Positions 1 to 64,000 of a stretch of 64,000 nt of DNA are shown piece by piece. Made by a program: the position numbers and the translations under genes. Source of the DNA: Vulcanimicrobiota bacterium (GTDB lineage Bacteria; Vulcanimicrobiota; Xenobia; Xenobiales; JADMJV01); NCBI GenBank assembly GCA_050250895.1, contig JBFWNU010000002.1, forward strand, positions 352,001 to 416,000. The letters are read 5' to 3'. Every line of letters begins with the position of its first letter. Position 1 is the first letter of the stretch. The notes beneath the pieces are model-generated. The model was not told where the DNA came from. It saw only the letters and a list, made by a program, of their open reading frames with translations, and did no database searches.

Positions 1-1716
1 GCCGTCATCGACACCGGCGTCGACTACAGCCACCCCGACCTCCAGGCCAACGTCTGGGTCAACCCTAACGAGATTCCTGGCGACGGCATCGACAACGACA
101 ACAACGGCGTCATCGACGACGTGCACGGCTACAACGCCACCAACGACAGCGGCGACCCGATGGACGACAACGACCATGGCTCGCACTGCTCCGGCACCAT
201 CGCCGGCCGCGGCAACAACGGCGAAGGCGTCGTTGGCGTGAACTGGAACGCCCAGGTTATGGGTGTCAAGTTCCTCACCGGTTCCGGCTCCGGCACCCTG
301 GCCGACGCCATCAAAGGCGTGATGTATGCCAGCCAGAACGGCGCCCGCATCACCTCCAACAGCTGGGGTGGCGGTGGCTTCAACCAGGCCCTCAAAGATG
401 CTCTGGCCGCTTCCCCGGCTCTGCACATCTTCGCGGCTGGTAACGAGAGCAACGACGACGACCGTCGTCCTACCTACCCGAGCGCTTTCGACCTCGACAA
501 TATCGTCTCGGTCGCCGCTACCGACCACAACGACCAGCTGGCCAGTTTCTCGAACTACGGCGCCACCAGCGTCGACCTGGCTGCCCCTGGCGTGGACATT
601 CTGTCCTCGACCCCCGGTGGCACCTACCAGAGCTTCAGCGGAACCTCGATGGCCACTCCTCACGTGGCTGGCGTGGCTGGCCTCATCGTCAGCCAGTTCC
701 CCGAGATCAGCAACGAAGAGCTCAAGTCGCGCCTGATGAACAGCGTCGACAAGAAGCCCCAGCTCGAAGGCCGCGTGCTTTCCGGTGGTCGCCTCAACGC
801 CTTCAACGCTCTCGAAGAAGACAACATCGCCCCGGGCGCTCCCAACGACTTCCGTGGCACTTCCGAAGCCCCCGGCGGCGCGGTCCTCAACTTCACCGCC
901 ACCGGTGACGACGGCTGGTGCGGCCAGGCCAACGGCTACGTGCTGCGCGTCAGCGACCGTCCCATCGTCGAGGGTGAGGCCGCCGAAGGCCAGACCAGCT
1001 TCGACGCCGCTAGCCCCATCGCCACCAACGCCCCCAGCGTGACCGGCACCATCGAGAACATCCCCGTGTCCCTGCCCCTCTCGGGCCAGGAGCGCACCTA
1101 CCACTTCGCGATGAAGGTGAAAGACAACGTCGGCAACCTGAGCGAGATCCGCACCACCAGCGTCACCGTTCCGGCCGCGACCGTAGCCTTCGAAGACACC
1201 ATCGACGGCGACACCAGCAACTGGAGCACCGAGAGCTGGGGTCAGGTGGAAGTCGACGGCCGCAAAGCCTGGACCGACTCCCCGAACGGCGACTACGGCA
1301 ACGACCAGAACAGCGCGCTGACCACCCGCGAGATCAGCCTCGGCCAACTGCGCGGCAGCACCTTGATGTTCGACTCGAAGTACGCTCTCGAGAACCGCTA
1401 CGACAAAGTCGCGGTCGAGATCGGTGAAGTCGCTCCTCCTCCGCCGCAGGATCCCGGTCAGGGCGGCGGCGGCCAGACCAAAGAGGTCATCAGCTGGAAC
1501 AAAGTTGCCGAGTTTACCGGCAGCTCCGACTGGGCCACCAACTCCATCGACCTGTCGGCTTACGATGGCAAGAACGTCCAGATCCGTTTCCGCCTCACCT
1601 CCGACGGTTCCGTCAACCAGGACGGCTTCTACCTGGACAACGTCGTCATCGCTGGCGACCGCGCTCCCGAGCAGCCTCCTCAGCAGCCCCCCCAGCAGCC
1701 CCCCACCCAGGGCTAA
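1..1716 (+). CDS. S8 subtilisin-like serine peptidase with C-terminal beta-sandwich (FN3-like, immune-inhibitor-A/MAM-like) domains; 5'-truncated
   Basis: Frame open from base 1: VIDTG, HGSHCSG, AAGN, GTSMATPHVAG; PQ-rich tail. Confidence 0.93.
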   Translation, partial: AVIDTGVDYSHPDLQANVWVNPNEIPGDGIDNDNNGVIDDVHGYNATNDSGDPMDDNDHGSHCSGTIAGRGNNGEGVVGVNWNAQVMGVKFLTGSGSGTLADAIKGVMYASQNGARITSNSWGGGGFNQALKDALAASPALHIFAAGNESNDDDRRPTYPSAFDLDNIVSVAATDHNDQLASFSNYGATSVDLAAPGVDILSSTPGGTYQSFSGTSMATPHVAGVAGLIVSQFPEISNEELKSRLMNSVDKKPQLEGRVLSGGRLNAFNALEEDNIAPGAPNDFRGTSEAPGGAVLNFTATGDDGWCGQANGYVLRVSDRPIVEGEAAEGQTSFDAASPIATNAPSVTGTIENIPVSLPLSGQERTYHFAMKVKDNVGNLSEIRTTSVTVPAATVAFEDTIDGDTSNWSTESWGQVEVDGRKAWTDSPNGDYGNDQNSALTTREISLGQLRGSTLMFDSKYALENRYDKVAVEIGEVAPPPPQDPGQGGGGQTKEVISWNKVAEFTGSSDWATNSIDLSAYDGKNVQIRFRLTSDGSVNQDGFYLDNVVIAGDRAPEQPPQQPPQQPPTQG

Positions 1717-1740
1717 GCAGAGGCTAGTCGCCTAGCGTCG

Positions 1741-1770
1741 AGACGGTAGACGTCAGACGGTAGACGGTAG
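1741..1770 (+). repeat. short heptamer tandem repeat (AGACGGT-like, ~4 copies)
   Basis: agacggt agacgtc agacggt agacggt. Confidence 0.7.
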
Positions 1771-1778
1771 CTAACAGG

Positions 1779-1806
1779 ACCCCGTGACTTCGGTCACGGG
1801 GTTTTT
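1779..1806 (+). terminator. intrinsic terminator of the S8 gene
   Basis: ACCCCGTGAC-TTCG-GTCACGGGGT followed by T run. Confidence 0.9.
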
Positions 1807-1814
1807 CGCTTGTT

Positions 1815-2020
1815 CTCGGCCTGCGGCCGACAAGGAGCTGTTTCGGCCTGCGGCCGACAAGGAGCGTCGGCTTCGCCGACGAGATGGGAGCTCTTGCTAC
1901 GCTCGAGAGATGGGAGCGGAGCGGAGCTCCGAGATGGGAGCGAGTTGAGCTGTCGCTCAACTCGAGGTCTTGAGGTAGTCGACGCTTCGCGTCGTAACTC
2001 TGGGGCGGCTTCGCCGCGGA
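1815..2020. repeat. palindromic mini-hairpin array, repeat family A
   Basis: TCGGCCTGCGGCCGA x2, GTCGGCTTCGCCGAC, GAGTTGAGC-TGTC-GCTCAACTC (1942), GACGCTTCGCGTC; same core recurs at 43755, 43945, 44242. Confidence 0.85.
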
Positions 2021-2056
2021 ACCGCCCTGATGGCCCTACCGGCGATTCGGGCAGCC

Positions 2057-3045
2057 CACACTGCCGAATGGCTCGCCCGCCTCCGCTTGGGCGGGGCCGG
2101 CAACTCGCCACGGCTACTTCCGGGCGGAAGACAGGCTGGTCGCTAGATTTGGCCCTCCCGCCGCGCTCGCGCAAGCCCGCGCCAGGCCACACTGCCGAAT
2201 GGCTCGCCCGCCTCCGCCGGGGCGGGGTCGGCAACTCGCCCCGGCCACTTCCGCGCGGAAGACAGGTCGCTAGTTCGGCCGGCCCCGCCGTGTGCGCCGC
2301 ACAGTCGGGTTTGACCAGTGTACGGCGCAAGTGTGCGCCGCACAGCTCGGCTTGCCTGGTGTGCGGCGCACAATCCGGTCCACCGCCGAGCCCGCCTCCG
2401 CCGGGGCGGGGCCGGCAACTCGCCACGGCCACTTCCGGGCGGAAGACAGGCTGGTCGCTAGATTTGGCCCTCCCGCCGCGCTCGCCCAAGCCCGCGGGGG
2501 TTCGCCAGGCCACACTGCCGAATGGCTCGCCCGCCTCCGCCGGGGCGGGGTCGGCAACTCGCCCCGGCCACTTCCGCGCGGAAGACAGGTCGCTAGATTT
2601 GGCCCGCCCCGCCGTGTGCGCCGCACAGTCGGGTTTGACCAGTGTACGGCGCAAGTGTGCGCCGCACAGCTCGGCTTGCCTGGTGTGCGGCGCACAATCC
2701 GGCCCACCGCCCAGCCCGCCTCCGCCGGGGCGGGGCCGGCAACTCGCCACGGCTACTTCCGGGCGGAAGACAGGCTGGTCGCTAGATTTGGCCCTCCCGC
2801 CGCGCTCGCGCAAGCCCGCGGCAGGCCACACTGCCGAATGGCCAGCCGCCTCCGCCGGGGCGGGGTCGGCAACTCGCCCCGGCCACTTCCGCGCGGAAGA
2901 CAGGTCGCTAGATTTGGCCCGCCCCGCCGTGTGCGCCGCACAGTCGGGTTTGACCAGTGGACGGCGCAAGTGTGCGCCGCACAGCTCGGCTTGCCTGGTG
3001 TGCGGCGCACAATCCGGCCCACCGCCCAGCCCGCCCGCCCCTCGC
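2057..3045. repeat. BIME-like tandem array of ~320-bp palindromic units, repeat family B
   Basis: CACACTGCCGAATGG at 2057, 2188, 2511, 2827; inverted TGTGCGCCGCACA/TGTGCGGCGCACA; TTCCGCGCGGAA palindrome. Confidence 0.9.
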
Positions 3046-3120
3046 CGGGCCTGGCCGGGCAGCAGCTGAAAGCGAGCAGAGGGCGAAGGCCCGACCCCGG
3101 CAGATAGCGAAGTAGAAAGG

Positions 3121-3735
3121 ATGGATCCGCTGCGCCAGAAGGCTAGTTCGGCAGGCTTTGACCTGTCGGATCCGTTCCTACGCTACCCGCTTTTCACCCG
3201 GCTAGCGGGGTTGGCTCATGAGGCTTTCGATGAAGAAGACCTGGAGGGCTTTTGCGGGGTGATGCGTTCGCTTTTGTCTCTGACCGAGTCGACTCACAAT
3301 CCGGTGTTGCGTGAGTGCGCCAGGGCCCTGTTGGGGCGGCCGGCCTGGATCGCGCCGGTCTTGGCCGAAGTCGATGCCCAGCTCGAGCATCCGGCCCTGG
3401 TCGAGAACCTGGCCTTCGAGCTCAACTCTCTGTGCCAAGAGGCGGTGGAGAGACAAGAGTGGGACCTGTTCGTCTTCAGGTTGACGCTGCTCGACTCGCT
3501 GGCCGAGAAAAGGCCCAGTCCGGCCATCGGCGAGGGGATCTCGCGTCTGCTTGGATTGGTGCTGCCCAAGTTGCCGCCTGACGCCCACCTGGCGGCCGCC
3601 CTCGAGGCGGGGCGCGGTTTGCAGCGGCGAGGCTTTCCGCAGCCGAAGCATTGGGGTGAGTCGCTCCGGCGCCGGCTCGAGCTGGCTCCGCCCGAGGAAG
3701 CGAACCAGCTCAAGGCCGAACTCGAACAACTCTAG
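3121..3735 (+). CDS. hypothetical alpha-helical protein
   Basis: Protein-like Leu/Glu-rich ORF ending 2 nt before the next gene. Confidence 0.7.
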   Translation: MDPLRQKASSAGFDLSDPFLRYPLFTRLAGLAHEAFDEEDLEGFCGVMRSLLSLTESTHNPVLRECARALLGRPAWIAPVLAEVDAQLEHPALVENLAFELNSLCQEAVERQEWDLFVFRLTLLDSLAEKRPSPAIGEGISRLLGLVLPKLPPDAHLAAALEAGRGLQRRGFPQPKHWGESLRRRLELAPPEEANQLKAELEQL

Positions 3736-3737
3736 CC

Positions 3738-4589
3738 ATGTGTCGCTTTGTGGCCTACGTGGGCCGTCCGCTATTGATCAGCCAGTTGGTGACCGAGCCG
3801 GTCCACTCGCTCATCCATCAGAGCTACCACGCCCTCGAACGACCCGAACCCCTCAACGGCGACGGGTTCGGAGTGGCCTGGTACTGTCCCGGATGCCAAC
3901 CAGAGCCGGCGCTCTTTCGCGAGATTACGCCCGCCTGGAGCAACGAGAATTTGCGCTCGATCGCCCGCGTCACCACGAGTGATTGCATCCTGGCGCACGT
4001 GCGAGCCGCCTCGCCCGGCACTGGCGTGCACTATCTCAACTGCCACCCCTTCGCCATCGAGCACTTGACATTCATGCACAACGGCAGCCTGGCCGGCTTT
4101 CGCGAATGGAAGCGGCGGCTCATCAATCTGCTCTCGGATGAGGCCTTCGCGGCCATTCGGGGATCGACCGATTCCGAGCATGCCTTTGCCTTGTTTTGGG
4201 ACCTTTATCGGCGCTGCCGGGGGGCTGGCTGGGAGCGGCTCTGCGAAGGGGCCCTGGCCACCATCGCCGAACTCGAGCGACTCCGGTTCGAGGCGGGCGT
4301 CGAGGACAGTTCGTTCATGAACTTCGTGGTCTGCGACGGCGAATCCATCGTGGCCTCACGCTACTCCAGCCAGGGAGACGACGGGGCCAGTCTTCATTAC
4401 GTTAGTGGGCGCGAACTGCGCTGCCAGGAAGGTCTCTATGAACATGAGCCCGGTGACGAGACCGATTTCGTGCTGGTAGCCTCGGAGGAGACGACCCCCG
4501 GGTTCTGCTGGCAGGTCGTGCCCGACAATCATCTGCTCATTGCTTCGCGCACCGGCGAGGCGCGTTTAATGCCGATCGTGCTGCCCTGA
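3738..4589 (+). CDS. class II glutamine amidotransferase, EgtC/YafJ-like
   Basis: N-terminal MCR nucleophile Cys, NGDGFG, AHVRAA, NCHPF, MHNG, GSTDSE, VASE. Confidence 0.9.
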   Translation: MCRFVAYVGRPLLISQLVTEPVHSLIHQSYHALERPEPLNGDGFGVAWYCPGCQPEPALFREITPAWSNENLRSIARVTTSDCILAHVRAASPGTGVHYLNCHPFAIEHLTFMHNGSLAGFREWKRRLINLLSDEAFAAIRGSTDSEHAFALFWDLYRRCRGAGWERLCEGALATIAELERLRFEAGVEDSSFMNFVVCDGESIVASRYSSQGDDGASLHYVSGRELRCQEGLYEHEPGDETDFVLVASEETTPGFCWQVVPDNHLLIASRTGEARLMPIVLP

Positions 4590-4886
4590 GCGTTCCTGGG
4601 CCACCAGACCGCGGGCAGGCAGGCTGGTGCGGACTTTTTCCAGGGTGGCCAGGCTCCAGGGCTCGAGCATGTCGGCGGTGATGTTCTCTCCACCCCCGGG
4701 GACCGGCTCGCGGCCGGCCAGCACGAACTGCTCCTGGGTGAACAACTCCTCGAGGGCGCGACGATAGTCCTCGTCGAGCACTTCCAGTTGACCCACTCCT
4801 GCCAGGGCCCGCACGGTGCCCACTACGGCTCCGGGCTTCCACTCTCCGTCGCTACGTTCGAGCCGGCGAATCTCCCAGTCAATCAC
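4566..4886 (-). CDS. small hypothetical protein (106 aa), possible immunity/partner of the upstream peptidase
   Basis: GTG start at 4886 overlaps the upstream TGA (GTGA). Confidence 0.65.
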   Translation of the reverse strand: MIDWEIRRLERSDGEWKPGAVVGTVRALAGVGQLEVLDEDYRRALEELFTQEQFVLAGREPVPGGGENITADMLEPWSLATLEKVRTSLPARGLVAQERSGQHDRH

Positions 4887-6019
4887 GATACGCCCTTCCA
4901 GGGAACTTCCATCAGTTCGCACTTGGAGCGCATGTAGTCGCGCAGCGTCGAGTCGGCCAGGGCCGGCAGAAAGCCTTTCACCGAGCGGGTGAGGTGGGTC
5001 CGAAAGGCCCCGTCGTCTTGATAGCGACTGAGCATGTCTCGGATAGAGAGTTCTGGCTGTTGGTGCAGCCATCCCGGCAGGAACGTGGTCAAGGCTTTGT
5101 CGGGATTGAGTTGGCGCGGAACGGCCCCGAGCTTCTCGAGGTAGCGACCTTGACCGTTGCAACCGAAGCCGGCCATCGAGATGGCCTCGTCATCGGTCAG
5201 GCTGCCGGCGCAGGTCTTGACCTGGAAGAACTCGGAGAAGCACTCGGCCCAGTCCTCTTTCTTGTTGACGGCAGCATAGTTGGTGACGAAATCGCCGCCG
5301 GGACCCACGGCCTTGGGGTCGCCCTGGCCGAACGGTTCGGTCGAGAGGCCGTAGCGGTTGTCGGCAGCGTGGCCCATCTCGTGGTAGAGCACCTTCTTGA
5401 CGTGGTTGAGCGACTCGAGGGGATTCTTCTTGAGACCCCTCGAGGCCATCCGCGACAGCGAGATCGAGGTTTGCTCGCCCGATTTGACGGCGGTGCCCAG
5501 AACGTCGCGGCCGGTCTCGCGGCTTTTGCCCAGGTCGTCGATCATGAAGACATCTTTGATCACCGGCATCACCATGCCATGGGGGTCGACGGCGGCGAAC
5601 TGGGCCAGCGCCTTTTCCACCGTTTTGAGTTCGGCGGGGCTGGCGCCGTGGATGTTGACCACATGGGTGACTCCGCCAGTGCCCTGAAGTTCGAGCCGAT
5701 GGACCCCAACCGCGCTGGCCTGACGCTGCAAGTCGAGATGATCGGCGTGGGTGAGAACCCCCCCGGCTGCCGGCTTGGGTGTGGCCTCTTCGGTAACTTC
5801 CATGGCCAGCACGGTGGGATTGTTGGCGGGCGCGGTGGCGACGGGCTGGGGGGCGGGCGGTTCAGGTGGGCTGACGGTCGGCGGAGCCGGGGCCAGGGTG
5901 ACGGAATCCGAGGCGGTCGGAGTCTCCTCGGCCCGAACCACGGCCGAGGCCGCCGGTCTCGGTCGTTCGAGCCGGCCGACCTGGACGGCTGGTTCTCTCT
6001 GTAGAGGGCCGATTGCCAC
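4883..6019 (-). CDS. zinc metallopeptidase (HExxH, lethal-factor/ATLF-like) with Pro-rich N-terminal leader
   Basis: HEMGH followed by FVTNYAAVNKKEDWAECF; GTG start 5 nt after TATAAT. Confidence 0.75.
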   Translation of the reverse strand: MAIGPLQREPAVQVGRLERPRPAASAVVRAEETPTASDSVTLAPAPPTVSPPEPPAPQPVATAPANNPTVLAMEVTEEATPKPAAGGVLTHADHLDLQRQASAVGVHRLELQGTGGVTHVVNIHGASPAELKTVEKALAQFAAVDPHGMVMPVIKDVFMIDDLGKSRETGRDVLGTAVKSGEQTSISLSRMASRGLKKNPLESLNHVKKVLYHEMGHAADNRYGLSTEPFGQGDPKAVGPGGDFVTNYAAVNKKEDWAECFSEFFQVKTCAGSLTDDEAISMAGFGCNGQGRYLEKLGAVPRQLNPDKALTTFLPGWLHQQPELSIRDMLSRYQDDGAFRTHLTRSVKGFLPALADSTLRDYMRSKCELMEVPWKGVS

Positions 6020-6024
6020 GAGCA

Positions 6025-6030
6025 ATTATA
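6025..6030 (-). promoter_or_regulatory. -10 box of a probably leaderless transcript
   Basis: TATAAT-N5-GTG, no Shine-Dalgarno. Confidence 0.65.
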
Positions 6031-6057
6031 CCCCACATGCAGTCGCTCGCGCCAGCG

Positions 6058-7224
6058 TTACTTGAGCAGCAATTGCAGGCTTGCGGTCTCGCCGTGCTTA
6101 CTATGCCGCAGAGCGGTGAAATGCAGCGACTCCGGGGTGACGCCTACAGGCAGAAAGAAGACCAGGGTGCCTCCGCTGCCAGCCCCGGCGTTGACCAGGG
6201 TGTCGCGTGGGATGCCGCCCTCGAGCGCCCAGCTGGCCACCACCTGGTTATGCAAGCCCGAACCGCGCTCTTTGCCGTCGCTGGCGGTCAGGCGCCAGTT
6301 CGGCTGACTGACACCGAAGTGCAGCTTGTCCGAGGTGAGATTCTTGGCTTCGAGTGTCACCAAGATCACATGTTGACGTTTTTTGCCGTCCTGAAAGACG
6401 TACTTGCGCATATAGGCGAAGTGCTTCTGGCCATCCTCAGAGGTCAGGCGCTTGGTCCAGGGCAGCTTCTCGTATTCTTCCATGGTGGTTACGTCAGCGA
6501 GCTTAGAGACCCGCATCTGCCAGTGGCCGTTGCTCACCCACGAGCCGGCCGGACCCTTGGCCTCGAGGGGCTTTTGGGCGCTGCCGGGCTTGCCTTTGGC
6601 GGGAGTCGCAAAGACGGTGGCGTTTTGTTGACCTTGCCCCTTCGGACTCTTGACCTTGCCGATGTTGACGACCAGGCTCTGCGTCTCTCCGTCGTGGCTG
6701 TGGCGCAGCGATTCGAAAAAGAGGGCGCCGGCCTGATCGTAGTCAGGAATGAAGAAGACCAGAGTCCCTTTGCCCGTCTTGCCGCCGCCCAGGGGTGCGT
6801 CCTTGGGCATGCCGGACTTAAGATGGCGCATGGCCACGAGTTGATTAAAGGTTGAAGGAGCGAAGGTCTGGCCATCATCGCACCGCAGGCGCCAGTTTGG
6901 ACTGGTGACGCCAAAATCGCGGGGCTCACCACTCAGGTTCTTGGCTTCGACGGGCACCAGGCAGACTCGCAGATGCTTGCCGAAGACCGACTCTTTGAGG
7001 AACTTCATGTGCGCCTCGCGTTTGCCGGCCTCGAAGGGCTTCCAGTCGAGCTTTTCATACTCGGCCAGGTCGTTGGCGTAGGCGACCGGTCCCACCTTGA
7101 GGGTCCAATGGCCGTTAGTCACACACTCACCGGCCGGGCCTTCGCCGCGGTGGGGCTTGTCCCACCCCCCCGGAGCGGCCAGCGCCCAGGTCGAGGCCAG
7201 CAGTAGCAGCAGTAATACTCTCAT
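6058..7224 (-). CDS. secreted protein with two tandem DUF4352-like (Ig-like) domains
   Basis: Signal peptide; repeated GPAG..V.NGHW...EAKNL...F.V..PNWRL...G.LVFF.P...LRHS.HGET.SL. Confidence 0.75.
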   Translation of the reverse strand: MRVLLLLLLASTWALAAPGGWDKPHRGEGPAGECVTNGHWTLKVGPVAYANDLAEYEKLDWKPFEAGKREAHMKFLKESVFGKHLRVCLVPVEAKNLSGEPRDFGVTSPNWRLRCDDGQTFAPSTFNQLVAMRHLKSGMPKDAPLGGGKTGKGTLVFFIPDYDQAGALFFESLRHSHDGETQSLVVNIGKVKSPKGQGQQNATVFATPAKGKPGSAQKPLEAKGPAGSWVSNGHWQMRVSKLADVTTMEEYEKLPWTKRLTSEDGQKHFAYMRKYVFQDGKKRQHVILVTLEAKNLTSDKLHFGVSQPNWRLTASDGKERGSGLHNQVVASWALEGGIPRDTLVNAGAGSGGTLVFFLPVGVTPESLHFTALRHSKHGETASLQLLLK

Positions 7225-8825
7225 GAATCGTCCCCTTTTCTTGTGAAGATGAACAAAGAATGCAATTTGGCTCGATCGGCGGCTTTGGCCGGACGCAGGC
7301 CCTCAGAGGTCAAGACGAGTTCCGAGTGGTTCACCAGTTCAAAGCCGGCCTGCTTCATTTGCGAGACGACCTCGTCAGCGGTGATGTTGCCGTGATCGGG
7401 GTCGACGATGGGATTGTTTTCGGACCAGTCCAGGATGACCATCCTACCCTCCGGTTTGAGGCTGCGGGCAATCGAAGCGTAGAAACGGACAACCTGCTCG
7501 AGAGGAGCCGAAGCGCCGGCCCGGGCGCGCGGGTAGTGGAAATAGTGAACCTGTCCCAGATAGGCGAGATCCAGACTGCGGTCGGGCAGCAGGCAGTCGG
7601 TGACGTCGTGAAGTACCAGTCTCACATTGTCGAGAGGCGGCTGGAAGGGCCGCTGGAAGAAATAGTCATCTTCATCAGGCGCGGGGGCGGGCCGCATCCA
7701 GGCCTGGATTGACTGCAGGGCCGAGGCGGAAACATCGGTGGCCCAGACCTGTCCGGTGGTTCCTACCGCTCGCGAGAAGTCGTCGAGCGTAGCTCCTGAG
7801 CCGGTGCCGATGTCGGCGATGACCATGCCCGGCTTGAGTCCGAGCAGCTTGGTCAGGCCCGCGAATCGATCTCGCCGCCCCTTGCGCGAAAGCTCGGCCA
7901 GTCGCTCGAGGGGGATGAAATAGGCTTTGACGCGTTCGGGCGTGGCCTCATAGCCAAGCAGTCGGCCAGGGGGGGCCTCGATAGCCAGGCGATGAGCCCG
8001 ATCCTCTGCGGGGGTGGGTACGGGAGTGGTTCGGTCCGAGAGCAGTTGGAAGTAGGGGGCGGGGTTGCGCTCCATCCGGGCGGAGGAGTTGGGGCTGGGG
8101 TCGGGGCCCACCGACTTCACCAGGCGAAAGCCCGTCTTGGACGCCACGGCCATGTCCTGATCGGGATAGAGGCGGAAACGATTGCTGCAGCGCCACCAAC
8201 TGGGGTGCTCATCGGCGGCGCCCCCACGGATGACGCGGGCGCCGTTGACCTCGCCGAGGTCTTCGCGACCATCGTTGGCGCGGTATGGGTAAGTCGCGTA
8301 GCGCGACGAGCACCATTCCCATTGATGGCCGACCATCGCCAGGCAACCGACCGGTGTCGGTTGGTCGAGTTTGCTACGGTCGAGTTGCTCGCCCCAGGGA
8401 AAGCGCCGGCCGTCGCTGCCTCTGGCCGCTCGTTCCCACTGAGCCTCGCTGGGTAGCCGCCCGCCGGCCCAGCGACAGTAAGCTTCGGCAGCCTTCCAGG
8501 TCACGCCCAGCACCGGGTCTTGCTCGCGACCCGACTCGGGCTCGAAACTCTCTGAGTTTCTGGCAAAGGCCCGTCCGCGAAAGCCACCCTCGGCCAGAAA
8601 GCGAGCGAACTCTTGCTGGCTGACAGGCTTGATGCTGATGAAGTAGGGCTGGAGTTCTACGTGCTGGGCCGGAGCTTCGTCGGGCTCGGCCTGCTCGCTG
8701 CCCATGGTGAAGACACCTGCAGGCACATACACCATGCCGGCTGGTGGGGTAGGGGACTGGTTGGAAGAGCGCGAGCATCCGCCCAGGGCCAATAGCAGCA
8801 AGACGATGATGAAGCGCTCCCCCAC
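7221..8825 (-). CDS. lipoprotein: FGE-sulfatase (SUMF1) domain fused to a class I SAM methyltransferase
   Basis: LGGC lipobox; VPAGVFTMGS, RLPSEAQWERAARG, FPWG, WEW, GFR; then ADIGTGSG. Confidence 0.85.
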   Translation of the reverse strand: MGERFIIVLLLLALGGCSRSSNQSPTPPAGMVYVPAGVFTMGSEQAEPDEAPAQHVELQPYFISIKPVSQQEFARFLAEGGFRGRAFARNSESFEPESGREQDPVLGVTWKAAEAYCRWAGGRLPSEAQWERAARGSDGRRFPWGEQLDRSKLDQPTPVGCLAMVGHQWEWCSSRYATYPYRANDGREDLGEVNGARVIRGGAADEHPSWWRCSNRFRLYPDQDMAVASKTGFRLVKSVGPDPSPNSSARMERNPAPYFQLLSDRTTPVPTPAEDRAHRLAIEAPPGRLLGYEATPERVKAYFIPLERLAELSRKGRRDRFAGLTKLLGLKPGMVIADIGTGSGATLDDFSRAVGTTGQVWATDVSASALQSIQAWMRPAPAPDEDDYFFQRPFQPPLDNVRLVLHDVTDCLLPDRSLDLAYLGQVHYFHYPRARAGASAPLEQVVRFYASIARSLKPEGRMVILDWSENNPIVDPDHGNITADEVVSQMKQAGFELVNHSELVLTSEGLRPAKAADRAKLHSLFIFTRKGDDS

Positions 8826-8971
8826 GGCCAGGGCTTAGACCGGTCGGCGATGCGATCCTGCCAGGCCGACTCGCAGCTATTGACTCCTGCCAGGCGCCTG
8901 GCTGATCGACGCCGGATTTGCAACATCATTTCGGCGCAGGATCCACTCCGAATGAGGGGGTAACTGAGCCC

Positions 8972-9856
8972 ATGCAGCCCACCGCCGCGAGTCTCGGGAT
9001 CGGGGCCGCCCTGGTCGCCAATGCCTCCTGGGTGCTCGGCTCGATCGCCTTTGCTCGGCTGCTTAAGCAAGGCTCGCCGATGGGCCTCAATCTGGGGCGC
9101 GGTCTGTTCACACTGGCTTATTTGGGAGCGGCGCTGTTGCTTTGCTCGACCTGGTCGCCACTGTCCCACGAAAACCTGGCGTGCCTGGCGCTGAGCGGCT
9201 TGCTCGGCATGGCCCTCGGAGATAGCCTGTTTTTTGCGGCCCTGGCCCGGCTGGGGCCCCGCTTGACCTTGCTGCTGGGCATGATGGGTCCGGTCTTTAG
9301 CGTGGTGCTCGGTTTGTTGGTGCTACGCGAGCGTTTCGGAGTGGTCGACGCGGTGGGGATGGTATTGACCCTGACCGGGGTGGCCGGGGTGGTCTGGCAC
9401 CGGGCCGAAGGCGAGGCTCACGAGGGTCGCGCGGTCGGGGTTTGCCTGGCCCTGGGCGGCACCCTGGCTATGGCGCTGGGTAGCCTCCTGGCCAAAGTGG
9501 CTCTGGTCGAGGTGCCTCCTTTGCAGGCCGCGTTCGTGCGCATGGCGGCCAGCGTGGTGGCGCTCTCGCTGCTGGCGCTCTGCACCGGCAGATTGGGAGC
9601 GTGGCTGCGGCCATTTACGCTGCCCTCGAGTCGATGGCAGCTTCAGGCGGCCATCGCCATCGTGGTCTTCGGAGGCTTTTTTTTGTCGATGGTGGCCTTG
9701 CGGCTGTTGCCGCTGTCGCTGGCTGCGCTGGTGGCCGCCAGCGAGCCGTTGATGGCCTTGCTGATTACCTGGTTGGCCCTGAGCGAGCCCGTCTCGCGGG
9801 GCCAGGGTCTGAGTGTAGTGGTGGGATTAACCGGCGTCTTCCTGCTCATCCTTTAG
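8972..9856 (+). CDS. DMT/EamA family transporter
   Basis: About 10 TM segments, GMALGD..FF.AL..LGP, LRE; start uncertain. Confidence 0.85.
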   Translation: MQPTAASLGIGAALVANASWVLGSIAFARLLKQGSPMGLNLGRGLFTLAYLGAALLLCSTWSPLSHENLACLALSGLLGMALGDSLFFAALARLGPRLTLLLGMMGPVFSVVLGLLVLRERFGVVDAVGMVLTLTGVAGVVWHRAEGEAHEGRAVGVCLALGGTLAMALGSLLAKVALVEVPPLQAAFVRMAASVVALSLLALCTGRLGAWLRPFTLPSSRWQLQAAIAIVVFGGFFLSMVALRLLPLSLAALVAASEPLMALLITWLALSEPVSRGQGLSVVVGLTGVFLLIL

Positions 9857-10570
9857 GGCCAAATAGCCCTGGAAGTTGAGCCAGGAGAAGAAAATGCTCA
9901 CCTCGCTGAATCCGGCCCGGCCGAGCATCTGCAGGTTCTCTTCGGGTTCGAATGGCACTAGCCGGTTCTCGAGGGCCTCGCGTTTGCGCCGGATCTCGTC
10001 GACCGAATAGCCCTGCTCAAGCTTGAAATGGTGGTGCTGCTCGATATAGAGGTTATTGGTCTGGCGGCCTGGCAGGATGACCTTTTCGAGCATGACCAGG
10101 CATCCACCCGGCTTGAGCCGTGCTCTAATCTGGTCGAGCAGAGCCTGACGGCGGACCGGTCGCAAGAACTGCGCCACCAGCGAGAGAATCACGGCCGTGG
10201 GCGGTCCCTGGGCGAATTCGGGCGGCTCGATATCAGCTCGAACCAGTTCGATATCGTGCCTTTCACGTCTGGGGGCCAGCTTTTGGGCAGCGTGGTCGAG
10301 CATGGCCTGGGATTGGTCGACTCCTACCAGTTTCAGAGGCTCTTCCGCCAACTCGACCAACCGAACCAGAGTGTTGCCGGTCGAGCAGCCCAGGTCATAA
10401 ATGGGGCCATCGGCCCCTCTGGCCAGCACCAGCCGGGCCATGAGTTCCTGCACGGCCTCGTAATGGGGCACGCTGCGGCGTACCATGTCGTCGAACACCT
10501 GGGCTACCGGGGCATTGAATTCGAACGACTCGTAGCTCGCTTCTTGGCTTTCAAACAGACGGTCGCGCAC
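9827..10570 (-). CDS. cmoA: carboxy-S-adenosyl-L-methionine synthase CmoA
   Basis: F.F...VA.VFDDMVRRSVP.Y, YDLGCSTG, KREALEN, W.NF. Confidence 0.85.
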   Translation of the reverse strand: MRDRLFESQEASYESFEFNAPVAQVFDDMVRRSVPHYEAVQELMARLVLARGADGPIYDLGCSTGNTLVRLVELAEEPLKLVGVDQSQAMLDHAAQKLAPRRERHDIELVRADIEPPEFAQGPPTAVILSLVAQFLRPVRRQALLDQIRARLKPGGCLVMLEKVILPGRQTNNLYIEQHHHFKLEQGYSVDEIRRKREALENRLVPFEPEENLQMLGRAGFSEVSIFFSWLNFQGYLALKDEQEDAG

Positions 10571-10638
10571 CCGCTGGGTTTGGACAACCAGGAGGTCCTC
10601 GCCTGCAGTCGTCAAGTGGTGACCCGCGCGGCCCTTTA

Positions 10639-10670
10639 GAAAAAGCCCCGGCTGGTGAGCCGGGGCTTTC
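10639..10670 (-). terminator. intrinsic terminator of the nfeD-floA operon
   Basis: AAAGCCCCGGCT-N4-AGCCGGGGCTTT with T run on the minus strand. Confidence 0.85.
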
Positions 10671-10673
10671 AAG

Positions 10674-11060
10674 TTAGTCGTCGAGCAGACCGGGCGGCGG
10701 CCCGAGGATCTCGCGCAGTAGCACGGCTCGCCGCAACTGGTCGCGATTCAGGCCGCCCAGCACGACGGCTCCCACACTGCGTTCCACCCGCACTGCCTCT
10801 TCGGGAGCGTGAAGGTGAGGCTCGGGGTCGCACTCGGGAACCGAGAAGACCTCGGCGGCCTCGACGGTCGGCTGCAAAGCCTGCTGCCTCTGCTGTGGCT
10901 GGCGGCGTTGCTGCCCTCCGCCCCGACCTTGCTGCTGCCGGGGCTTTTGGGCTTGCTTGGCGGCCTGAGCCTGCTGGGCAGCCACGGCTTTCTCCATCTG
11001 CTCCTTGGCCTGGCGTTCGGCCTCGGCGATGGCTTCTTTGAGTTGGCTGAAGATATCCAT
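10674..11060 (-). CDS. YqfB-like protein of the floA operon
   Basis: C-terminal LRRAVLLREILGPP motif; last gene of nfeD-floA-floA. Confidence 0.7.
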   Translation of the reverse strand: MDIFSQLKEAIAEAERQAKEQMEKAVAAQQAQAAKQAQKPRQQQGRGGGQQRRQPQQRQQALQPTVEAAEVFSVPECDPEPHLHAPEEAVRVERSVGAVVLGGLNRDQLRRAVLLREILGPPPGLLDD

Positions 11061-11947
11061 CAGTTACTCGCTTTGAGCCGTCCCGAACGCAGAGCCGCGG
11101 CCAGACCCAGGGGAACCCGGGCTTCGGCCTCGACGACTTTCGCTTTCATTTCGACCACGGAAGCCCGCATCTCTTCCTCGCGCGCAGCTGCTTCGGCGCG
11201 TCGTTGCTCGGCGCGAGCCTGGGCGATCTGCTTGTCGGCTTCGGCCTGGTCGATCTGCAGGTGGGCTCCGATGTTGCGCCCCACATCGACATCCATGATG
11301 TCGATGGAGAGAATTTCGAAAGCCGTGCCCGCATCAAGACCCTTGGAAATGACCCGCTGCGAGATGATGCTCGGGTTCTCGAGCACGTTCTTGTGGCTGT
11401 CGGCCGAGCCGATGGTGGTGACCACACCTTCGCCCACGCGGGCCAGAATGGTCTCTTCGCCGGCGCCGCCGACCAGACGCTCGATGTTGGCCTTGACGGT
11501 AATCCGGCAGATAGCTCGCACCTGAATACCATCCTTGGCCATGGCTGCGATAGGGGGGGTCTGGATGACCTTGGGATTGACGGTCATCGAGACCGCCTCG
11601 AGAACGTCGCGGCCGGCCAGGTCGATGGCCGAGGCGCGTCCAAAGTCGAGGGGGATCTTGGCTTTGTTGGCTTCGATCAGAGCTCTCACCAGTCTGAAGA
11701 CCTGGCCACCGGCCAGATAATGCGCTTCGAGCCCGTGCGCGGTCAAATCAGCCAGGCCCGCCTGACGTCCCATGATCAAGGGTTTCACCACGGCCGCCGG
11801 ATCGACCCGCCGCAGACGCATCAGCACCAGGGTGATGGGGCTGATGGACACTCCGGCCGAGACGGCTTCGAGCCAGAGCCCGATCGGAACATAGAAGAGA
11901 AAGAAGCCACCGCAAACTAGGACAATGGTCAATAAGATATAGGACAT
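11060..11947 (-). CDS. floA: flotillin-like protein FloA, paralog 2
   Basis: [54 protein letters not shown]. Confidence 0.93.
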
Positions 11948-11953
11948 CGTGTT

Positions 11954-12934
11954 TTAGCCTTTCTGCGGGGCTTTGTCGCTACCCGCGAGCGCCTGACGCA
12001 TCCTGGTGTCGGCGATGACGTTTTCCAGCTTGTAGTAGTCGAGCACGTTGAAGCGCCCGGATGAGAGAGCTTCGAACATCGCCTCGGGCACCTCGGCCTC
12101 AGCCTCGACCACTTTGGCGCGCATTTCTTCGACGCGGGCCCGCATTTCGGTCTGGCGAGCCATCGCCTCGGCGCGGCGCTGCTCGGCCCTGGCCTGCGCC
12201 ACTCGTTTATCGGCGTTGGCCTGATCGATTTGGAGGCGGGCTCCGATGTTTTCACCCACATCCACATCAGCGATGTCGATGGAGAGGATCTCGAAGGCGG
12301 TTCCCGAGTCCAACCCGGTGGCCAGCACGGCCTCTGTGATCAGGTCGGGGTTTTCGAGCACCTGCTTGAAGTCGCGGCTCTTACCGATAGCGGTCACGAT
12401 ACCCTCGCCGACGCGTGCCAGCACCGTTTCTTCACCGGCCGAACCGACCAGTTTCGAGATGTCGGTGCGCACGGTCACCAGGCAGGTGGCTTTGACCTGG
12501 ATACCGTCGTGGGCCACGGCCTCGATGAGGGGAGTCTGAATGACCTTGGGGTTGACGCTCATCTGAACCGCCTGCAGTACGTCACGACCGGCCAGGTCGA
12601 TGGAGGTGGCTGTCTCCCAGTCGAGTTCGATACCGGCCTTGGTGGCAGCGATGAGAGCAGCCACCACATTGCGGATGTTGCCGCCGGCCATGTAGTGGGT
12701 CTGAAGCTGGGCCACGCTGATGGGCAGGCCCGCGTAGTTTGCCGTGATGGCCGGAAGCACGATTTCGTGCGGCGGAATCTTGCGAAACGAGCGCATCACG
12801 AACAGCTCCACAAGACCCACTCGGACCTTCGAGAAGACTGCGCTCAGCCAGAGCGGAAAGGGCACGAAATAGAATAGCAACTGCACGCACATAAATGCGA
12901 TAAACAGTAAGAATAGAACAAATCCGAAATCCAC
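11954..12934 (-). CDS. floA: flotillin-like protein FloA, paralog 1
   Basis: [52 protein letters not shown]. Confidence 0.95.
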
Positions 12935-12954
12935 GAAGGGTCTCCTCCCTATTA

Positions 12955-13701
12955 CTAGTCCTGACCAGGAGTGGCCCGGACGACGACTTTGTTGCCTTGA
13001 ACAGATACGACTTCGACGTAGTGACCCTTTTGAATAAAGGATCCTTCTGTTACCACGTCGACGCGGCGACCGTCAAACTCGGCGATTCCGCCCGGCCGCA
13101 AGGGGCTCGAGCAAACTCCGACCGCGCCGATCTCGATACTCGAGGTGATGGTCACGGGGGTAGGGGGGCTCACGGGCGGCTCGAGCACGATAAACCCTCG
13201 GAATAGTCGGTTTTCGGGTAGGAATTTGAGCAACGCAAACCCTCCGCCCACGGCCGCGCACAGCGCGGAAAGAAAAACGGTTAAACCAGTTTCCCAGTTG
13301 TCAAAGGACAGCACGGTGGAACCACCGATGCCCAGAATCCCGATGACTCCAAAGACTCCCACCCCGGGCATCACAAAGATCTCTACCGCCAGACAAATGA
13401 GGCCACCCACGAAGAGAGCCAGGGGGACCCAAATGTCTTCACCCGCGAGATAGCGGCCGGCAAAGAAGAGCCCGATGGCGCAGAAAGCAGTCACCTCGGC
13501 CACGCCTGAGCCTAGAGTGATGACGGTCGCCGCCAGAGCGACCACTCCGATGATTAAAAGGGCGCCGGCTACCGCGGGCTGGGTGAGGAAATCGCCCACC
13601 TGGGCTTTCCATCCTGGTCCCTCGGCCAGGGCCGGGCCGCTGACCAAAAATGACAACACGGTCAGCAACAAGAGCCGGTCACCTGATAGCACTCCTCGCA
13701 T
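12955..13701 (-). CDS. NfeD family membrane protein without the protease domain
   Basis: TM block with EIFVMPG..G; C-terminal OB fold LRPGG...DVVTEG.FI; GGAGG RBS. Confidence 0.88.
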
Positions 13702-13892
13702 AGAACTCACCTCCAAAATCCAGTTCAATTATATCATATTCAACCGGATTTGCATATATGCATCACGGGACCCCCCCACGAATGGTGACCCGCTGACCTT
13801 TACGGCTTCGGGCTCAGCGGCCGCACCCCTCGTTTTTTTCGGGATTCTGCTGCTTTGAGGTATCTTTCAGGCTCGTCCCCTAGAGTCAAGCT

Positions 13893-14276
13893 ATGTTGAT
13901 TGCAGGACATCCCATGACTCTCCCCCACGCCAGCCGGGCGCTGTTTCCGGCCTCTACCCCGCCCCCGGCCGTCCCGGCTACGACTCCTCAAGAGGAACCC
14001 TTGCTGACGCGAGGCGACGCCTTCCGTCTGGGGGGAGCGGTGATCGGCGGCCTCAGCTGCGGATTGATCGGAGCTGATATCGGCATGACCCGCGGCATGG
14101 AGTCCTCTATCGGGGTATTCGGCTCGCACCCTTTGGCCCAGGCGTTCAGCCTGTTGACCATCGGCCTGGTGATGGGACTACGCGGATCGCTGCTGGGCAC
14201 CATCGGGGGCACCCTGATCGGGGCAGCCGTAGGTGCTGGCGCCGGTCATCTGTTGGCTAAAGCGACCGAGAAATAA
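13893..14276 (+). CDS. glycine-zipper membrane protein
   Basis: GxxxG repeats after a Pro-rich leader; TAGAGT-N6-ATG. Confidence 0.7.
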   Translation: MLIAGHPMTLPHASRALFPASTPPPAVPATTPQEEPLLTRGDAFRLGGAVIGGLSCGLIGADIGMTRGMESSIGVFGSHPLAQAFSLLTIGLVMGLRGSLLGTIGGTLIGAAVGAGAGHLLAKATEK

Positions 14277-14278
14277 GT

Positions 14279-14551
14279 TTACAGACCGCCTGGTTTGAGG
14301 CCGCCGGGAAGACTCACCGGGCCGCCCTGGGCACCGCTCTGCAAGTTTTGCATGATCCCGTTTAACAGGCTGGTGCCGGCGGTGCTGGGTGTCTCTGCTT
14401 TCGGAGCCGGAGAGGGCTTGGTAGCGCCGGGCTTCTGCCGGGCAGCTTTCAGACCGAGAGCTTTCGTATCGGGAACGGGGAGGCCGTTCTTGCCTTTCTT
14501 GACCAGCCCAGCCCGCGCAGGGTTCAGGGCGGATGCGACTCCGAATGCCAA
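14279..14551 (-). CDS. small basic low-complexity hypothetical protein
   Basis: AAGGAG RBS; TATACT upstream. Confidence 0.55.
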   Translation of the reverse strand: MAFGVASALNPARAGLVKKGKNGLPVPDTKALGLKAARQKPGATKPSPAPKAETPSTAGTSLLNGIMQNLQSGAQGGPVSLPGGLKPGGL

Positions 14552-14663
14552 GATAGTGGCTCCTTCCTGCTGTATGAATGCTAGTATAGAGCCTGGATGA
14601 ACTCAAATTGGACGGTCGGGTTTGCTATTTTGTGAACATTGTTGCCGGAATGTAGCCGCGTGT

Positions 14664-16322
14664 TTAGCCTTTCCAGAGGGCACGTTCGAGATGGATGCGG
14701 TCTTCGGGCAATTCGCGCACGATGTGGTCGACGTACTTCTGGTCGTAGTGCAGGGTGACCTGGCTGGCGTCGTGGATGTTGATCATCCCGTTGCGAGCCA
14801 CTACCGCCCCCCGGATATTGAGCGGTTGATTGGTCCGGGTCTGGATCTCGACATTGTCCTTGGCGTAGAGCAAGCCATTGAAGGTCAGAGAGCGATCAAC
14901 CGCGGTTCCGGCCTCCCAGTTGTAGGGGGGCTTGATGGTGATATCCTTGCCGGCGTAGATGGACAGGTCGGCCTGCTCGTCGGCCGTCACCGAGGCCCAG
15001 TTAGGGCGAAGATGCACGTTGCCGGTGGCCAGCAATTTGCCGGCCCCTCTGATCGGTCCCTCGACCCCCAGATCGCCGTCGACAATGATCGAGCCCGAGT
15101 TCTCCTCGGCGACTCCATCCCCGATCCCGCCCACCAATTCACCAAAGACCAGTTGCGGGATTATGTCGTTCTGATAGGAGGCCACTCCGAAGTCGCCATC
15201 CACGTGCAGGTGAGCATCTTCGTCGACGGCCATCCAGTCTTCGGTTAAATTGACCTTGACCCGATTGTCGACCAGCCAGAAGGTCGAGTCCCGAGGGTGC
15301 CCCACCACGCTGGTGCCGGCCATGCGAGCCCCCTCGGGAATACCCCCGGGCTCGCTGACATACCAGAATTCTTGCAGTTCACCGCTGGAAAATCCCGCGT
15401 CATCGATGGCCCGAGTGCGGCGTTCCATGACCTTGACCGAGGCCGTCTGCGTGATCCCGCCCACTTCGTATTCGACCTGGACCCGCGAAAAGAGATAAAG
15501 ACCGGACCTGACGCTGGTGTTGGCGTCGACGCCAACCTCGCTGATCTTGAGGTCGTGAATGTCATAGCTGGTCTTGGCGTCGGGAATGAAACGGCCCCCG
15601 GTCTGGCTAACGGCGTTGGCCATCACGCTCTGGTTGGTGACCGACTGACCGCCCACGGTGACGTCTTGTTGCGACCAGATCACTCCTTTGTCGGCCTGGG
15701 CCACGGCGGGCACGAAGTCGAGTCGATTGGCGGAAGGCACGTGAATGTCGCCCTTGGAGCGGATCTGATTGCGCAACGGGTGCTCGCTGGTGAGCTTGAG
15801 CCCGGTGGCCTCGATGTTGATGCCGCCCGAGGACACGGCGGCTCCGTCGAACAGAGGGGCGATGCGCAACAAGACTTCGCGTTGCTGGGTCACTCCTCCA
15901 CAGGTGCCGGTAATGCGCAAACGGCAGGCCGAAACCGGCACGCCCCCGGATTCGCTCGAACCCGAGAGATTGTTGGTGACGACCACGCGGAACTCGGCGT
16001 CAAGGTCGGTCAGTTTGCCTTCGACTCGGTGGCTACCACCGATTTCGCGCACCTCGAGTTCGGGAGCCACCGAGCCATCGGTATAGTCGTCGTCGAAAGC
16101 GGCTCGGGCCCAGAATTTGTTGTGTTCGAGCCGGAAAAAACAGTATTCGGTGGCGCTGGCACAGGCTCGATTGGCCTTCTCGCTCTGGCTGCTGTAGCCG
16201 GCCAGGGTCAATTGATCGCGATTGACCTGGAAGAAAGCGCCCAGCAGAATCAGCAACAAACTCGTGATCACGATGAGCAGAAAGAGCGCGATTCCTCGTT
16301 GCCGTAGCTTTGCCATGTCCAC
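14664..16322 (-). CDS. PilX-like minor pilin with beta-helical C-terminal region
   Basis: RQRG|IALFLLIVI prepilin-like site lacking Glu5; GLLYA, RGAVVA repeats. Confidence 0.75.
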   Translation of the reverse strand: MDMAKLRQRGIALFLLIVITSLLLILLGAFFQVNRDQLTLAGYSSQSEKANRACASATEYCFFRLEHNKFWARAAFDDDYTDGSVAPELEVREIGGSHRVEGKLTDLDAEFRVVVTNNLSGSSESGGVPVSACRLRITGTCGGVTQQREVLLRIAPLFDGAAVSSGGINIEATGLKLTSEHPLRNQIRSKGDIHVPSANRLDFVPAVAQADKGVIWSQQDVTVGGQSVTNQSVMANAVSQTGGRFIPDAKTSYDIHDLKISEVGVDANTSVRSGLYLFSRVQVEYEVGGITQTASVKVMERRTRAIDDAGFSSGELQEFWYVSEPGGIPEGARMAGTSVVGHPRDSTFWLVDNRVKVNLTEDWMAVDEDAHLHVDGDFGVASYQNDIIPQLVFGELVGGIGDGVAEENSGSIIVDGDLGVEGPIRGAGKLLATGNVHLRPNWASVTADEQADLSIYAGKDITIKPPYNWEAGTAVDRSLTFNGLLYAKDNVEIQTRTNQPLNIRGAVVARNGMINIHDASQVTLHYDQKYVDHIVRELPEDRIHLERALWKG

Positions 16323-16324
16323 CC

Positions 16325-16996
16325 CTACAACTCCGGAAAAGTGTTGAGAGCCCTCAAGCTATAGACGACCTCGTGGGTCTCGTCGACCTCTTTTTCGGTC
16401 TGGATAGCTTTACGCCCTCGCCCTCGGAACTTGACCGAGACGTTCAGTAGTTGATCCGCCTCGTCTTTTTCCACCATGAAAGATAACACACTCTGAGCCA
16501 GAATGCCGGTGGAGTAAATGTCGTTGTTGTACTTGGGCTCATCGTCGATATTCACTCCCAGGTCCGGATACGGCAGCATGTTGGGCAACGTTCCGCCCGG
16601 TTCGACTTTTTGGTGGACCAGACGTCCCAAGCCGCGTTCCTGGGTGGCGTAAAATACGATGTAACGGTCCCAGCGGGGGGTCACTCCGTTGACGAAGTTG
16701 GCGGGATTGGACCAGTCAGACAGCCCGTGGCACACGACCGCATCCCGACGCACGGTCATCCCCTCGAAGGTCACGGTGCGCTCGAGCACACCGATGGTGG
16801 CCCAGTGGGACAGTTGAAAATCGCGTTCGAGCAGGGCTCCGACCCGGCGGGCGTCGCCTTGAAGCCCGCTGCGCAGGACCGCGTGCTGGAAGCCTCGGCT
16901 ACCCATGGAGAATAGCCCAAAGATGGTCAGGGTCAAGAAGCCCAGGATGAGAAGGACCAGGGCTGCTTCCAGCACTGTAAAGCCGCGTCGCTTCAT
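16325..16996 (-). CDS. PilW/GspJ-like minor pilin
   Basis: MKRRG|FTVLE type III signal. Confidence 0.85.
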   Translation of the reverse strand: MKRRGFTVLEAALVLLILGFLTLTIFGLFSMGSRGFQHAVLRSGLQGDARRVGALLERDFQLSHWATIGVLERTVTFEGMTVRRDAVVCHGLSDWSNPANFVNGVTPRWDRYIVFYATQERGLGRLVHQKVEPGGTLPNMLPYPDLGVNIDDEPKYNNDIYSTGILAQSVLSFMVEKDEADQLLNVSVKFRGRGRKAIQTEKEVDETHEVVYSLRALNTFPEL

Positions 16997-17436
16997 TGGT
17001 TAGGATAAACCAGTTGCCCCAGTGTAGTGGAAAGCCGTCCCATGTCACGGCGGGATCCGGTGGAATCGGTGGAGTCCTTCCACCACTCGACCCGCACGGT
17101 CACCTGATAGACCACGCCCATGGGATAGGCCGAGGCAGGAGTGGTGACCAGGGTCGGTGTTACGGTGTAGAGGTAAGTGATCTGATTGGTGGTGTCGCGG
17201 CTATAAATGTCCATCTGGCCGTTAGCGACCCCGCCGGTGCCCCAATTGGGTGGACCTTCGCGCACCGCCCGATCAAGAACTTTCTTGGCCAGGTGTTCAC
17301 CCACCGACAGATCCGAGTTCTTGGCCGTCGAGGTCAGGAGCTTGGCGAATACGCCGATGAGAACCACCGCGATCATCCCCACCAGGCCTGCTGCCAGCAC
17401 CGTTTCGGCCAGCGTCAATCCCCTTGAACGTCCCAC
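16993..17436 (-). CDS. PilV/GspI-like minor pilin
   Basis: RSRG|LTLAE; VTVRVEW; TGcTATACT-N6-GTG. Confidence 0.82.
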   Translation of the reverse strand: MGRSRGLTLAETVLAAGLVGMIAVVLIGVFAKLLTSTAKNSDLSVGEHLAKKVLDRAVREGPPNWGTGGVANGQMDIYSRDTTNQITYLYTVTPTLVTTPASAYPMGVVYQVTVRVEWWKDSTDSTGSRRDMGRLSTTLGQLVYPNQ

Positions 17437-17453
17437 CTGCTCAGTATAGCAGA

Positions 17454-17822
17454 TTATAGTCCGAGTAGAGCCTGGACCTTGGCCCAAACGATATCCCACT
17501 CTACCGGCTTGCTGGCCACCTGATCGGCGCCAAGCATGTTGGCGATCTCGAGAAAGACCGTGTTGCCGTGCAGGCCGGCCGAGAGCATCATCACCTTGGG
17601 GGCGTTGGGCAGTTCTTTGAGCTCTTTGAGGGTCTCGAGGCCTTCTTTGTTGGGCATGACGATATCGCAGATGACCAGGTCGGCCGGATCATTACGAAAG
17701 TGACGCAGACCTTTCTCGCCGTCGGTGGCTTCGCTGACTTTCAGGCCGTGCTCTTCGAGGCCTCGCCGCAGGATTTCGCGGACGCTATCGTCATCGTCTA
17801 TCAGCAGAATGTGACGAGACAA
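17454..17822 (-). CDS. single-domain response regulator (CheY-like)
   Basis: LLIDDD, DIVMP..EG, KP. Confidence 0.93.
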   Translation of the reverse strand: MSRHILLIDDDDSVREILRRGLEEHGLKVSEATDGEKGLRHFRNDPADLVICDIVMPNKEGLETLKELKELPNAPKVMMLSAGLHGNTVFLEIANMLGADQVASKPVEWDIVWAKVQALLGL

Positions 17823-17823
17823 G

Positions 17824-19812
17824 CTAGCCTACTCGGGTGCCGGGTGGGAGTTCGTGGATGGGCGTCACCAGGCTGACCGGGCTATCCCCGCCACCAGCGG
17901 CCAGCAGCATACCCTCGCTCAGGATGCCGAAAATCTTGCGCGGCTTGAGGTTGTCGATGATGCAGATGGTCCGCCCCTCCATCTCTTCGGGGGCGTAGTC
18001 CTTGCGGATTCCTGACACGATGGTTCGGTCCTGGCGGGAGCCGTCGTCTAAGGTCAGACGTAGCAGTTTGTCGGCCCCCTCGACGGCTTCGGCCTTGACG
18101 ACCCGGGCGGTGATCATTTTCACTTTGACGAAGTCGTCGTATTCGATGGATGAGGTTTCCACTTTCTTTTCCTCGATTTTCTTGGCTGGCTTTTCGGGTT
18201 TTTTGCCCGTCTGTTGCTCTTTGCGCTGGACGAACTCGTCTTCAAGGTTGGCCAGGTCGAGCTTGGGAAAGATGATGGCGGCCTTGCCGATGGTGGTAGC
18301 GCCGGTCAGTAGCTCGCCAGCGGTGTTCAGGCTTGAACCCGTGGCCGTGCCGGACAGGCCCAGCTGGCTCCACAGTCGGTCGCAGGCGCCGGGCATGACC
18401 GGAGTCAGCAACAACACCACACTGCGCAGGCAGTTGAGGACGGCCGAGAAAAAGGCTTCGAGTTGAGGGTGCCTGGTGGCGTCCTTGGCAAGTTCCCAGG
18501 GCTTTTGCTCGTCGATGACGCGGTTGAGGGCCCGCACCAGCACCCAGATGGTCTCGAGCGCCTCTTTGAACTCGAGCTTCTGATAGTGCTCCAGCGTCTT
18601 GCTGGTTGTCGCAGTGCGCAGGCCCATCAGTTCTTCGAGTTCGGCTCCGTGGTCGGCCTGGCCCGGCACCGTGCCTTTGAGAAAGCGCGAAGCCATGGTC
18701 AATACGCGATAGACCAGATTGCCGAAGTCGTTCGCCAGATCGTAGTTATAGCGCTCGGCCAGGGCCCGCACCGAGAAGTTTCCATCCAGACCCACGGGCA
18801 CTTCGCGCAGGGTGAAGTAACGGACCCCATCAGCGCCCACCAGGGCCACGGCGTCTTCGGGGTGGAAGACGTTGCCCTTGCTCTTGCTCATCTTGGTGCC
18901 GTCGAAGTTCCAGTAGCCATGCACCAGGCATTGCCTGGGTAAAGGCAGACCGGCAGCTTGCAACATGGCCGGCCAGACGATGGTGTGAAACCAGGGGATA
19001 TCTTTGGCCATGATATGGAGGTCGGCCGGCCAGAAGTTGTGTTCGGGCTGAACCGAGAGGGGATCTTTGCCTTCGGCCACTGCTTTGACCGCGGCTTCAG
19101 CATCGAAGCCGCTGCCCGTCATGTAGGTCCAGAGGGCGTCGACCCAGACATAGAAGACATGCCGGTCGTCCCACGGCAGAGGAATGCCCCAATCGGTGCT
19201 GCTGCGGCTGATGCAAAGGTCGCGCAGCCCGCCCCGGATGCGATTGAGCATCTCGTTGCGCCGGAAGCCCGGGATGATGGCCTCGGGGTTTTGCTCGTGA
19301 AATTCGAGCAAGAAGTCTTGATACTTGCTCAGGCGAAACCAGTAGGCTTCTTCGGTAAGATGCTTGAGATACGGCTCGCTCTCGGGATTGTCGGGCACTT
19401 CGGCTTCGTCGAGAAAGCGATTATCGGTGGTGTGATACCATCCCGAATAGTCGGCCTTGTAGACATCACCCTGATCATAGATCCTCTGGAAGGCCGCCTG
19501 GACGGTGCGGCGGTGCTCAGGTGACGAGGTGCGATAGAAGCCGTAGTCGCCAATGTCGAGCAGTTTCCAGGCTTTGGTAAACTCGGGAATGAGCTGGCTG
19601 CAGAACTCGAGCGGTGAGAGGCCCGCCGCGGCCGCTTTGTCGGCGATATTTTGACTGTGCTCATCGCTGCCCGTCACCATCAGGGCCTCGTGACCCAGCA
19701 TGCGGTGGTAGCGAGCCAGCGCGTCAGCGATGATGGTAGTGTAGCCGGTGCCCATGTGTGGCGGGGCGTTGACGTAATAGATCGGTGTGGTTACGTAGAA
19801 GCGACGGCTCAT
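17824..19812 (-). CDS. metG: methionine--tRNA ligase with C-terminal tRNA-binding OB domain
   Basis: YVTTPIYYVN, TGSDEH, YVWVDAL, KMSKS, NLKPRKIFGILSEGMLL. Confidence 0.97.
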   Translation of the reverse strand: MSRRFYVTTPIYYVNAPPHMGTGYTTIIADALARYHRMLGHEALMVTGSDEHSQNIADKAAAAGLSPLEFCSQLIPEFTKAWKLLDIGDYGFYRTSSPEHRRTVQAAFQRIYDQGDVYKADYSGWYHTTDNRFLDEAEVPDNPESEPYLKHLTEEAYWFRLSKYQDFLLEFHEQNPEAIIPGFRRNEMLNRIRGGLRDLCISRSSTDWGIPLPWDDRHVFYVWVDALWTYMTGSGFDAEAAVKAVAEGKDPLSVQPEHNFWPADLHIMAKDIPWFHTIVWPAMLQAAGLPLPRQCLVHGYWNFDGTKMSKSKGNVFHPEDAVALVGADGVRYFTLREVPVGLDGNFSVRALAERYNYDLANDFGNLVYRVLTMASRFLKGTVPGQADHGAELEELMGLRTATTSKTLEHYQKLEFKEALETIWVLVRALNRVIDEQKPWELAKDATRHPQLEAFFSAVLNCLRSVVLLLTPVMPGACDRLWSQLGLSGTATGSSLNTAGELLTGATTIGKAAIIFPKLDLANLEDEFVQRKEQQTGKKPEKPAKKIEEKKVETSSIEYDDFVKVKMITARVVKAEAVEGADKLLRLTLDDGSRQDRTIVSGIRKDYAPEEMEGRTICIIDNLKPRKIFGILSEGMLLAAGGGDSPVSLVTPIHELPPGTRVG

Positions 19813-19864
19813 GGGCTCAGGCTCTTCGCTTCGACCGCCACCCCGCCCTCTTAGAAAAGCCGAG

Positions 19865-20956
19865 TTAGGCGAGGGTCCCCAGATAGCTATAGAGGGGGAC
19901 CAAAACCGAGAGCACGATGAATCCCACCACGAAAGCTACGAATCCGAGCAAGAGGGGCTCGAGTGCCGCTCCCAGGGTCTCGATCTTGAAGCCGACCTCG
20001 GTGTCGTAATAGCCGGCCACGCGACTGAACATGTCGGCCAGGTGCGAGGATTCTTCTCCGGCTTTGATCATGTGAGTCAGGGTGGTGGGATAGATGTCGG
20101 GCCTGGTGGCCATATGGTCTGAGGCTAGCGTTCCCTCCTGCAGACTTTCAGACAGCCAGCGCGCATCGGCCCGCAGCACCGGACTGCCGCTGGCGTGGGC
20201 GCTCATCCTCAGGCTGCGAGGCAGGTCGACCCCGGCATTGATGAGGGCGCTGGCGGCGGCGGCAAAGCGTGAGGTGGTGGCCAATCGCAGCATGGTTCCG
20301 AGCAACGGGATCGAACTCAAGAATCGAAAGATAGCGACTCCACCGGCCTCGGTCCGGTAGAGATCGCGGATCCCGACCAGGATGGCTGCAGCCAACGCCA
20401 GGCCTACTACCCAGGCGCCCGGGTTCTTGACCAGGTTGGTGATCAAGATCATGACCTTGGTGGTCATCGGCAGCTCGATGTCCATCTCCTGGAAGATGTT
20501 GATGAAATTGGGCAGCACCGTGTAGAAGAGGATCAGGGTCAGGGCGCAGGTTAGCATCATCACGAAGGCGGGGTAGGTGAGAGCGCCTTTCACCCGGCGA
20601 TAGAGCTTGTCGTCCGACTCTTGCCAATCCGCCAACTGCTCGAGGGCGACGTCCAGGTGACCCGTGTTCTCGCCGATGCTCACCATGGCCAGGTAGACTT
20701 TGGGAAAAATGCGAGGAAAGAGAGCCAGGCTGGCGCTGAAGTGATGACCGGACGCGACCCGTGCGGCTACCGTGCTGATTACCTCGCCGAAATTCGGGTG
20801 TTCAGGCTGGTGCGACAGGGTGTCCAACGCCACCAGAATAGGAACCCCGGTGCGGACCATCGTGGCCAGTTGGCGCGTGAACAAGATGACGATGTGGGCC
20901 GGACAGCGGACCTTGTCCATCCAGGCTTCATCGAATGTGATGCCAGACTTCCCCAA
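19865..20956 (-). CDS. pilC: type IV pilus platform protein PilC / T2SS F family
   Basis: FTRQLATMV..GVP, GENTGHL, ALTYP, GEESS, LEP. Confidence 0.9.
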   Translation of the reverse strand: MGKSGITFDEAWMDKVRCPAHIVILFTRQLATMVRTGVPILVALDTLSHQPEHPNFGEVISTVAARVASGHHFSASLALFPRIFPKVYLAMVSIGENTGHLDVALEQLADWQESDDKLYRRVKGALTYPAFVMMLTCALTLILFYTVLPNFINIFQEMDIELPMTTKVMILITNLVKNPGAWVVGLALAAAILVGIRDLYRTEAGGVAIFRFLSSIPLLGTMLRLATTSRFAAAASALINAGVDLPRSLRMSAHASGSPVLRADARWLSESLQEGTLASDHMATRPDIYPTTLTHMIKAGEESSHLADMFSRVAGYYDTEVGFKIETLGAALEPLLLGFVAFVVGFIVLSVLVPLYSYLGTLA

Positions 20957-21046
20957 ACAAATCTCCTGCCAGCAATACTATACAAAAACTAGGCCCGAAC
21001 TCCTTTTCTGCAGGTTGGGCAGGGGCTTCGGGCGAACCTTTTCAGC

Positions 21047-22165
21047 GTGAAAAAAATTCGTGTAGCAGTAATTTTTGGTGGGCGTTCGGGCGAGCACGAA
21101 GTGTCCATCATGTCCGCCCGCTCGGTATTAGCCCACCTCGACCCTCAGCGCTATGAGGTGGTTCCTCTAGCGATTTCGCGAGCGGGGCGTTGGTTGCCTC
21201 CCGTGGCGGCCCGAGCAGCCCTCGAGGCCGGGGTGGCCGAGTCGGATTCGGCCGGGTTGACACTTTCGCCTGGCAGTGGGGGTCAGGCGCTGGTGCCGGC
21301 CCAGGCTTCTGAAGAGCCAGTCGAGACGATCGACGTCGTTTTTCCCGTCTTGCACGGCCCCTATGGCGAAGACGGCACGATCCAGGGTCTGCTCGAGATG
21401 ACCGGGCTGCCTTACGTCGGGGCGGGCGTGCTTTCGTCGGCTGTGGGGATGGACAAGGCCATCATGAAGGCGATCTGGCAATCGGCCGGGCTGCCCCTGT
21501 TGCCCTCGACCGAACTGCTGCGCTCGCGCTGGCAACTCGAGCGCGAGACCATTTTGACCGAACTCGAGCAGATGCCCGGGCTCACCTGTTTCGTCAAACC
21601 CTGCAATCTAGGCTCGAGCGTGGGTATCAGCAAAGCCCGAGACCGGCAAGAACTGGCCCGGGCCATTGACCTGGCCTGTCGTTTCGACCGCAAGATCCTG
21701 ATCGAAAAGGCGGTCGAGAATCCTCGCGAGATCGAGTTGGCCGTGTTGGGGAACGATTTTCCCGAGGTGTCGGTGCCGGGCGAGATCATCCACGGTCAAG
21801 ACTTCTACGACTATGAAAGCAAGTATTTCAAGACCGATGGTCAGGTCACGCAGATTCCGGCTGACCTGCCCGCTGACACCGTCCAAGAACTGCAGCAGCT
21901 GGCCCTGCGGGCCTACCGCGCCCTGGACCTGTCAGGGCTTTCTCGGGTCGACTTCTTGATGGATGCCGAGGGGAGGGTCTATCTCAACGAGGTCAATACT
22001 CTGCCCGGATTTACGCCGATTTCGATGTATCCCCGCCTGTGGGAGGCCAGTGGGCTACCTTATCCCCAACTGCTCGACCGGCTCATCGAATTGGCGCTCG
22101 AGCGATTCCAGGACCGCGAGGCCAACCAATCTCGGCCGATCCTGTCCTCTACCACTCCTTCGTGA
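21047..22165 (+). CDS. ddl: D-alanine--D-alanine ligase
   Basis: GGRSGEHEVS, LHGPYGEDG, GSSVG, NEVNTLPGFT. Confidence 0.97.
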   Translation: MKKIRVAVIFGGRSGEHEVSIMSARSVLAHLDPQRYEVVPLAISRAGRWLPPVAARAALEAGVAESDSAGLTLSPGSGGQALVPAQASEEPVETIDVVFPVLHGPYGEDGTIQGLLEMTGLPYVGAGVLSSAVGMDKAIMKAIWQSAGLPLLPSTELLRSRWQLERETILTELEQMPGLTCFVKPCNLGSSVGISKARDRQELARAIDLACRFDRKILIEKAVENPREIELAVLGNDFPEVSVPGEIIHGQDFYDYESKYFKTDGQVTQIPADLPADTVQELQQLALRAYRALDLSGLSRVDFLMDAEGRVYLNEVNTLPGFTPISMYPRLWEASGLPYPQLLDRLIELALERFQDREANQSRPILSSTTPS

Positions 22166-23186
22166 TCAGCTTGCGCTGGGCCTGAAGAGCCAGGTTGACC
22201 AGGTTCTGGAAGGTTCCCACGCGGCGGTCGACAGCCAGTTGCATGGTGACGGCCTGGTCGGGGAAGTAAGCCACCAGGATGGAAATCTCCTGGGGGGGGG
22301 TCGTAGCCGGCTTGGCCTCGGCCGGGACCTCGAGGGATTTGAGTTCTGGTCTCTTCGCCTCGAGAGTGGTGGGGATCGACTGAAAGGCCGGGGCCCCCGC
22401 CGCGTCCGTGCGCCCCGGGTCGAGCAGATCCGGTCTGGCCGGGCCCACCGTCGGAATCTCGTCAAAAGGCCGCGCGTTCGGACTGGGGGCCGGTGCGGCC
22501 GGCTCGGGCTGCTCGGGTTGAGGCGCGGCGATTTCAAGGTGGGTCAAGAAGGCGTCGGCGCCGATGCCCTCGATGCGCTCACGATCGGGGGCAGCCGCCC
22601 GCAGGGCCATGAACGCATCCTCGGCTCGAAAGCTGGTGGTGCCGCCGAACAGCGAGATCTCGAAGAATTCTTCACCGTTCTCGCTGTAGCGGGCCTGGGA
22701 AAAGGCGGTCGGTGTCTCGAAGTCACGCGGAACCAGGCGTTCGGCGGCAGTCACCACGCGGGGTCGCAGCAAAGCCGACGGTTTGGCCGTGTCCGGAGTC
22801 AGGCTCGACCAGACATCGGGAGTCGCCTCGGGACGTTCCTCGGCCGCCGCTAACTGGGCCCGAACCTCTTCCGGCAGTTCTCTGGGCAGGGCCGGATTGA
22901 GGTCGGCGAACGGAGGCAGGGTCCATTGGGCCGGAGGAGCCACCGTGCGCTGGTTGGACTCGGGAGCCACCGCGATGCCCTCGAGCGGTGGTCCGCTGAC
23001 CTCGAGTAGCGAAGGATTCTGGCTCGAGGCGTCGCGCAGACGCTGCTTGCAGTTGGTGATCTCTCGCACGTCACCCCGTTCGATCAGCCGACCGGCAAGA
23101 TCGGGCGGGTAGCGCAAGGCGGAGTCCTGGGCCCAGGCGCCAAGACCGGTCAAGAGAATTAAGGCGATCAACCATCCACGCATCAT
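22149..23186 (-). CDS. secreted Pro-rich hypothetical protein
   Basis: Signal peptide MMRGWLIALILLTGLGAWA|Q. Confidence 0.72.
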   Translation of the reverse strand: MMRGWLIALILLTGLGAWAQDSALRYPPDLAGRLIERGDVREITNCKQRLRDASSQNPSLLEVSGPPLEGIAVAPESNQRTVAPPAQWTLPPFADLNPALPRELPEEVRAQLAAAEERPEATPDVWSSLTPDTAKPSALLRPRVVTAAERLVPRDFETPTAFSQARYSENGEEFFEISLFGGTTSFRAEDAFMALRAAAPDRERIEGIGADAFLTHLEIAAPQPEQPEPAAPAPSPNARPFDEIPTVGPARPDLLDPGRTDAAGAPAFQSIPTTLEAKRPELKSLEVPAEAKPATTPPQEISILVAYFPDQAVTMQLAVDRRVGTFQNLVNLALQAQRKLITKEW

Positions 23187-23230
23187 TTCTGGCCTCTTAT
23201 GCTCCTCTTTGGAGAATTCCTCTGGAACAC

Positions 23231-23260
23231 AAAAAGACCCGGCCCTCGGGACGGGTCTTC
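23231..23260 (-). terminator. intrinsic terminator following the putative 6S RNA
   Basis: Minus strand AAGACCCG...CGGGTCTTTTT. Confidence 0.8.
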
Positions 23261-23435
23261 CAGGATGCTGTCGCCGCGTCTCAGCCACCTACCACGGCTC
23301 CCGCCGACACTAGTTCGGCACTCCATCGAGCACTCATCGCACTCACAGCACGCAGGTAAGATACTGCTCCGGGGGGGCTGAATGATGAACAGGTTGTTAA
23401 AGCGGGGCAAAAGTCCCTAACGTGAGCATCCCCTG
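23261..23435 (-). ncRNA. ssrS: probable 6S RNA
   Basis: ~175-nt rod folded by eye: GGAUGCU/AGCAUCC, UUUGCC/GGUAGG, GCUUU/GGAGC, central bubble with 3'-side hairpin GCCGA..UCGGC, CAUUC/GAGUG, GAGCA/UGCUC, CUUAC/GUGAG; terminator directly downstream. Confidence 0.65.
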
Positions 23436-23479
23436 ACGGCGCAGGGGAGCCCCCACCGGCGCCCCGAAAGCCCTTTCCC

Positions 23480-24859
23480 ATGATGAAGTTGCGCTTTCTT
23501 GGGGCGGCCGGGACCGTGACCGGCTCGAAATACTTGATCGAGACCCGGGGCCACCGGTTCATGATCGACTGCGGCCTCTTTCAGGGCGAGAAAGAGATTC
23601 GGGCCCGCAACTGGCAAGAGCTACCCATCGACCCCACCGGCGTCGAGGCGGTGGTGCTCACCCACGCTCACATCGACCATACCGGCTACCTACCTCGCTT
23701 CACCCGCGATGGTTTTGACGGCCCCATTCATTGCACCGACGGCACCAAAGAGTTGACCGAGTTGCTGCTTCGCGATTCGGCTCGCTTGCAAGAAGAGCAA
23801 GCCAACTTCATGAACCGTAAGCGCCTGTCGAAGCACAAGCCGGCTCTGCCGCTGTATTCGATCGTCGACGCCGAAGACTGTCTGCGCCACCTCGAGTCCC
23901 ATCCCTATCACCAGCCTTTCGAAGTCGTGCCCGGAGTCACGGTGACCTACTCTGACGCTGGACACATCCTCGGTTCCGCCTGGTTGGCGCTCGACATCGG
24001 CCCCCACCGTATCGTGTTTTCGGGCGACCTGGGCCGGCGCGAGGCCCCGATCCTACGCGATCCCGAGCCACCCGGCCGAGCCGACTACCTGATTCTCGAA
24101 TCGACCTATGGCGATCGTCTGCACGGCGAGCACGACATCGAAGGCAACCTGATGCAAATCATCCGCCGCACCGTCGACCGCCGCGGGGTGCTGGTCATAC
24201 CGGCTTTCGCCGTCGAGCGCACCCAGGAGATTCTCTATATTCTCAACGGCCTGGCACGCAGCCACGGCATGCCGCGCATCCAGGTCTTCATCGACTCGCC
24301 GATGGCGGTGCGGGCCACCCGAACCTTCCGCAAGTTCCCTCAGTATTACGACGAAGAGGCGTTCGCCCGGGTGGCCAACGGCGACGATTTGCTCGATTTT
24401 CCCAATCTCAAGTTGTGCGAGTCGGTGGCCGAGTCGAAGGCGATCCTCAATTATAAGCCGCCCTTCATCGTCATCTCGGCCAGCGGCATGGCCACCGGCG
24501 GTCGCATCCTCCATCACCTCAGGAATTATCTTCCTGATGCCCGCAACCAGGTGCTGCTGGTTGGTTATCAGTCGGTGGGGTCGCGTGGCTGGCGATTGCA
24601 GAATGGCGAGGACCGCATCAAGATTTTCGGCGAGTGGGTGCCAGTCAAAGCCTCGGTCGACAAGCTCGAGGGCTTTTCCGGCCACGCCGACTACGAGGAA
24701 ATCGATCTCTGGCTCCAGGGGCTCGAAGGAACCCCGCAAACGACCTTTCTCACCCACGGCGACCCTTCCGCCCTCGAGGCTCAGCGAGCGCGTCTGGCCG
24801 GTCGCGGCTGGCACGTGGTCGTCCCAGAGCATCTTCAAGAAGTGGAACTGCCCCTGTGA
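23480..24859 (+). CDS. MBL-fold beta-CASP ribonuclease (Ysh1/TTHA0252-like)
   Basis: GAAGTVTGS, THAHIDH, AGHILGS, ESTYG, SGHAD. Confidence 0.93.
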   Translation: MMKLRFLGAAGTVTGSKYLIETRGHRFMIDCGLFQGEKEIRARNWQELPIDPTGVEAVVLTHAHIDHTGYLPRFTRDGFDGPIHCTDGTKELTELLLRDSARLQEEQANFMNRKRLSKHKPALPLYSIVDAEDCLRHLESHPYHQPFEVVPGVTVTYSDAGHILGSAWLALDIGPHRIVFSGDLGRREAPILRDPEPPGRADYLILESTYGDRLHGEHDIEGNLMQIIRRTVDRRGVLVIPAFAVERTQEILYILNGLARSHGMPRIQVFIDSPMAVRATRTFRKFPQYYDEEAFARVANGDDLLDFPNLKLCESVAESKAILNYKPPFIVISASGMATGGRILHHLRNYLPDARNQVLLVGYQSVGSRGWRLQNGEDRIKIFGEWVPVKASVDKLEGFSGHADYEEIDLWLQGLEGTPQTTFLTHGDPSALEAQRARLAGRGWHVVVPEHLQEVELPL

Positions 24860-25674
24860 TCTTCTTTGGCGCCCAACCTCCGGGACCCAATTCGGGTTGC
24901 CATCTCTATGGTTTGCCCTTCGAATCACCCGGTGATTGCCGGGGCGGGGCCTCGGCCGGCACCCGCTCGGTGCGCGAAGCCTCGTCTTTGCTCGAGACCT
25001 ACGTGCCGCGCTACGGGCGCGATTTTCTCGACCTGAAGGTGGCCGATCACGGCGATCTCGACTGCTCGAGCTTTGACCAGATGCGCGCCAGCCTCGAGCA
25101 AATCGAGCCCCGACCCATCTTCCTGGGCGGCGACCACACGATCGCCGAGGCCACGGTCGAGGCGGTGGCTCGCGCTCACCCCGACCTGGTGGTACTGACT
25201 TTTGATGCCCATCTCGATGCCTTCGATGTCTATGAGGGCGACCGGCATGCCCACGCCACCTGGGTTCGCCGGGTGGGCGAGCAGCTGGGCCGTGGACGCG
25301 TCTGGGTGATCGGTATTCGGGCCTATACCCGCGAGGAAGAGGACTACGTTCGCCACCACCAGCGCATGCTGCCCCTCCACGAGGTCGACCTCGAGACGGC
25401 TACGCGGGCGGCCGTGGCCGAGATCGGCGACCGGCCCGTCTACATCAGCATCGATGTCGATGTGCTCGATCCCGCCTATGCGCCCGGCGTGGGCAACCCC
25501 GAAGGGCTGGGAGCCACCAACCGTGAGCTGTGGAAGGCAATCGAACTGTGCGCTGGCCTGAACGTCGTAGCCTTCGACGTGCTCGAGGTCATCCCCCGAC
25601 TCGACACCAGCCTGCGCACCTCGGTCATCGCCGCCGAACTCCTCCGCGATTGCAGCCTTCTCTGGTATAGCTAG
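24856..25674 (+). CDS. speB: agmatinase
   Basis: GGDH, DAHLD, SIDVDVLDP..APG; GTG overlaps the upstream TGA; next to speE. Confidence 0.88.
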   Translation: MIFFGAQPPGPNSGCHLYGLPFESPGDCRGGASAGTRSVREASSLLETYVPRYGRDFLDLKVADHGDLDCSSFDQMRASLEQIEPRPIFLGGDHTIAEATVEAVARAHPDLVVLTFDAHLDAFDVYEGDRHAHATWVRRVGEQLGRGRVWVIGIRAYTREEEDYVRHHQRMLPLHEVDLETATRAAVAEIGDRPVYISIDVDVLDPAYAPGVGNPEGLGATNRELWKAIELCAGLNVVAFDVLEVIPRLDTSLRTSVIAAELLRDCSLLWYS

Positions 25675-25691
25675 CGGCCTCCGGGCCCCTG

Positions 25692-25772
25692 GGAGCTCTC
25701 CCCGTCGGCCACAGGCCGACATCTCCGCGCGTAGCGCACGGCTCCTTTTCCCGGCGCAGCCGCTCCCGGGGG
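25692..25772. repeat. short mini-hairpin cluster related to family A, opposite orientation
   Basis: GTCGGCC-ACA-GGCCGAC, GCGC-GTA-GCGC, CGGC-GCA-GCCG with GCTCC linkers. Confidence 0.55.
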
Positions 25773-25806
25773 GGATAAGTCCGGACGATGGCGTATTGGC
25801 CGCGCT

Positions 25807-26664
25807 ATGGATTTGTGGTTTACCGAAGACTATCACGACGGCTGGGAACTCTCGGTTAGGGTCAACGAGGTGTTGGTTACCGAGACCAGTCCTTATCAGC
25901 GCATCGACATTCTCCAAACCCGAGACTTCGGGCGGATGCTGGTGCTCGACGGCAAGGTGCAGGCCTGCGAACTCGACGAGTTCATCTATCACGAGATGAT
26001 GGCTCACGTAACCCTATTGACCCATCCCAATCCCCGTCGGGTGTTGGTGGCCGGGGGCGGCGATGGGGGAGCCATGCGCGAGGTCATGCGCCATCCCAGC
26101 GTCGAGCGCGGCGTGCTGGTGGATATCGACGAGCGGGTTATTCAGCTGTGCAACCAGTTCATGCCAACTCTCTCTGAGGGCCTGGCCAGAGAGCCCCGGC
26201 TGGTGACCGCCCCGGCCGATGCGGCCGAGTATCTGCGCAAGGCTCGTGACCTGGATGTCATCCTGGTCGACTCGAGCGACCCGGTGGGTCCCTCCGAGGC
26301 GCTCTTTCAGATGGATTTCTATCGCAGCCTCAAGAACGCCCTGGCTCCCGGCGGCATGGTCTGCCTACAGGCGGGCTCGCCCTTCTTCTATCGCGACCAG
26401 ATCGTGACGATGGTGCGCCAGTTGCGCGAGGTCTTTCCGGTGGTGCGACTGGGTATCATTCCGGTGCCTACCTATCCCAGTGGTAACTGGTGTTTGGCTT
26501 TCGCTTCGCTAGAGACCGATCCGGGCTCCATCGACGCTGGCCTGCTCGAGCGTCGTCAGCGCGAGCGCGGCTTCACCACCCGCTACTACACCCCCCAGAT
26601 GCATCACGCCGCCATGGTCCTGCCGCCGTTTTTGAGCGAGCGTCTCGAGCCGGTGCCGGTCTGA
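25807..26664 (+). CDS. speE: polyamine aminopropyltransferase (spermidine synthase)
   Basis: LVLDG, YHEMM.H, GGGDGG, DSSDP, PTYPSG. Confidence 0.95.
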   Translation: MDLWFTEDYHDGWELSVRVNEVLVTETSPYQRIDILQTRDFGRMLVLDGKVQACELDEFIYHEMMAHVTLLTHPNPRRVLVAGGGDGGAMREVMRHPSVERGVLVDIDERVIQLCNQFMPTLSEGLAREPRLVTAPADAAEYLRKARDLDVILVDSSDPVGPSEALFQMDFYRSLKNALAPGGMVCLQAGSPFFYRDQIVTMVRQLREVFPVVRLGIIPVPTYPSGNWCLAFASLETDPGSIDAGLLERRQRERGFTTRYYTPQMHHAAMVLPPFLSERLEPVPV

Positions 26665-27191
26665 GTATCGATTGGGTCATTCTCGACCGTGACGGGACCA
26701 TTATCCACGACCGGCACTATCTGAGTGATCCGGCTCTGGTCGAGTTCTTGCCCGGGGCCGTCGAGGGATTGACCCGGTTGAAGCAGTTGGGGCTGCCCCT
26801 GGTGGTGGTGACCAACCAGTCTGGCCTCGGCCGGGGCTATTTCAACCAGCAGGCCTTCGAAGCCGTGCACGCCCGCTTCGAGGCTTTGCTGGCCGAGCAA
26901 GACCTGAGCCTGGCCGGCATGTTTTATTGCCCGCATCATCCCCAGGCGGATTGTCCGTGCCGTAAGCCGGCCCCCGGGCTGGGGCTCGAGGCTGCCCGCC
27001 AATTGGGGCTGACGCCCGAGCGGGCCCTGGTGGTGGGCGATAAAGAGTCGGATGTCGAATTTGGACGCAACCTGGGGGCGGCCATGACTTGCCTGGTGGG
27101 GTCCGGGCCCAGCCAGGCCGATCATTGCGTGAGCGACTTAGGTGCGCTGGCCGCTCTGATTGACGCGCGGGCCGGGCACGACCGGGTCTGA
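26661..27191 (+). CDS. gmhB: D-glycero-D-manno-heptose-1,7-bisphosphate phosphatase (HAD IIIA)
   Basis: LDRDGTI, VTNQSG, CPHHP...CPCRKP, VGDK.SD; probable CTG start. Confidence 0.88.
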   Translation: MSIDWVILDRDGTIIHDRHYLSDPALVEFLPGAVEGLTRLKQLGLPLVVVTNQSGLGRGYFNQQAFEAVHARFEALLAEQDLSLAGMFYCPHHPQADCPCRKPAPGLGLEAARQLGLTPERALVVGDKESDVEFGRNLGAAMTCLVGSGPSQADHCVSDLGALAALIDARAGHDRV

Positions 27192-29222
27192 ATAAATCCA
27201 CTCTCCGCGCACCACTTCGACCACGTAGATCGGGCGGGCTTCGAGTACCTGACCCGGTGAGAACTTGCCGGTAACTCCTTCGGAGACGGTGGTGCGCATG
27301 ACCTGACCGAGGGTCTTGGGATCGGTACCCTGCTCTTCGAGCAAGCGAGCCACCATTTCCAGGGCGTCATAAGCCTGAGCGGCCCGGATCGAGGGGATGC
27401 GGTTGGCGAACATCCGCTTGTATTCTTCGAGGAACGGTCCGGGGACAGGCTTGAACTGGGTGGTGATGACCACCCCCTCGGGAGCGTCGGGCTCGAAAGG
27501 AGCGATCTCGGTGGCGATGGCCGGGTCGAGCCCCTCCTCGCGCACCTTGCGCACAATCTCGCGCACCAGACCGCCGCGATAGTCCGACACGAACAGCAGC
27601 TTGGGAGGGTCAGCCACCAGCGCCGCGACGCAAGGCGCGAAATCCTGGTCGCGATAGCCCAGCTCGCGGTCGAGCTTGCCGCCGCCGAGCTCGAACTGCT
27701 GCACGAATTCATCGGCCATGCTGCGACAGACCACGTCTTGCTCGTTGAAGACCACCGAGACCTGCTCGAATCCCTCGCGCCGGAAGTGGTCCGCCAGGGC
27801 CCGCACGCGCCGGGTGTCGGGGTCGGCCGTCGAAAAGACGTAGGGCCCGGCGTCAAACACCCGGGGGTCCGAAGAAACCGGGGTCAATAGAGGCACCTGA
27901 GCGTTGTTGAAAAGCTGGGCCACGGCCAGGGTGTGCTGGGAGGAGTACATCCCCAGGCAGAGGGGATAAGCCTTGTCGCGCAAGATGGTCTGGGCGTAGC
28001 TGATTGCCTTGTCGACCTGAGCCTGGTCATTGAAGACGTCGAGCACCACCGGCAACCCGCGCACACCGCCCCGGCGGTTGATCTCGGCCTGGGCCAGGGC
28101 ATAGCCGTAGAGCAACTCGTAGCCTCCGCCGGCCCGGTCGGTCAGGGTCGTGACCACGGGGATCTTCTGATACTTCTGCCCGGCCACCCGGGCATAGCCG
28201 TTCTGCAGCAAGATATGGGCCAGGCCGTCGAGGGGGTCGCGGGTGACCAGGTCGTTGAGGATGGCGATGGCCTCTTCATACTCGCCCCGGGCCAGCAAGA
28301 GTTCGGCCCGGTCGCGGTCGGCCGCCCCGGGCGAGGCGAAGCTGGAGGAGTCCTTGTGCTGGCGGTTGAGCCAGAGGGCCGCCCCCAGCACCAGGCCGAC
28401 CAGCAGGATGGCTCCGAGGAGCAAGGGCACCCGGCGGGGCAGCCGCCGCTGAGCCCGGGCCCCGGCCAGCAACTCTTCGAGCCGTAAGGTGACCGAATCA
28501 GCACTGGGAAAGCGTTTCTCTGGCTTGGGCTCGAGGCAGCGCTCGACCAGAGCGACGGTGCCGCGGGACAGCTGCGGGGCCAGTCTGGACAGGTTGTTGT
28601 GACCGGTCGGATTGGGAGCTTTGCCGGTCAGGGCGAAAAAGAGCGTGGCTCCGAGTGAATAGAGATCCGAGCGGGGGTCCTCGGAACCGCCCTCCAGGTG
28701 CTGCTCGGGCGGGGTAAAGGCCACCGCACCGCGCGATTGGGTGCCTCTCTGGCCCGGCTCGAGGTAGCGGGCCAGACCGAAGTCCACCAGCTTGATATGG
28801 CGGTCGGGAGTCACGATCACCCGCTCGGGGCGAAGGTCGCGAAAAAGAACCGGCTTGGGCAGGCTGTGCAGATAACCGAGCACACGAGAGATCTGCACCG
28901 CCCAGCGCAGGGCCTCGAATTCGTTGATCGGACCCTCTTTAGCCACCGTGGTGGTCAGGTTCTCGCCCTCGACGAATTCGAGCACCAGAAAATTCTCGTC
29001 GTTTTCGGCGAAGTGGTCGATGACGGCCGGCAAGTTGCGGTGACGCAGTCCGAGCATGATCTCGACCTCGCGCCCCAGGGCCGGGCCCGAGGTCATCTTT
29101 TTGACAGCCCACTGCTTGCCGGGAAGATGCAAGTCTTTGCACAGGTGAACGCTACCCGTCTCGCCCTGGCCCAGGTATTCGAGCACCTCGTAGCGGCCCT
29201 GCAAGATGCGCCCCGTTTCCAT
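27138..29222 (-). CDS. Hanks-type Ser/Thr kinase, TM, TPR and extracytoplasmic LivJ-like solute-binding domain
   Basis: GQGETGSV, AVKK, RDLRPE, DFG, PPEQ, DLYSLG; C-terminal AQAEINRRGG, AQAYDA. Confidence 0.9.
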   Translation of the reverse strand: METGRILQGRYEVLEYLGQGETGSVHLCKDLHLPGKQWAVKKMTSGPALGREVEIMLGLRHRNLPAVIDHFAENDENFLVLEFVEGENLTTTVAKEGPINEFEALRWAVQISRVLGYLHSLPKPVLFRDLRPERVIVTPDRHIKLVDFGLARYLEPGQRGTQSRGAVAFTPPEQHLEGGSEDPRSDLYSLGATLFFALTGKAPNPTGHNNLSRLAPQLSRGTVALVERCLEPKPEKRFPSADSVTLRLEELLAGARAQRRLPRRVPLLLGAILLVGLVLGAALWLNRQHKDSSSFASPGAADRDRAELLLARGEYEEAIAILNDLVTRDPLDGLAHILLQNGYARVAGQKYQKIPVVTTLTDRAGGGYELLYGYALAQAEINRRGGVRGLPVVLDVFNDQAQVDKAISYAQTILRDKAYPLCLGMYSSQHTLAVAQLFNNAQVPLLTPVSSDPRVFDAGPYVFSTADPDTRRVRALADHFRREGFEQVSVVFNEQDVVCRSMADEFVQQFELGGGKLDRELGYRDQDFAPCVAALVADPPKLLFVSDYRGGLVREIVRKVREEGLDPAIATEIAPFEPDAPEGVVITTQFKPVPGPFLEEYKRMFANRIPSIRAAQAYDALEMVARLLEEQGTDPKTLGQVMRTTVSEGVTGKFSPGQVLEARPIYVVEVVRGEWIYSDPVVPGPRVNQSGQRT

Positions 29223-29776
29223 CAAGCGGTCAGTTCTCCATAGAGCCAGCAGCCAGGCGCGTCGGCGTCGTCACCGAGGTGAAACTCGGCCGCCAGTTGC
29301 AGCGCCTCGTCCCACGAGATATGTCCGTCGCCATTGAGATCCAGCCTGGAGAAGATGGTGTCGACATCTTCGCTCAGGCCGTGAGCCTCTAGAAAGGTCT
29401 GATAGTCGGCCTTGCAGATCCGTCCGTCCGAGTCGATATCGAGGGCCTCGAACAGGGCTCGGGCGAACTGCTCGAACCAGGCCGGTACCGAGTCGCTGGT
29501 GGGCAGTTGCTGGTAGAAATTTTCCCAGGTAGTGAGCCACTCGGTTTGGGTGACCATGCCGTCGCCATTGATGTCGGCGGTCGATTGCAACGATTCCCAA
29601 TTCTTGGCCAACATGGTCTGCAGCCGCTGATAGTCGGGATGGTCCTGGCCCCAGCCTCGACGCTGGCTCAAGAACTCGAGCACGCGGCGATAGTCCTCTA
29701 GTTCGATGACCCCGTTGCCGTCGACATCGGTAACCGCGAACAGCTTCAACAGTTTGCGCCGGCGCAGAGGGCTCAC
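29222..29776 (-). CDS. EF-hand calcium-binding protein (calerythrin-like)
   Basis: Four loops DVDGNGVIE, DINGDGMVT, DIDSDGRIC, DLNGDGHIS; GTG overlaps the trmB stop. Confidence 0.9.
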   Translation of the reverse strand: MSPLRRRKLLKLFAVTDVDGNGVIELEDYRRVLEFLSQRRGWGQDHPDYQRLQTMLAKNWESLQSTADINGDGMVTQTEWLTTWENFYQQLPTSDSVPAWFEQFARALFEALDIDSDGRICKADYQTFLEAHGLSEDVDTIFSRLDLNGDGHISWDEALQLAAEFHLGDDADAPGCWLYGELTA

Positions 29777-30690
29777 GGCACCATCGCCTTCGCTACGCGG
29801 TCCAGGGCCATCTGCACGCTGGCCAGCGGAACCACCTGGCAGCCCGGGGCCGGAGCCACCCACCACTGGTCCTTTTTCCGTCGAATCTCGATCCAGAAGT
29901 GTTGGGTGAATTCGTCCTCGACCGTGATCACCTCTTGCAGACCTCGCTCCGCTGAGGCATCGTAGACAAACGACTTGAACTCGACCGTCATGGAGCCGTG
30001 CAGATCGTCGGGCTGATAGCGCTCTGGCGCGAAGCTCGGGCAGCGTAGTCTTTCCAGGGTAACCTCCTGCGGAGCGTTGATTTCGAAGTGTTCGGTCTTG
30101 GTCAGGTCGAGTCGGTAGAATTCGACCTGACCCCCTTCTTGCCATTTCCGCTCGTACTTCGTGTGGTGCTCGGGCCCGATGGCGGTCACCGTGGCGGCAA
30201 AACCTCCTCCGGGCGCCTCGTCGACGATCTCGTCGCGATAGACGGCATGGTCGGTGACCACCGTCAGCGAGCCGTCGGGCCGTAGGCGGCTGTTCACCAA
30301 TTGCAGAAACTGGTGGCGAAAGAGACGATTCTTGGCGTGGCGTTTCTTGGGCCAGGGGCAGGGAAACAGCGCGTAGACGCGGTCGATGCTGGCCGGGGCG
30401 AAGGCAAAGGCCAGGGCCGCCCGGGCGTCCTCCCACAGCAGGCGGGCGTTGCCGACCTGCTCCTGGTGCAGCTTGCGCAGGGTCCGTCGCAGCGAGCCCC
30501 AGGTCAGTTCGATGCCGACCAGGTTGAGTTCGGGATGGGAGGCTGCGCGGCGCACGAGATACTCGCCGTTGCCGAAGCCGATCTCGACCTCGAGGCGGGC
30601 CTGGCGGCCGAACTCGGTCGACCAATCGAGCGGTCGGGAACGCTCTTTCCAGGCCACCATGGGGGCCAGTGCCAGATAACGAGCCTTCAT
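29773..30690 (-). CDS. trmB: tRNA (guanine-N7)-methyltransferase with C-terminal extension
   Basis: EIGFGNG, FPCPWPKKRH, TDH, TKYERK. Confidence 0.92.
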   Translation of the reverse strand: MKARYLALAPMVAWKERSRPLDWSTEFGRQARLEVEIGFGNGEYLVRRAASHPELNLVGIELTWGSLRRTLRKLHQEQVGNARLLWEDARAALAFAFAPASIDRVYALFPCPWPKKRHAKNRLFRHQFLQLVNSRLRPDGSLTVVTDHAVYRDEIVDEAPGGGFAATVTAIGPEHHTKYERKWQEGGQVEFYRLDLTKTEHFEINAPQEVTLERLRCPSFAPERYQPDDLHGSMTVEFKSFVYDASAERGLQEVITVEDEFTQHFWIEIRRKKDQWWVAPAPGCQVVPLASVQMALDRVAKAMVP

Positions 30691-30754
30691 GGCCCACACG
30701 TTCTCCCCGTCACGGTTTCAACCATTTTTCAGCTCGCAAGTTTACCTTCGGAGT

Positions 30755-31570
30755 ATGCAAGTCTCGACTGCAGTGGCTCAAACCGTGGCTGGCGGTCTGG
30801 CGCGTTTCTGTCAATATGGCGCCAACCCGTCCGAGATCAAGGCCGTGGCCGGCGAGCTGGCCGAACTGGCCCGGGGTGGCGATCAGCTTCAAGAGGCCTC
30901 GGCGCGGGTCAAGACCGCCTTCCTCGAGGACAATTTCCAGCCCACACCCGACTACCGCGTTCGTGACAAAGTGGCCGAAAATGCCCAGCTAATGGCTCGT
31001 CTCAAGGAGTCTGGCCAGAATATCGACCCGGCCGCCCTGGACAAGCTCAAGGCCATCGGCGAGAAAGCTGCCGCCCAGATCGCCGACACCAGCCAGGCCA
31101 TCGCCAATCAGACCCTGGCCATGGGTCTGATGGCCGGGGCTCTCGACGCGGTCCTCATCGCTGTGCTTTCCCAGCCGGGGGGCGTCGCCGAGCCTACGCT
31201 GCTGCCCCCGGTCTCGTCCCGAATCGGCGAGAAACTGGTCGAAACCCTTGGGGACCCCGACAAAGCGGCTGCCCGGCTCGAGTATTTCACCGCCAACGGC
31301 GGTCAGGTCAACCAGGTAGTGGCCTTCCACAACCTGTCGGCCGAAGCCCAGCAAGAGCGAATGGCCAGCGATTTTACCACCGAAGCTGGCTTTCGAGGGG
31401 CCAACCTGCGCCTTTTTGCCGACGCCTACCATCTGGGTCTCAACGCGGCTTTTGACGGTCTGCCTGAGGTTCGCGACACGCTGCCGGCGGTGGCTGCGCC
31501 CCAGACCGACCTCAAGGTGGGCACCGACGGTTTCACCGTGGGCGATACCGACCTCGAAATCAACTGGTAG
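30755..31570 (+). CDS. hypothetical helical protein
   Basis: Strong coding codon style; TACCTT-N6-ATG. Confidence 0.78.
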   Translation: MQVSTAVAQTVAGGLARFCQYGANPSEIKAVAGELAELARGGDQLQEASARVKTAFLEDNFQPTPDYRVRDKVAENAQLMARLKESGQNIDPAALDKLKAIGEKAAAQIADTSQAIANQTLAMGLMAGALDAVLIAVLSQPGGVAEPTLLPPVSSRIGEKLVETLGDPDKAAARLEYFTANGGQVNQVVAFHNLSAEAQQERMASDFTTEAGFRGANLRLFADAYHLGLNAAFDGLPEVRDTLPAVAAPQTDLKVGTDGFTVGDTDLEINW

Positions 31571-31572
31571 AC

Positions 31573-34053
31573 TTGCTGCTTCGGCGCGCCTACTGGAACT
31601 ATCTACGCTCCGTTCCCTGGTTGGGTTGGTTGGGCGTGCTCGGGGTAGCCCTGGCGGTGGCGGTGGTAGTGGCCATGGATCTCGCTTCAGAGAGTGCCCG
31701 GCGCTCCTTCGAACTCTCTTCCAGGGCTCTGACTGGGGGGGCCACTCACCTCGTTCGCGCCGCCACCGGTAGCCTCGATGAAACCCTTTATGCCGAGCTT
31801 CGCCAGACCTTTCCCGGAGTGGCGGCCAGGCCCGTGGTGGAGGGGTTCGTCACGCTCGAGCTGCAGCAACCCGTGAGCCTGCATCTGCTGGGCCTGGACC
31901 CCCTGGCCCCGTTCGAACAGGGGTCGTCCCTGGTCTCGGGGGGCGGAATGCGCGGGCTGATGGGCTCGCCCGACGGGGTGGTGATGACCCGCCAGACAGC
32001 CCGGCGGCTGGGGCTTTCGGTGGGCTCGCCCATTCCTGCCCGCCTCGGCCAGCGCCGGCTGAGCCTGCGCCTGGCGGGGTTGCTCGAGCCGGCCGATGGC
32101 GCATCCGAGACGGCCCTGGCCAATCTGTTGCTGGCCGATATCTCGACCGCCCAGCACATCCTCGACCAGAAGGGACGCTTGAGTCGCATCGATCTGAGCC
32201 TGGTCGATCCGGCTCCGGTGGCCGCCTGGCTGCCCCCCTCGACCACCCTCGAGCCCTCGGGCAGCCAGAGCCAGGCCCTCGAGGAAATGACCTCGGCCTT
32301 TCACCTCAACCTCAAGGCCCTCAGCTTGCTGTCGCTGGTGGTCGGCATGTTTTTGGTCTATAACGTGACCGCCTTCTCGGTGGTCCATCGGCGTCCCGCT
32401 CTGGCCCGCCTTCGCACCCTCGGCGCCTTGCCCGAGGAACTCTTCCTGGCGGTCATGAGCGAGACACTGGCGGTGGCAGGCCTGGGCACGCTCCTCGGTT
32501 TGGGCCTGGGATGCTGGTTGGGGCGCCAACTGGTCTTTCTGGTCACTCGCACCCTCAATGACCTCTATTACGTGCTCGAGTTGACCAGCTACTCCATCGA
32601 CCCGCTGGTGTTGGTAAAAGGCCTTTGCCTGGGCATCTTGACCAGTCTGGCGGCGGCCTTCGGCCCGGCCCGCGAAGCCGGGCACACTCTGCCGGCGCTC
32701 TTGGTGCATCGGTCCGGCCTCGAAGCCGCCAGCCTCCTGGCCTGGCGTCGAGTCGGTCTGGCCGGCCTGCTGCTGTTGTTGGCTGCCGGCCTGGTGGTGC
32801 GCCTGCCGGGTTTGTGGGCAGGCCTGCTGACGCTGTTGCTGGTCCTGGTCGGGGCAGCCCTGGTCACCCCCGGCCTGGTCACCTTGTTGGTAAGCCTCGT
32901 TCCGTCCAGGCCTCTACCCCTCGAGTTGCGTTTGGCTCTACGCTCCATTCCCGCGACTTTAAGTCGCACCGGCATCGCCACCTCGGCCTTGATGATCGCG
33001 GTGGCCGCCACCGTCTCCATCGGCTTGATGGTCCATAGCTTCCGGACCACCTTGCGCAACTGGCTCGAAACCACCCTCCAGGCGGATGTCTACATCACCT
33101 TGCCCGATCGAGCCGCCATGCTGGGCGGGGAGCGGCTTTCTGGCGAGCTACTCGAGCAACTCAAGACTTTGCCCGGTGTGAGCGACTATACCACCCAGAG
33201 CCAGAATACGGTGGTCTCGAGCACCGGCCAAACCCAGTTAGTGGCCGTGCGCGATGGGGGCCGCTACCGCCAATCGCTGCGATTTCGCCAGGCCGTGGAC
33301 GACCCCTGGAGCGCGTTCGAAGCCGGGGCGGTACTGGTTTCGGAGCCCTACGCCTCGCGTTACCGGTTAGAGGTTGGCCAACCGTTGCGCCTGCTAACCG
33401 AGGCTGGCTGGCAAGAGTTCACAATCGCGGGCATCTTTTACAGCTATGGTCCCGAACGCGGGTTGGCCCTGATGCGAGCCGATGTCTTCGCCCGCCACTG
33501 GAAAAGCCCGGGTGCTAGCGGCATCGGACTTTATCTCGAGGACCCCGAACAGGCCGAGGCGGTGGTGCTCGAGGCGCAGCGGCTGGGCCGCCTTGAAGTG
33601 CGCTCGACGGCCTCGATCAAGGCTCTCAGTCTAGAGATTTTCGAGCGCACCTTCCTGGTCACCGGAGTGTTGCGCGGCCTGGCCCTGATGGTGGCCCTGG
33701 TGGGCATCTTCGGCTCGCTCACGGCTTTGGGCCTGGAACGGATTCGCGAGTTGTCGACCCTGCGGGCGTTGGGCATGACCCGAGTTCAGGTGGGCCGATT
33801 GCTGACCGTGCAATCGGGTTTGCTCGGCCTTTTCGCCGGTTTGTTGGCGTTGCCCACGGGGGTGGTGTTGGCGGCCGTCATGGTGTTGGTCATCAACCAG
33901 CGGGCTTTCGGCTGGACGCTGTTCTTTTCGCTGCAGCCCCGCCTTTTGGTGGAGGCCGTCATCCTGTCGGTGGCGGCAGCCTTGCTGGCTGGCCTGGGGC
34001 CGGCCAGGACCATGGCCGCCCGCAGCCCGGCCGCCGGCCTGCGGGAGGAATAG
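31573..34053 (+). CDS. ABC transporter permease, FtsX/MacB family (two-module)
   Basis: GVALAVAV, RLSRIDL, LRTLGA, LRALGMT, IN.RAFGW. Confidence 0.9.
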   Translation: MLLRRAYWNYLRSVPWLGWLGVLGVALAVAVVVAMDLASESARRSFELSSRALTGGATHLVRAATGSLDETLYAELRQTFPGVAARPVVEGFVTLELQQPVSLHLLGLDPLAPFEQGSSLVSGGGMRGLMGSPDGVVMTRQTARRLGLSVGSPIPARLGQRRLSLRLAGLLEPADGASETALANLLLADISTAQHILDQKGRLSRIDLSLVDPAPVAAWLPPSTTLEPSGSQSQALEEMTSAFHLNLKALSLLSLVVGMFLVYNVTAFSVVHRRPALARLRTLGALPEELFLAVMSETLAVAGLGTLLGLGLGCWLGRQLVFLVTRTLNDLYYVLELTSYSIDPLVLVKGLCLGILTSLAAAFGPAREAGHTLPALLVHRSGLEAASLLAWRRVGLAGLLLLLAAGLVVRLPGLWAGLLTLLLVLVGAALVTPGLVTLLVSLVPSRPLPLELRLALRSIPATLSRTGIATSALMIAVAATVSIGLMVHSFRTTLRNWLETTLQADVYITLPDRAAMLGGERLSGELLEQLKTLPGVSDYTTQSQNTVVSSTGQTQLVAVRDGGRYRQSLRFRQAVDDPWSAFEAGAVLVSEPYASRYRLEVGQPLRLLTEAGWQEFTIAGIFYSYGPERGLALMRADVFARHWKSPGASGIGLYLEDPEQAEAVVLEAQRLGRLEVRSTASIKALSLEIFERTFLVTGVLRGLALMVALVGIFGSLTALGLERIRELSTLRALGMTRVQVGRLLTVQSGLLGLFAGLLALPTGVVLAAVMVLVINQRAFGWTLFFSLQPRLLVEAVILSVAAALLAGLGPARTMAARSPAAGLREE

Positions 34054-34112
34054 TTTCCAAAAAATTTGAGCCCCGGTTGTTAAGATTTGGACAACTCCTC
34101 AGGAGGTCCGTA

Positions 34113-35204
34113 ATGAACACGCTATATCAAAATATCTCCCAGCGGATGCACCGCCCACGCCCCGAGCCCAGGACTATCGACATGCAAACCATGGTCGAAA
34201 CGATGGCCCACCCTCAGGGCGAATCGTCCCTGGTCGTCCAGGACGGACTGATCAGCCTGCAGCAAGAGCCCGGCGCGCCCAGCCCCATCGTCCCGTGGAG
34301 CGCCCCGACCCCCGCCCAGGTGTGGTCTGCCTTCCACGCCGAAGCCAGGCCGGGCGTCACCACGCCCAGCGATGAGCGTCTGATTTCGAGCCTGACTTTC
34401 GGCGGCCCTCAGGCCACCGACCAGGCTGTGCCTGTGGCCCAAGCACAGTTTCGCAGCGGCCTCACTTTGACCGCTGAGGAGGCAGGCCTGCGGGTGGCCG
34501 GAGCCAGCTCGACCTTTTTGGCCGGAGTGGCCATGGAGTTGACCAGGAGCGGCCTTCGCCTGCATGGCAATGGCGTGAGTCAGACCATTACGCCGCGCGG
34601 TGAGCATCTCATCGAGGCAACCGATCCTTCGGCCTCGGACGGACGGACGGCCAAGTTTGGCGTCGAGTCCAATGGAACCGTATCGGGAAGCCTGGCCGAC
34701 GGCAGCCGGGTCGGACGCACCCGGCGTCAACTCGATGCCAGCACGACCCTTACGACCACCAGCCAGGTCGATGGCGACGGCAGCATCGAGGTGGGGCCGC
34801 ACCGCATCAAGCCTCATCTGAACTTCCATCAGACCTACCACATTCGGCGCGAGGATGCCGCCGATTTGCTCTCGGATGCCCGTTTGGGTAGCCGCGACGC
34901 TGACTCCAGGGCTCGCCACGCCGACAACTTCGGCCGTTGGGAGGGCGTGTCCAATCACGTAGGATTGCGCGAGGCTCAGGCAGCCGATCACGACTATCGA
35001 TTCGCCGAGGGCGCCTACCATGACGGTAACTACCGGGCCACCGAGGACCTGGCCCTGGAGTCGCTCGACCACAGCCGCGAGAGCAGCTTCCACAGCGGCA
35101 GGGTAGAGCGCGAAGCCGTCGACATTCGCCGCCACCGGGACGAACGGGAACGACGGACCCGAGGTTACGGCGGCTCCGGCTCCTTTTATCAGACGGCGTG
35201 GTGA
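34113..35204 (+). CDS. hypothetical protein
   Basis: AGGAGG RBS; Pro-rich leader, beta-rich middle, charged His/Arg-rich tail. Confidence 0.72.
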   Translation: MNTLYQNISQRMHRPRPEPRTIDMQTMVETMAHPQGESSLVVQDGLISLQQEPGAPSPIVPWSAPTPAQVWSAFHAEARPGVTTPSDERLISSLTFGGPQATDQAVPVAQAQFRSGLTLTAEEAGLRVAGASSTFLAGVAMELTRSGLRLHGNGVSQTITPRGEHLIEATDPSASDGRTAKFGVESNGTVSGSLADGSRVGRTRRQLDASTTLTTTSQVDGDGSIEVGPHRIKPHLNFHQTYHIRREDAADLLSDARLGSRDADSRARHADNFGRWEGVSNHVGLREAQAADHDYRFAEGAYHDGNYRATEDLALESLDHSRESSFHSGRVEREAVDIRRHRDERERRTRGYGGSGSFYQTAW

Positions 35205-35274
35205 GCTCTCGGGATAGGCGCCCGCCACCCGACGGGATGTAGCCAGCGGGCTCGCCACTGGCTTTCATAAGCCT

Positions 35275-36252
35275 ATGCGCGTCTTTGTTCTCATTTTGTC
35301 TTTGAGCCTTCTCGCCTGGGGCGATCAGCCCGTGGATATCGATCTGAACGGGTATGAATATCCCTTTTCGGTCCAGCGCTTCCACTTTCGTTCCCAGCAG
35401 CAAGACCTCGAGATGGCCTACATGCACGAACGCAGTCCGCGCCCCAACGGCCAGACGGTGGTCTTGCTTCACGGCAAGAACTTCAACGGCGCCTATTGGG
35501 GCCAGACGATGCGGGCTTTGCTCGAGGCCGGCTATGAGGTAGTGGTCCCCGATCAAATCGGCTTCGGCAAGTCCACCAAGCCGGCCCACTATCAGTACAC
35601 GTTTCAGCAGCTAGCCCACAACACCGCAGCCCTGCTCGACCAGACCCAGGTCAAGCAGTGCATCGTGCTCGGCCATTCGATGGGAGGGATGGTGGCCACC
35701 CGTTTTTCCCTGATGTACCCCGAGCGGGTCCGACAGCTGGTGCTGGTCGATCCCATTGGTCTCGAAGACTGGAAACTCAAGGTGCCTTACACTACCATCG
35801 ACGAATGGTACGCTCAGGAGCTGGCCAAAACCCCCGAGAAGATCAAGGCCTATCAGCAGAAGAGCTACTATGGCGGCGAGTGGAAGCCGGCCTATGACCG
35901 CTGGGTCTACCCCCTGGCCGCCCCCCTGAACAGCCCTGAGTATCCGCGCCTGGCCTGGAACAACGCCCTGACCTATGACATGATCTTCACCCAGCCCGTC
36001 TGCTACGAGTTCTCGCAGCTCGAGGTCCCGACTCTGTTGATGGTGGGCACAGAGGATCGCACCGCTTTGGGGAAGGATAAGGTGGCCTCGGCGGTGGCCG
36101 AGACGATGGGCGACTATCCCCGTCTGGCCCGGGCCACCGTGGCCCAGATTCCCGATGCCCGGCTCGTGCTCTTCGAAGGGCTGGGCCATCTGCCCCACAT
36201 CGAGGACTTCCCGCGCTTTTGGGGCGAGCTCTCCAAGGGTTTGCGAAATTGA
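35275..36252 (+). CDS. secreted alpha/beta hydrolase
   Basis: Signal peptide; LHGKNF, DQIGFGKS, GHSMGG, GHLPH. Confidence 0.93.
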   Translation: MRVFVLILSLSLLAWGDQPVDIDLNGYEYPFSVQRFHFRSQQQDLEMAYMHERSPRPNGQTVVLLHGKNFNGAYWGQTMRALLEAGYEVVVPDQIGFGKSTKPAHYQYTFQQLAHNTAALLDQTQVKQCIVLGHSMGGMVATRFSLMYPERVRQLVLVDPIGLEDWKLKVPYTTIDEWYAQELAKTPEKIKAYQQKSYYGGEWKPAYDRWVYPLAAPLNSPEYPRLAWNNALTYDMIFTQPVCYEFSQLEVPTLLMVGTEDRTALGKDKVASAVAETMGDYPRLARATVAQIPDARLVLFEGLGHLPHIEDFPRFWGELSKGLRN

Positions 36253-36299
36253 CGCCGCCGTGACGCGAGACGATTAGTCTGGTCAGGCAGGAGGATAAC

Positions 36300-36752
36300 A
36301 TGATCGTAAAACCCGCTAAAGTTCAGATATCGACGCCTTATCGCGCTCATTCCCCCCAGGCTCCCGAGCCTCGACAAACCCCGTCCGACGGATTCACCCG
36401 CTCGGTGCCGGCCAGAAAACTGGTCGGCCTGGCTGCTGGCGTGGCCGCCGGGGCCCTGGCCGGCTACTATGGGGCCGGAGCCGGCACCGCCGCCGGTCTG
36501 GTCGGTGCGGCCGCCGGAACCCTGGTAGGAATCGGAGCCGGCATCGGCCTCGGCTGGAGGGCCGGGGCCTATATCTCTTCGCGCACTTCTGGCAGCGAAG
36601 AATCGGGCGGATTTGTCGGCATGGCCGCCGGAGGCGCCCTTGGCCTGGTTGGCGGCGCTCTGGCCGGCTGGAGTTGCGGCAGTCCCACCACCGCCCTGCT
36701 GGGGGCAGCCCTGGGCGGCTTCGGAGGTTGGTCGCTGGCCGAGTTCGGCTAA
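36300..36752 (+). CDS. glycine-zipper membrane protein
   Basis: Long GxxxG arrays; AGGAGG RBS. Confidence 0.78.
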   Translation: MIVKPAKVQISTPYRAHSPQAPEPRQTPSDGFTRSVPARKLVGLAAGVAAGALAGYYGAGAGTAAGLVGAAAGTLVGIGAGIGLGWRAGAYISSRTSGSEESGGFVGMAAGGALGLVGGALAGWSCGSPTTALLGAALGGFGGWSLAEFG

Positions 36753-36787
36753 ATCGGCCCAGCCACGGGGCCGACGCGCTGGCGGGG

Positions 36788-37792
36788 TTAGTCCCAGCCG
36801 AAGAAACTCCGCATTTCGCCATACACCTCGGGATCGTCGGGCAAGCCCTGGTGGCACTTGGTGCCACCGCCCGGCAGGATCGAGGTGCATACCTCTTTGA
36901 GCTTGAGACTGGCCGCCTCGACCAGGCTGTCGCCTTCGGCAAAGCCCCACTCGGCGTAGGCCGGGGTGGTGAAGCCATCCGAGCCGACGGTGCGGACATC
37001 TTCGACTCGCTGCATCTGGCGCTCGAGACGGTCGTTGAGGCTGGCCAGTTGAGGGTTCTCGCCTTCATCCAGCGAGCGAAGCCAGGCCAGGGCCGGCAGC
37101 GCGGCCGGCTCCATGCCGGCCAGGCTCATGGCCCAGCCGACTCCCTGAGTGATGGCCCAGTGGCAAAGACTGGCCGTGCGGGTGCCCCGGTTGGGCGTGC
37201 CAATCATCATCAGCTTTCCGATTCCATCTCCCTCCTGGTCGAGGAAGAGTCGGGTCGAGATGCCCCCCATGCTATAGGCGGCCGCGTCCACCCTGGCGGC
37301 TCCGGTGAACTCTCGAATGGCGGGCAAATCTTTGTGTAACTGGGCGGCCATGTCGGGAGGCGCGTCCCACTTGCCGTGGGGCACGACCCGAAAAACCCGT
37401 GCCTCGGGATCCGGCTGGGCCGTCTGGCTGCATTCGGGATCAAGAAAGACCTGGCCGTCTCGAATATAATAGGGCCTACCGCCGTTGGCCCCGTCTTGGG
37501 TGAGGTGCTCCATCAGCGGTTCGAAGGTGGTCATCTCGGTGGTGAAGCCGGGCACCAGCACGACCGGGCGCTTCAAGGTCGAGCCCGGCTCGCCTTCGAG
37601 CCCGCCGCACAGCTTCTGGCTGAGGCTGCTCTTGAGATTGGCGAACTTGTATAGCAGTCCGCCCGCGGTAAAAAGGGCGCTATTCTTGAACGTATCGATC
37701 CAGCCCGGCTCGCTTTCGGTTGGCGTAGCGACAGGCCGGCTGGCCGGGCGTGCATAGGTAACGGGCACCCCGGTAGCAACTCGCATCTGCAT
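36788..37792 (-). CDS. lipase/esterase (PGAP1/lipase-2-like alpha/beta hydrolase)
   Basis: PVVLVPG, AYSMGG, IGTPNRG, GD..V, C-terminal His. Confidence 0.85.
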   Translation of the reverse strand: MQMRVATGVPVTYARPASRPVATPTESEPGWIDTFKNSALFTAGGLLYKFANLKSSLSQKLCGGLEGEPGSTLKRPVVLVPGFTTEMTTFEPLMEHLTQDGANGGRPYYIRDGQVFLDPECSQTAQPDPEARVFRVVPHGKWDAPPDMAAQLHKDLPAIREFTGAARVDAAAYSMGGISTRLFLDQEGDGIGKLMMIGTPNRGTRTASLCHWAITQGVGWAMSLAGMEPAALPALAWLRSLDEGENPQLASLNDRLERQMQRVEDVRTVGSDGFTTPAYAEWGFAEGDSLVEAASLKLKEVCTSILPGGGTKCHQGLPDDPEVYGEMRSFFGWD

Positions 37793-37864
37793 TGGCGTGG
37801 TCTTCTTTAGTGAGTGAGATGGTGTGAGCTTAGCAGCCCGGACCGAAAGAAATCTGAATCGCGA

Positions 37865-38236
37865 CTAGCGGATGACTCGAATGTCGAGGTCGAGTCCCAA
37901 TTCGAGCCAGACCTGGTCGGCGGTAAGAGCTGGAATGCCCCGAACGCGGGCCAAGCAGGCGCGATCCCCCGACGAGAGGCCGGGGACGCGAGTAACCGGT
38001 AGCAAAGCCGCACTCTCCGCCGCGTCGGCTGCGGAAAATCCAACGAATTCAATGGGACTGTTCAGTAGCCTGGTCAAGACCAGCCGCCCATCGTGACCAT
38101 CGCGAGTGAAATGCGATAACACCTCACACAGGTTCACGGTCGACATGCAGCTGTGTCCCAGGTTGGTGGCGACGACCTGGCTGCCTGGCTCGCCGTATAA
38201 GTAAGCCAGGAGCGTAGAAGCATTCAGCGCGATCAA
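37865..38236 (-). CDS. vapC: VapC PIN-domain toxin, probably degenerate
   Basis: VNLCEV, GLS.GDRACLA, LTAD..W; first conserved Asp reads Asn. Confidence 0.82.
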   Translation of the reverse strand: MIALNASTLLAYLYGEPGSQVVATNLGHSCMSTVNLCEVLSHFTRDGHDGRLVLTRLLNSPIEFVGFSAADAAESAALLPVTRVPGLSSGDRACLARVRGIPALTADQVWLELGLDLDIRVIR

Positions 38237-38483
38237 TCCTGGGCGGCCTCGCGCCGTCGACCTTGCAGAAAGTCTTCGACCACGCCTTCTGGCACTTGCC
38301 CGTGATAAAGTTCCCGAACGAACTCCTGCAACCCCTCGAGCGAGTTGCTATGGGTCTGGGGACGCACGGCGGCGGTGATGATTTCACGCGCCTCAGCCTC
38401 CATGCTGCGGCCGGCCAGGGCAGCCCGAAGGCGCAGTAGTGATGCACATCGTCGGGCAGATTTCTGAGGTTCAAAGTGGCCAT
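38233..38483 (-). pseudogene. FitA-like ribbon-helix-helix antitoxin, frameshifted
   Basis: MATLNLRNLPDDVHH, 1 nt missing near 38438, then LRLRAALAGRSMEAEAREII...AAQD* with stop overlapping the vapC start. Confidence 0.85.
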
Positions 38484-38489
38484 GCTGTC

Positions 38490-38518
38490 GTGGTAGGCAT
38501 TGTAGGCACTTGCGTCAA
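38490..38518 (-). promoter_or_regulatory. sigma70-type promoter/operator of the TA operon
   Basis: TTGACG-N17-TACCAC-N6-ATG with direct repeat TGCCTAC x2. Confidence 0.6.
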
Positions 38519-38630
38519 CGGTGGCCCGGGCTGCTGCGGGGCGTCAACCCTAGGGCCGATTCCCGGGAGTGACCCAGCCCAATTATCCTCAATACTCGCC
38601 TCGCAAAGGCCTATCCAGCGGGTGGTGAAG

Positions 38631-39077
38631 CTACTTTTGGCCGGCCAGGATTTTCTGGAGGGCGCGTTCGATGCGCCGGGCCCGCGTCTCGGCGGTCTTG
38701 GCCTCTTCGATAGCGCGCACGTGCTCTTTGCGATAGGTGTAGGCCAGTTCTTCGAAGCGTTTGAGGGCGTTGGCCTTGCGTAAAGCCAGCCGGAAATCGT
38801 CGGGCAAGACGACTTCTCGCGGGGCGGTGTCGAGTTCGATGTCGACCTCGACCGTGTCGCCGCCCTGCACGCCGGCTTTAACCCGATGCTCGGCGGCGAC
38901 CCCCACCATGTATTTTCCCCCCATCGAGGCTACCGTGTTGCGATAGGTGTAGCCGTTGATGGTGACCGTGATCGGCGGACGCTTGCCGCTCCCCAGACTC
39001 TCGACCACCTCGGCGGGGATGATGATGCCCACCACGTTGCGGGCTTTGTCTTGCCATAACGTCGTGCGAAACTTCAT
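38631..39077 (-). CDS. DUF1905 plus YdeI/OmpD-associated family protein
   Basis: GSGKRPPITVTING, ELDTAPREV, IEEAKT.ETR.RRI. Confidence 0.9.
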   Translation of the reverse strand: MKFRTTLWQDKARNVVGIIIPAEVVESLGSGKRPPITVTINGYTYRNTVASMGGKYMVGVAAEHRVKAGVQGGDTVEVDIELDTAPREVVLPDDFRLALRKANALKRFEELAYTYRKEHVRAIEEAKTAETRARRIERALQKILAGQK

Positions 39078-39307
39078 CGCTCACCTCCCGTTCCACCTGA
39101 CCTATCAGGGCATTCCACTGGTCATATTCGACCCGCCCGGCGCCAACTCCACCTGACCTTGAGCATTTGCTGTTGGCGGGGCTCCCGCGTTAAGTGTTAA
39201 CGAGCGTTAACAATTTCAACAACCCTTTAACTTGAGACTCATTCACAGCCGGGCCGGGGTTGGTCATACTGAGGATAGCTCGCGGAGCATCGAAAGGATC
39301 TCTGCAA

Positions 39308-42300
39308 GTGGCCCAAACCCAACCCGCCGGCAATAGCTCGAGCCCAAAGACAACCACAACCGCTCGACCGCCAGCTCCCTCGAAACCCTCTCCAAGCCCG
39401 TCTGCTGGCAAAAGCGATCAAGTCAGCAAGTCGCCGGGGCAACACGAGTCACCCTCGAAAGGCGCCGAAAAGGTGGCCGACCAGTGGCGAGTCGAGCAGG
39501 CGACTCAGGCGGCAGCCGACACCGACGACCCCGACCTCAAAGCCCGCGCTGAAGAACTCAAGACCAAGAAGCAAGATCCCGAAGAAACTCGCAAAGAGGC
39601 CGAAAAGCTCTCGGAAGAGGCGGCCGCCCATCAGGTCATCCAGCGACTCTACGATAGCTTTCCGGCCTTCATGCGTCCGGTCAGTCAGGTCGACGACAAT
39701 CTGTCGAGCTACGACGCCCTCATGCAGGCCAAGCTCAAAGACGGCACTCCCTATGTAGTGGCCGGCAAGCCTGACCAATCGGGACTGCTGACCAATTCTC
39801 ACTTCACTGGCCAGTTCAAGCCCGGCGAAGCCGATATCCTCAAGCAGTGGATCGCCAGGGGCGCCCCCTCGTGGGATAAGCAGGCCGGCCCACCCAAGCC
39901 CGACCAGAAGGTCGAGCACTTCGGCATCGACCCCAAACGCCTCGAGCAACTCAAGGCCGGCAAACTCGGCGACAAAGAGAAGAAAGAACTGGCCGAGTCG
40001 ATGAAGGGCATGCTCGAGCGTTTCAAGGGCGCGGCCGAGGAGGCCTATGGAGGTGGCCACCCCGACTACTTCAACTACGACAACTTTGCCGACGACGGCT
40101 ATCAGATGCTGCTCGACGGTCGCGACGCCTCGATGCCCCCGGGCTTTGACGATGTGCCCGAGTTCTGGAAGGGTCTGGGAGTCAACAATCAAGACGAGGT
40201 CGACGCCTACAAGGACCACCTGGCCGGGGTAGTCGGGCTGTGGGAAAAGGCCGGCAAGCCGAACTGGGAAGTCAAAGCCGATGAACCCGTGGACAAGTCG
40301 GGCCTGGCCAGCCGCGTTCACGAGCTGATCTCGACCACCTGGGCCGAGCATATTCCCGAGGAGAAGCGCTCCTCCTACGAGGCCTTCATGAAGGCCAAGG
40401 ACAGCTTCGGCGCTCCCTATGTGGTGGCTGGAAAGCCCGAAGAGTCGGCTTTTCTCAATTATGCTCAGATGGACAACTCGCCCCAGCGCGACGAGCGGGT
40501 GCAGGCGGTGCGCGATTGGATCGCCGCTGGCGCCCCCAGCTGGGAGACGGGCAACAACCAGCAGAACGTGACTCCGCCCCCGGCCGGAGAGCGCACCATC
40601 ACCAACTTCTTCGGAGCCGGCGCCGCCGGCAGCGACGAGTTCAGGGCTCTCGAGGCGGCCGGCCAGAGCGGCCAGTTCAGCCAGCAGCAGAAAGACGACC
40701 TGGCCCGCACCATGCAGGCGTTCACCCAGTTCTGGATCGGTAACGGCGCCGCCGCCAGCCATCAGGAGTATTTCCAGCACGAGAACTTCACCGGTGAGGG
40801 CGGTGGGCTGGACGTGCTGATCAACCAGGGAGCAAGTTCGGCCGGCAAGATGCCTCCCAACTCGAACCTCAAAGAAGCCTTGAAGGCGGCCGGGGTCGAC
40901 AACCCCGACACCGAGGCCTGGCGAGCCCAGATGGCCAAAGTGGCCAGTCTCTACAAGCAGGCCGGAGCCCCCGACTGGAATCAACTGGCGCCCGTGGGCG
41001 ACACCAAACCGGTGGACCCCATCGACCAGGCCGCTCCCATCACCTCCGAGGTGCGTGACACGGCCATGCTCGACTATCTCAAAGGCCTGGAATGCGACCA
41101 GGCCCGCAACACCCGCTTTTTTACCCTGGATGCCGTCGGTAAGAACCAGGACGGAAGCTACAGCCGCAGGGCCCAGCTCAACAGCCTGACCATGCTACTC
41201 AACAACATGCACTTCAATCCCGAGGCGGTCAAACTCAAGGAGGTTCCCGGTTCGGAGGGGCAGGTCTATGCCCTGGACATGCGCGACATGATCGTCTATG
41301 ACGGGCGCAACCATGGTCGCCGCGGTTATGACTATGGCGGCGGCTACGGCGGCCAGGGCGGGTTTCGTAGCTGGACCAACGGCAACGAGTGGCAGCGGGT
41401 GCTCTCGGAATACCCTTACGGCCTGACCAACCACACCAGCACTCAGGACCAGATCTGCGCCCTGACCGGAACCTCCCAATCCCAGGTGCGCGGCGACTGG
41501 TTCACCGCCCAGGCGGTGGGCAACTTCGCCCTCGACCTGGTGATGCCCGGGGTCAACCACACCAACCAGCTCGAGCACATCTTCGGCATCGATCGGCGTA
41601 GCGACTTTCTCACGGGCAACATGATGCGGGCCGGCTTCACCCAGAGCGGCGTGGCCAACGAGCATCGCATCGTCGACGTGCACGAGGGCAAGTGGGGCAG
41701 CGTGTGGTGGAGCTATGACTTCAACGACACCAACTTCAACCAGAACATCTACGCAAACCCGCTGGGCCCGTTCCAGTTCGACCATCGGGGCGACAACCCT
41801 TACAGCCGTTTCGGCTTTCAAACGGCCGCCTCCGAGATTCTCTTGCGCCTGCCCGGCGGAGGCACCCTGGCCGTGCTCTCGGACGGCAACGGAAACTTCG
41901 CCAACAACGCTCCCGAGAACATCGCCTGGAACCGCCTGGGGCACCACGGCGGACCGACCATCTTCTCGGTGGGCTCGGGCCTGGTGGGCCATTCCGACGG
42001 AATGCAGCCCATCCACCACAAAGACGAGATGTACCACCTGGCTCACCAGACCGACGCCTTGCCGCCCATTCACTACGGCGGTTACGGTAACTATGGTGGC
42101 TATGGAGGCTACGGTGGTTACGGCGGCTACGGCAACTACGGCGGAGGCTACCTCGACGCTCAACGCCAACTCCAGCGCATCACGCGTCCGCCCGAGGACT
42201 GGGCCCGCATCGTCACCGAGTACAACCTGGCGAATTACGAACACTACCAGCGCCTGGGCATCGTCAGCTTCGAAAATGGCGAACTCGACAAGATTCGGGG

Positions 42301-43201
42301 TGCCTTGCGCGACACCCAGGGAGTCGACGTGACCAACTCGCTCACCACTGCCCGAACCGCTTCCACCGGCGCCCTCGGCTCGTTTGGCCCCAACGTAGGA
42401 CGCTATCACAACACCAACATCGAGATGGGCACGGTGGCTACCGAGATGAACCTCAACGAGCAGCAACTGACTACCCTGCAGAATGCCATCCGCGAAGGCG
42501 ATAGTCGCCTGGACACCATTGGCCATTACTATGGTATCGAGAATCTCAGCGCCACCCTCTCTCCGCTCCTGCGCGGAGGCGAGAACCACGGGATCAAGCG
42601 CGAGTCGTTCGAGCAGGCCTATCCGGCCATCGCCCGCTTTCTCGGCACCGGCTCGCCCCAGCTGTTCGACTTCTACGACCACGGCGGTAAGCTTGGTATC
42701 GGCGGACCGTTCCGTGACGGCTCGCGCAAGCTCGGCGGCAAGCGCCTCACCGCCAGCGACAACGCCAACGCCGACAAGCTCAACGGCGAGAACGACAACA
42801 AGCGCAACACCAACAATAACAACCGCGGCCGCTGTAACGGCAACCGCAAGATGAACAATGATCGCGATGCCGACCTGGAAGACATCGTGGCCGCTCAGGC
42901 CCGTATGCTCTTGCTGGCGGCCGGCCGCGGACTGCCCAATCGCGGGCGCTCGTTTGTCGACCCCTCGATGGTCTCGGCCGCCGGAGGCAATCTGGCTCCG
43001 CTGGCCTCGAGCTTTCTCTCCAACCTCGAGCGGATGGACGAACTCGGTATCGAGCCCAGCAAAAAGAACGAGTTGCTCATCCTGGCGGCCACCCCGGTAG
43101 CCATCTCGATCCTGATGGCCAACAGCCTGGGAGGACGTCTGGCCGGGCTCGACCTGGAAGGCTTTGGCCGCGAGGCCGCCTTTCAGCCGTTCGTAGCTTA
43201 A
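39308..43201 (+). CDS. ~1300-aa protein of degenerate cytochrome-c-like modules lacking CxxCH
   Basis: Two SSY...YVVAGKP..S...WI..GAPSW modules, two MPP...AG.P.W modules, and a C-terminal RGDWF/RAGF..SGV/W.SYDF/NPLGP/EI...LP.G domain; start uncertain. Confidence 0.8.
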   Translation: MAQTQPAGNSSSPKTTTTARPPAPSKPSPSPSAGKSDQVSKSPGQHESPSKGAEKVADQWRVEQATQAAADTDDPDLKARAEELKTKKQDPEETRKEAEKLSEEAAAHQVIQRLYDSFPAFMRPVSQVDDNLSSYDALMQAKLKDGTPYVVAGKPDQSGLLTNSHFTGQFKPGEADILKQWIARGAPSWDKQAGPPKPDQKVEHFGIDPKRLEQLKAGKLGDKEKKELAESMKGMLERFKGAAEEAYGGGHPDYFNYDNFADDGYQMLLDGRDASMPPGFDDVPEFWKGLGVNNQDEVDAYKDHLAGVVGLWEKAGKPNWEVKADEPVDKSGLASRVHELISTTWAEHIPEEKRSSYEAFMKAKDSFGAPYVVAGKPEESAFLNYAQMDNSPQRDERVQAVRDWIAAGAPSWETGNNQQNVTPPPAGERTITNFFGAGAAGSDEFRALEAAGQSGQFSQQQKDDLARTMQAFTQFWIGNGAAASHQEYFQHENFTGEGGGLDVLINQGASSAGKMPPNSNLKEALKAAGVDNPDTEAWRAQMAKVASLYKQAGAPDWNQLAPVGDTKPVDPIDQAAPITSEVRDTAMLDYLKGLECDQARNTRFFTLDAVGKNQDGSYSRRAQLNSLTMLLNNMHFNPEAVKLKEVPGSEGQVYALDMRDMIVYDGRNHGRRGYDYGGGYGGQGGFRSWTNGNEWQRVLSEYPYGLTNHTSTQDQICALTGTSQSQVRGDWFTAQAVGNFALDLVMPGVNHTNQLEHIFGIDRRSDFLTGNMMRAGFTQSGVANEHRIVDVHEGKWGSVWWSYDFNDTNFNQNIYANPLGPFQFDHRGDNPYSRFGFQTAASEILLRLPGGGTLAVLSDGNGNFANNAPENIAWNRLGHHGGPTIFSVGSGLVGHSDGMQPIHHKDEMYHLAHQTDALPPIHYGGYGNYGGYGGYGGYGGYGNYGGGYLDAQRQLQRITRPPEDWARIVTEYNLANYEHYQRLGIVSFENGELDKIRGALRDTQGVDVTNSLTTARTASTGALGSFGPNVGRYHNTNIEMGTVATEMNLNEQQLTTLQNAIREGDSRLDTIGHYYGIENLSATLSPLLRGGENHGIKRESFEQAYPAIARFLGTGSPQLFDFYDHGGKLGIGGPFRDGSRKLGGKRLTASDNANADKLNGENDNKRNTNNNNRGRCNGNRKMNNDRDADLEDIVAAQARMLLLAAGRGLPNRGRSFVDPSMVSAAGGNLAPLASSFLSNLERMDELGIEPSKKNELLILAATPVAISILMANSLGGRLAGLDLEGFGREAAFQPFVA

Positions 43202-43602
43202 CCGAGAGCCTTGAAGATGTTGGCGATAGCCGGGTTCTTCAACAACTGCGGCAGCGGGCCCTCATGGGCCGGGGGCGGGGTGGGCAAGGCAAACAGCAGC
43301 AGCGCGCCGCTACAGGCCATGGCTCCTCCGCCCACCAGGGCCAGGGTGGCCTGGCTGTCCATCGGCTCGCGTCCGATGCGATAGGCGTGCATCCCCGAGC
43401 CCACGGCGAAGGCTCCCATGCCGGCCGCGGTCAGCAGCGAGTTGTGGGTCAACCCTCCCACCAGGCTGACCGCCCCGCCGGCTAGCGACAGCACGGTGGC
43501 TACCGTGCTCGAGTCTTGCTCGGCCGCCGGCGCTGGTGGTGGCGTGGGGCTGGCTGCCCTGGCCGGCGTGGTGGTGCGTGTGGGTAGCGCGGTAATCCTC
43601 AT
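43198..43602 (-). CDS. small hydrophobic membrane protein with Pro/Thr-rich leader
   Basis: GGAGG RBS; three hydrophobic Gly/Ala segments. Confidence 0.75.
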   Translation of the reverse strand: MRITALPTRTTTPARAASPTPPPAPAAEQDSSTVATVLSLAGGAVSLVGGLTHNSLLTAAGMGAFAVGSGMHAYRIGREPMDSQATLALVGGGAMACSGALLLFALPTPPPAHEGPLPQLLKNPAIANIFKALG

Positions 43603-43654
43603 AAACCCTCCGATAGCAGGCTAAGGGAGTGGCCTTAAACTATCATCAAAGGGG

Positions 43655-44330
43655 CGACGGCTGCGCCGTCGAGAGGGGAGCCGCGACGGCTGCGCCGTCG
43701 AGAGGGGAGCTGCTTCGCAGAGAGGGGAGCGGAGCAGAGCTCCGGGATGGGAGCGAGTTGAGCTGTCGCTCAACTCGAGGTTTTGGGGTAGTCGACGCTT
43801 CGCGTCGTTAATCATTGGGCGGCTTCGCCGCCGGGTCGAGGGGGCGGAGGGCAACCGGGCTTTCGCCCGGAGAGGGGAGCTGCTTCGCAGAGAGTGGAGC
43901 TGCTTCGCAGAGATGGGAGCGGAGCAGAGCTCCGGGATGGGAGCGAGTTGAGCTGTCGCTCAACTCGAGGTTTTGGGGTAGTCGACGCTTCGCGTCGTTC
44001 ATCATTTGGCGGCTTCGCCGCCGGGTCGAGGGGGGCGGGGGCAGCCGCGACCGCTGCGCCGTCGAGAGGGGAGCCGGGCTGCGCCCGGAGAGGGGAGCTG
44101 CTTCGCAGAGATGGGAGCGGAGCAGAGCTCCGGGATGGGAGCGAACGACGGCTGCGCCGCCGACGAGGGGAGCCGGGCTGCGCCCGGAGAGGGGAGCTGC
44201 TTCGCAGAGAGGGGAGCGGAGCAGAGCTCCGGGATGGGAGCGAGTTGAGCTGTCGCTCAACTCGAGGTTTTGGGGTAGTCGACGCTTCGCGTCGTTCATC
44301 CATGGGCGGCTTCGCCGCCGGGTCGAGGGG
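43655..44330. repeat. mosaic mini-hairpin array, repeat family A
   Basis: Three copies of a ~110-bp core plus GACGGCTGCGCCGTC, CTGCTTCGCAG and CCGGGCTGCGCCCGG modules joined by GAGAGGGGAGC. Confidence 0.92.
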
Positions 44331-44360
44331 GCGGGGGGTCTCGGTCGCGAACTGGTTGCG

Positions 44361-44792
44361 ATGAGCATCTCGCCCAAGGAGTTCGAGAATGTGTCAGCTC
44401 TGTCTGGCGTCGGCCGGTTCAGCCACTTCGTGAAGCGGGTGGCGGATTGGGAAGAGCTATGGAGCTTGCGGTCGCCTGACGGCTGGGTGTTGCGGGGCGA
44501 CGAGGGGGGTGGGGAATACGTGCCGGTCTGGCCTCGGGCCGAGTATGCGCTGGCCTGTGCCACCGACATCTGGGCCGACTGCGCCCCCGCCCCGATTGCG
44601 CTCGATGAGTGGTTTGCGAAGTGGACTCCGGGCATGGCCAAAGATGGGCGCCGGGTCGAGGTTTTCCCCACTCCGTTCGCTTCTGGGCTCGTGCTGGCCC
44701 CCGAGGAACTGGCTCAGGCTCTGCGCGAGGAGTGCGCCAGGTATGGCGACTACGACGACTGCGATGGAGGCCCCGGTGGAACCGGTCCCTGA
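44361..44792 (+). CDS. DUF2750 family protein
   Basis: FVKRVADWEELWSL...DGW...PVWP..EYA..CA...W. Confidence 0.8.
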   Translation: MSISPKEFENVSALSGVGRFSHFVKRVADWEELWSLRSPDGWVLRGDEGGGEYVPVWPRAEYALACATDIWADCAPAPIALDEWFAKWTPGMAKDGRRVEVFPTPFASGLVLAPEELAQALREECARYGDYDDCDGGPGGTGP

Positions 44793-44802
44793 CGTCACGA
44801 GT

Positions 44803-45306
44803 ATGGCCAAGAGCTTGCAGGAGCTAGAAGAATTGGACTGGGGCGAGCCGACCTATAACTCGGCGGTGGACGGACGAGCCTATAGCTTGCGGAGGCTGCC
44901 GCTGGAACGGTTGAGCATCGACGACATCCGCTTTCTGGTGAGTCACGAAATCGGGCTTAAGTGGGTCTTGCCGCTTGCCCTCGAAAGGCTGCTGGTGGAG
45001 CCGCTGTGTGAAGCGAGCTATTACGCGGGGGATCTTCTCAAGAGTGTGATCCGCCTGGACCGGGTTCACTTCACCCCGTCTGGAGACGAGATTTCGAAGC
45101 TTCGTGAGGCGCTTGGACCGATCCAGCCGAGTGAGCTTAAGAGGCTCGAGTGTCCGGCCGATGTCGTCGAGACGATCGCTTTGTTCCTCGAGGACGGTCT
45201 TACGGCCACCTTCGAGCGGCCCCCCACATCTCGCGAGACATACGAGCGCTGGGTGACCCATATGCGATGGCACGCAAAGCACAAGCTGCCCCGTAGGCCG
45301 GGGTAG
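44803..45306 (+). CDS. CDI immunity protein (CdiI_3-like), orphan
   Basis: SLQELE..DWGEP...LRR.PL..L..DDIR.L...IGL..VLPLALE.L...PL.E..YY.GDLL. Confidence 0.85.
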   Translation: MAKSLQELEELDWGEPTYNSAVDGRAYSLRRLPLERLSIDDIRFLVSHEIGLKWVLPLALERLLVEPLCEASYYAGDLLKSVIRLDRVHFTPSGDEISKLREALGPIQPSELKRLECPADVVETIALFLEDGLTATFERPPTSRETYERWVTHMRWHAKHKLPRRPG

Positions 45307-45519
45307 ACGATGCGGCGAAGCGTTCCGCTATGAGCTCGACGGGCAGGCGAGTTCGACCACTACACGGTAGTTCTGTCGGGCAGCCGCCTCGCTCACGAAG
45401 GCGTCTTTCGCACCGACGCCGATAGCTTGGAGCATTGCCTTGCCCACGCCTTCGGCCACTACGCCCGCCTCGGCTGGCCTCCCCGGCCTCGACCGCTTTC
45501 AAATCGGCTTTACCTAGAC

Positions 45520-45600
45520 TCCTCGGCCGAAGGCCGCTCCCTGTCGCCGCAGGCGAGCGCTCGGCGGAGCTCCTTTCCAGCGGCGTAGCCGCTGTCCCCA
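45520..45600. repeat. short mini-hairpin cluster related to family A
   Basis: CGGCC-GAA-GGCCG, TCGCC-GCA-GGCGA, CAGCGGC-GTA-GCCGCTG with GCTCC linkers. Confidence 0.6.
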
Positions 45601-45663
45601 CTTTTTTACACTTTATTAACGTTGGCCCCGTAGTCTAGGCTCATCAAACCTGGAGGCAAACCA

Positions 45664-46197
45664 ATGTTAGCAGCTCTCAATACCGGTAAAGCAGCCAATG
45701 CGATGCGCGCCCTGGCGGTGCTCGGCACCGTGGCCGCGGCCGCCACTCCGGCGATGGCCGATGGGCCGGCTCGCATCCCGGCCGAGAGCTACACGCGCGC
45801 CGAGTTTGCCTCCGATTACCACACCGACGAAACGCTGGCCGAAGCGCAGATGAGCGTGGCTCGCATCCGGGCCGAGGTGGCCGAAGCCCGTCAGCACAGC
45901 GGAACCGACAGTATCGCGGTGGTCAATCAGGCTCCTCAGCAGCCGATCAAGCCCCAGGGCGAGAGCTTCACTCTTCCCTCGCCGAAAGGCTACGTGGTCA
46001 GCGTCGGCGAGAACGGCGGTCACGACTTCACCAGTTGGAATTGTCAGTCGGCCGGGCCCAGCTGGAGCTGCGATATCGACAGCTACACTCTCCATCCTGA
46101 CGGTCACGAAAGCTTCAAGAGCAGCGACCAGTTCGGCACTCTGTGGGTCGATCAGTTCCCCGACCGGGTCGACGTTCGGGCATCTTACCTCGAGTAG
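45664..46197 (+). CDS. hypothetical exported protein
   Basis: GGAGG RBS; h-region ending PAMA|D; one Cys pair. Confidence 0.78.
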   Translation: MLAALNTGKAANAMRALAVLGTVAAAATPAMADGPARIPAESYTRAEFASDYHTDETLAEAQMSVARIRAEVAEARQHSGTDSIAVVNQAPQQPIKPQGESFTLPSPKGYVVSVGENGGHDFTSWNCQSAGPSWSCDIDSYTLHPDGHESFKSSDQFGTLWVDQFPDRVDVRASYLE

Positions 46198-46253
46198 CCC
46201 GATGTTCATCCCCATTTCACATCTGGGCGCTACCGGCAGGGCAAAATCGGGTC

Positions 46254-46973
46254 ATGATTTCCGGAATGAGGTCCTGGTGGTCTTCTAACGTCAACCCTCA
46301 GGGCAATGACTTTCAATCCAAAGCCGCTCCCAAGGCGGCTGTCTACGGCGGAGCGATCGGTGCCGCTCTGGGAGCTGGTTACGGCGCCTATAACGTCAGC
46401 CAGGACAAGCCCTACTGGGCCACCGTCACCGACTGGGTCCCCAAAGGGGAATTGGGCCCTAACCCCGACCAGATCTTCGGCCCTCACACCGAGGCGTTGC
46501 TGCGCGAGGTGAAAGGTCGCTCCTCAGGGGCCGGCTCGGCGGATTCGACGATGCGCTACATGGCTTACGTCTCGAGCCACAGCCAGATCAGCCCCGAGTC
46601 GATGGCCAGCCTCTACAATACCCTCGAGAACCACTTCTCTGACGACGCCCAGGTTCGCTCGGCTCTTAACCTGGTGGCGGCCTATGTCGAGAAACATCCG
46701 GATCAGAAACCTTTCCAGGCAGCAGCGCTGTTGCTCAACGAAGCCAACGGTCGCAGCTTCGCCTCGGCCTCACAGTCGTTCCAGCAACGCTACGGACTGA
46801 CCCAGCAGGACCTCGAGCAAGCAACCGAGCGTCAGGAACTGCGCCACACCGCTATGCTCGGCCGCTTCGGCTATGCTGGCGGTATCGCCATCGGTGCCGC
46901 CGGTGGCGCCGCCATCGGTATCGGAGTCGGGGTCGCCTTCACCGCCCTGGCCCGAGTGGCCACCTCCGAGTAG
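46254..46973 (+). CDS. hypothetical protein with N- and C-terminal glycine zippers
   Basis: GGAIGAALGAGYG and GGIAIGAAGGAAIGIGVG; CAAAAT-N6-ATG. Confidence 0.78.
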   Translation: MISGMRSWWSSNVNPQGNDFQSKAAPKAAVYGGAIGAALGAGYGAYNVSQDKPYWATVTDWVPKGELGPNPDQIFGPHTEALLREVKGRSSGAGSADSTMRYMAYVSSHSQISPESMASLYNTLENHFSDDAQVRSALNLVAAYVEKHPDQKPFQAAALLLNEANGRSFASASQSFQQRYGLTQQDLEQATERQELRHTAMLGRFGYAGGIAIGAAGGAAIGIGVGVAFTALARVATSE

Positions 46974-46994
46974 TCAACTTCCGCCCGGAAGTTC

Positions 46995-47410
46995 CCGCTC
47001 CGACCTTTCGCGGGAGCACGGCCGCCTGGGCGGGTTTGCCGGGTTTGCTCCGAGTTTTTGTGGGAGCATGCTCCGACCTTTCGCGGGAGCACGACCACCT
47101 CGGCGGGTGGGCGGGTTTTGCTCCGAGTTTTTGTGGGAGCATGCTCCGACTTTTCGCGGGAGCACTGGCCGTGGCCCGGCGAGCGTCGGCTGGCTCCGGG
47201 GTTTTGTGGGAGCGTGCTCCGGCTTTTCGCGGGAACCAAGGCTGTGGCCCGGATTGCTCCGGCTTTTTCGCGGGAGCACTGGCCGTGGCCCGGCAAGCGT
47301 CGGCTGGCTCCGGGGTTTTGTGGGAGCGTGCTCCGGGATTTCGCTGGAACCAAGGCTGTGGCCCGGATTGCTCCGGCTTTTCGCGGGAGCACTGGCCGTG
47401 CCCGGCGAGC
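46995..47410. repeat. REP-like array of GCTCC-N11-12-GGAGC hairpins, repeat family C
   Basis: AGCACTGGCCGTG at 47161, 47275, 47388 (period ~114) plus shorter 5' units. Confidence 0.88.
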
Positions 47411-47489
47411 GGTCTTCCGCAAAAATTAACATCCCTGACAAACCACGGGCGATTGATGCGGATAGGATGAGAGTCCACAGGAGGAAGAC

Positions 47490-48770
47490 TTGCAGGTTCG
47501 TGGACTCACAGGTCAGGTCACCAGGCAGCCCCACAGGGCCAGCTTCGCTCTGCCCGAGTCGAACCAGCAGTCCGATACCGTCAGGCTGATTTTGCAGTCG
47601 GACCACCAGACCGATCTAGACCGTTTGCGGGCCGGGTTCTTCAATGTCAGCGCCAGTCGCAATCGCATTCACGCCGAGCTTCCCATCGTGCACGGGCTGG
47701 CGGTCGAGGTCGCCACCCGCAACATGGCTCAGCTGCTCGACGAGATCGGTCAGTGCCAGAATGTGCGCGCCAGCTTTGATGCACCCGTAACCATCCCCGT
47801 CATCGACGAGCCCGATCCGGCGGTGGAACTGGATATCGGGGTGCCGGTGACCCGGGCTCCCGAGCTGTGGCAGCGCGGCCTGACGGGTAAGGGCGTCAAC
47901 ATCGCCGTGCTCGACACGGGCATCGCTCCCCACACCGATGTCAAGAGCCGGGTGGTGGCTTTTCACGATGTGCTTCACGGTCAGACCGAGATGTACGACG
48001 ACAACGGCCACGGCACGCATGTTAGCGGTATTGCCGCCGGTGACGGCACGGCCTCGCAGCATTTGTTCAAAGGGGCGGCCCCCGAGGCCGGTCTGGTGGG
48101 GATCAAGGTGCTCGACGAGAAGGGTGAGGGCCGTTTCTCGGATATCATCAAGGGCGTGCAGTGGGCGGTCGAGAACAAAGACCGCTTGAATATCAAGGTT
48201 CTCAACCTTTCGCTCGGGGGTACGGCCAGCACGCCCTATGCTGACGACCCTCTGGCCCAGGCCCTCGAGGCGGCCTGGCAAGCCGGGCTCTTTCCGGTGG
48301 TGGCGGCGGGCAACGAGGGCCCGTTCACCCGCACCATCACGACACCCGGTCACGCCCTCAACGTCTTGACGGTGGGAGCTTCTGATGATAGAGGCACCGC
48401 CGATATTAGCGATGACAAGGTTGGCAGTTTCTCGAGCCGCGGGCCGACTCGTCCCGATGGGCTGACAAAGCCCGACATCGTCGCCCCGGGAGTGCGGATC
48501 ACTTCGGCCGATGCCTTTAGCGACGGCTATTCGACCAAGTCCGGCACCTCGATGTCGACTCCCATGCTCGCAGGCATTGCGGCTTTGTTGCTGCAGGCCA
48601 ACCCGCAGGCTACGCCCGAACAGCTCAAGAGCGCGCTGAAGGACAGCGCCCGCCATCTGGCCCAGGGGGGAGAGCCCACCGTGCAGGGGTCAGGGTTGGT
48701 GGATGCGGTGGCAGCCCTCGACCGGCTTACTCAACCGCTTGTTTTAGCAGGTTCTGCCACACCCCGGTAA
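47490..48770 (+). CDS. S8 serine peptidase (AprX-like), no signal peptide
   Basis: VLDTG, HGTHVSG, AAGN, GTSMSTP; AGGAGG RBS with TTG start. Confidence 0.93.
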   Translation: MQVRGLTGQVTRQPHRASFALPESNQQSDTVRLILQSDHQTDLDRLRAGFFNVSASRNRIHAELPIVHGLAVEVATRNMAQLLDEIGQCQNVRASFDAPVTIPVIDEPDPAVELDIGVPVTRAPELWQRGLTGKGVNIAVLDTGIAPHTDVKSRVVAFHDVLHGQTEMYDDNGHGTHVSGIAAGDGTASQHLFKGAAPEAGLVGIKVLDEKGEGRFSDIIKGVQWAVENKDRLNIKVLNLSLGGTASTPYADDPLAQALEAAWQAGLFPVVAAGNEGPFTRTITTPGHALNVLTVGASDDRGTADISDDKVGSFSSRGPTRPDGLTKPDIVAPGVRITSADAFSDGYSTKSGTSMSTPMLAGIAALLLQANPQATPEQLKSALKDSARHLAQGGEPTVQGSGLVDAVAALDRLTQPLVLAGSATPR

Positions 48771-49701
48771 AGATCGGCGAGATGACCGACATGTGAGGGT
48801 CTCTCACGGGCTCGTCGCTGATGACCACCGGCCCGCTGGCTGAGGCCGGGGCGGCCGGGTCTTCCCGCAGGATGCGGGCGATGTTGAGCTGACTTTCACT
48901 GCCAAAGAAGTCATCGCGATGCAGTAGCGACAGGAAACGTTCGGGAGGAGTGGCTCCGGGGGCGCTCACCCACGAGGCGGGGCCCGCCTCGGTCGTGTCC
49001 TGGGGGCCGGCCAGCATGATGACGGCCTGGAGCGGGTGGCGTTTGGCCAGATAGGCGGCGTGACCCGAGCCCTGCGAGTGGCCCACCACGACGATCTTGT
49101 TCCAGACTGGCCCGTTGTGGCTGTAGAACTGGCCAAAATGCTCGGGGTCGTGTTTGGCCTGGTAAGCCAGCAGGGCCTCGAGTCGGTGTTCGATGGAATT
49201 GTCGGGGCTGACCTCGACCAGTTGGCTCACCGGCTGACCGGTGGCGATCTCCTGGCGAAAGAGGGTGCAGGGGTCGGGCTCGGGGCTGGTTTTGCACGAG
49301 GTGGTAATGACGGTGTTGGGATAGTCCAGGGCCAGGGCCGCGAAACCTTGCTCGGCTGCCACCGTGTCAAAGGCGCTGAAGTCACTCGGAAGGCTGTTGG
49401 TACCACCCAGGCTGAGCAGAAGAAAGCCGTTGGGAGTGGTCTGAGGAAGATAGGCCAGGTGCGGACCGCGGGCCTGGGTGATGGCCGGGTCGGTGGCCTG
49501 GGGCGCGATTTCGGTGACGGGCGCACAGGCCTGAGTGGCCGTGCAGCTCGCCAGCAATCCGGCCCCGGCCAGCGCCACACCCCACGGATTGAAGCTTTGA
49601 GCGGATGGGGGAGAGGCGTCAAACCGATCGCCGGGCAGTTCGGGGACGCTGCCGGCTGAGCGAGCCTTGACGATGGGTAGGGATACCGGTCCGATCTTCA
49701 C
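48727..49701 (-). CDS. alpha/beta hydrolase (BPSS1187-like)
   Basis: LGGT, ALDYPN, NSI..RL, GHSQGSGHAA, C-terminal DPH. Confidence 0.82.
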   Translation of the reverse strand: MKIGPVSLPIVKARSAGSVPELPGDRFDASPPSAQSFNPWGVALAGAGLLASCTATQACAPVTEIAPQATDPAITQARGPHLAYLPQTTPNGFLLLSLGGTNSLPSDFSAFDTVAAEQGFAALALDYPNTVITTSCKTSPEPDPCTLFRQEIATGQPVSQLVEVSPDNSIEHRLEALLAYQAKHDPEHFGQFYSHNGPVWNKIVVVGHSQGSGHAAYLAKRHPLQAVIMLAGPQDTTEAGPASWVSAPGATPPERFLSLLHRDDFFGSESQLNIARILREDPAAPASASGPVVISDEPVRDPHMSVISPIFTGVWQNLLKQAVE

Positions 49702-49741
49702 TCTTGGAGTCTAGCCGAAAGCCCTGAAAAACATGCGAATT

Positions 49742-51634
49742 TCAGGTCATGGTGTCCCAGATGGCGGTCAGTTCGGCGATCTGGGCTTCCACCTCCGCAT
49801 ACCGACTCTGGACCGACTCATGGGCGGCGCCGTCTTGATAAAGGGCGGGGTCGCCCAGCTGGGCGGCCAGCGACTCGAGTTCTTCTTCCAGGCCAAAGAT
49901 CTTGGTTTCGAGGGCTTCGAGCTTCCACTCCACCTGGCGGCCCCGAGGCGGGGGAGAGGCCGACTTCTTGATGGGCTTTTTCTTGGCCTCTTTGGCGGCC
50001 GCAGCTCTGGCCGCCTCGGCCTGGCGTCGTTCTTGCTCGACCTTGTCGCGGTAGCGGCTGTAATTGCCCAGAAACACGCGGGCTCGGCCCCCGGCCAACT
50101 CGAGCACGCGGGTGACCAACCCATCCATGAAGTGGCGGTCGTGGGTGATGAGCACGATGGTGCCGGGATAGTCCTCGAGCGCGTCGAGCAGCGATTCTCG
50201 GGCGTCGAGATCGAGATGATTGGTCGGCTCGTCCAGAAGCAGCAGGTTGGAAGGACGGATGATGCAACGGGCCAGGGCCACCCGGCTGCGCTCGCCGCCC
50301 GAGAGCACCGAAATCGGCTTGAAGACGTCGTCGGCTTCGAAGAGAAGGCAGCCCAGCAGAGTCCGCAGACGAGTCTGGGTGGTGCCAGGTGGAGCCACCT
50401 CATCAAGCGATTCGAGCACGGTGTGGTGGGGGCTGAGCGCCTCGGCCTGGTGCTGGGCGAAATAGACAGGCTCGACCCGATAGCCGGCCTTGATCCGGCC
50501 GGCATCCGGCTCTTCTAGTCCGGCCAAAAGGCGCATCAGGGTGGACTTGCCGGCCCCGTTGCGGCCCACCAGAGCCAGCCGGTCTTCGCGGACCAGTTCG
50601 AAGTTGACGTCTCGAAAGACTTCGACCCCGGCATAGCTCTTGGCCAGATCGATCACCTTGTAGAGTTCCTGACCGCTGGTGAGGCCGCTCGAGAAGCCGG
50701 CCTTCATCTTCTTGGCCGGACCCGTGGGAGCCTCGATCCGCTCGAGTTTCTCCAGGCGCTTCTCGCGGCTTTTGACCCGGCTAGCCAGGGTGGCCTTGGC
50801 CCGAAACCGCTCGATGAAGCGCTGGTCGTGGGCCAGCTGTTTTTGCTGGGCTTGATAAGCGGCCAGTTGTCGGTCGTGGCGTTCTTCGCGCTCTTGTAAG
50901 AAGAAGGTGTAGTTGCCGGCGTAGTCTTCGACCTGACCGAACTCAAAAGAGAGCACCCGGTTGACTACCCGATCCAGAAAGGCGCGGTCGTGGCTGACCA
51001 TCAGGACCGTGCCCTTGTAGCTGGCCAGATACTCCTCGAGCCACTCCACCGCGTACAGATCGAGATGGTTGGTGGGTTCGTCCATCAACAACACGTCCGG
51101 AGAGCCCAGCAGCAGGCGGGCCATGGCTCCCTTCATCTGCCAGCCTCCGCTGAATTCGCGACAAGGTCGCTCGAAGTCGCGCTCGCTGAAGCCCACTCCG
51201 GCCAGGACCGTGCGGATGCGGGCGTCGATGAGGTGAGGTTCGGCTGTCTCGTACTCGTTTTGCAGCCGATCGTAGCGCTTGAGTAGCGCTTCGAGTTCGG
51301 CTCCTTCGAGCGTAGCCATCTCGTGCTCGAGCTCGCGCAATCGCTGTTCCAGAGCCAGAGTGGCCGAAAAAATTTCGAGCATCTCGGCATACAGGGTGCG
51401 ATCGGGCGAGAGTTGTCCCTCCTGGCCGAGATAGCCCAGTTCGCACTCTGGAGACAGGGCCACCGAGCCCCCATCGGGAGCCACCTGGCCGGCCAGGATC
51501 TTGAGCAGAGTGGTCTTGCCGCAACCGTTGGGTCCCACCAGGCCGACCCGCTGACCGGGCGTCAGGGCAAACGTGACCTCGCTGAACAGATCGCGACCAC
51601 CAAAGGCCTTTTTTAGTCCGCTGACGCTGAGCAT
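49742..51634 (-). CDS. ABC-F family ATP-binding protein
   Basis: Two NBDs (GPNGCGKT, GRNGAGKS), DEPTNHLD x2, no TM. Confidence 0.95.
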   Translation of the reverse strand: MLSVSGLKKAFGGRDLFSEVTFALTPGQRVGLVGPNGCGKTTLLKILAGQVAPDGGSVALSPECELGYLGQEGQLSPDRTLYAEMLEIFSATLALEQRLRELEHEMATLEGAELEALLKRYDRLQNEYETAEPHLIDARIRTVLAGVGFSERDFERPCREFSGGWQMKGAMARLLLGSPDVLLMDEPTNHLDLYAVEWLEEYLASYKGTVLMVSHDRAFLDRVVNRVLSFEFGQVEDYAGNYTFFLQEREERHDRQLAAYQAQQKQLAHDQRFIERFRAKATLASRVKSREKRLEKLERIEAPTGPAKKMKAGFSSGLTSGQELYKVIDLAKSYAGVEVFRDVNFELVREDRLALVGRNGAGKSTLMRLLAGLEEPDAGRIKAGYRVEPVYFAQHQAEALSPHHTVLESLDEVAPPGTTQTRLRTLLGCLLFEADDVFKPISVLSGGERSRVALARCIIRPSNLLLLDEPTNHLDLDARESLLDALEDYPGTIVLITHDRHFMDGLVTRVLELAGGRARVFLGNYSRYRDKVEQERRQAEAARAAAAKEAKKKPIKKSASPPPRGRQVEWKLEALETKIFGLEEELESLAAQLGDPALYQDGAAHESVQSRYAEVEAQIAELTAIWDTMT

Positions 51635-52554
51635 GGCCTGTTGTTAGCTGCCGAGACGGGCTGACCTGCCCACAGGGCCGCAGCGATCGTGACCGTCTGG
51701 GCGTGGATGTCGACGATATCCTCGGGATCCGGGGCGTAGCCACCGCCCATAGTGACGGCTACCGGCAGCCCGAGCTGGCGGCAGCGCCCGAGGACCAGTT
51801 GGTCGCGTCGTCCCAGACCGGCTTTGGTCAGGCTCAGTCGACCGAGCTTGTCGCCGTGATACGGGTCGGCGCCCGACAGATAGATGGCCAACTGGGGTCG
51901 AGAGCGGCGGAACGCCTCTTCGAGGGCCGGGGCTAGCCGGGCTAGATAGATTTCGTCGTCGGTGGCGTCGGGCAGGGCCACATCAAGATCGCCCGGGACC
52001 TTGCGAAAGGGAAAGTTCTTCTCACCGTGGATCGAAAAGGCGAAGATGGACGGGTCATTGGCCGCCAGGGCGGCGGTGCCGTTGCCCTGGTGAACGTCGC
52101 AATCGATGACCAGGGCCCGCTCGAGACGGCCTTCGGCCTGCATCACCCGCAGGGCCACCACACTGTCGTTGAATACGCAAAAACCTTCGGGGTGGTCGGC
52201 GAAGGCGTGGTGGGTTCCCCCGGCCAGGTTGGCGGCCAATCCCTGGTCGAGGGCAGTGCGGCAGGCGGCGATGGTGGCTCCCACCGAGCGCCGCGAGCGT
52301 TCGACCAGCTCGGGGCTGTAAGGAAATCCCAGCCGACGCACTTCCTGGCGGGGCAGGTTGCCCGTCTTGAGCGAGTCGAGATAGTCTTGGGTGTGGGCTA
52401 GCAAAAGTTCCTGGTCGCTGGCTGGCACGGGGACTTCGAGGGTCAACTGGGGATGGCCCGTAAGCCGCTCGCGCAAAAGGCGGTATTTGGCCATGGGAAA
52501 CCGGTGCGCTTCGGGCAGCGGCAGCACGAAGTGGTCGCAATAGTAAGCGATCAT
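51613..52554 (-). CDS. histone deacetylase family protein
   Basis: HRFPMAKY, GGTHHA, GFCVFND, DVHQGNG, GADP, GGGY. Confidence 0.95.
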   Translation of the reverse strand: MIAYYCDHFVLPLPEAHRFPMAKYRLLRERLTGHPQLTLEVPVPASDQELLLAHTQDYLDSLKTGNLPRQEVRRLGFPYSPELVERSRRSVGATIAACRTALDQGLAANLAGGTHHAFADHPEGFCVFNDSVVALRVMQAEGRLERALVIDCDVHQGNGTAALAANDPSIFAFSIHGEKNFPFRKVPGDLDVALPDATDDEIYLARLAPALEEAFRRSRPQLAIYLSGADPYHGDKLGRLSLTKAGLGRRDQLVLGRCRQLGLPVAVTMGGGYAPDPEDIVDIHAQTVTIAAALWAGQPVSAANNRPCSASAD

Positions 52555-52802
52555 TCGTCCTGCTTGAGCCGGCGCAGCCCGGCCATGCCCAGCAAGCCCA
52601 CCCCCGCAAAAAAGGACAAGCAGGCCAGCGCCGCCAGTTTGATGGCCGGACCGGGCTGGCCGAGCGACCAGATCGAGGCGGCCTGTCTGGACAGAGCCAA
52701 TCCGGTCAGGGCCAGCAACATTCCCGCCACGAGCATCCTCTCTGGTTCGCCTCGACCCAACCAGAGGGCCTGCCTGGCCACCGCGCCGAAAGCGCTTTGC
52801 AT
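52551..52802 (-). CDS. small membrane protein (start uncertain)
   Basis: Two hydrophobic segments; stop overlaps the HDAC start (ATGA). Confidence 0.5.
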   Translation of the reverse strand: MQSAFGAVARQALWLGRGEPERMLVAGMLLALTGLALSRQAASIWSLGQPGPAIKLAALACLSFFAGVGLLGMAGLRRLKQDE

Positions 52803-53445
52803 GAGAGTAGCCGGAGTGGACGGCTGTCGCGGAGGCTGGTTGGTGGCCGGCTCAGGGTCCCCGCCAGAGTTGCGCCTGTGCGCCACTTTCGCCCAGGTAC
52901 TCGAGCTTGGCTACCAATTCCTGGCCGTCGATATGCCCATCGGTTTGCCGGCCCTGGGCCAAACTCGTCGGGCCGACGCCGAAGCCCGCGCTCGGCTGGG
53001 GCTCCGGCGGGCCTCGGTCTTTCCCGCCCCGCCACGAGAGTTGCTCCAGGCCGAGCATTACGACCAGGTGCGAGGCCACGGCATGAGCCTGCAGACGTTC
53101 TATCTCCTGCCGCGAATCCGCGAACTCGACGCCGCCATGAACCCGGCTCGTCAACGCTTCGTAAGAGAGACACACCCCGAGTTGGTGTTCTGCCGGTTGG
53201 CCGGGCGTCCACTCGAGTTCGCCAAGAAGAAGCCCCAGGGGCTGGTCGAGCGCCGGCGGCTGCTAGGTCTTGACGAAGGACCCTGGCTGAGCGAGTTTCC
53301 GCGCCGGTTGGTGGCTCGTGACGACATCCTTGACGCGCTGGTGTTACTGCGAGCGGCCGGTGCCCAGGCCGAGGGCACCTCTCGAGTGGTGCCGGAGTTA
53401 GAGCAGTTCGACTCGAAGGGTTTAAAGATGGAGATCTGCTATTGA
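52801..53445 (+). CDS. DUF429 family protein (RNase H-like fold)
   Basis: MRVAGVDGCRGGW, VDMPIGL, ETHPE, DDILDA. Confidence 0.9.
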   Translation: MRVAGVDGCRGGWLVAGSGSPPELRLCATFAQVLELGYQFLAVDMPIGLPALGQTRRADAEARARLGLRRASVFPAPPRELLQAEHYDQVRGHGMSLQTFYLLPRIRELDAAMNPARQRFVRETHPELVFCRLAGRPLEFAKKKPQGLVERRRLLGLDEGPWLSEFPRRLVARDDILDALVLLRAAGAQAEGTSRVVPELEQFDSKGLKMEICY

Positions 53446-53464
53446 ACGCGAAAGCCCCCAGGCC

Positions 53465-54709
53465 TTGAAGATCTGCTGGTCTGACATCTTCCTGCTTTAT
53501 CGGCACGAGCTGAAGTCTGCCTTTCGCGAGTCCAACATTGTGCTCTACAGCCTGTTGGTTCCGATGTTGCTCTATCCCCTCATGGTCTGGTTGATGATGA
53601 GCGCCATCTCTTTTGTCGATGGCCAACAGCAAGAGTCGGTCTCGAAACTGATGCTTCACGGCCTACCGGCCGAGCACGAGAAACTGCGCGGATTGCTCGA
53701 GTCCGACGCCCATATCCGCCTGGTCGATGACGGCAATCCGGTCGAGGCTTTGCGGGCCGGTCGGCTGGACCTGCTGGTCGACATCATTCCCAACCATGGC
53801 AGCCCGGGGTTTGTCGTCAAGCTGGTCTTCGATGACTCCAAGGACCTCTCGAAGGTCGCCAGGCGACGCTTCAGCAAGGTGTTGACCACCTATCACACCC
53901 TCTACCTCGAGCGCCAGGTGCGCGAGCTTGGGCTGGAACTGCGCGCTCTACAACCCTTCTGGATTGAAGCCGACAATCGCTCTTCCTCACAGGAGGTGGG
54001 CCAGTATCTGTTGGGAATCTTCCTACCCTTCACGCTCATCGTGATCTTGTCCATCGGCGGCCTCTATCCGGCCATTGATTCGACGGCCGGTGAGCGCGAA
54101 CGCAACACCTGGGAAACTTCGATGACCATCGCCACGCCCCGCATCAACTTGCTGTTGGCCAAGTACTTCTATGTCAGCACCATGGCCAGCCTGGCGGGGC
54201 TGCTGAACCTGGCTGCGATGATCGTCTCCATGCGCTCGATCATCGCGCCTCTGGCTCGCGAACTGGCTGACTCGTTGAGCTTCACCATCAGCTGGGATTC
54301 GGTCATCGTGATCTTCATCGGCTCGGTGCTGATGGCCATGATGATCGGATCGGGAATGATGCTGCTGGCCTCGTTCGCTCGCACCTTTCGCGAGGGGCAA
54401 GCGATGGTGACCCCCATCTTCATGCTCACCCTGCTGCCGGTTTCCATCATTTCGGACAGCAGTGTCGAGTTCACTCCCGGGCTGGCCCTGGTACCGGTGC
54501 TCAACATCGGGATGATGTGGCGCGAAGCGATTCATGGGGTCTACAACTGGCCGCTGATTGCCATCACTTTGCTGGTGCAGCTCTTTTTGCTGCTGGTGGC
54601 TGTCTGGTTGGCCACGCGCATTCTGGCCTATGAAGATATGGTCATCGGTAGCTATGGCGGCAGCTTCTGGAAGTTTGCCAAGGACCGCCTATTCCGGAGG
54701 AACTCATGA
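53465..54709 (+). CDS. NatB-like ABC permease
   Basis: AIDSTAGERERNTWET, ARTFREGQ, PVLN. Confidence 0.88.
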   Translation: MKICWSDIFLLYRHELKSAFRESNIVLYSLLVPMLLYPLMVWLMMSAISFVDGQQQESVSKLMLHGLPAEHEKLRGLLESDAHIRLVDDGNPVEALRAGRLDLLVDIIPNHGSPGFVVKLVFDDSKDLSKVARRRFSKVLTTYHTLYLERQVRELGLELRALQPFWIEADNRSSSQEVGQYLLGIFLPFTLIVILSIGGLYPAIDSTAGERERNTWETSMTIATPRINLLLAKYFYVSTMASLAGLLNLAAMIVSMRSIIAPLARELADSLSFTISWDSVIVIFIGSVLMAMMIGSGMMLLASFARTFREGQAMVTPIFMLTLLPVSIISDSSVEFTPGLALVPVLNIGMMWREAIHGVYNWPLIAITLLVQLFLLLVAVWLATRILAYEDMVIGSYGGSFWKFAKDRLFRRNS

Positions 54710-55461
54710 ATCCCGTCGAGGTCGTAGGGCTGGCCAAGACCTACATCGACGAGGGCCGCGGCACGGTCGAGGCGGTCCGCGGCATCGAGTTCGAGTGTCG
54801 TGAAGGCGAGGTCTTCGGCTTGCTAGGCACCAACGGGGCCGGCAAGACGACCACCTTGCGGATGCTCAGCACTTTGCTGGTTCCGAGTTCTGGATCGGCG
54901 CGGTTGATGGGGCACGATGTGGTCACCGAGCCCGAAGAGGTGCGCCGCAGCATCGGATTCTATTCAGCCTCGACGGCTCTCTATCCGCGGCTGACGGCCC
55001 GCGAGACCATCGAGTTCTTCGCCAAGATCAACAAGTATCCGAGGGATCGGGTGGCGGCCCGCGTCGAAGAGTTGATCGCCCGGCTCGGCCTGGGCGACTA
55101 CGCCGACGCCAGAGTGGAGCGCCTCTCGAGCGGGATGAAGCAGAAGGTCTCGATCGCCAGAACGGTGGCCCACGATCCTCCCATCATCATCTTCGACGAG
55201 CCCACCGTTGGGTTGGATATTCTCAATGCGCTCGAGTTTCACGCCATCGTGGCCGAGCTGCGCGACAAGGGCAAGACCATCATCTTCTCGACCCATATCA
55301 TGAGCGAGGCCGAGAAGCTCTGCGATCGCATCGCCATCATCGACCGGGGCCAGATCCTGGCCTGTGGCACCCTCGAACAGTTGCGCGAGCGCACTGGCGT
55401 CCACTATCTCGAGGATGTCTTCGTCAAGGTGCTCAACGAGCCCGAGGCAACGACCTCGTGA
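54706..55461 (+). CDS. NatA-like ABC ATP-binding protein
   Basis: GTNGAGKT, LSSGMKQKV, DEPT, STHIMSE. Confidence 0.92.
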   Translation: MNPVEVVGLAKTYIDEGRGTVEAVRGIEFECREGEVFGLLGTNGAGKTTTLRMLSTLLVPSSGSARLMGHDVVTEPEEVRRSIGFYSASTALYPRLTARETIEFFAKINKYPRDRVAARVEELIARLGLGDYADARVERLSSGMKQKVSIARTVAHDPPIIIFDEPTVGLDILNALEFHAIVAELRDKGKTIIFSTHIMSEAEKLCDRIAIIDRGQILACGTLEQLRERTGVHYLEDVFVKVLNEPEATTS

Positions 55462-57527
55462 ATTGGTCGACGGTCTGGACGGTTCTCTATCACGAGCTGC
55501 GGATGGTGTTTCGCGACCATCGCACCATCGTGTTATCGGTCATCTTGCCTATCGGGTTGATGCCGGTGCTGTTGATGGCCGCCCAGGCCATTCACGCCCG
55601 TCGCTCCGGTGGGCTTTCGCAACCGATCTACCTCTATTGTCTGCAAGGCGAACCCTCGCCCAAGTTACGCCAGTTCTTGGGTCGGCGCCTCGACGGTCGC
55701 AAGTTCAAAGAGTCGCTAGAAGATCAGGCCGAGCGAGCCTTGCTGCGCGGCGACATCGATTTCATCTTATTTGCCGAGACTCATCAGCAGACCCTCGAGC
55801 GCGAGCGGCAACACAAGGCCGAGCCACCTGACTCCGAAGAGATCCGCCCGGCCAGCGAGGCGCGGCGGCTCAAGGGGGTGCCGGTCGTCCGGATCGCTTT
55901 CCGAGCCGATCAAGATCGCTCCATCCGAGCCTATCAAGAGATTCGGGAAGCCTTGCTCGAGGTCAAAGCCGAAGTGGTGGAAGAGCAGCTGGCCGAACGG
56001 GGCTTCGTCACCCCGCCCCGGGGGCTGTTTCCCGTCGAGGAGCACAACCTGGCTACCAATGCCGAGGTGACCGGGGCCATGTTGGGCCCTTACATGACGG
56101 CCTTCGTAGTCCTGTTGCTGCTGGGCGGCGGCTCGGTGGCGGCTATGGATATCCTGGCTGGAGAGAAAGAGCGCGGCTCGATGGAAACGCTGCTGACCTC
56201 GGCTGCCCGCCGGGAGGAGATCGTGTTGGCCAAGCAGTTGGCGGTGCTGGCCGTGGCGGGCTTGATCGCGATCATCCAGGTGATCAACGTCCTATTTTAC
56301 GTGACTTTTCGCCTGATCGACCTGCCCCCCACCTTCCAGCTTTCGGTGCCTCCCATGGCGGTGCTGGCCTTGCTGCTGGTCTTCGGTGGACTGGCCGCCT
56401 TGCTGGCCGCCCTGCTGTTGGCCGTGTCCGGACGCACTTCGAGCTACAAAGAGGCCCAGCTCATCTACTTTCCTGTGTTTGTGGTTTGCGTGGTGCTGGC
56501 TCTTTCAGGAGCGCTGCCCGAAGTGACCTCGCGGAGCGCCATCTGCCTGGTGCCGGTGGCCAACACCGGCATCGCCGTCAAAGAGATCTTCGTGGGACGA
56601 TTCGATTGGCCGTTCCTGCTGTTGGGGGTGGTGGCCAACGTGCTGATGGCGAGCTGGTTGGTTGCCTACACCACCCGCATGCTCACCTCCGAAGAACTGG
56701 TAACTCAGGGCGAGGCCGCTTCCAGCCTGGATCGCGATCAGCATTTCGGGGGCCGGGTGCTGGGCTGGTATGGTCTGATGGCCGCGGCTCTGCTGGTCAT
56801 TCCCCCCAACGTCGAAGCCCTGGCCGGCCTTACCGGCCAGGTTCTGTTCAATCAGCTGGTCTTGTTCGGACTGTGCCCCCTCCTGATGATTCGGGCCTAC
56901 GGCCTCGACTTTCGCCAGGCTCTGGCCCTGCGGCCCTTCAAGCCAGCCGTCTTGTTGGCTGTGCTGCTCTTGATCCCGTCGAGTCAGCTGGCCGCCACCG
57001 GTCTGGGCATCCTTCTCGATAAGGTGCTGCCGATGCCGCGCTCGATGGCCGAAGAGATGGCCAAAATGCTGCTGCCCGAGAACGTCACTCTAACCTGGCT
57101 GATCGTGATGATCGCGATTCTGCCCGGCATCTTCGAAGAGCTAGCTTTTCGCGGGCTTCTCCTCTATGGTCTGCGCCGCCGTCTGCGGCCGCTGACGCTC
57201 GCCCTGGCGGTCGGGGTGATTTTTGGGCTCTTTCACATGTCCATCTACCGTATCTTGCCCACCGCCTTCATCGGCACCCTGCTCACCGCCGTGGCCCTGT
57301 TGACCGGCTCGATCTTCCCAGGGATGCTGGCCCACGTTGGCAACAATGCCCTGGGCGTGTGGGCCTTTCGCAACGACCTGTCGTTTACCGAGTTTCCGGC
57401 GTGGGTCTATTTCCTGGCCGTGGGGATGCAGGTCCTGGCCTTCTACATCCTCTATCGCAATCGCACGCCTTACCCCGGGCTGTTGGCCTGGCGCAAGCCT
57501 ACCACAGAGACTCGAGCTTCTCCTTGA
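55458..57527 (+). CDS. NatB-like permease fused to a CPBP/Abi intramembrane protease domain
   Basis: AGEKERGSMETLL; EELAFRG, FGLFH, H..NN. Confidence 0.9.
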   Translation: MNWSTVWTVLYHELRMVFRDHRTIVLSVILPIGLMPVLLMAAQAIHARRSGGLSQPIYLYCLQGEPSPKLRQFLGRRLDGRKFKESLEDQAERALLRGDIDFILFAETHQQTLERERQHKAEPPDSEEIRPASEARRLKGVPVVRIAFRADQDRSIRAYQEIREALLEVKAEVVEEQLAERGFVTPPRGLFPVEEHNLATNAEVTGAMLGPYMTAFVVLLLLGGGSVAAMDILAGEKERGSMETLLTSAARREEIVLAKQLAVLAVAGLIAIIQVINVLFYVTFRLIDLPPTFQLSVPPMAVLALLLVFGGLAALLAALLLAVSGRTSSYKEAQLIYFPVFVVCVVLALSGALPEVTSRSAICLVPVANTGIAVKEIFVGRFDWPFLLLGVVANVLMASWLVAYTTRMLTSEELVTQGEAASSLDRDQHFGGRVLGWYGLMAAALLVIPPNVEALAGLTGQVLFNQLVLFGLCPLLMIRAYGLDFRQALALRPFKPAVLLAVLLLIPSSQLAATGLGILLDKVLPMPRSMAEEMAKMLLPENVTLTWLIVMIAILPGIFEELAFRGLLLYGLRRRLRPLTLALAVGVIFGLFHMSIYRILPTAFIGTLLTAVALLTGSIFPGMLAHVGNNALGVWAFRNDLSFTEFPAWVYFLAVGMQVLAFYILYRNRTPYPGLLAWRKPTTETRASP

Positions 57528-57858
57528 GGGCGGCCGGGTTGAACGGCTTGAAGATGACCCCGGCCAGACCTTCGGGCAGCGGTTTGCCGGCGAAGGCATG
57601 GCGGTCGGCCGTATAGATCAAGATGGGGATGGTTCGGTGGGCGGGCTCTTCTCGCAACCGGACCAAGGTGCCCAGACCATCGAGCTCAGGCATGTGATAG
57701 TCGAGCAAGATAGCGTCGGGAGCCTCGATCCGCACCCGGGCCAGCGCTTCTTCCCCCGAGCTGGCCTGGGTGATTTTCCAGTCGGTCACCAGCTCGAGAG
57801 AAAGGCGGACCAATTCGCGGATCTGTTGCTCGTCGTCGACCACCAGGATTGTGCGCAT
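57499..57858 (-). CDS. single-domain response regulator
   Basis: LVVDDE, LDYHMP..DG, TA, KPF. Confidence 0.92.
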   Translation of the reverse strand: MRTILVVDDEQQIRELVRLSLELVTDWKITQASSGEEALARVRIEAPDAILLDYHMPELDGLGTLVRLREEPAHRTIPILIYTADRHAFAGKPLPEGLAGVIFKPFNPAALKEKLESLW

Positions 57859-57965
57859 GGCCGAGACTTTTGGTCGCGGTCGAAAACATCCTTCCCACCG
57901 GCGGTTAACCCGGTTGTTACATTCGAGCGCGAGGCGGTCGCTAGAGTAGTCATGAGGGACCACCA

Positions 57966-58334
57966 ATGCAGCTCACTTTTCAACGCAGCTTCACCAATTT
58001 GATTGTTCGCATCACCACCTTCGTGGCCGCCATCCTGGCGCTTTTGGTGGGACCCCTGGTGGGAGCTGGAGCGGCCGCGCTCACTGGCGCCGGCCTCGAG
58101 ACCGACGAAAATCGATCGGTGATGGGAGGGCCGGCCTCGTGGCTGGCGCGCGAATTTCGCATGACCATTCTCGAGCACTCGCGCAGTCGCTTGTTGGCGG
58201 CCCTTATTGCGGTGCCGGCAGGCCTCACGCTGGGTCTGCTCACCGGCCCGTTGTGGTTTCACTTCCTGTCGACCGAGGCCGCCCGCTGTGTGGGAGAGAA
58301 CGTGGCCGAACGACTGGTCGGCACCCTGCCTTAA
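57966..58334 (+). CDS. hypothetical membrane protein
   Basis: Two hydrophobic Gly-rich segments; fills the gap between flanking genes. Confidence 0.6.
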   Translation: MQLTFQRSFTNLIVRITTFVAAILALLVGPLVGAGAAALTGAGLETDENRSVMGGPASWLAREFRMTILEHSRSRLLAALIAVPAGLTLGLLTGPLWFHFLSTEAARCVGENVAERLVGTLP

Positions 58335-59599
58335 GGCCGCGTCTGGCCGTCGCCGCGCACCACGTACTTGTAAGTAGTCAACTGTTCGACCCCCACCGGA
58401 CCCCGCGCGTGCAATCGTCCGGTGGCGATCCCGATCTCTGCGCCCATGCCGAACTCGCCACCGTCGGCGAACTGGGTCGAGGCGTTGTGCAGCACGATGG
58501 CGCTGTCGACCCCGTTCAAGAACGCCTCGACGGCAGCCGGATCCTCGGCCACGATGCATTCGGTGTGACCAGAGCCGTAGCGATGGATCCAGTCGACCGC
58601 CTCTTCGACATCGTCAACCAGCTTGACCGACAGAATGGCGTCAAGATACTCCGTGCTCCAATCCTCCTCGCCGGCTGGTTTGAGACGCGAGTCGAGGGAG
58701 CAGGCCTGGTCATCACCCCGCACTTCGCAACCCAGCTGGCTGAGAAAGTCCATCAGGGGCGGCAACAGCTCTGGCGCCGCGACCCGGTCGATCAATAGCG
58801 ATTCGGTGGCCCCGCAAATACCCGTGCGGCGCATCTTGGCGTTGACGGTCACGGCCATCGCCTTGGAAGGGTCGGCACTGCGGTGGAGATAGGTGTGGCA
58901 GTTGCCGTCGAGATGCTCGAAGGTGGGGATGCGGCTCTCTTCGATGACCCGCTGGATGAGGTTCTTGCCGCCTCGGGGCACGATGACATCGACATACTCG
59001 TGCATACGCAGCAGGATCCCCACCGCTTCGCGATCCTGAGTAGGTACCAGCGAGACGCAGCCCGCCGGCAGGCCAGCCGCCTGCAGGCCCTCGGCCAGGC
59101 ACTCCATGATGGCCCGGGCCGAGTGGGCGCTCTCGGAGCCTCCGCGCAGGATGGCCGCGTTGCCCGATTTGAGGCACAATCCGGCCGCATCGGCGGTCAC
59201 GTTGGGTCGCGACTCGTAGATGATGCCGATCACCCCCAGCGGAATGCTGCGTCGCTCGATCCTTAGCCCGTTGGGGCGCTCCCAGGCGGCCAGGGTCCGG
59301 CCCAGGGGATCCTCGAGTTCGGCGATCTGCTCGAGCCCGGCGGCCATGGCTTCGACCCTTTTGGCGTCGAGTTGCAGGCGGTCGAGAAAGGCTCCCGAGA
59401 TGCCTTTGGCCCGGGCCGCCTCCAGGTCGCCAGTGTTGGCCTCGAGGATGCCGGCCTGGTGCTCACGCAGGGCGCGGGCGGCGGCCTGAAGGGCTGCATC
59501 GCGGGCGCTGCGAGGCGAGCGAGCCAGTTGGCGGGCGGCCTGGCGGGCCTGGCGGCCCAGTTGATGCATCTGTGCTTCGAGAGTCAAAGTGGCTTCCAT
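58331..59599 (-). CDS. proA: gamma-glutamyl phosphate reductase
   Basis: IIYESRPNVT, PRGG, GICGA.E, NASTQFADG, HARGPVG. Confidence 0.96.
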   Translation of the reverse strand: MEATLTLEAQMHQLGRQARQAARQLARSPRSARDAALQAAARALREHQAGILEANTGDLEAARAKGISGAFLDRLQLDAKRVEAMAAGLEQIAELEDPLGRTLAAWERPNGLRIERRSIPLGVIGIIYESRPNVTADAAGLCLKSGNAAILRGGSESAHSARAIMECLAEGLQAAGLPAGCVSLVPTQDREAVGILLRMHEYVDVIVPRGGKNLIQRVIEESRIPTFEHLDGNCHTYLHRSADPSKAMAVTVNAKMRRTGICGATESLLIDRVAAPELLPPLMDFLSQLGCEVRGDDQACSLDSRLKPAGEEDWSTEYLDAILSVKLVDDVEEAVDWIHRYGSGHTECIVAEDPAAVEAFLNGVDSAIVLHNASTQFADGGEFGMGAEIGIATGRLHARGPVGVEQLTTYKYVVRGDGQTRP

Positions 59600-59608
59600 A
59601 GCCACTCT

Positions 59609-61048
59609 TTACCCCGGCGAGGATTGGCTTAACCGGCGCGCCTGGCGCCGCAAGAAGGGGGGCAGCTGCTGGCCGTCGCTGGCCAAATCCGCTGCGAGCT
59701 CGGTGGCCAGGGCCGGATCGAACTCAAGCAACAGCTGCCCCAAGCGGGTCGGCGCCAGGCCGCTGGTGGCGGCGGTGCGTTCGAAGAGCCAGTCGGAAAA
59801 GCTCAGAAAGCGGTCAAACGGGCGCTCGCCCAGCAGCCTGCCGATGGTCCTGGGAAAGCGCCCCTGATTGGCCACCAGGTCCCAAAAGCGAGCAAAGCGC
59901 CCCATCCGTTGCATGGTGGCGAAATCGAGGGTCGAATTGGATAACAGAGAGTAGGGCGGGCTGGGGTCGTAGACCATCGAGAACGCCTGGTCGTGGCGCC
60001 CGATGGGAGTGCCTCGCAGTCGCTTGAGAATGCCCACCTGGATCTCTTGCGGACCCAGGGCCACCAGCCGGTCAAAGCCCCGGCCGAAGCTTTCGAGAGT
60101 CTCGCCCGGTAGGCCCACAATCAGGTCGGCATGCACGTGCACTCCCGTCTCGTCTCGCAGAAAGCGCAGGTTCTCTTCGAGTCGCTGGTAGTGCTGGCGC
60201 CGCGAGATGCGCTCGCCCACCTCGGGGTCAAAGGTCTGGATGCCCACTTCGAACTGCAGGGCCCCGGCGGGAAACCGCCGGATCGTCTCGCGCAGGGCCT
60301 CGGGCAGCCGGTCGGGGATCATCTCGAAGTGGCAGAACATGCCCGGACGATAGCGTTTCAGGAAGAACTCGAGGATGGCCTGGCTGGTCTCGACCTTGAG
60401 GTTGAAGGTGCGGTCCACGAACTTGAAGCGCAAGGCCCCGCGATCAAGCAGGCGCTCGAACTCTTCCAAGAGTGGCTCGAGGGGGAAGCTGCGCACGGCC
60501 TTGTCCAACGACGACAGGCAGAACTCGCAGCGGAAAGGGCAGCCCCGCGAGGCCTCGACATAGACGACCCGCTGGCGCAGATCCTGCTGGCTATAAAGAG
60601 AGTAGGGGAGAGCCAGTTGCTCGAGGGGCGGCAAACCCCCGGCCTGCACCTTGTCGGGTCGTTGGCCACCCAAAAGGGCCTGGCAGAGGCGGGGCAAGGC
60701 CACCTCACCCTCGCCGGTGACCACATAGTCGGCCGCCTCGACCAGGGGCTGATCGAGTTCGTGGCTGACCTCGGGACCGCCCACGATGACTGGCAAATCG
60801 GGCCGCAACCGCTTGAGCAGGCGCACCGTCTCGAGGGCAGGGGCGGCGTTCCAGATGTAGCAAGACAATCCCACCAGCCGGGGACCGTAGCCCAGGAGCT
60901 TCTCGACGAAGTCGACCGGACGCTCTTTGATGGTCGACTCGAGCAGCCGACTGCTCAGCTCACCCAGGTTGGCCTGCAGATAACGCAAGCCGAAGGCCGC
61001 ATGGATATAGCGGGCGTTCTGGGTGGCCAGGACCAGGTCGACGGTCAC
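59609..61048 (-). CDS. B12-binding radical SAM protein (DUF4080-type)
   Basis: [33 protein letters not shown]; GTG overlaps the upstream stop. Confidence 0.92.
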
Positions 61049-61395
61049 ATCCAGATGTTCTTGGCGTCGATCGAGCCGTCCCAGTCGCGCCCGCCGTGGA
61101 CCCTCAGGACCTTGCCGACATGGCCCTGAAAGGCCTTCCATTGGCCCTCAGGAGTGATGACTTCGTCCTTGAACTTGCCATCTTTGAGCTGCTGGCGCTG
61201 GATGACCACCGTGTCTTGTTTGATGTAGATCCAGTTCTGGCGCAACTTGGGGTCGTCTTCGACCCGCGCCACCCCGATGCGTTGTTCCTTGGGGTCGACA
61301 TCGACCACCCGAAACTCGCCCGTGACGGTCAGCATCTGGGCCTGGCTCGGGGCCAGGCTCAGCAAGACCAACACCAACAAATAGATTCTACGCAT
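61045..61395 (-). CDS. small exported beta (OB-like) protein
   Basis: GAGGTG RBS; signal peptide ending SQA|Q. Confidence 0.78.
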
Positions 61396-61412
61396 ATTCA
61401 CCTCAGGATATG

Positions 61413-61436
61413 AAAAAGGCCCCGGTGGGGGGCCTA
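61413..61436 (-). terminator. intrinsic terminator after tRNA-Asn
   Basis: AGGCCCC-loop-GGGGCCTTTTT. Confidence 0.8.
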
Positions 61437-61511
61437 TGGCTCCGACGGTTGGATTTGAACCAACGACCAACCGGTTAACAGCCGGTTGCTCTACCACTGA
61501 GCTACGTCGGA
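61437..61511 (-). tRNA. tRNA-Asn (GTT)
   Basis: TCCGACG...CGTCGGA-GCCA cloverleaf, anticodon loop CT-GTT-AA, encoded CCA; TGcTATAAT upstream. Confidence 0.97.
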
Positions 61512-61648
61512 TCGCGTCATCAGTTTCTGGTTTGTGATTATAGCACGGTGATCCAGGGCTGTAAACCCCTATGGGGACGTGACGGAAAGTCAGTCGTGGA
61601 GCGGGAATGTCCTGGTTTTGTCAGAATCATTCGGACAGGAGGATATCC

Positions 61649-62083
61649 ATGCAGAAATCTTTTCGTCTGTTCCTGACGCTCTTGCTGAGCCTGTCCATGG
61701 CCGTGGCCGCACTGGCCGAATCCGAGACTCACAAAAAGCTCAACGCCGGCTCCGAGGGGGAGGTCATCAACTTGAAGCCTCACCTCGTCGGGGGCAAGAC
61801 CAACATCATCGATTTTTATAGCGATTACTGCCCGCCCTGTCGGGCTGTGGCCCCCTATCTCGAGAAACTGGCCGCCAAAGACCCTGACGTGGTGGTCGGC
61901 AAGGTCGACATCAACCGCCCCGGCCACCGCGGCATCGATTGGAAGTCGCCGGTCGCCGAGCAGTTCGGCCTGCAGAGCGTACCTCACTTCAAGGTCTATG
62001 ACGGCACCGGCAAGCTGGTTGCCGAAGGCGACGAGGCCCGCCAGATGGTGATCGAGTTGCTCGAGAAGAACAAGATCGAATAG
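61649..62083 (+). CDS. exported thioredoxin-family protein
   Basis: Signal peptide; DFYSDYCPPC; SVP cis-Pro loop. Confidence 0.9.
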   Translation: MQKSFRLFLTLLLSLSMAVAALAESETHKKLNAGSEGEVINLKPHLVGGKTNIIDFYSDYCPPCRAVAPYLEKLAAKDPDVVVGKVDINRPGHRGIDWKSPVAEQFGLQSVPHFKVYDGTGKLVAEGDEARQMVIELLEKNKIE

Positions 62084-62100
62084 GCCCGAGAAGGCCGCGC

Positions 62101-62709
62101 ATGCGCGCTAATCTACTGATACTCGGCTTCTTTTTAGCGGTCTGCGCCTGCCTGTTTGCACCCCCCGAGACCGCGCTCGAAACCCCGTCGCCGATTTGGT
62201 CGGTGGACGGGGTTTCGCTCGGCATGACGGCCGACCAGGTGCGGACTGTCTGGGGCGACCTCGAGGAGAGCAGCCTCTCCGATGGCCTGCGATGCCTCCA
62301 TAAGTCTGGCCGGGCCTGGGATGGGACTAATTTCGCCTGGTTTGATCCCGAAGGACGAGTGCATTGCGTCACCGGCCACCGGCTTAGGCGCGGCCAGCAA
62401 TTGCTGGTTTCGACCGGCATGGACTTCGACCCGGTCGAACTCGGCGAACCGATTGCCGACCCTCGCATCAGCGTGTGCGGCGACGGGGTTGGGGTCGTGC
62501 GGGACAAGTGGTTCCAACTGGAAAGCGATGTCCTGGTCCAGGTCGAGGGACTCTCCTTGGAGTCTGTCGAGTTGCCTCCCGGAACCGACCGCGCGAAGAT
62601 TCTGGCGGCTCATCCCCAGTTTGGTCGCGTCAGCGCGGTGACCCTGCGCCGCCGCGAACTGCGGTCGCTTCTGTCCGAGGCTCCGCCCTGGTCTTCCGCG
62701 CGGAAGTAG
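62101..62709 (+). CDS. hypothetical membrane-anchored protein
   Basis: N-terminal TM; VDGVSLGMT..QV...WG motif. Confidence 0.65.
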   Translation: MRANLLILGFFLAVCACLFAPPETALETPSPIWSVDGVSLGMTADQVRTVWGDLEESSLSDGLRCLHKSGRAWDGTNFAWFDPEGRVHCVTGHRLRRGQQLLVSTGMDFDPVELGEPIADPRISVCGDGVGVVRDKWFQLESDVLVQVEGLSLESVELPPGTDRAKILAAHPQFGRVSAVTLRRRELRSLLSEAPPWSSARK

Positions 62710-62754
62710 GGCCCAACAGCGGGGTCTGGCCCGCCGGCGGGCGAAAGCGGATGC

Positions 62755-63174
62755 ATGCTTTGTGTCAACACCTATACTCAAGACTACATCGACGCCTGCA
62801 GGGCTCGCATCCAGACTCAGCTGGATGCCTATGGAGCGGTGGTCAACGCGGCTGCCGGCAAGGATGCGGTGGAAGGGGCTCTGCACACGTTCGAACCTCA
62901 CTTTTTCAACAACCTGGTGCTGGTGCTCGAGGGCTGCTTCGTGCACCGGGCTCGGGCCAAGGAGAAGAAGGACGGCAATCCCCTCAATGAGGTGCGAATG
63001 CTGAGCAACTCGCTGATGGCCGGGAGCTTTCTTGAAGAAGACAAGTCGATCAAGTATAAGCCCGACCAGTCGGTGCTGGGGTATGCGGTGGGCGACGAGA
63101 TTGGCTTGCACCGGGCCGAGTTCGAGCGGCTGGCGGCGGCCTTCTTCCGTGAGATCGAGGCGAAGTACCTCTAG
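62755..63174 (+). CDS. hypothetical protein
   Basis: Protein-like composition; FFNNLVLVL...FVHR.R...DGNPLNEVR. Confidence 0.8.
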   Translation: MLCVNTYTQDYIDACRARIQTQLDAYGAVVNAAAGKDAVEGALHTFEPHFFNNLVLVLEGCFVHRARAKEKKDGNPLNEVRMLSNSLMAGSFLEEDKSIKYKPDQSVLGYAVGDEIGLHRAEFERLAAAFFREIEAKYL

Positions 63175-63249
63175 GGGGCAACCGGATACGGCCCGTCGGC
63201 AAAGGTGTCGGCGTGATAACCTTTCATGCCGATGGCTGCCGTGATGGGG

Positions 63250-64000
63250 CTAAAAGACCGGTTGGCCCGTAGCTAATCGCTCGAGCACCGAGCCAAAATC
63301 GAAGCGAGGCTGCCACCCCAGTTCGCGCCGGGCCAGCTCGTTGACATAGACGCGGTCGAGGGTGGGCAGCATCTTCCAGCCCCTCTGAGCGAACAACTCG
63401 GGATAGTGGGGGAAGAGTTCGGCCACCACGGCTGGCGCGTCGTGGCCGAGCCGCTCGAGGTGCTCGGGGCCGAAGGGTGTGGTGGCGCTGATGATATAGC
63501 GGCCAAAGTCGATACGGCCAACCTTTTCGGCGGCCAGCCGGTGGGCCTCGACCACATCCTCGACCTCGACCCGGCGATAGAGGAATTCGTTGACCTTCAG
63601 GTTGAGGTCGTCAAAACCGTTGCGCCGCTCGGGGTTGTCATCGGCTTCGGGAAAAAAGCGAGAAGTGCGCAGCACCAGGGTGGGCAGACCAAAGGAGCGA
63701 GAGAAGAGTTCGCACAGGTCTTCGGCAGCTCGTTTGGTCACTCCGTAGATGTTCTTGGGAATCGGCTTGACCTCTTCGGTGATCCAGGTGGCCGGATTAC
63801 CGGCGGCGGGAGTGAGAGCCGCCCCGAAGACGCTGGTGGTGCTGGTGAAGACCAGACCCCGGCAGCCGTGTTTCCTGGCCGCCTCGAGCAGGTTGAGAGT
63901 GCCCGTGATGTTGGTGTCGACGAAGTCCTGGCGACTGTGGGTAGCCACGTGGGGCTTGTGCAGGGTGGCCGTGTGTAAAATCACCTCGACGCCCTGGCAA
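63250..64000 (-). CDS. NAD-dependent epimerase/dehydratase (extended SDR), start beyond the window
   Basis: HTATLHKPH, TSTTS, YGVTK (YxxxK). Confidence 0.9.
   Translation of the reverse strand, partial: CQGVEVILHTATLHKPHVATHSRQDFVDTNITGTLNLLEAARKHGCRGLVFTSTTSVFGAALTPAAGNPATWITEEVKPIPKNIYGVTKRAAEDLCELFSRSFGLPTLVLRTSRFFPEADDNPERRNGFDDLNLKVNEFLYRRVEVEDVVEAHRLAAEKVGRIDFGRYIISATTPFGPEHLERLGHDAPAVVAELFPHYPELFAQRGWKMLPTLDRVYVNELARRELGWQPRFDFGSVLERLATGQPVF

Follow-up and report, generated by a model that had tools for sequence, protein, structure and literature searches.

Based on the analysis of a 64,000-nucleotide stretch of DNA from a Vulcanimicrobiota bacterium (the window), we propose that one of its genes encodes a protein that descends from a family of exported c-type cytochromes with two haems but has neither attachment cysteines nor an export signal, and that this protein would reside in the cytoplasm and likely hold haem b, a reading to which we assign a probability of about 40%. 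Of its parts, descent from c-type cytochromes with loss of the covalent haem is, judging from the sequences, very probable; the binding of haem b by at least one module stands at somewhat less than an even chance. As we envisage it, the ancestor belonged to an exported family of two-haem c-type cytochromes. The attachment cysteines and the export signal would have been lost and the protein would stay in the cytoplasm, where the B modules with their His and Met-Pro-Pro residues, and possibly the retained His of the central domain, would hold haem b non-covalently, and the A modules would serve as haem-independent scaffolds.

The gene and its clade

The 1313-residue protein is read from a TTG codon in a single open reading frame on the forward strand (39260..43201, stop codon 43199-43201), which is a genuine and conserved gene (Table 1). 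There are two alternative in-frame starts: GTG 39308 (1297 aa), which the original prediction had chosen and which does have AAAGGA upstream, and GTG 39473 (1242 aa), which is the start annotated in the ortholog P0002. The clade consists of three members, namely the query, P0002 and P0152, and no homologue was found in 60 relatives that ranged from genus to phylum. This absence, a very long branch and the loss of all of the family hallmarks would suit a horizontally acquired cytochrome gene that has lost its motifs and is drifting, but such decay is very improbable, because the 3.9-kb frame is intact, its codon composition is of the coding type (GC3 0.80 versus GC2 0.44) and its architecture is kept in P0152 at 56% overall identity. 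Between these two proteins, identity is 55-72% in the modules and 83% in the central beta/haem segment, whereas it is 20-46% in the linkers, which contain large indels; it is the domains and not the linkers that are conserved. Moreover, the A-B-A-B duplication that had been described was recovered (residues ~145-345 versus ~367-586, 68/225 identical, 30%, E 2e-23), and it was retained in the P0152 lineage as well.

Table 1. Features of the gene and its product (window positions).
Feature	Position	Strand	Description
Leader	39260..39634	+	residues 1-125; Ala/Ser/Lys/Pro/Glu-rich, no hydrophobic segment
Module A1	39635..39889	+	residues 126-210; PSCyt1-type cytochrome c domain in degenerate form, 16.9 bits with the PSCyt1 profile built from the homologues
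Module B1	39947..40276	+	residues 230-339; YGGGH 40046-40060, MPP (M292); clade-specific helical module
Module A2	40295..40555	+	residues 346-432; degenerate PSCyt1-type domain, TWAEH 40337-40351, 25.8 bits
Module B2	40664..40987	+	residues 469-576; AAASH 40748-40762, MPP (M531)
Central alpha/beta domain	41015..42064	+	residues 586-935; homologous to unnamed haem c domain of PSCyt1 family
GLVGH, former CxxCH site	41978..41992	+	G907, G910, H911; Cys/Cys/His columns in homologues
Gly-Tyr repeat	42065..42151	+	residues 936-964; low complexity, AF2 pLDDT <50
Helical C-terminal domain	42152..42679	+	residues 965-1140; common to parent family
Gly-rich motif, clade-specific	42680..42787	+	residues 1141-1176; 83% identical to P0152
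Asn-rich low-complexity stretch	42788..42871	+	residues 1177-1204; Gly-rich in P0152
C-terminal region, clade-specific	42872..43198	+	residues 1205-1313

Haem c ancestry and the former attachment sites

Profile and alignment evidence showed residues 586-1140 to be homologous to a large haem c family. The central domain had 1207 relatives at E<=1e-3, with the best distant match at E 1.1e-28 (phmmer), and the family profile matched the locus at E 1.2e-95. All of the C-terminal-domain motifs that had been quoted are present in the translation, and the homologue motif that had been put forward, S-CxxCH..GM, proved correct in an alignment of 148 homologues. In this alignment, 145/148 sequences have Cys in the columns of G907 and G910 (three gaps) and His in that of H911; at least one CxxCH was present in 146 of the 148 distant homologues, the two exceptions being fragments of 316 and 159 aa. 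The query keeps S906, H911 and G914 of the family motif S-CxxCH..G, and both of its cysteines are glycines. Among the 81 columns that are at least 80% conserved in the family, 53 are kept and 28 are changed, the latter clustering in the motifs GGE.IF.LPNGLQGY and NG.SC..CH. Eight of the changes replace a polar or charged residue with a non-polar one or Gly (K645M, Y756F, S799A, R807V, N866G, Y871A, R880F and E1043G), and the central haem pocket has probably been remodelled. The AF2 model of this domain had a pLDDT of 84.2. A Gly/Tyr-rich insert lies around residues 686-702, and the Gly-Tyr repeat that follows the domain is missing from the haem-bearing homologues and variable in P0152.

The A modules were shown by profile comparison to be homologues of the PSCyt1/FoxE-type cytochrome c domains (hhalign 98.2%, E 4e-14), which agrees with the resemblance to a planctomycete cytochrome C domain that had been suggested. 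In a search of the whole genome, the family profile matched A2 at C2:392304-392567 (window 40304-40567, E 4.1e-5). It took the family-specific profile and hhalign to reveal this homology; the Pfam PSCyt1 model (PF07635) matched none of the modules at E<=1. In a profile of 127 PSCyt1 domains from the homologues, H364 of TWAEH aligns with the His of CxxCH. A2 has Glu at the second Cys position, which counts against haem binding, and S407 where the profile has the distal Met of MPP, a position for which A1 offers no counterpart. Aligned to A2, A1 lacks CxxCH, the His of the proximal site and MPP, in line with the claim that it bears no remnant. With both axial ligands lost, at least part of the protein would work without haem, and we take A1 to be haem-free.

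The ancestry of the B modules is less clear. B2 ends in AGAPDW immediately before the central domain, which is the place of PSCyt1 in the homologues. However, no significant match to the B profile, and hence no haem-bearing relative, was obtained in 150 homologues, a 5.8-billion database or the PDB sequences; hhalign aligned only the last 15 columns of B with PSCyt1 (47% probability), and the predicted structure of A2-B2 was unusable (pLDDT 55). The spacing from His to Met, 25-30 residues in B and thus shorter than in the PSCyt1 domains of the family (~50 in the homologue P0009), also counts against the haem b reading. As paralogues, B1 and B2 are 33% identical, and 34 of the 115 columns are invariant, among them His, YF, NF, MPP and the terminal W. 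Since His, Tyr-Phe, Asn-Phe and Met-Pro-Pro are retained by both modules in both lineages in spite of this divergence, a His/Met haem b site would most plausibly lie in B1 and B2.

Together, these results support the descent from a c-type cytochrome that the original prediction proposed: A matches PSCyt1, and the central domain belongs to a haem c family with an invariant CxxCH. The description of a giant multi-module cytochrome-c-like protein is correct as regards the central domain and both A modules and is unproven for B1 and B2, for which no haem-bearing relatives were detected. All four His motifs lie in frame at their predicted coordinates (Table 1). Their placement on CxxCH columns was borne out for GLVGH and for the His of TWAEH; for YGGGH and AAASH, it is unproven because no haem-bearing B relative was found. 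The alignments establish that both cysteines have been replaced at the two CxxCH sites that can be tested. The 1313 residues contain no C..CH, as had been claimed, and only three cysteines (612, 733 and 1192); P0002 and P0152 also lack CxxCH. The periplasmic parent family is itself poor in cysteines, and the low content may be inherited. Regarding the codons at the former cysteine positions, which had been described as one base from Cys codons, this is true of five of the eight (TAT, GGC, AGC, GGC and GGC) and not of ACC, GAG and GCC. Because the 56%-identical P0152 carries the same substitutions, these codons say nothing about how recent the loss was.

Export, maturation and the cofactor

A hydrophobic N-terminus (hydropathy >=1.8 in the first 60 aa) was present in 55 of the 64 stand-alone haem-bearing homologues. 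In the query, as the original prediction had stated, residues 1-130 contain no signal-like hydrophobic stretch, and the maximum hydropathy over the first 130 aa in the three clade members was 0.86 (query), 0.41 and -0.29. The leader shows little conservation, its alignment with P0152 containing indels and reaching 24% identity. This comparison shows that the export signal borne by the relatives has been lost in the clade, and from the missing signal alone the protein is predicted to be cytoplasmic. Haem can be attached covalently only to an exported protein with CxxCH, and as the clade lost the export signal and the motif together, the protein would not be a c-type cytochrome. The genome encodes System II cytochrome c maturation (CcsA and ResB were found) and also a canonical CLQCH cytochrome domain, and the loss of the cysteines is therefore not accounted for by a lack of machinery. 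CcsA and ResB would equally serve a protein that is still a c-type cytochrome because its start or signal has escaped recognition or its attachment motif is unusual, but this explanation is close to refuted: the three in-frame starts are the only ones and none gives a hydrophobic N-terminus, no Cys adjoins any His, a single-Cys xxxCH motif is absent from the 1313 residues, and C612 and C733 are not conserved (neither is kept in P0152, and C733 is also missing in P0002). Without cysteines at the testable sites and without an export signal, the protein could not enter the maturation pathway, as had been supposed.

The protein is large and acidic, and its few cysteines and missing N-terminal signal would also fit export by a type I-like or another one-step route, with an extracellular role such as that of a haem-scavenging or matrix protein. 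The conserved clade-specific C-terminal extension with its Gly-rich motif and the Gly/Tyr-rich low-complexity inserts point in the same direction. We nevertheless regard such export as improbable. No HlyD, TolC or T1SS-type ABC exporter was found among the 49 ORFs scanned in the window (22 + 27), which speaks against the one-step secretion that had been suggested, and Pfam reported no RTX-type repeat family for the protein. Moreover, the extreme C-terminus is only 44% conserved, the hydrophobic stretch at residues 1272-1290 (KD 2.02) is not hydrophobic in P0152, and the scarcity of cysteines could come from the periplasmic parent family.

The main alternative to haem b binding is a pseudo-cytochrome wholly free of haem, in which all five cytochrome-derived units would have lost the cofactor and would bind a protein or ligand with their conserved surfaces and the His and Met-Pro-Pro residues would be structural relics; we give it a substantial, though minority, chance. 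A1, which has neither His nor Met, the changed columns of the central domain, the failure of the Pfam model and an amino acid composition that deviates from the parent family are all consistent with this. So is the clade stem, which at 2.94 substitutions/site exceeds every other branch of the tree (1.62 for the next), as a simple c-to-b switch would need less change and the long stem thus fits cofactor loss better. On the other hand, the invariance of His and Met-Pro-Pro in B1 and B2 and in both lineages speaks against it, and Gly, Ala or Ser at four of the six former Cys positions (B2, B1 and central) would suit the edge of an unattached haem. P0152, which has no signal peptide, keeps YGGEH, PWAEH, AIASH and GLIGH and both MPP motifs, and the blocks around the former sites, WAEHIPEEKRSSYEAF, SHQEYFQH.NF and VGSGL.GH.DGMQPIH, are among the best-conserved stretches. 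The retention of the four His across only two independent lineages is not statistically significant, the product of the segment identities being ~0.2.

A bolder form of the haem b reading, which we consider less likely than not, would be a natural c-to-b conversion, in which a periplasmic lineage moved into the cytoplasm and dropped every thioether cysteine, and the B module evolved as a new cysteine-free His/Met haem b domain, present in two copies on flexible linkers. Proteins that arose in this way would form an unknown class with several sites for haem, acting as cytoplasmic haem buffers or sensors. Why c-type cytochromes attach their haem covalently is an old open question, and the Cys-to-Ala variants made in the laboratory have, to our knowledge, been limited to small proteins of one domain. 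The clade can be seen as a natural experiment: a member of a haem c family without cysteines at the testable sites and without an export signal has been kept under selection across a deep divergence, although its genome continues to mature ordinary c-type cytochromes. If the modules bind haem b, the same folds would exist in nature as matched c-type and b-type pairs; if they do not, the protein would be a clear case of cofactor-binding domains that were recycled as scaffolds. The analysis additionally exposed the parent family as a widespread haem c module.

Comparison with known systems

The parent family, which combines PSCyt1 with the haem c module (e.g., Singulisphaera acidiphila WP_015243877.1, annotated as a protein kinase domain-containing protein), aligns with the query across the whole central and helical domains, and in both the central domain is preceded by a PSCyt1-type domain. 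In its members, one CxxCH lies within PSCyt1 and another closes the beta-rich domain (145/148). The query lacks both; it also differs in its Gly/Tyr inserts, in an extra tail of 170 aa and in having four small modules where the family has one or two. The family is mostly planctomycetal and comprises no fewer than 1207 clusters (50% identity), with 578 or more loci in species genomes; fusions to Ser/Thr kinases and FHA domains are frequent, and no Pfam model or solved structure was found for its haem c module. Both haem domains of FoxE (5mab) match the PSCyt1 part of the family (E 3e-14), and FoxE was the sole PDB match of the A profile, at a non-significant E of 0.89. The A modules share PG.PE.S.L and WI..GAP with PSCyt1 (PF07635) and FoxE but lack CxxCH and the MPP methionine, and A1 also lacks the His.

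Weak colinear matches, no more than a lead, to the fatty-acid cis/trans isomerase CTI (PF06934), which we take to consist of an N-terminal haem c domain and a large domain, were found in 5 of the 64 stand-alone family members at E 0.008-0.09, below the Pfam cut-off; positions ~81-181 of the CTI profile correspond to the end of PSCyt1 and the start of the central domain in these members, and the model had no match on the query locus. In an exhaustive structure comparison, P460/c'-beta chains (8brk, 6hiu, 7s5o, 6amg and 2je3) occupied five of the seven best rows over model residues ~173-402, with VIA-align Z of 5.3, 4.7, 4.5, 3.7 and 3.6, below the reliable level and against 3.8 for the best unrelated row. 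These alignments cover 100-110 residues and the central domain is three times larger; Foldseek with the model found nothing (best E 0.75), and PF16694 did not match the locus even at E<=10 and was not among the first 25 of the 47 families listed (65 A1 rows). The haem motif of the parent family follows a beta-sheet, as the CxxCH of P460/c'-beta presumably does.

Cytochrome b562 and cytochrome c' form a natural pair of b-type and c-type proteins. According to a bioRxiv report (10.64898/2026.02.01.703092), c-haem is extracytoplasmic and cytoplasmic haem sensors use haem b; sCache_haem members with covalent c-haem are set there against classical sCache members without CxxCH, and haem c members are fused to signalling modules. 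The sCache fold is a different one and, according to that report, its motif was gained by insertion, whereas the motif of the query was lost; sCache members without the motif stay extracytoplasmic, unlike the predicted location of the query. According to PMC4451467, the Hydrogenobacter thermophilus c552 with both cysteines changed to Ala (AxxAH) is a b-type cytochrome, and a Cys-free fold can thus hold haem non-covalently via His/Met, as we propose here. That variant is a laboratory product with one small domain, whereas the protein described here is natural, comprises several domains and couples the loss of its cysteines to the loss of export, with haem binding that is putative.

Relatives and the parent family

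Whole-protein searches of Pfam, NCBIfam, PADLOC and the PDB sequences gave no usable match, and the modules of the study protein went undetected by Pfam's own PSCyt1 model. Relatives were found with an exhaustive phmmer search against 1.84 billion representative proteins, which returned 1207 at E <= 1e-3, 676 at E <= 1e-10 and two at E <= 1e-30. The two close relatives were P0002, which matched at full length (96%), and P0003; among the matches listed, the remaining relatives matched chiefly at residues ~700-925 of the study protein, i.e., in the central domain. A typical relative has about 590 residues, with an N-terminal PSCyt1 followed by about 450 residues that carry no Pfam annotation, and a Pfam scan found PSCyt1 at E <= 10 in 60 of the 64 homologues of the family alignment. 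With clustering at 50% identity, the parent family numbers 1207 clusters or more, and at least 578 of its loci were confirmed in species genomes. This family, which consists of PSCyt1 and a haem-c and helical part of ~450 residues (loci L009-L088, proteins P0004-P0151), lacks both a Pfam model and a solved structure. When the central domain was searched among shorter proteins, nothing was found at E <= 1e-10, and the ESM Atlas gave no usable match to it. In open-access papers and bioRxiv, we found no description of the cysteine-free clade or of the family's central domain, and none of the seven papers that mention 'PSCyt1' appeared to deal with its function. Among 67 long homologues, the N-terminal fusion partners were Ser/Thr kinases (11) and FHA domains (3), while those at the C-terminus were FGE-sulfatase (5), DUF4384 (4), WD40 (3) and other binding domains; these fusions suggest that the parent family serves in sensing or binding outside the cytoplasm.

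At least one CxxCH occurred in 146 of the 148 distant homologues, the two exceptions being fragments of 316 and 159 residues. The study protein has none, as the original prediction had claimed, and holds three cysteines in total; translation placed the four histidine motifs in frame at the positions listed in the table. When the central domain was aligned with MAFFT, 145 of the 148 homologues had Cys in the columns of G907 and G910 (three gaps), 145 had His and Gly in those of H911 and G914, respectively, and 143 had Ser in that of S906. The motif S-CxxCH..GM, which the original prediction had given for the homologues, was correct, and GLVGH lies exactly on top of it.

The repeated modules and the central domain

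The proposed A-B-A-B duplication was recovered as an alignment of residues ~145-345 with ~367-586 (68 of 225 positions identical, E 2e-23). A profile made from the cytochrome domains that lie at a CxxCH in the homologues (127 domains) matched A1 at residues 150-210 (16.9 bits) and A2 at 364-436 (25.8 bits), with its conserved histidine falling on H364 of TWAEH. Moreover, six A modules aligned with the PSCyt1 alignment in hhalign over 44 columns (probability 98.2%, E 4e-14), and A2 was picked out by the 65-row family profile in a whole-genome search (E 4e-5). The latter profile also matched both haem domains of FoxE (5mab), a solved di-haem cytochrome, at E 3e-14; FoxE was likewise the sole match in the PDB search with the A profile, at an E of 0.89 that is non-significant alone. 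The site histidine is absent in A1, which agrees with the claim that this module has no motif remnant, and the MPP methionine is absent in both A modules.

The claim that the histidine motifs fall on CxxCH columns thus held for GLVGH and TWAEH and stays conjectural for the B modules, for which no haem-bearing relative was matched. The B profile gave nothing significant against 150 homologues, only two clade members among the longer proteins of a 5.8-billion database, and only spurious matches (a Nanos peptide and a rutinosidase) among the PDB sequences; the ESM Atlas gave no usable match to B1. In hhalign, B and PSCyt1 shared only the final 15 columns (W..AG.P.W, 47% probability). The AlphaFold2 model of A2-B2, which was based on an effectively three-row alignment, reached a pLDDT of 55.3. 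The fold search with this model retrieved generic helical bundles, and as this was also true of A2, the control, the search speaks neither for nor against a cytochrome fold in B. B1 and B2 are 33% identical, with 34 invariant columns that include the His, Tyr-Phe, Asn-Phe, Met-Pro-Pro and terminal Trp, all of which are retained in P0152. AGAPDW closes B2 immediately ahead of the central domain, the place at which the PSCyt1 of the homologues ends in AG.P... The spacing between His and Met, which is 25-30 residues in B versus about 50 in PSCyt1, argues against a simple PSCyt1 origin.

The central domain was modelled by AlphaFold2 from 65 rows with a pLDDT of 84.2 and a pTM of 0.84. Foldseek found no match for this model in the PDB (best E 0.75). 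With an exhaustive structure aligner, cytochromes c'-beta/P460 made up five of the seven best rows (100-110 residues aligned), with Z values of 5.3, 4.7, 4.5, 3.7 and 3.6 versus 3.8 for the best unrelated row, all of them under the tool's reliability level; a kinship with cytochrome c'-beta/P460 may be taken as a lead. The P460 (PF16694) and CTI (PF06934) models gave no match at the study locus when run on the host genome, and CTI gave weak, colinear matches in five of the 64 family members. Of the 81 columns with a conservation of 80% or more in the family, the study protein keeps 53 and differs at 28, and at eight family columns conserved polar or charged residues were replaced by non-polar ones or Gly.

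The clade, the gene and its surroundings

The third clade member, P0152, is a protein of 1475 residues from an ENA assembly that is 56% identical overall and has the same architecture, with the motifs YGGEH, PWAEH, AIASH and GLIGH and an N-terminus that is not hydrophobic. Its modules are conserved and its linkers divergent (see the table), which indicates purifying selection on the modules, as judged from the sequences. Scans with the clade alignment detected no further members in the GTDB species genomes or the JGI metagenomes, and none was found in 60 relatives of the host. P0003, a 457-residue ENA protein on a contig of 1909 bp, carries a SurA_N/rotamase N-terminus ahead of a stretch that matches the final 258 residues of the study protein (94% identity, window ~42425-43198). 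We rejected it as a sign of C-terminal modular swapping; given the 1.9-kb contig, a chimera created during assembly is the most probable origin, not a natural fusion.

Features of the study gene, its product and the surrounding DNA
Feature	Position	Strand	Remark
Single open frame	39260-43201	+	1313 codons from TTG
Start TTG	39260	+	Shine-Dalgarno-like sequence absent
Start GTG (original prediction)	39308	+	AAAGGA at -14; just 3' of promoter-like site
Start GTG	39473	+	annotated start in P0002, the 96%-identical ortholog
Promoter-like site	39242-39270		sole one predicted
YGGGH (B1)	40046-40060	+
TWAEH (A2)	40337-40351	+
AAASH (B2)	40748-40762	+
GLVGH (central domain)	41978-41992	+
A1	residues 126-210		70% identity to P0152
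B1	residues 230-339		55% identity to P0152
A2	residues 346-432		72% identity to P0152
B2	residues 469-576		67% identity to P0152
Central beta/haem part			83% identity to P0152
Gly-rich tail motif			83% identity to P0152
Linkers			20-46% identity to P0152; insertions up to 49 residues
Tandem FloA flotillin gene pair, then NfeD membrane protease-type gene	11060-13728	-	FloA E 1e-131 and 1e-142
Alpha/beta-hydrolase-like ORF, two genes upstream of study gene	36788-37792	-	weak DUF7379 match (E 4e-5, below cut-off)
PIN-domain toxin-like gene	37865-38483	-	PF01850, E 3e-7; small overlapping ORF upstream may be its antitoxin
Non-coding repeat array	43646-44344		~170-190-nt units
CdiI_3 immunity-domain ORF	44509-45306	+	PF18616, E 1e-16; no recognisable toxin gene adjoining
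Polytopic membrane protein gene, host genome (L002/L089)	C1:1452917-1454101		canonical C-terminal cytochrome c domain (CLQCH ... MPLG ... WLAQGAP)

The open frame has a coding-type composition (GC3 0.80 versus GC2 0.44), and only three in-frame starts lie within its first 135 codons. The upstream neighbour, a DUF1905/OmdA gene, and the downstream one, a small hydrophobic ORF, both lie on the opposite strand, so the gene looks monocistronic. In the host genome (9.5 Mb, 99.6% complete), the family profile found the study gene to be the sole copy of the central domain. The units of the array downstream contain sub-repeats of 20-29 nt centred on a GAGAGGGGAGC core; a 169-nt unit had 90 BLAST matches on 10 of the 17 genome contigs, which makes it a dispersed intergenic repeat family, and the long overlapping ORFs on both strands of the array are probably artefacts of it.

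Loss of the cysteines and possible haem binding

At the level of sequence, we showed that the study protein descends from a c-type cytochrome family and that both cysteines were lost at the two sites that can be tested. A quick IQ-TREE of the central domain was built from 79 loci, one of 80 having been dropped for short coverage; 63 were Planctomycetota by record title, and the others were Bdellovibrionota, Armatimonadota, Acidobacteriota and more. All 80 locus ORFs had at least one CxxCH. The three cysteine-free rows grouped together (SH-aLRT 100), nested in a supported set of 25 rows from various phyla, and the cysteine-free state is derived. Their stem, at 2.94 substitutions per site, is the longest branch of the tree (next 1.62; median pairwise distance among the haem-bearing rows 2.1), and their composition departs from the family, which makes their exact placement unsure.

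The export signal was lost as well: over 12-residue windows, hydropathy peaked at 0.86, 0.41 and -0.29 within residues 1-130 of the three clade proteins, whereas 55 of the 64 stand-alone haem-bearing homologues reached at least 1.8 within their first 60 residues, and the nine below this value include evident fragments. A missing maturation system was rejected as the explanation for the cysteine loss because CcsA and ResB are present, adjacent to each other, in the host genome. Together with the CLQCH protein, which is the genome's sole other PSCyt1-like sequence, they show that the host does make c-type cytochromes. As one report states, covalent haem attachment takes place outside the cytoplasm and requires CxxCH (10.64898/2026.02.01.703092), which rules the study protein out as a c-type cytochrome.

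Non-covalent binding would be chemically feasible by analogy with Hydrogenobacter thermophilus c552, which is reported to be a b-type cytochrome when both cysteines are replaced by alanine (PMC4451467). Our preferred reading is tentative, at a probability of about 0.4 from the sequences: at least one module would bind haem b, with B1 and B2 as the likeliest candidate sites, A1 haem-free, A2 probably so, and the central pocket remodelled and of uncertain haem status. The very long stem and the lost polar residues of the pocket count against it. That the protein is wholly haem-free is an alternative of only slightly lower likelihood; selection acts on the modules in any case. Families divided into haem-c and motif-less members (10.64898/2026.02.01.703092) and engineered c-to-b conversions (PMC4451467) have already been described.
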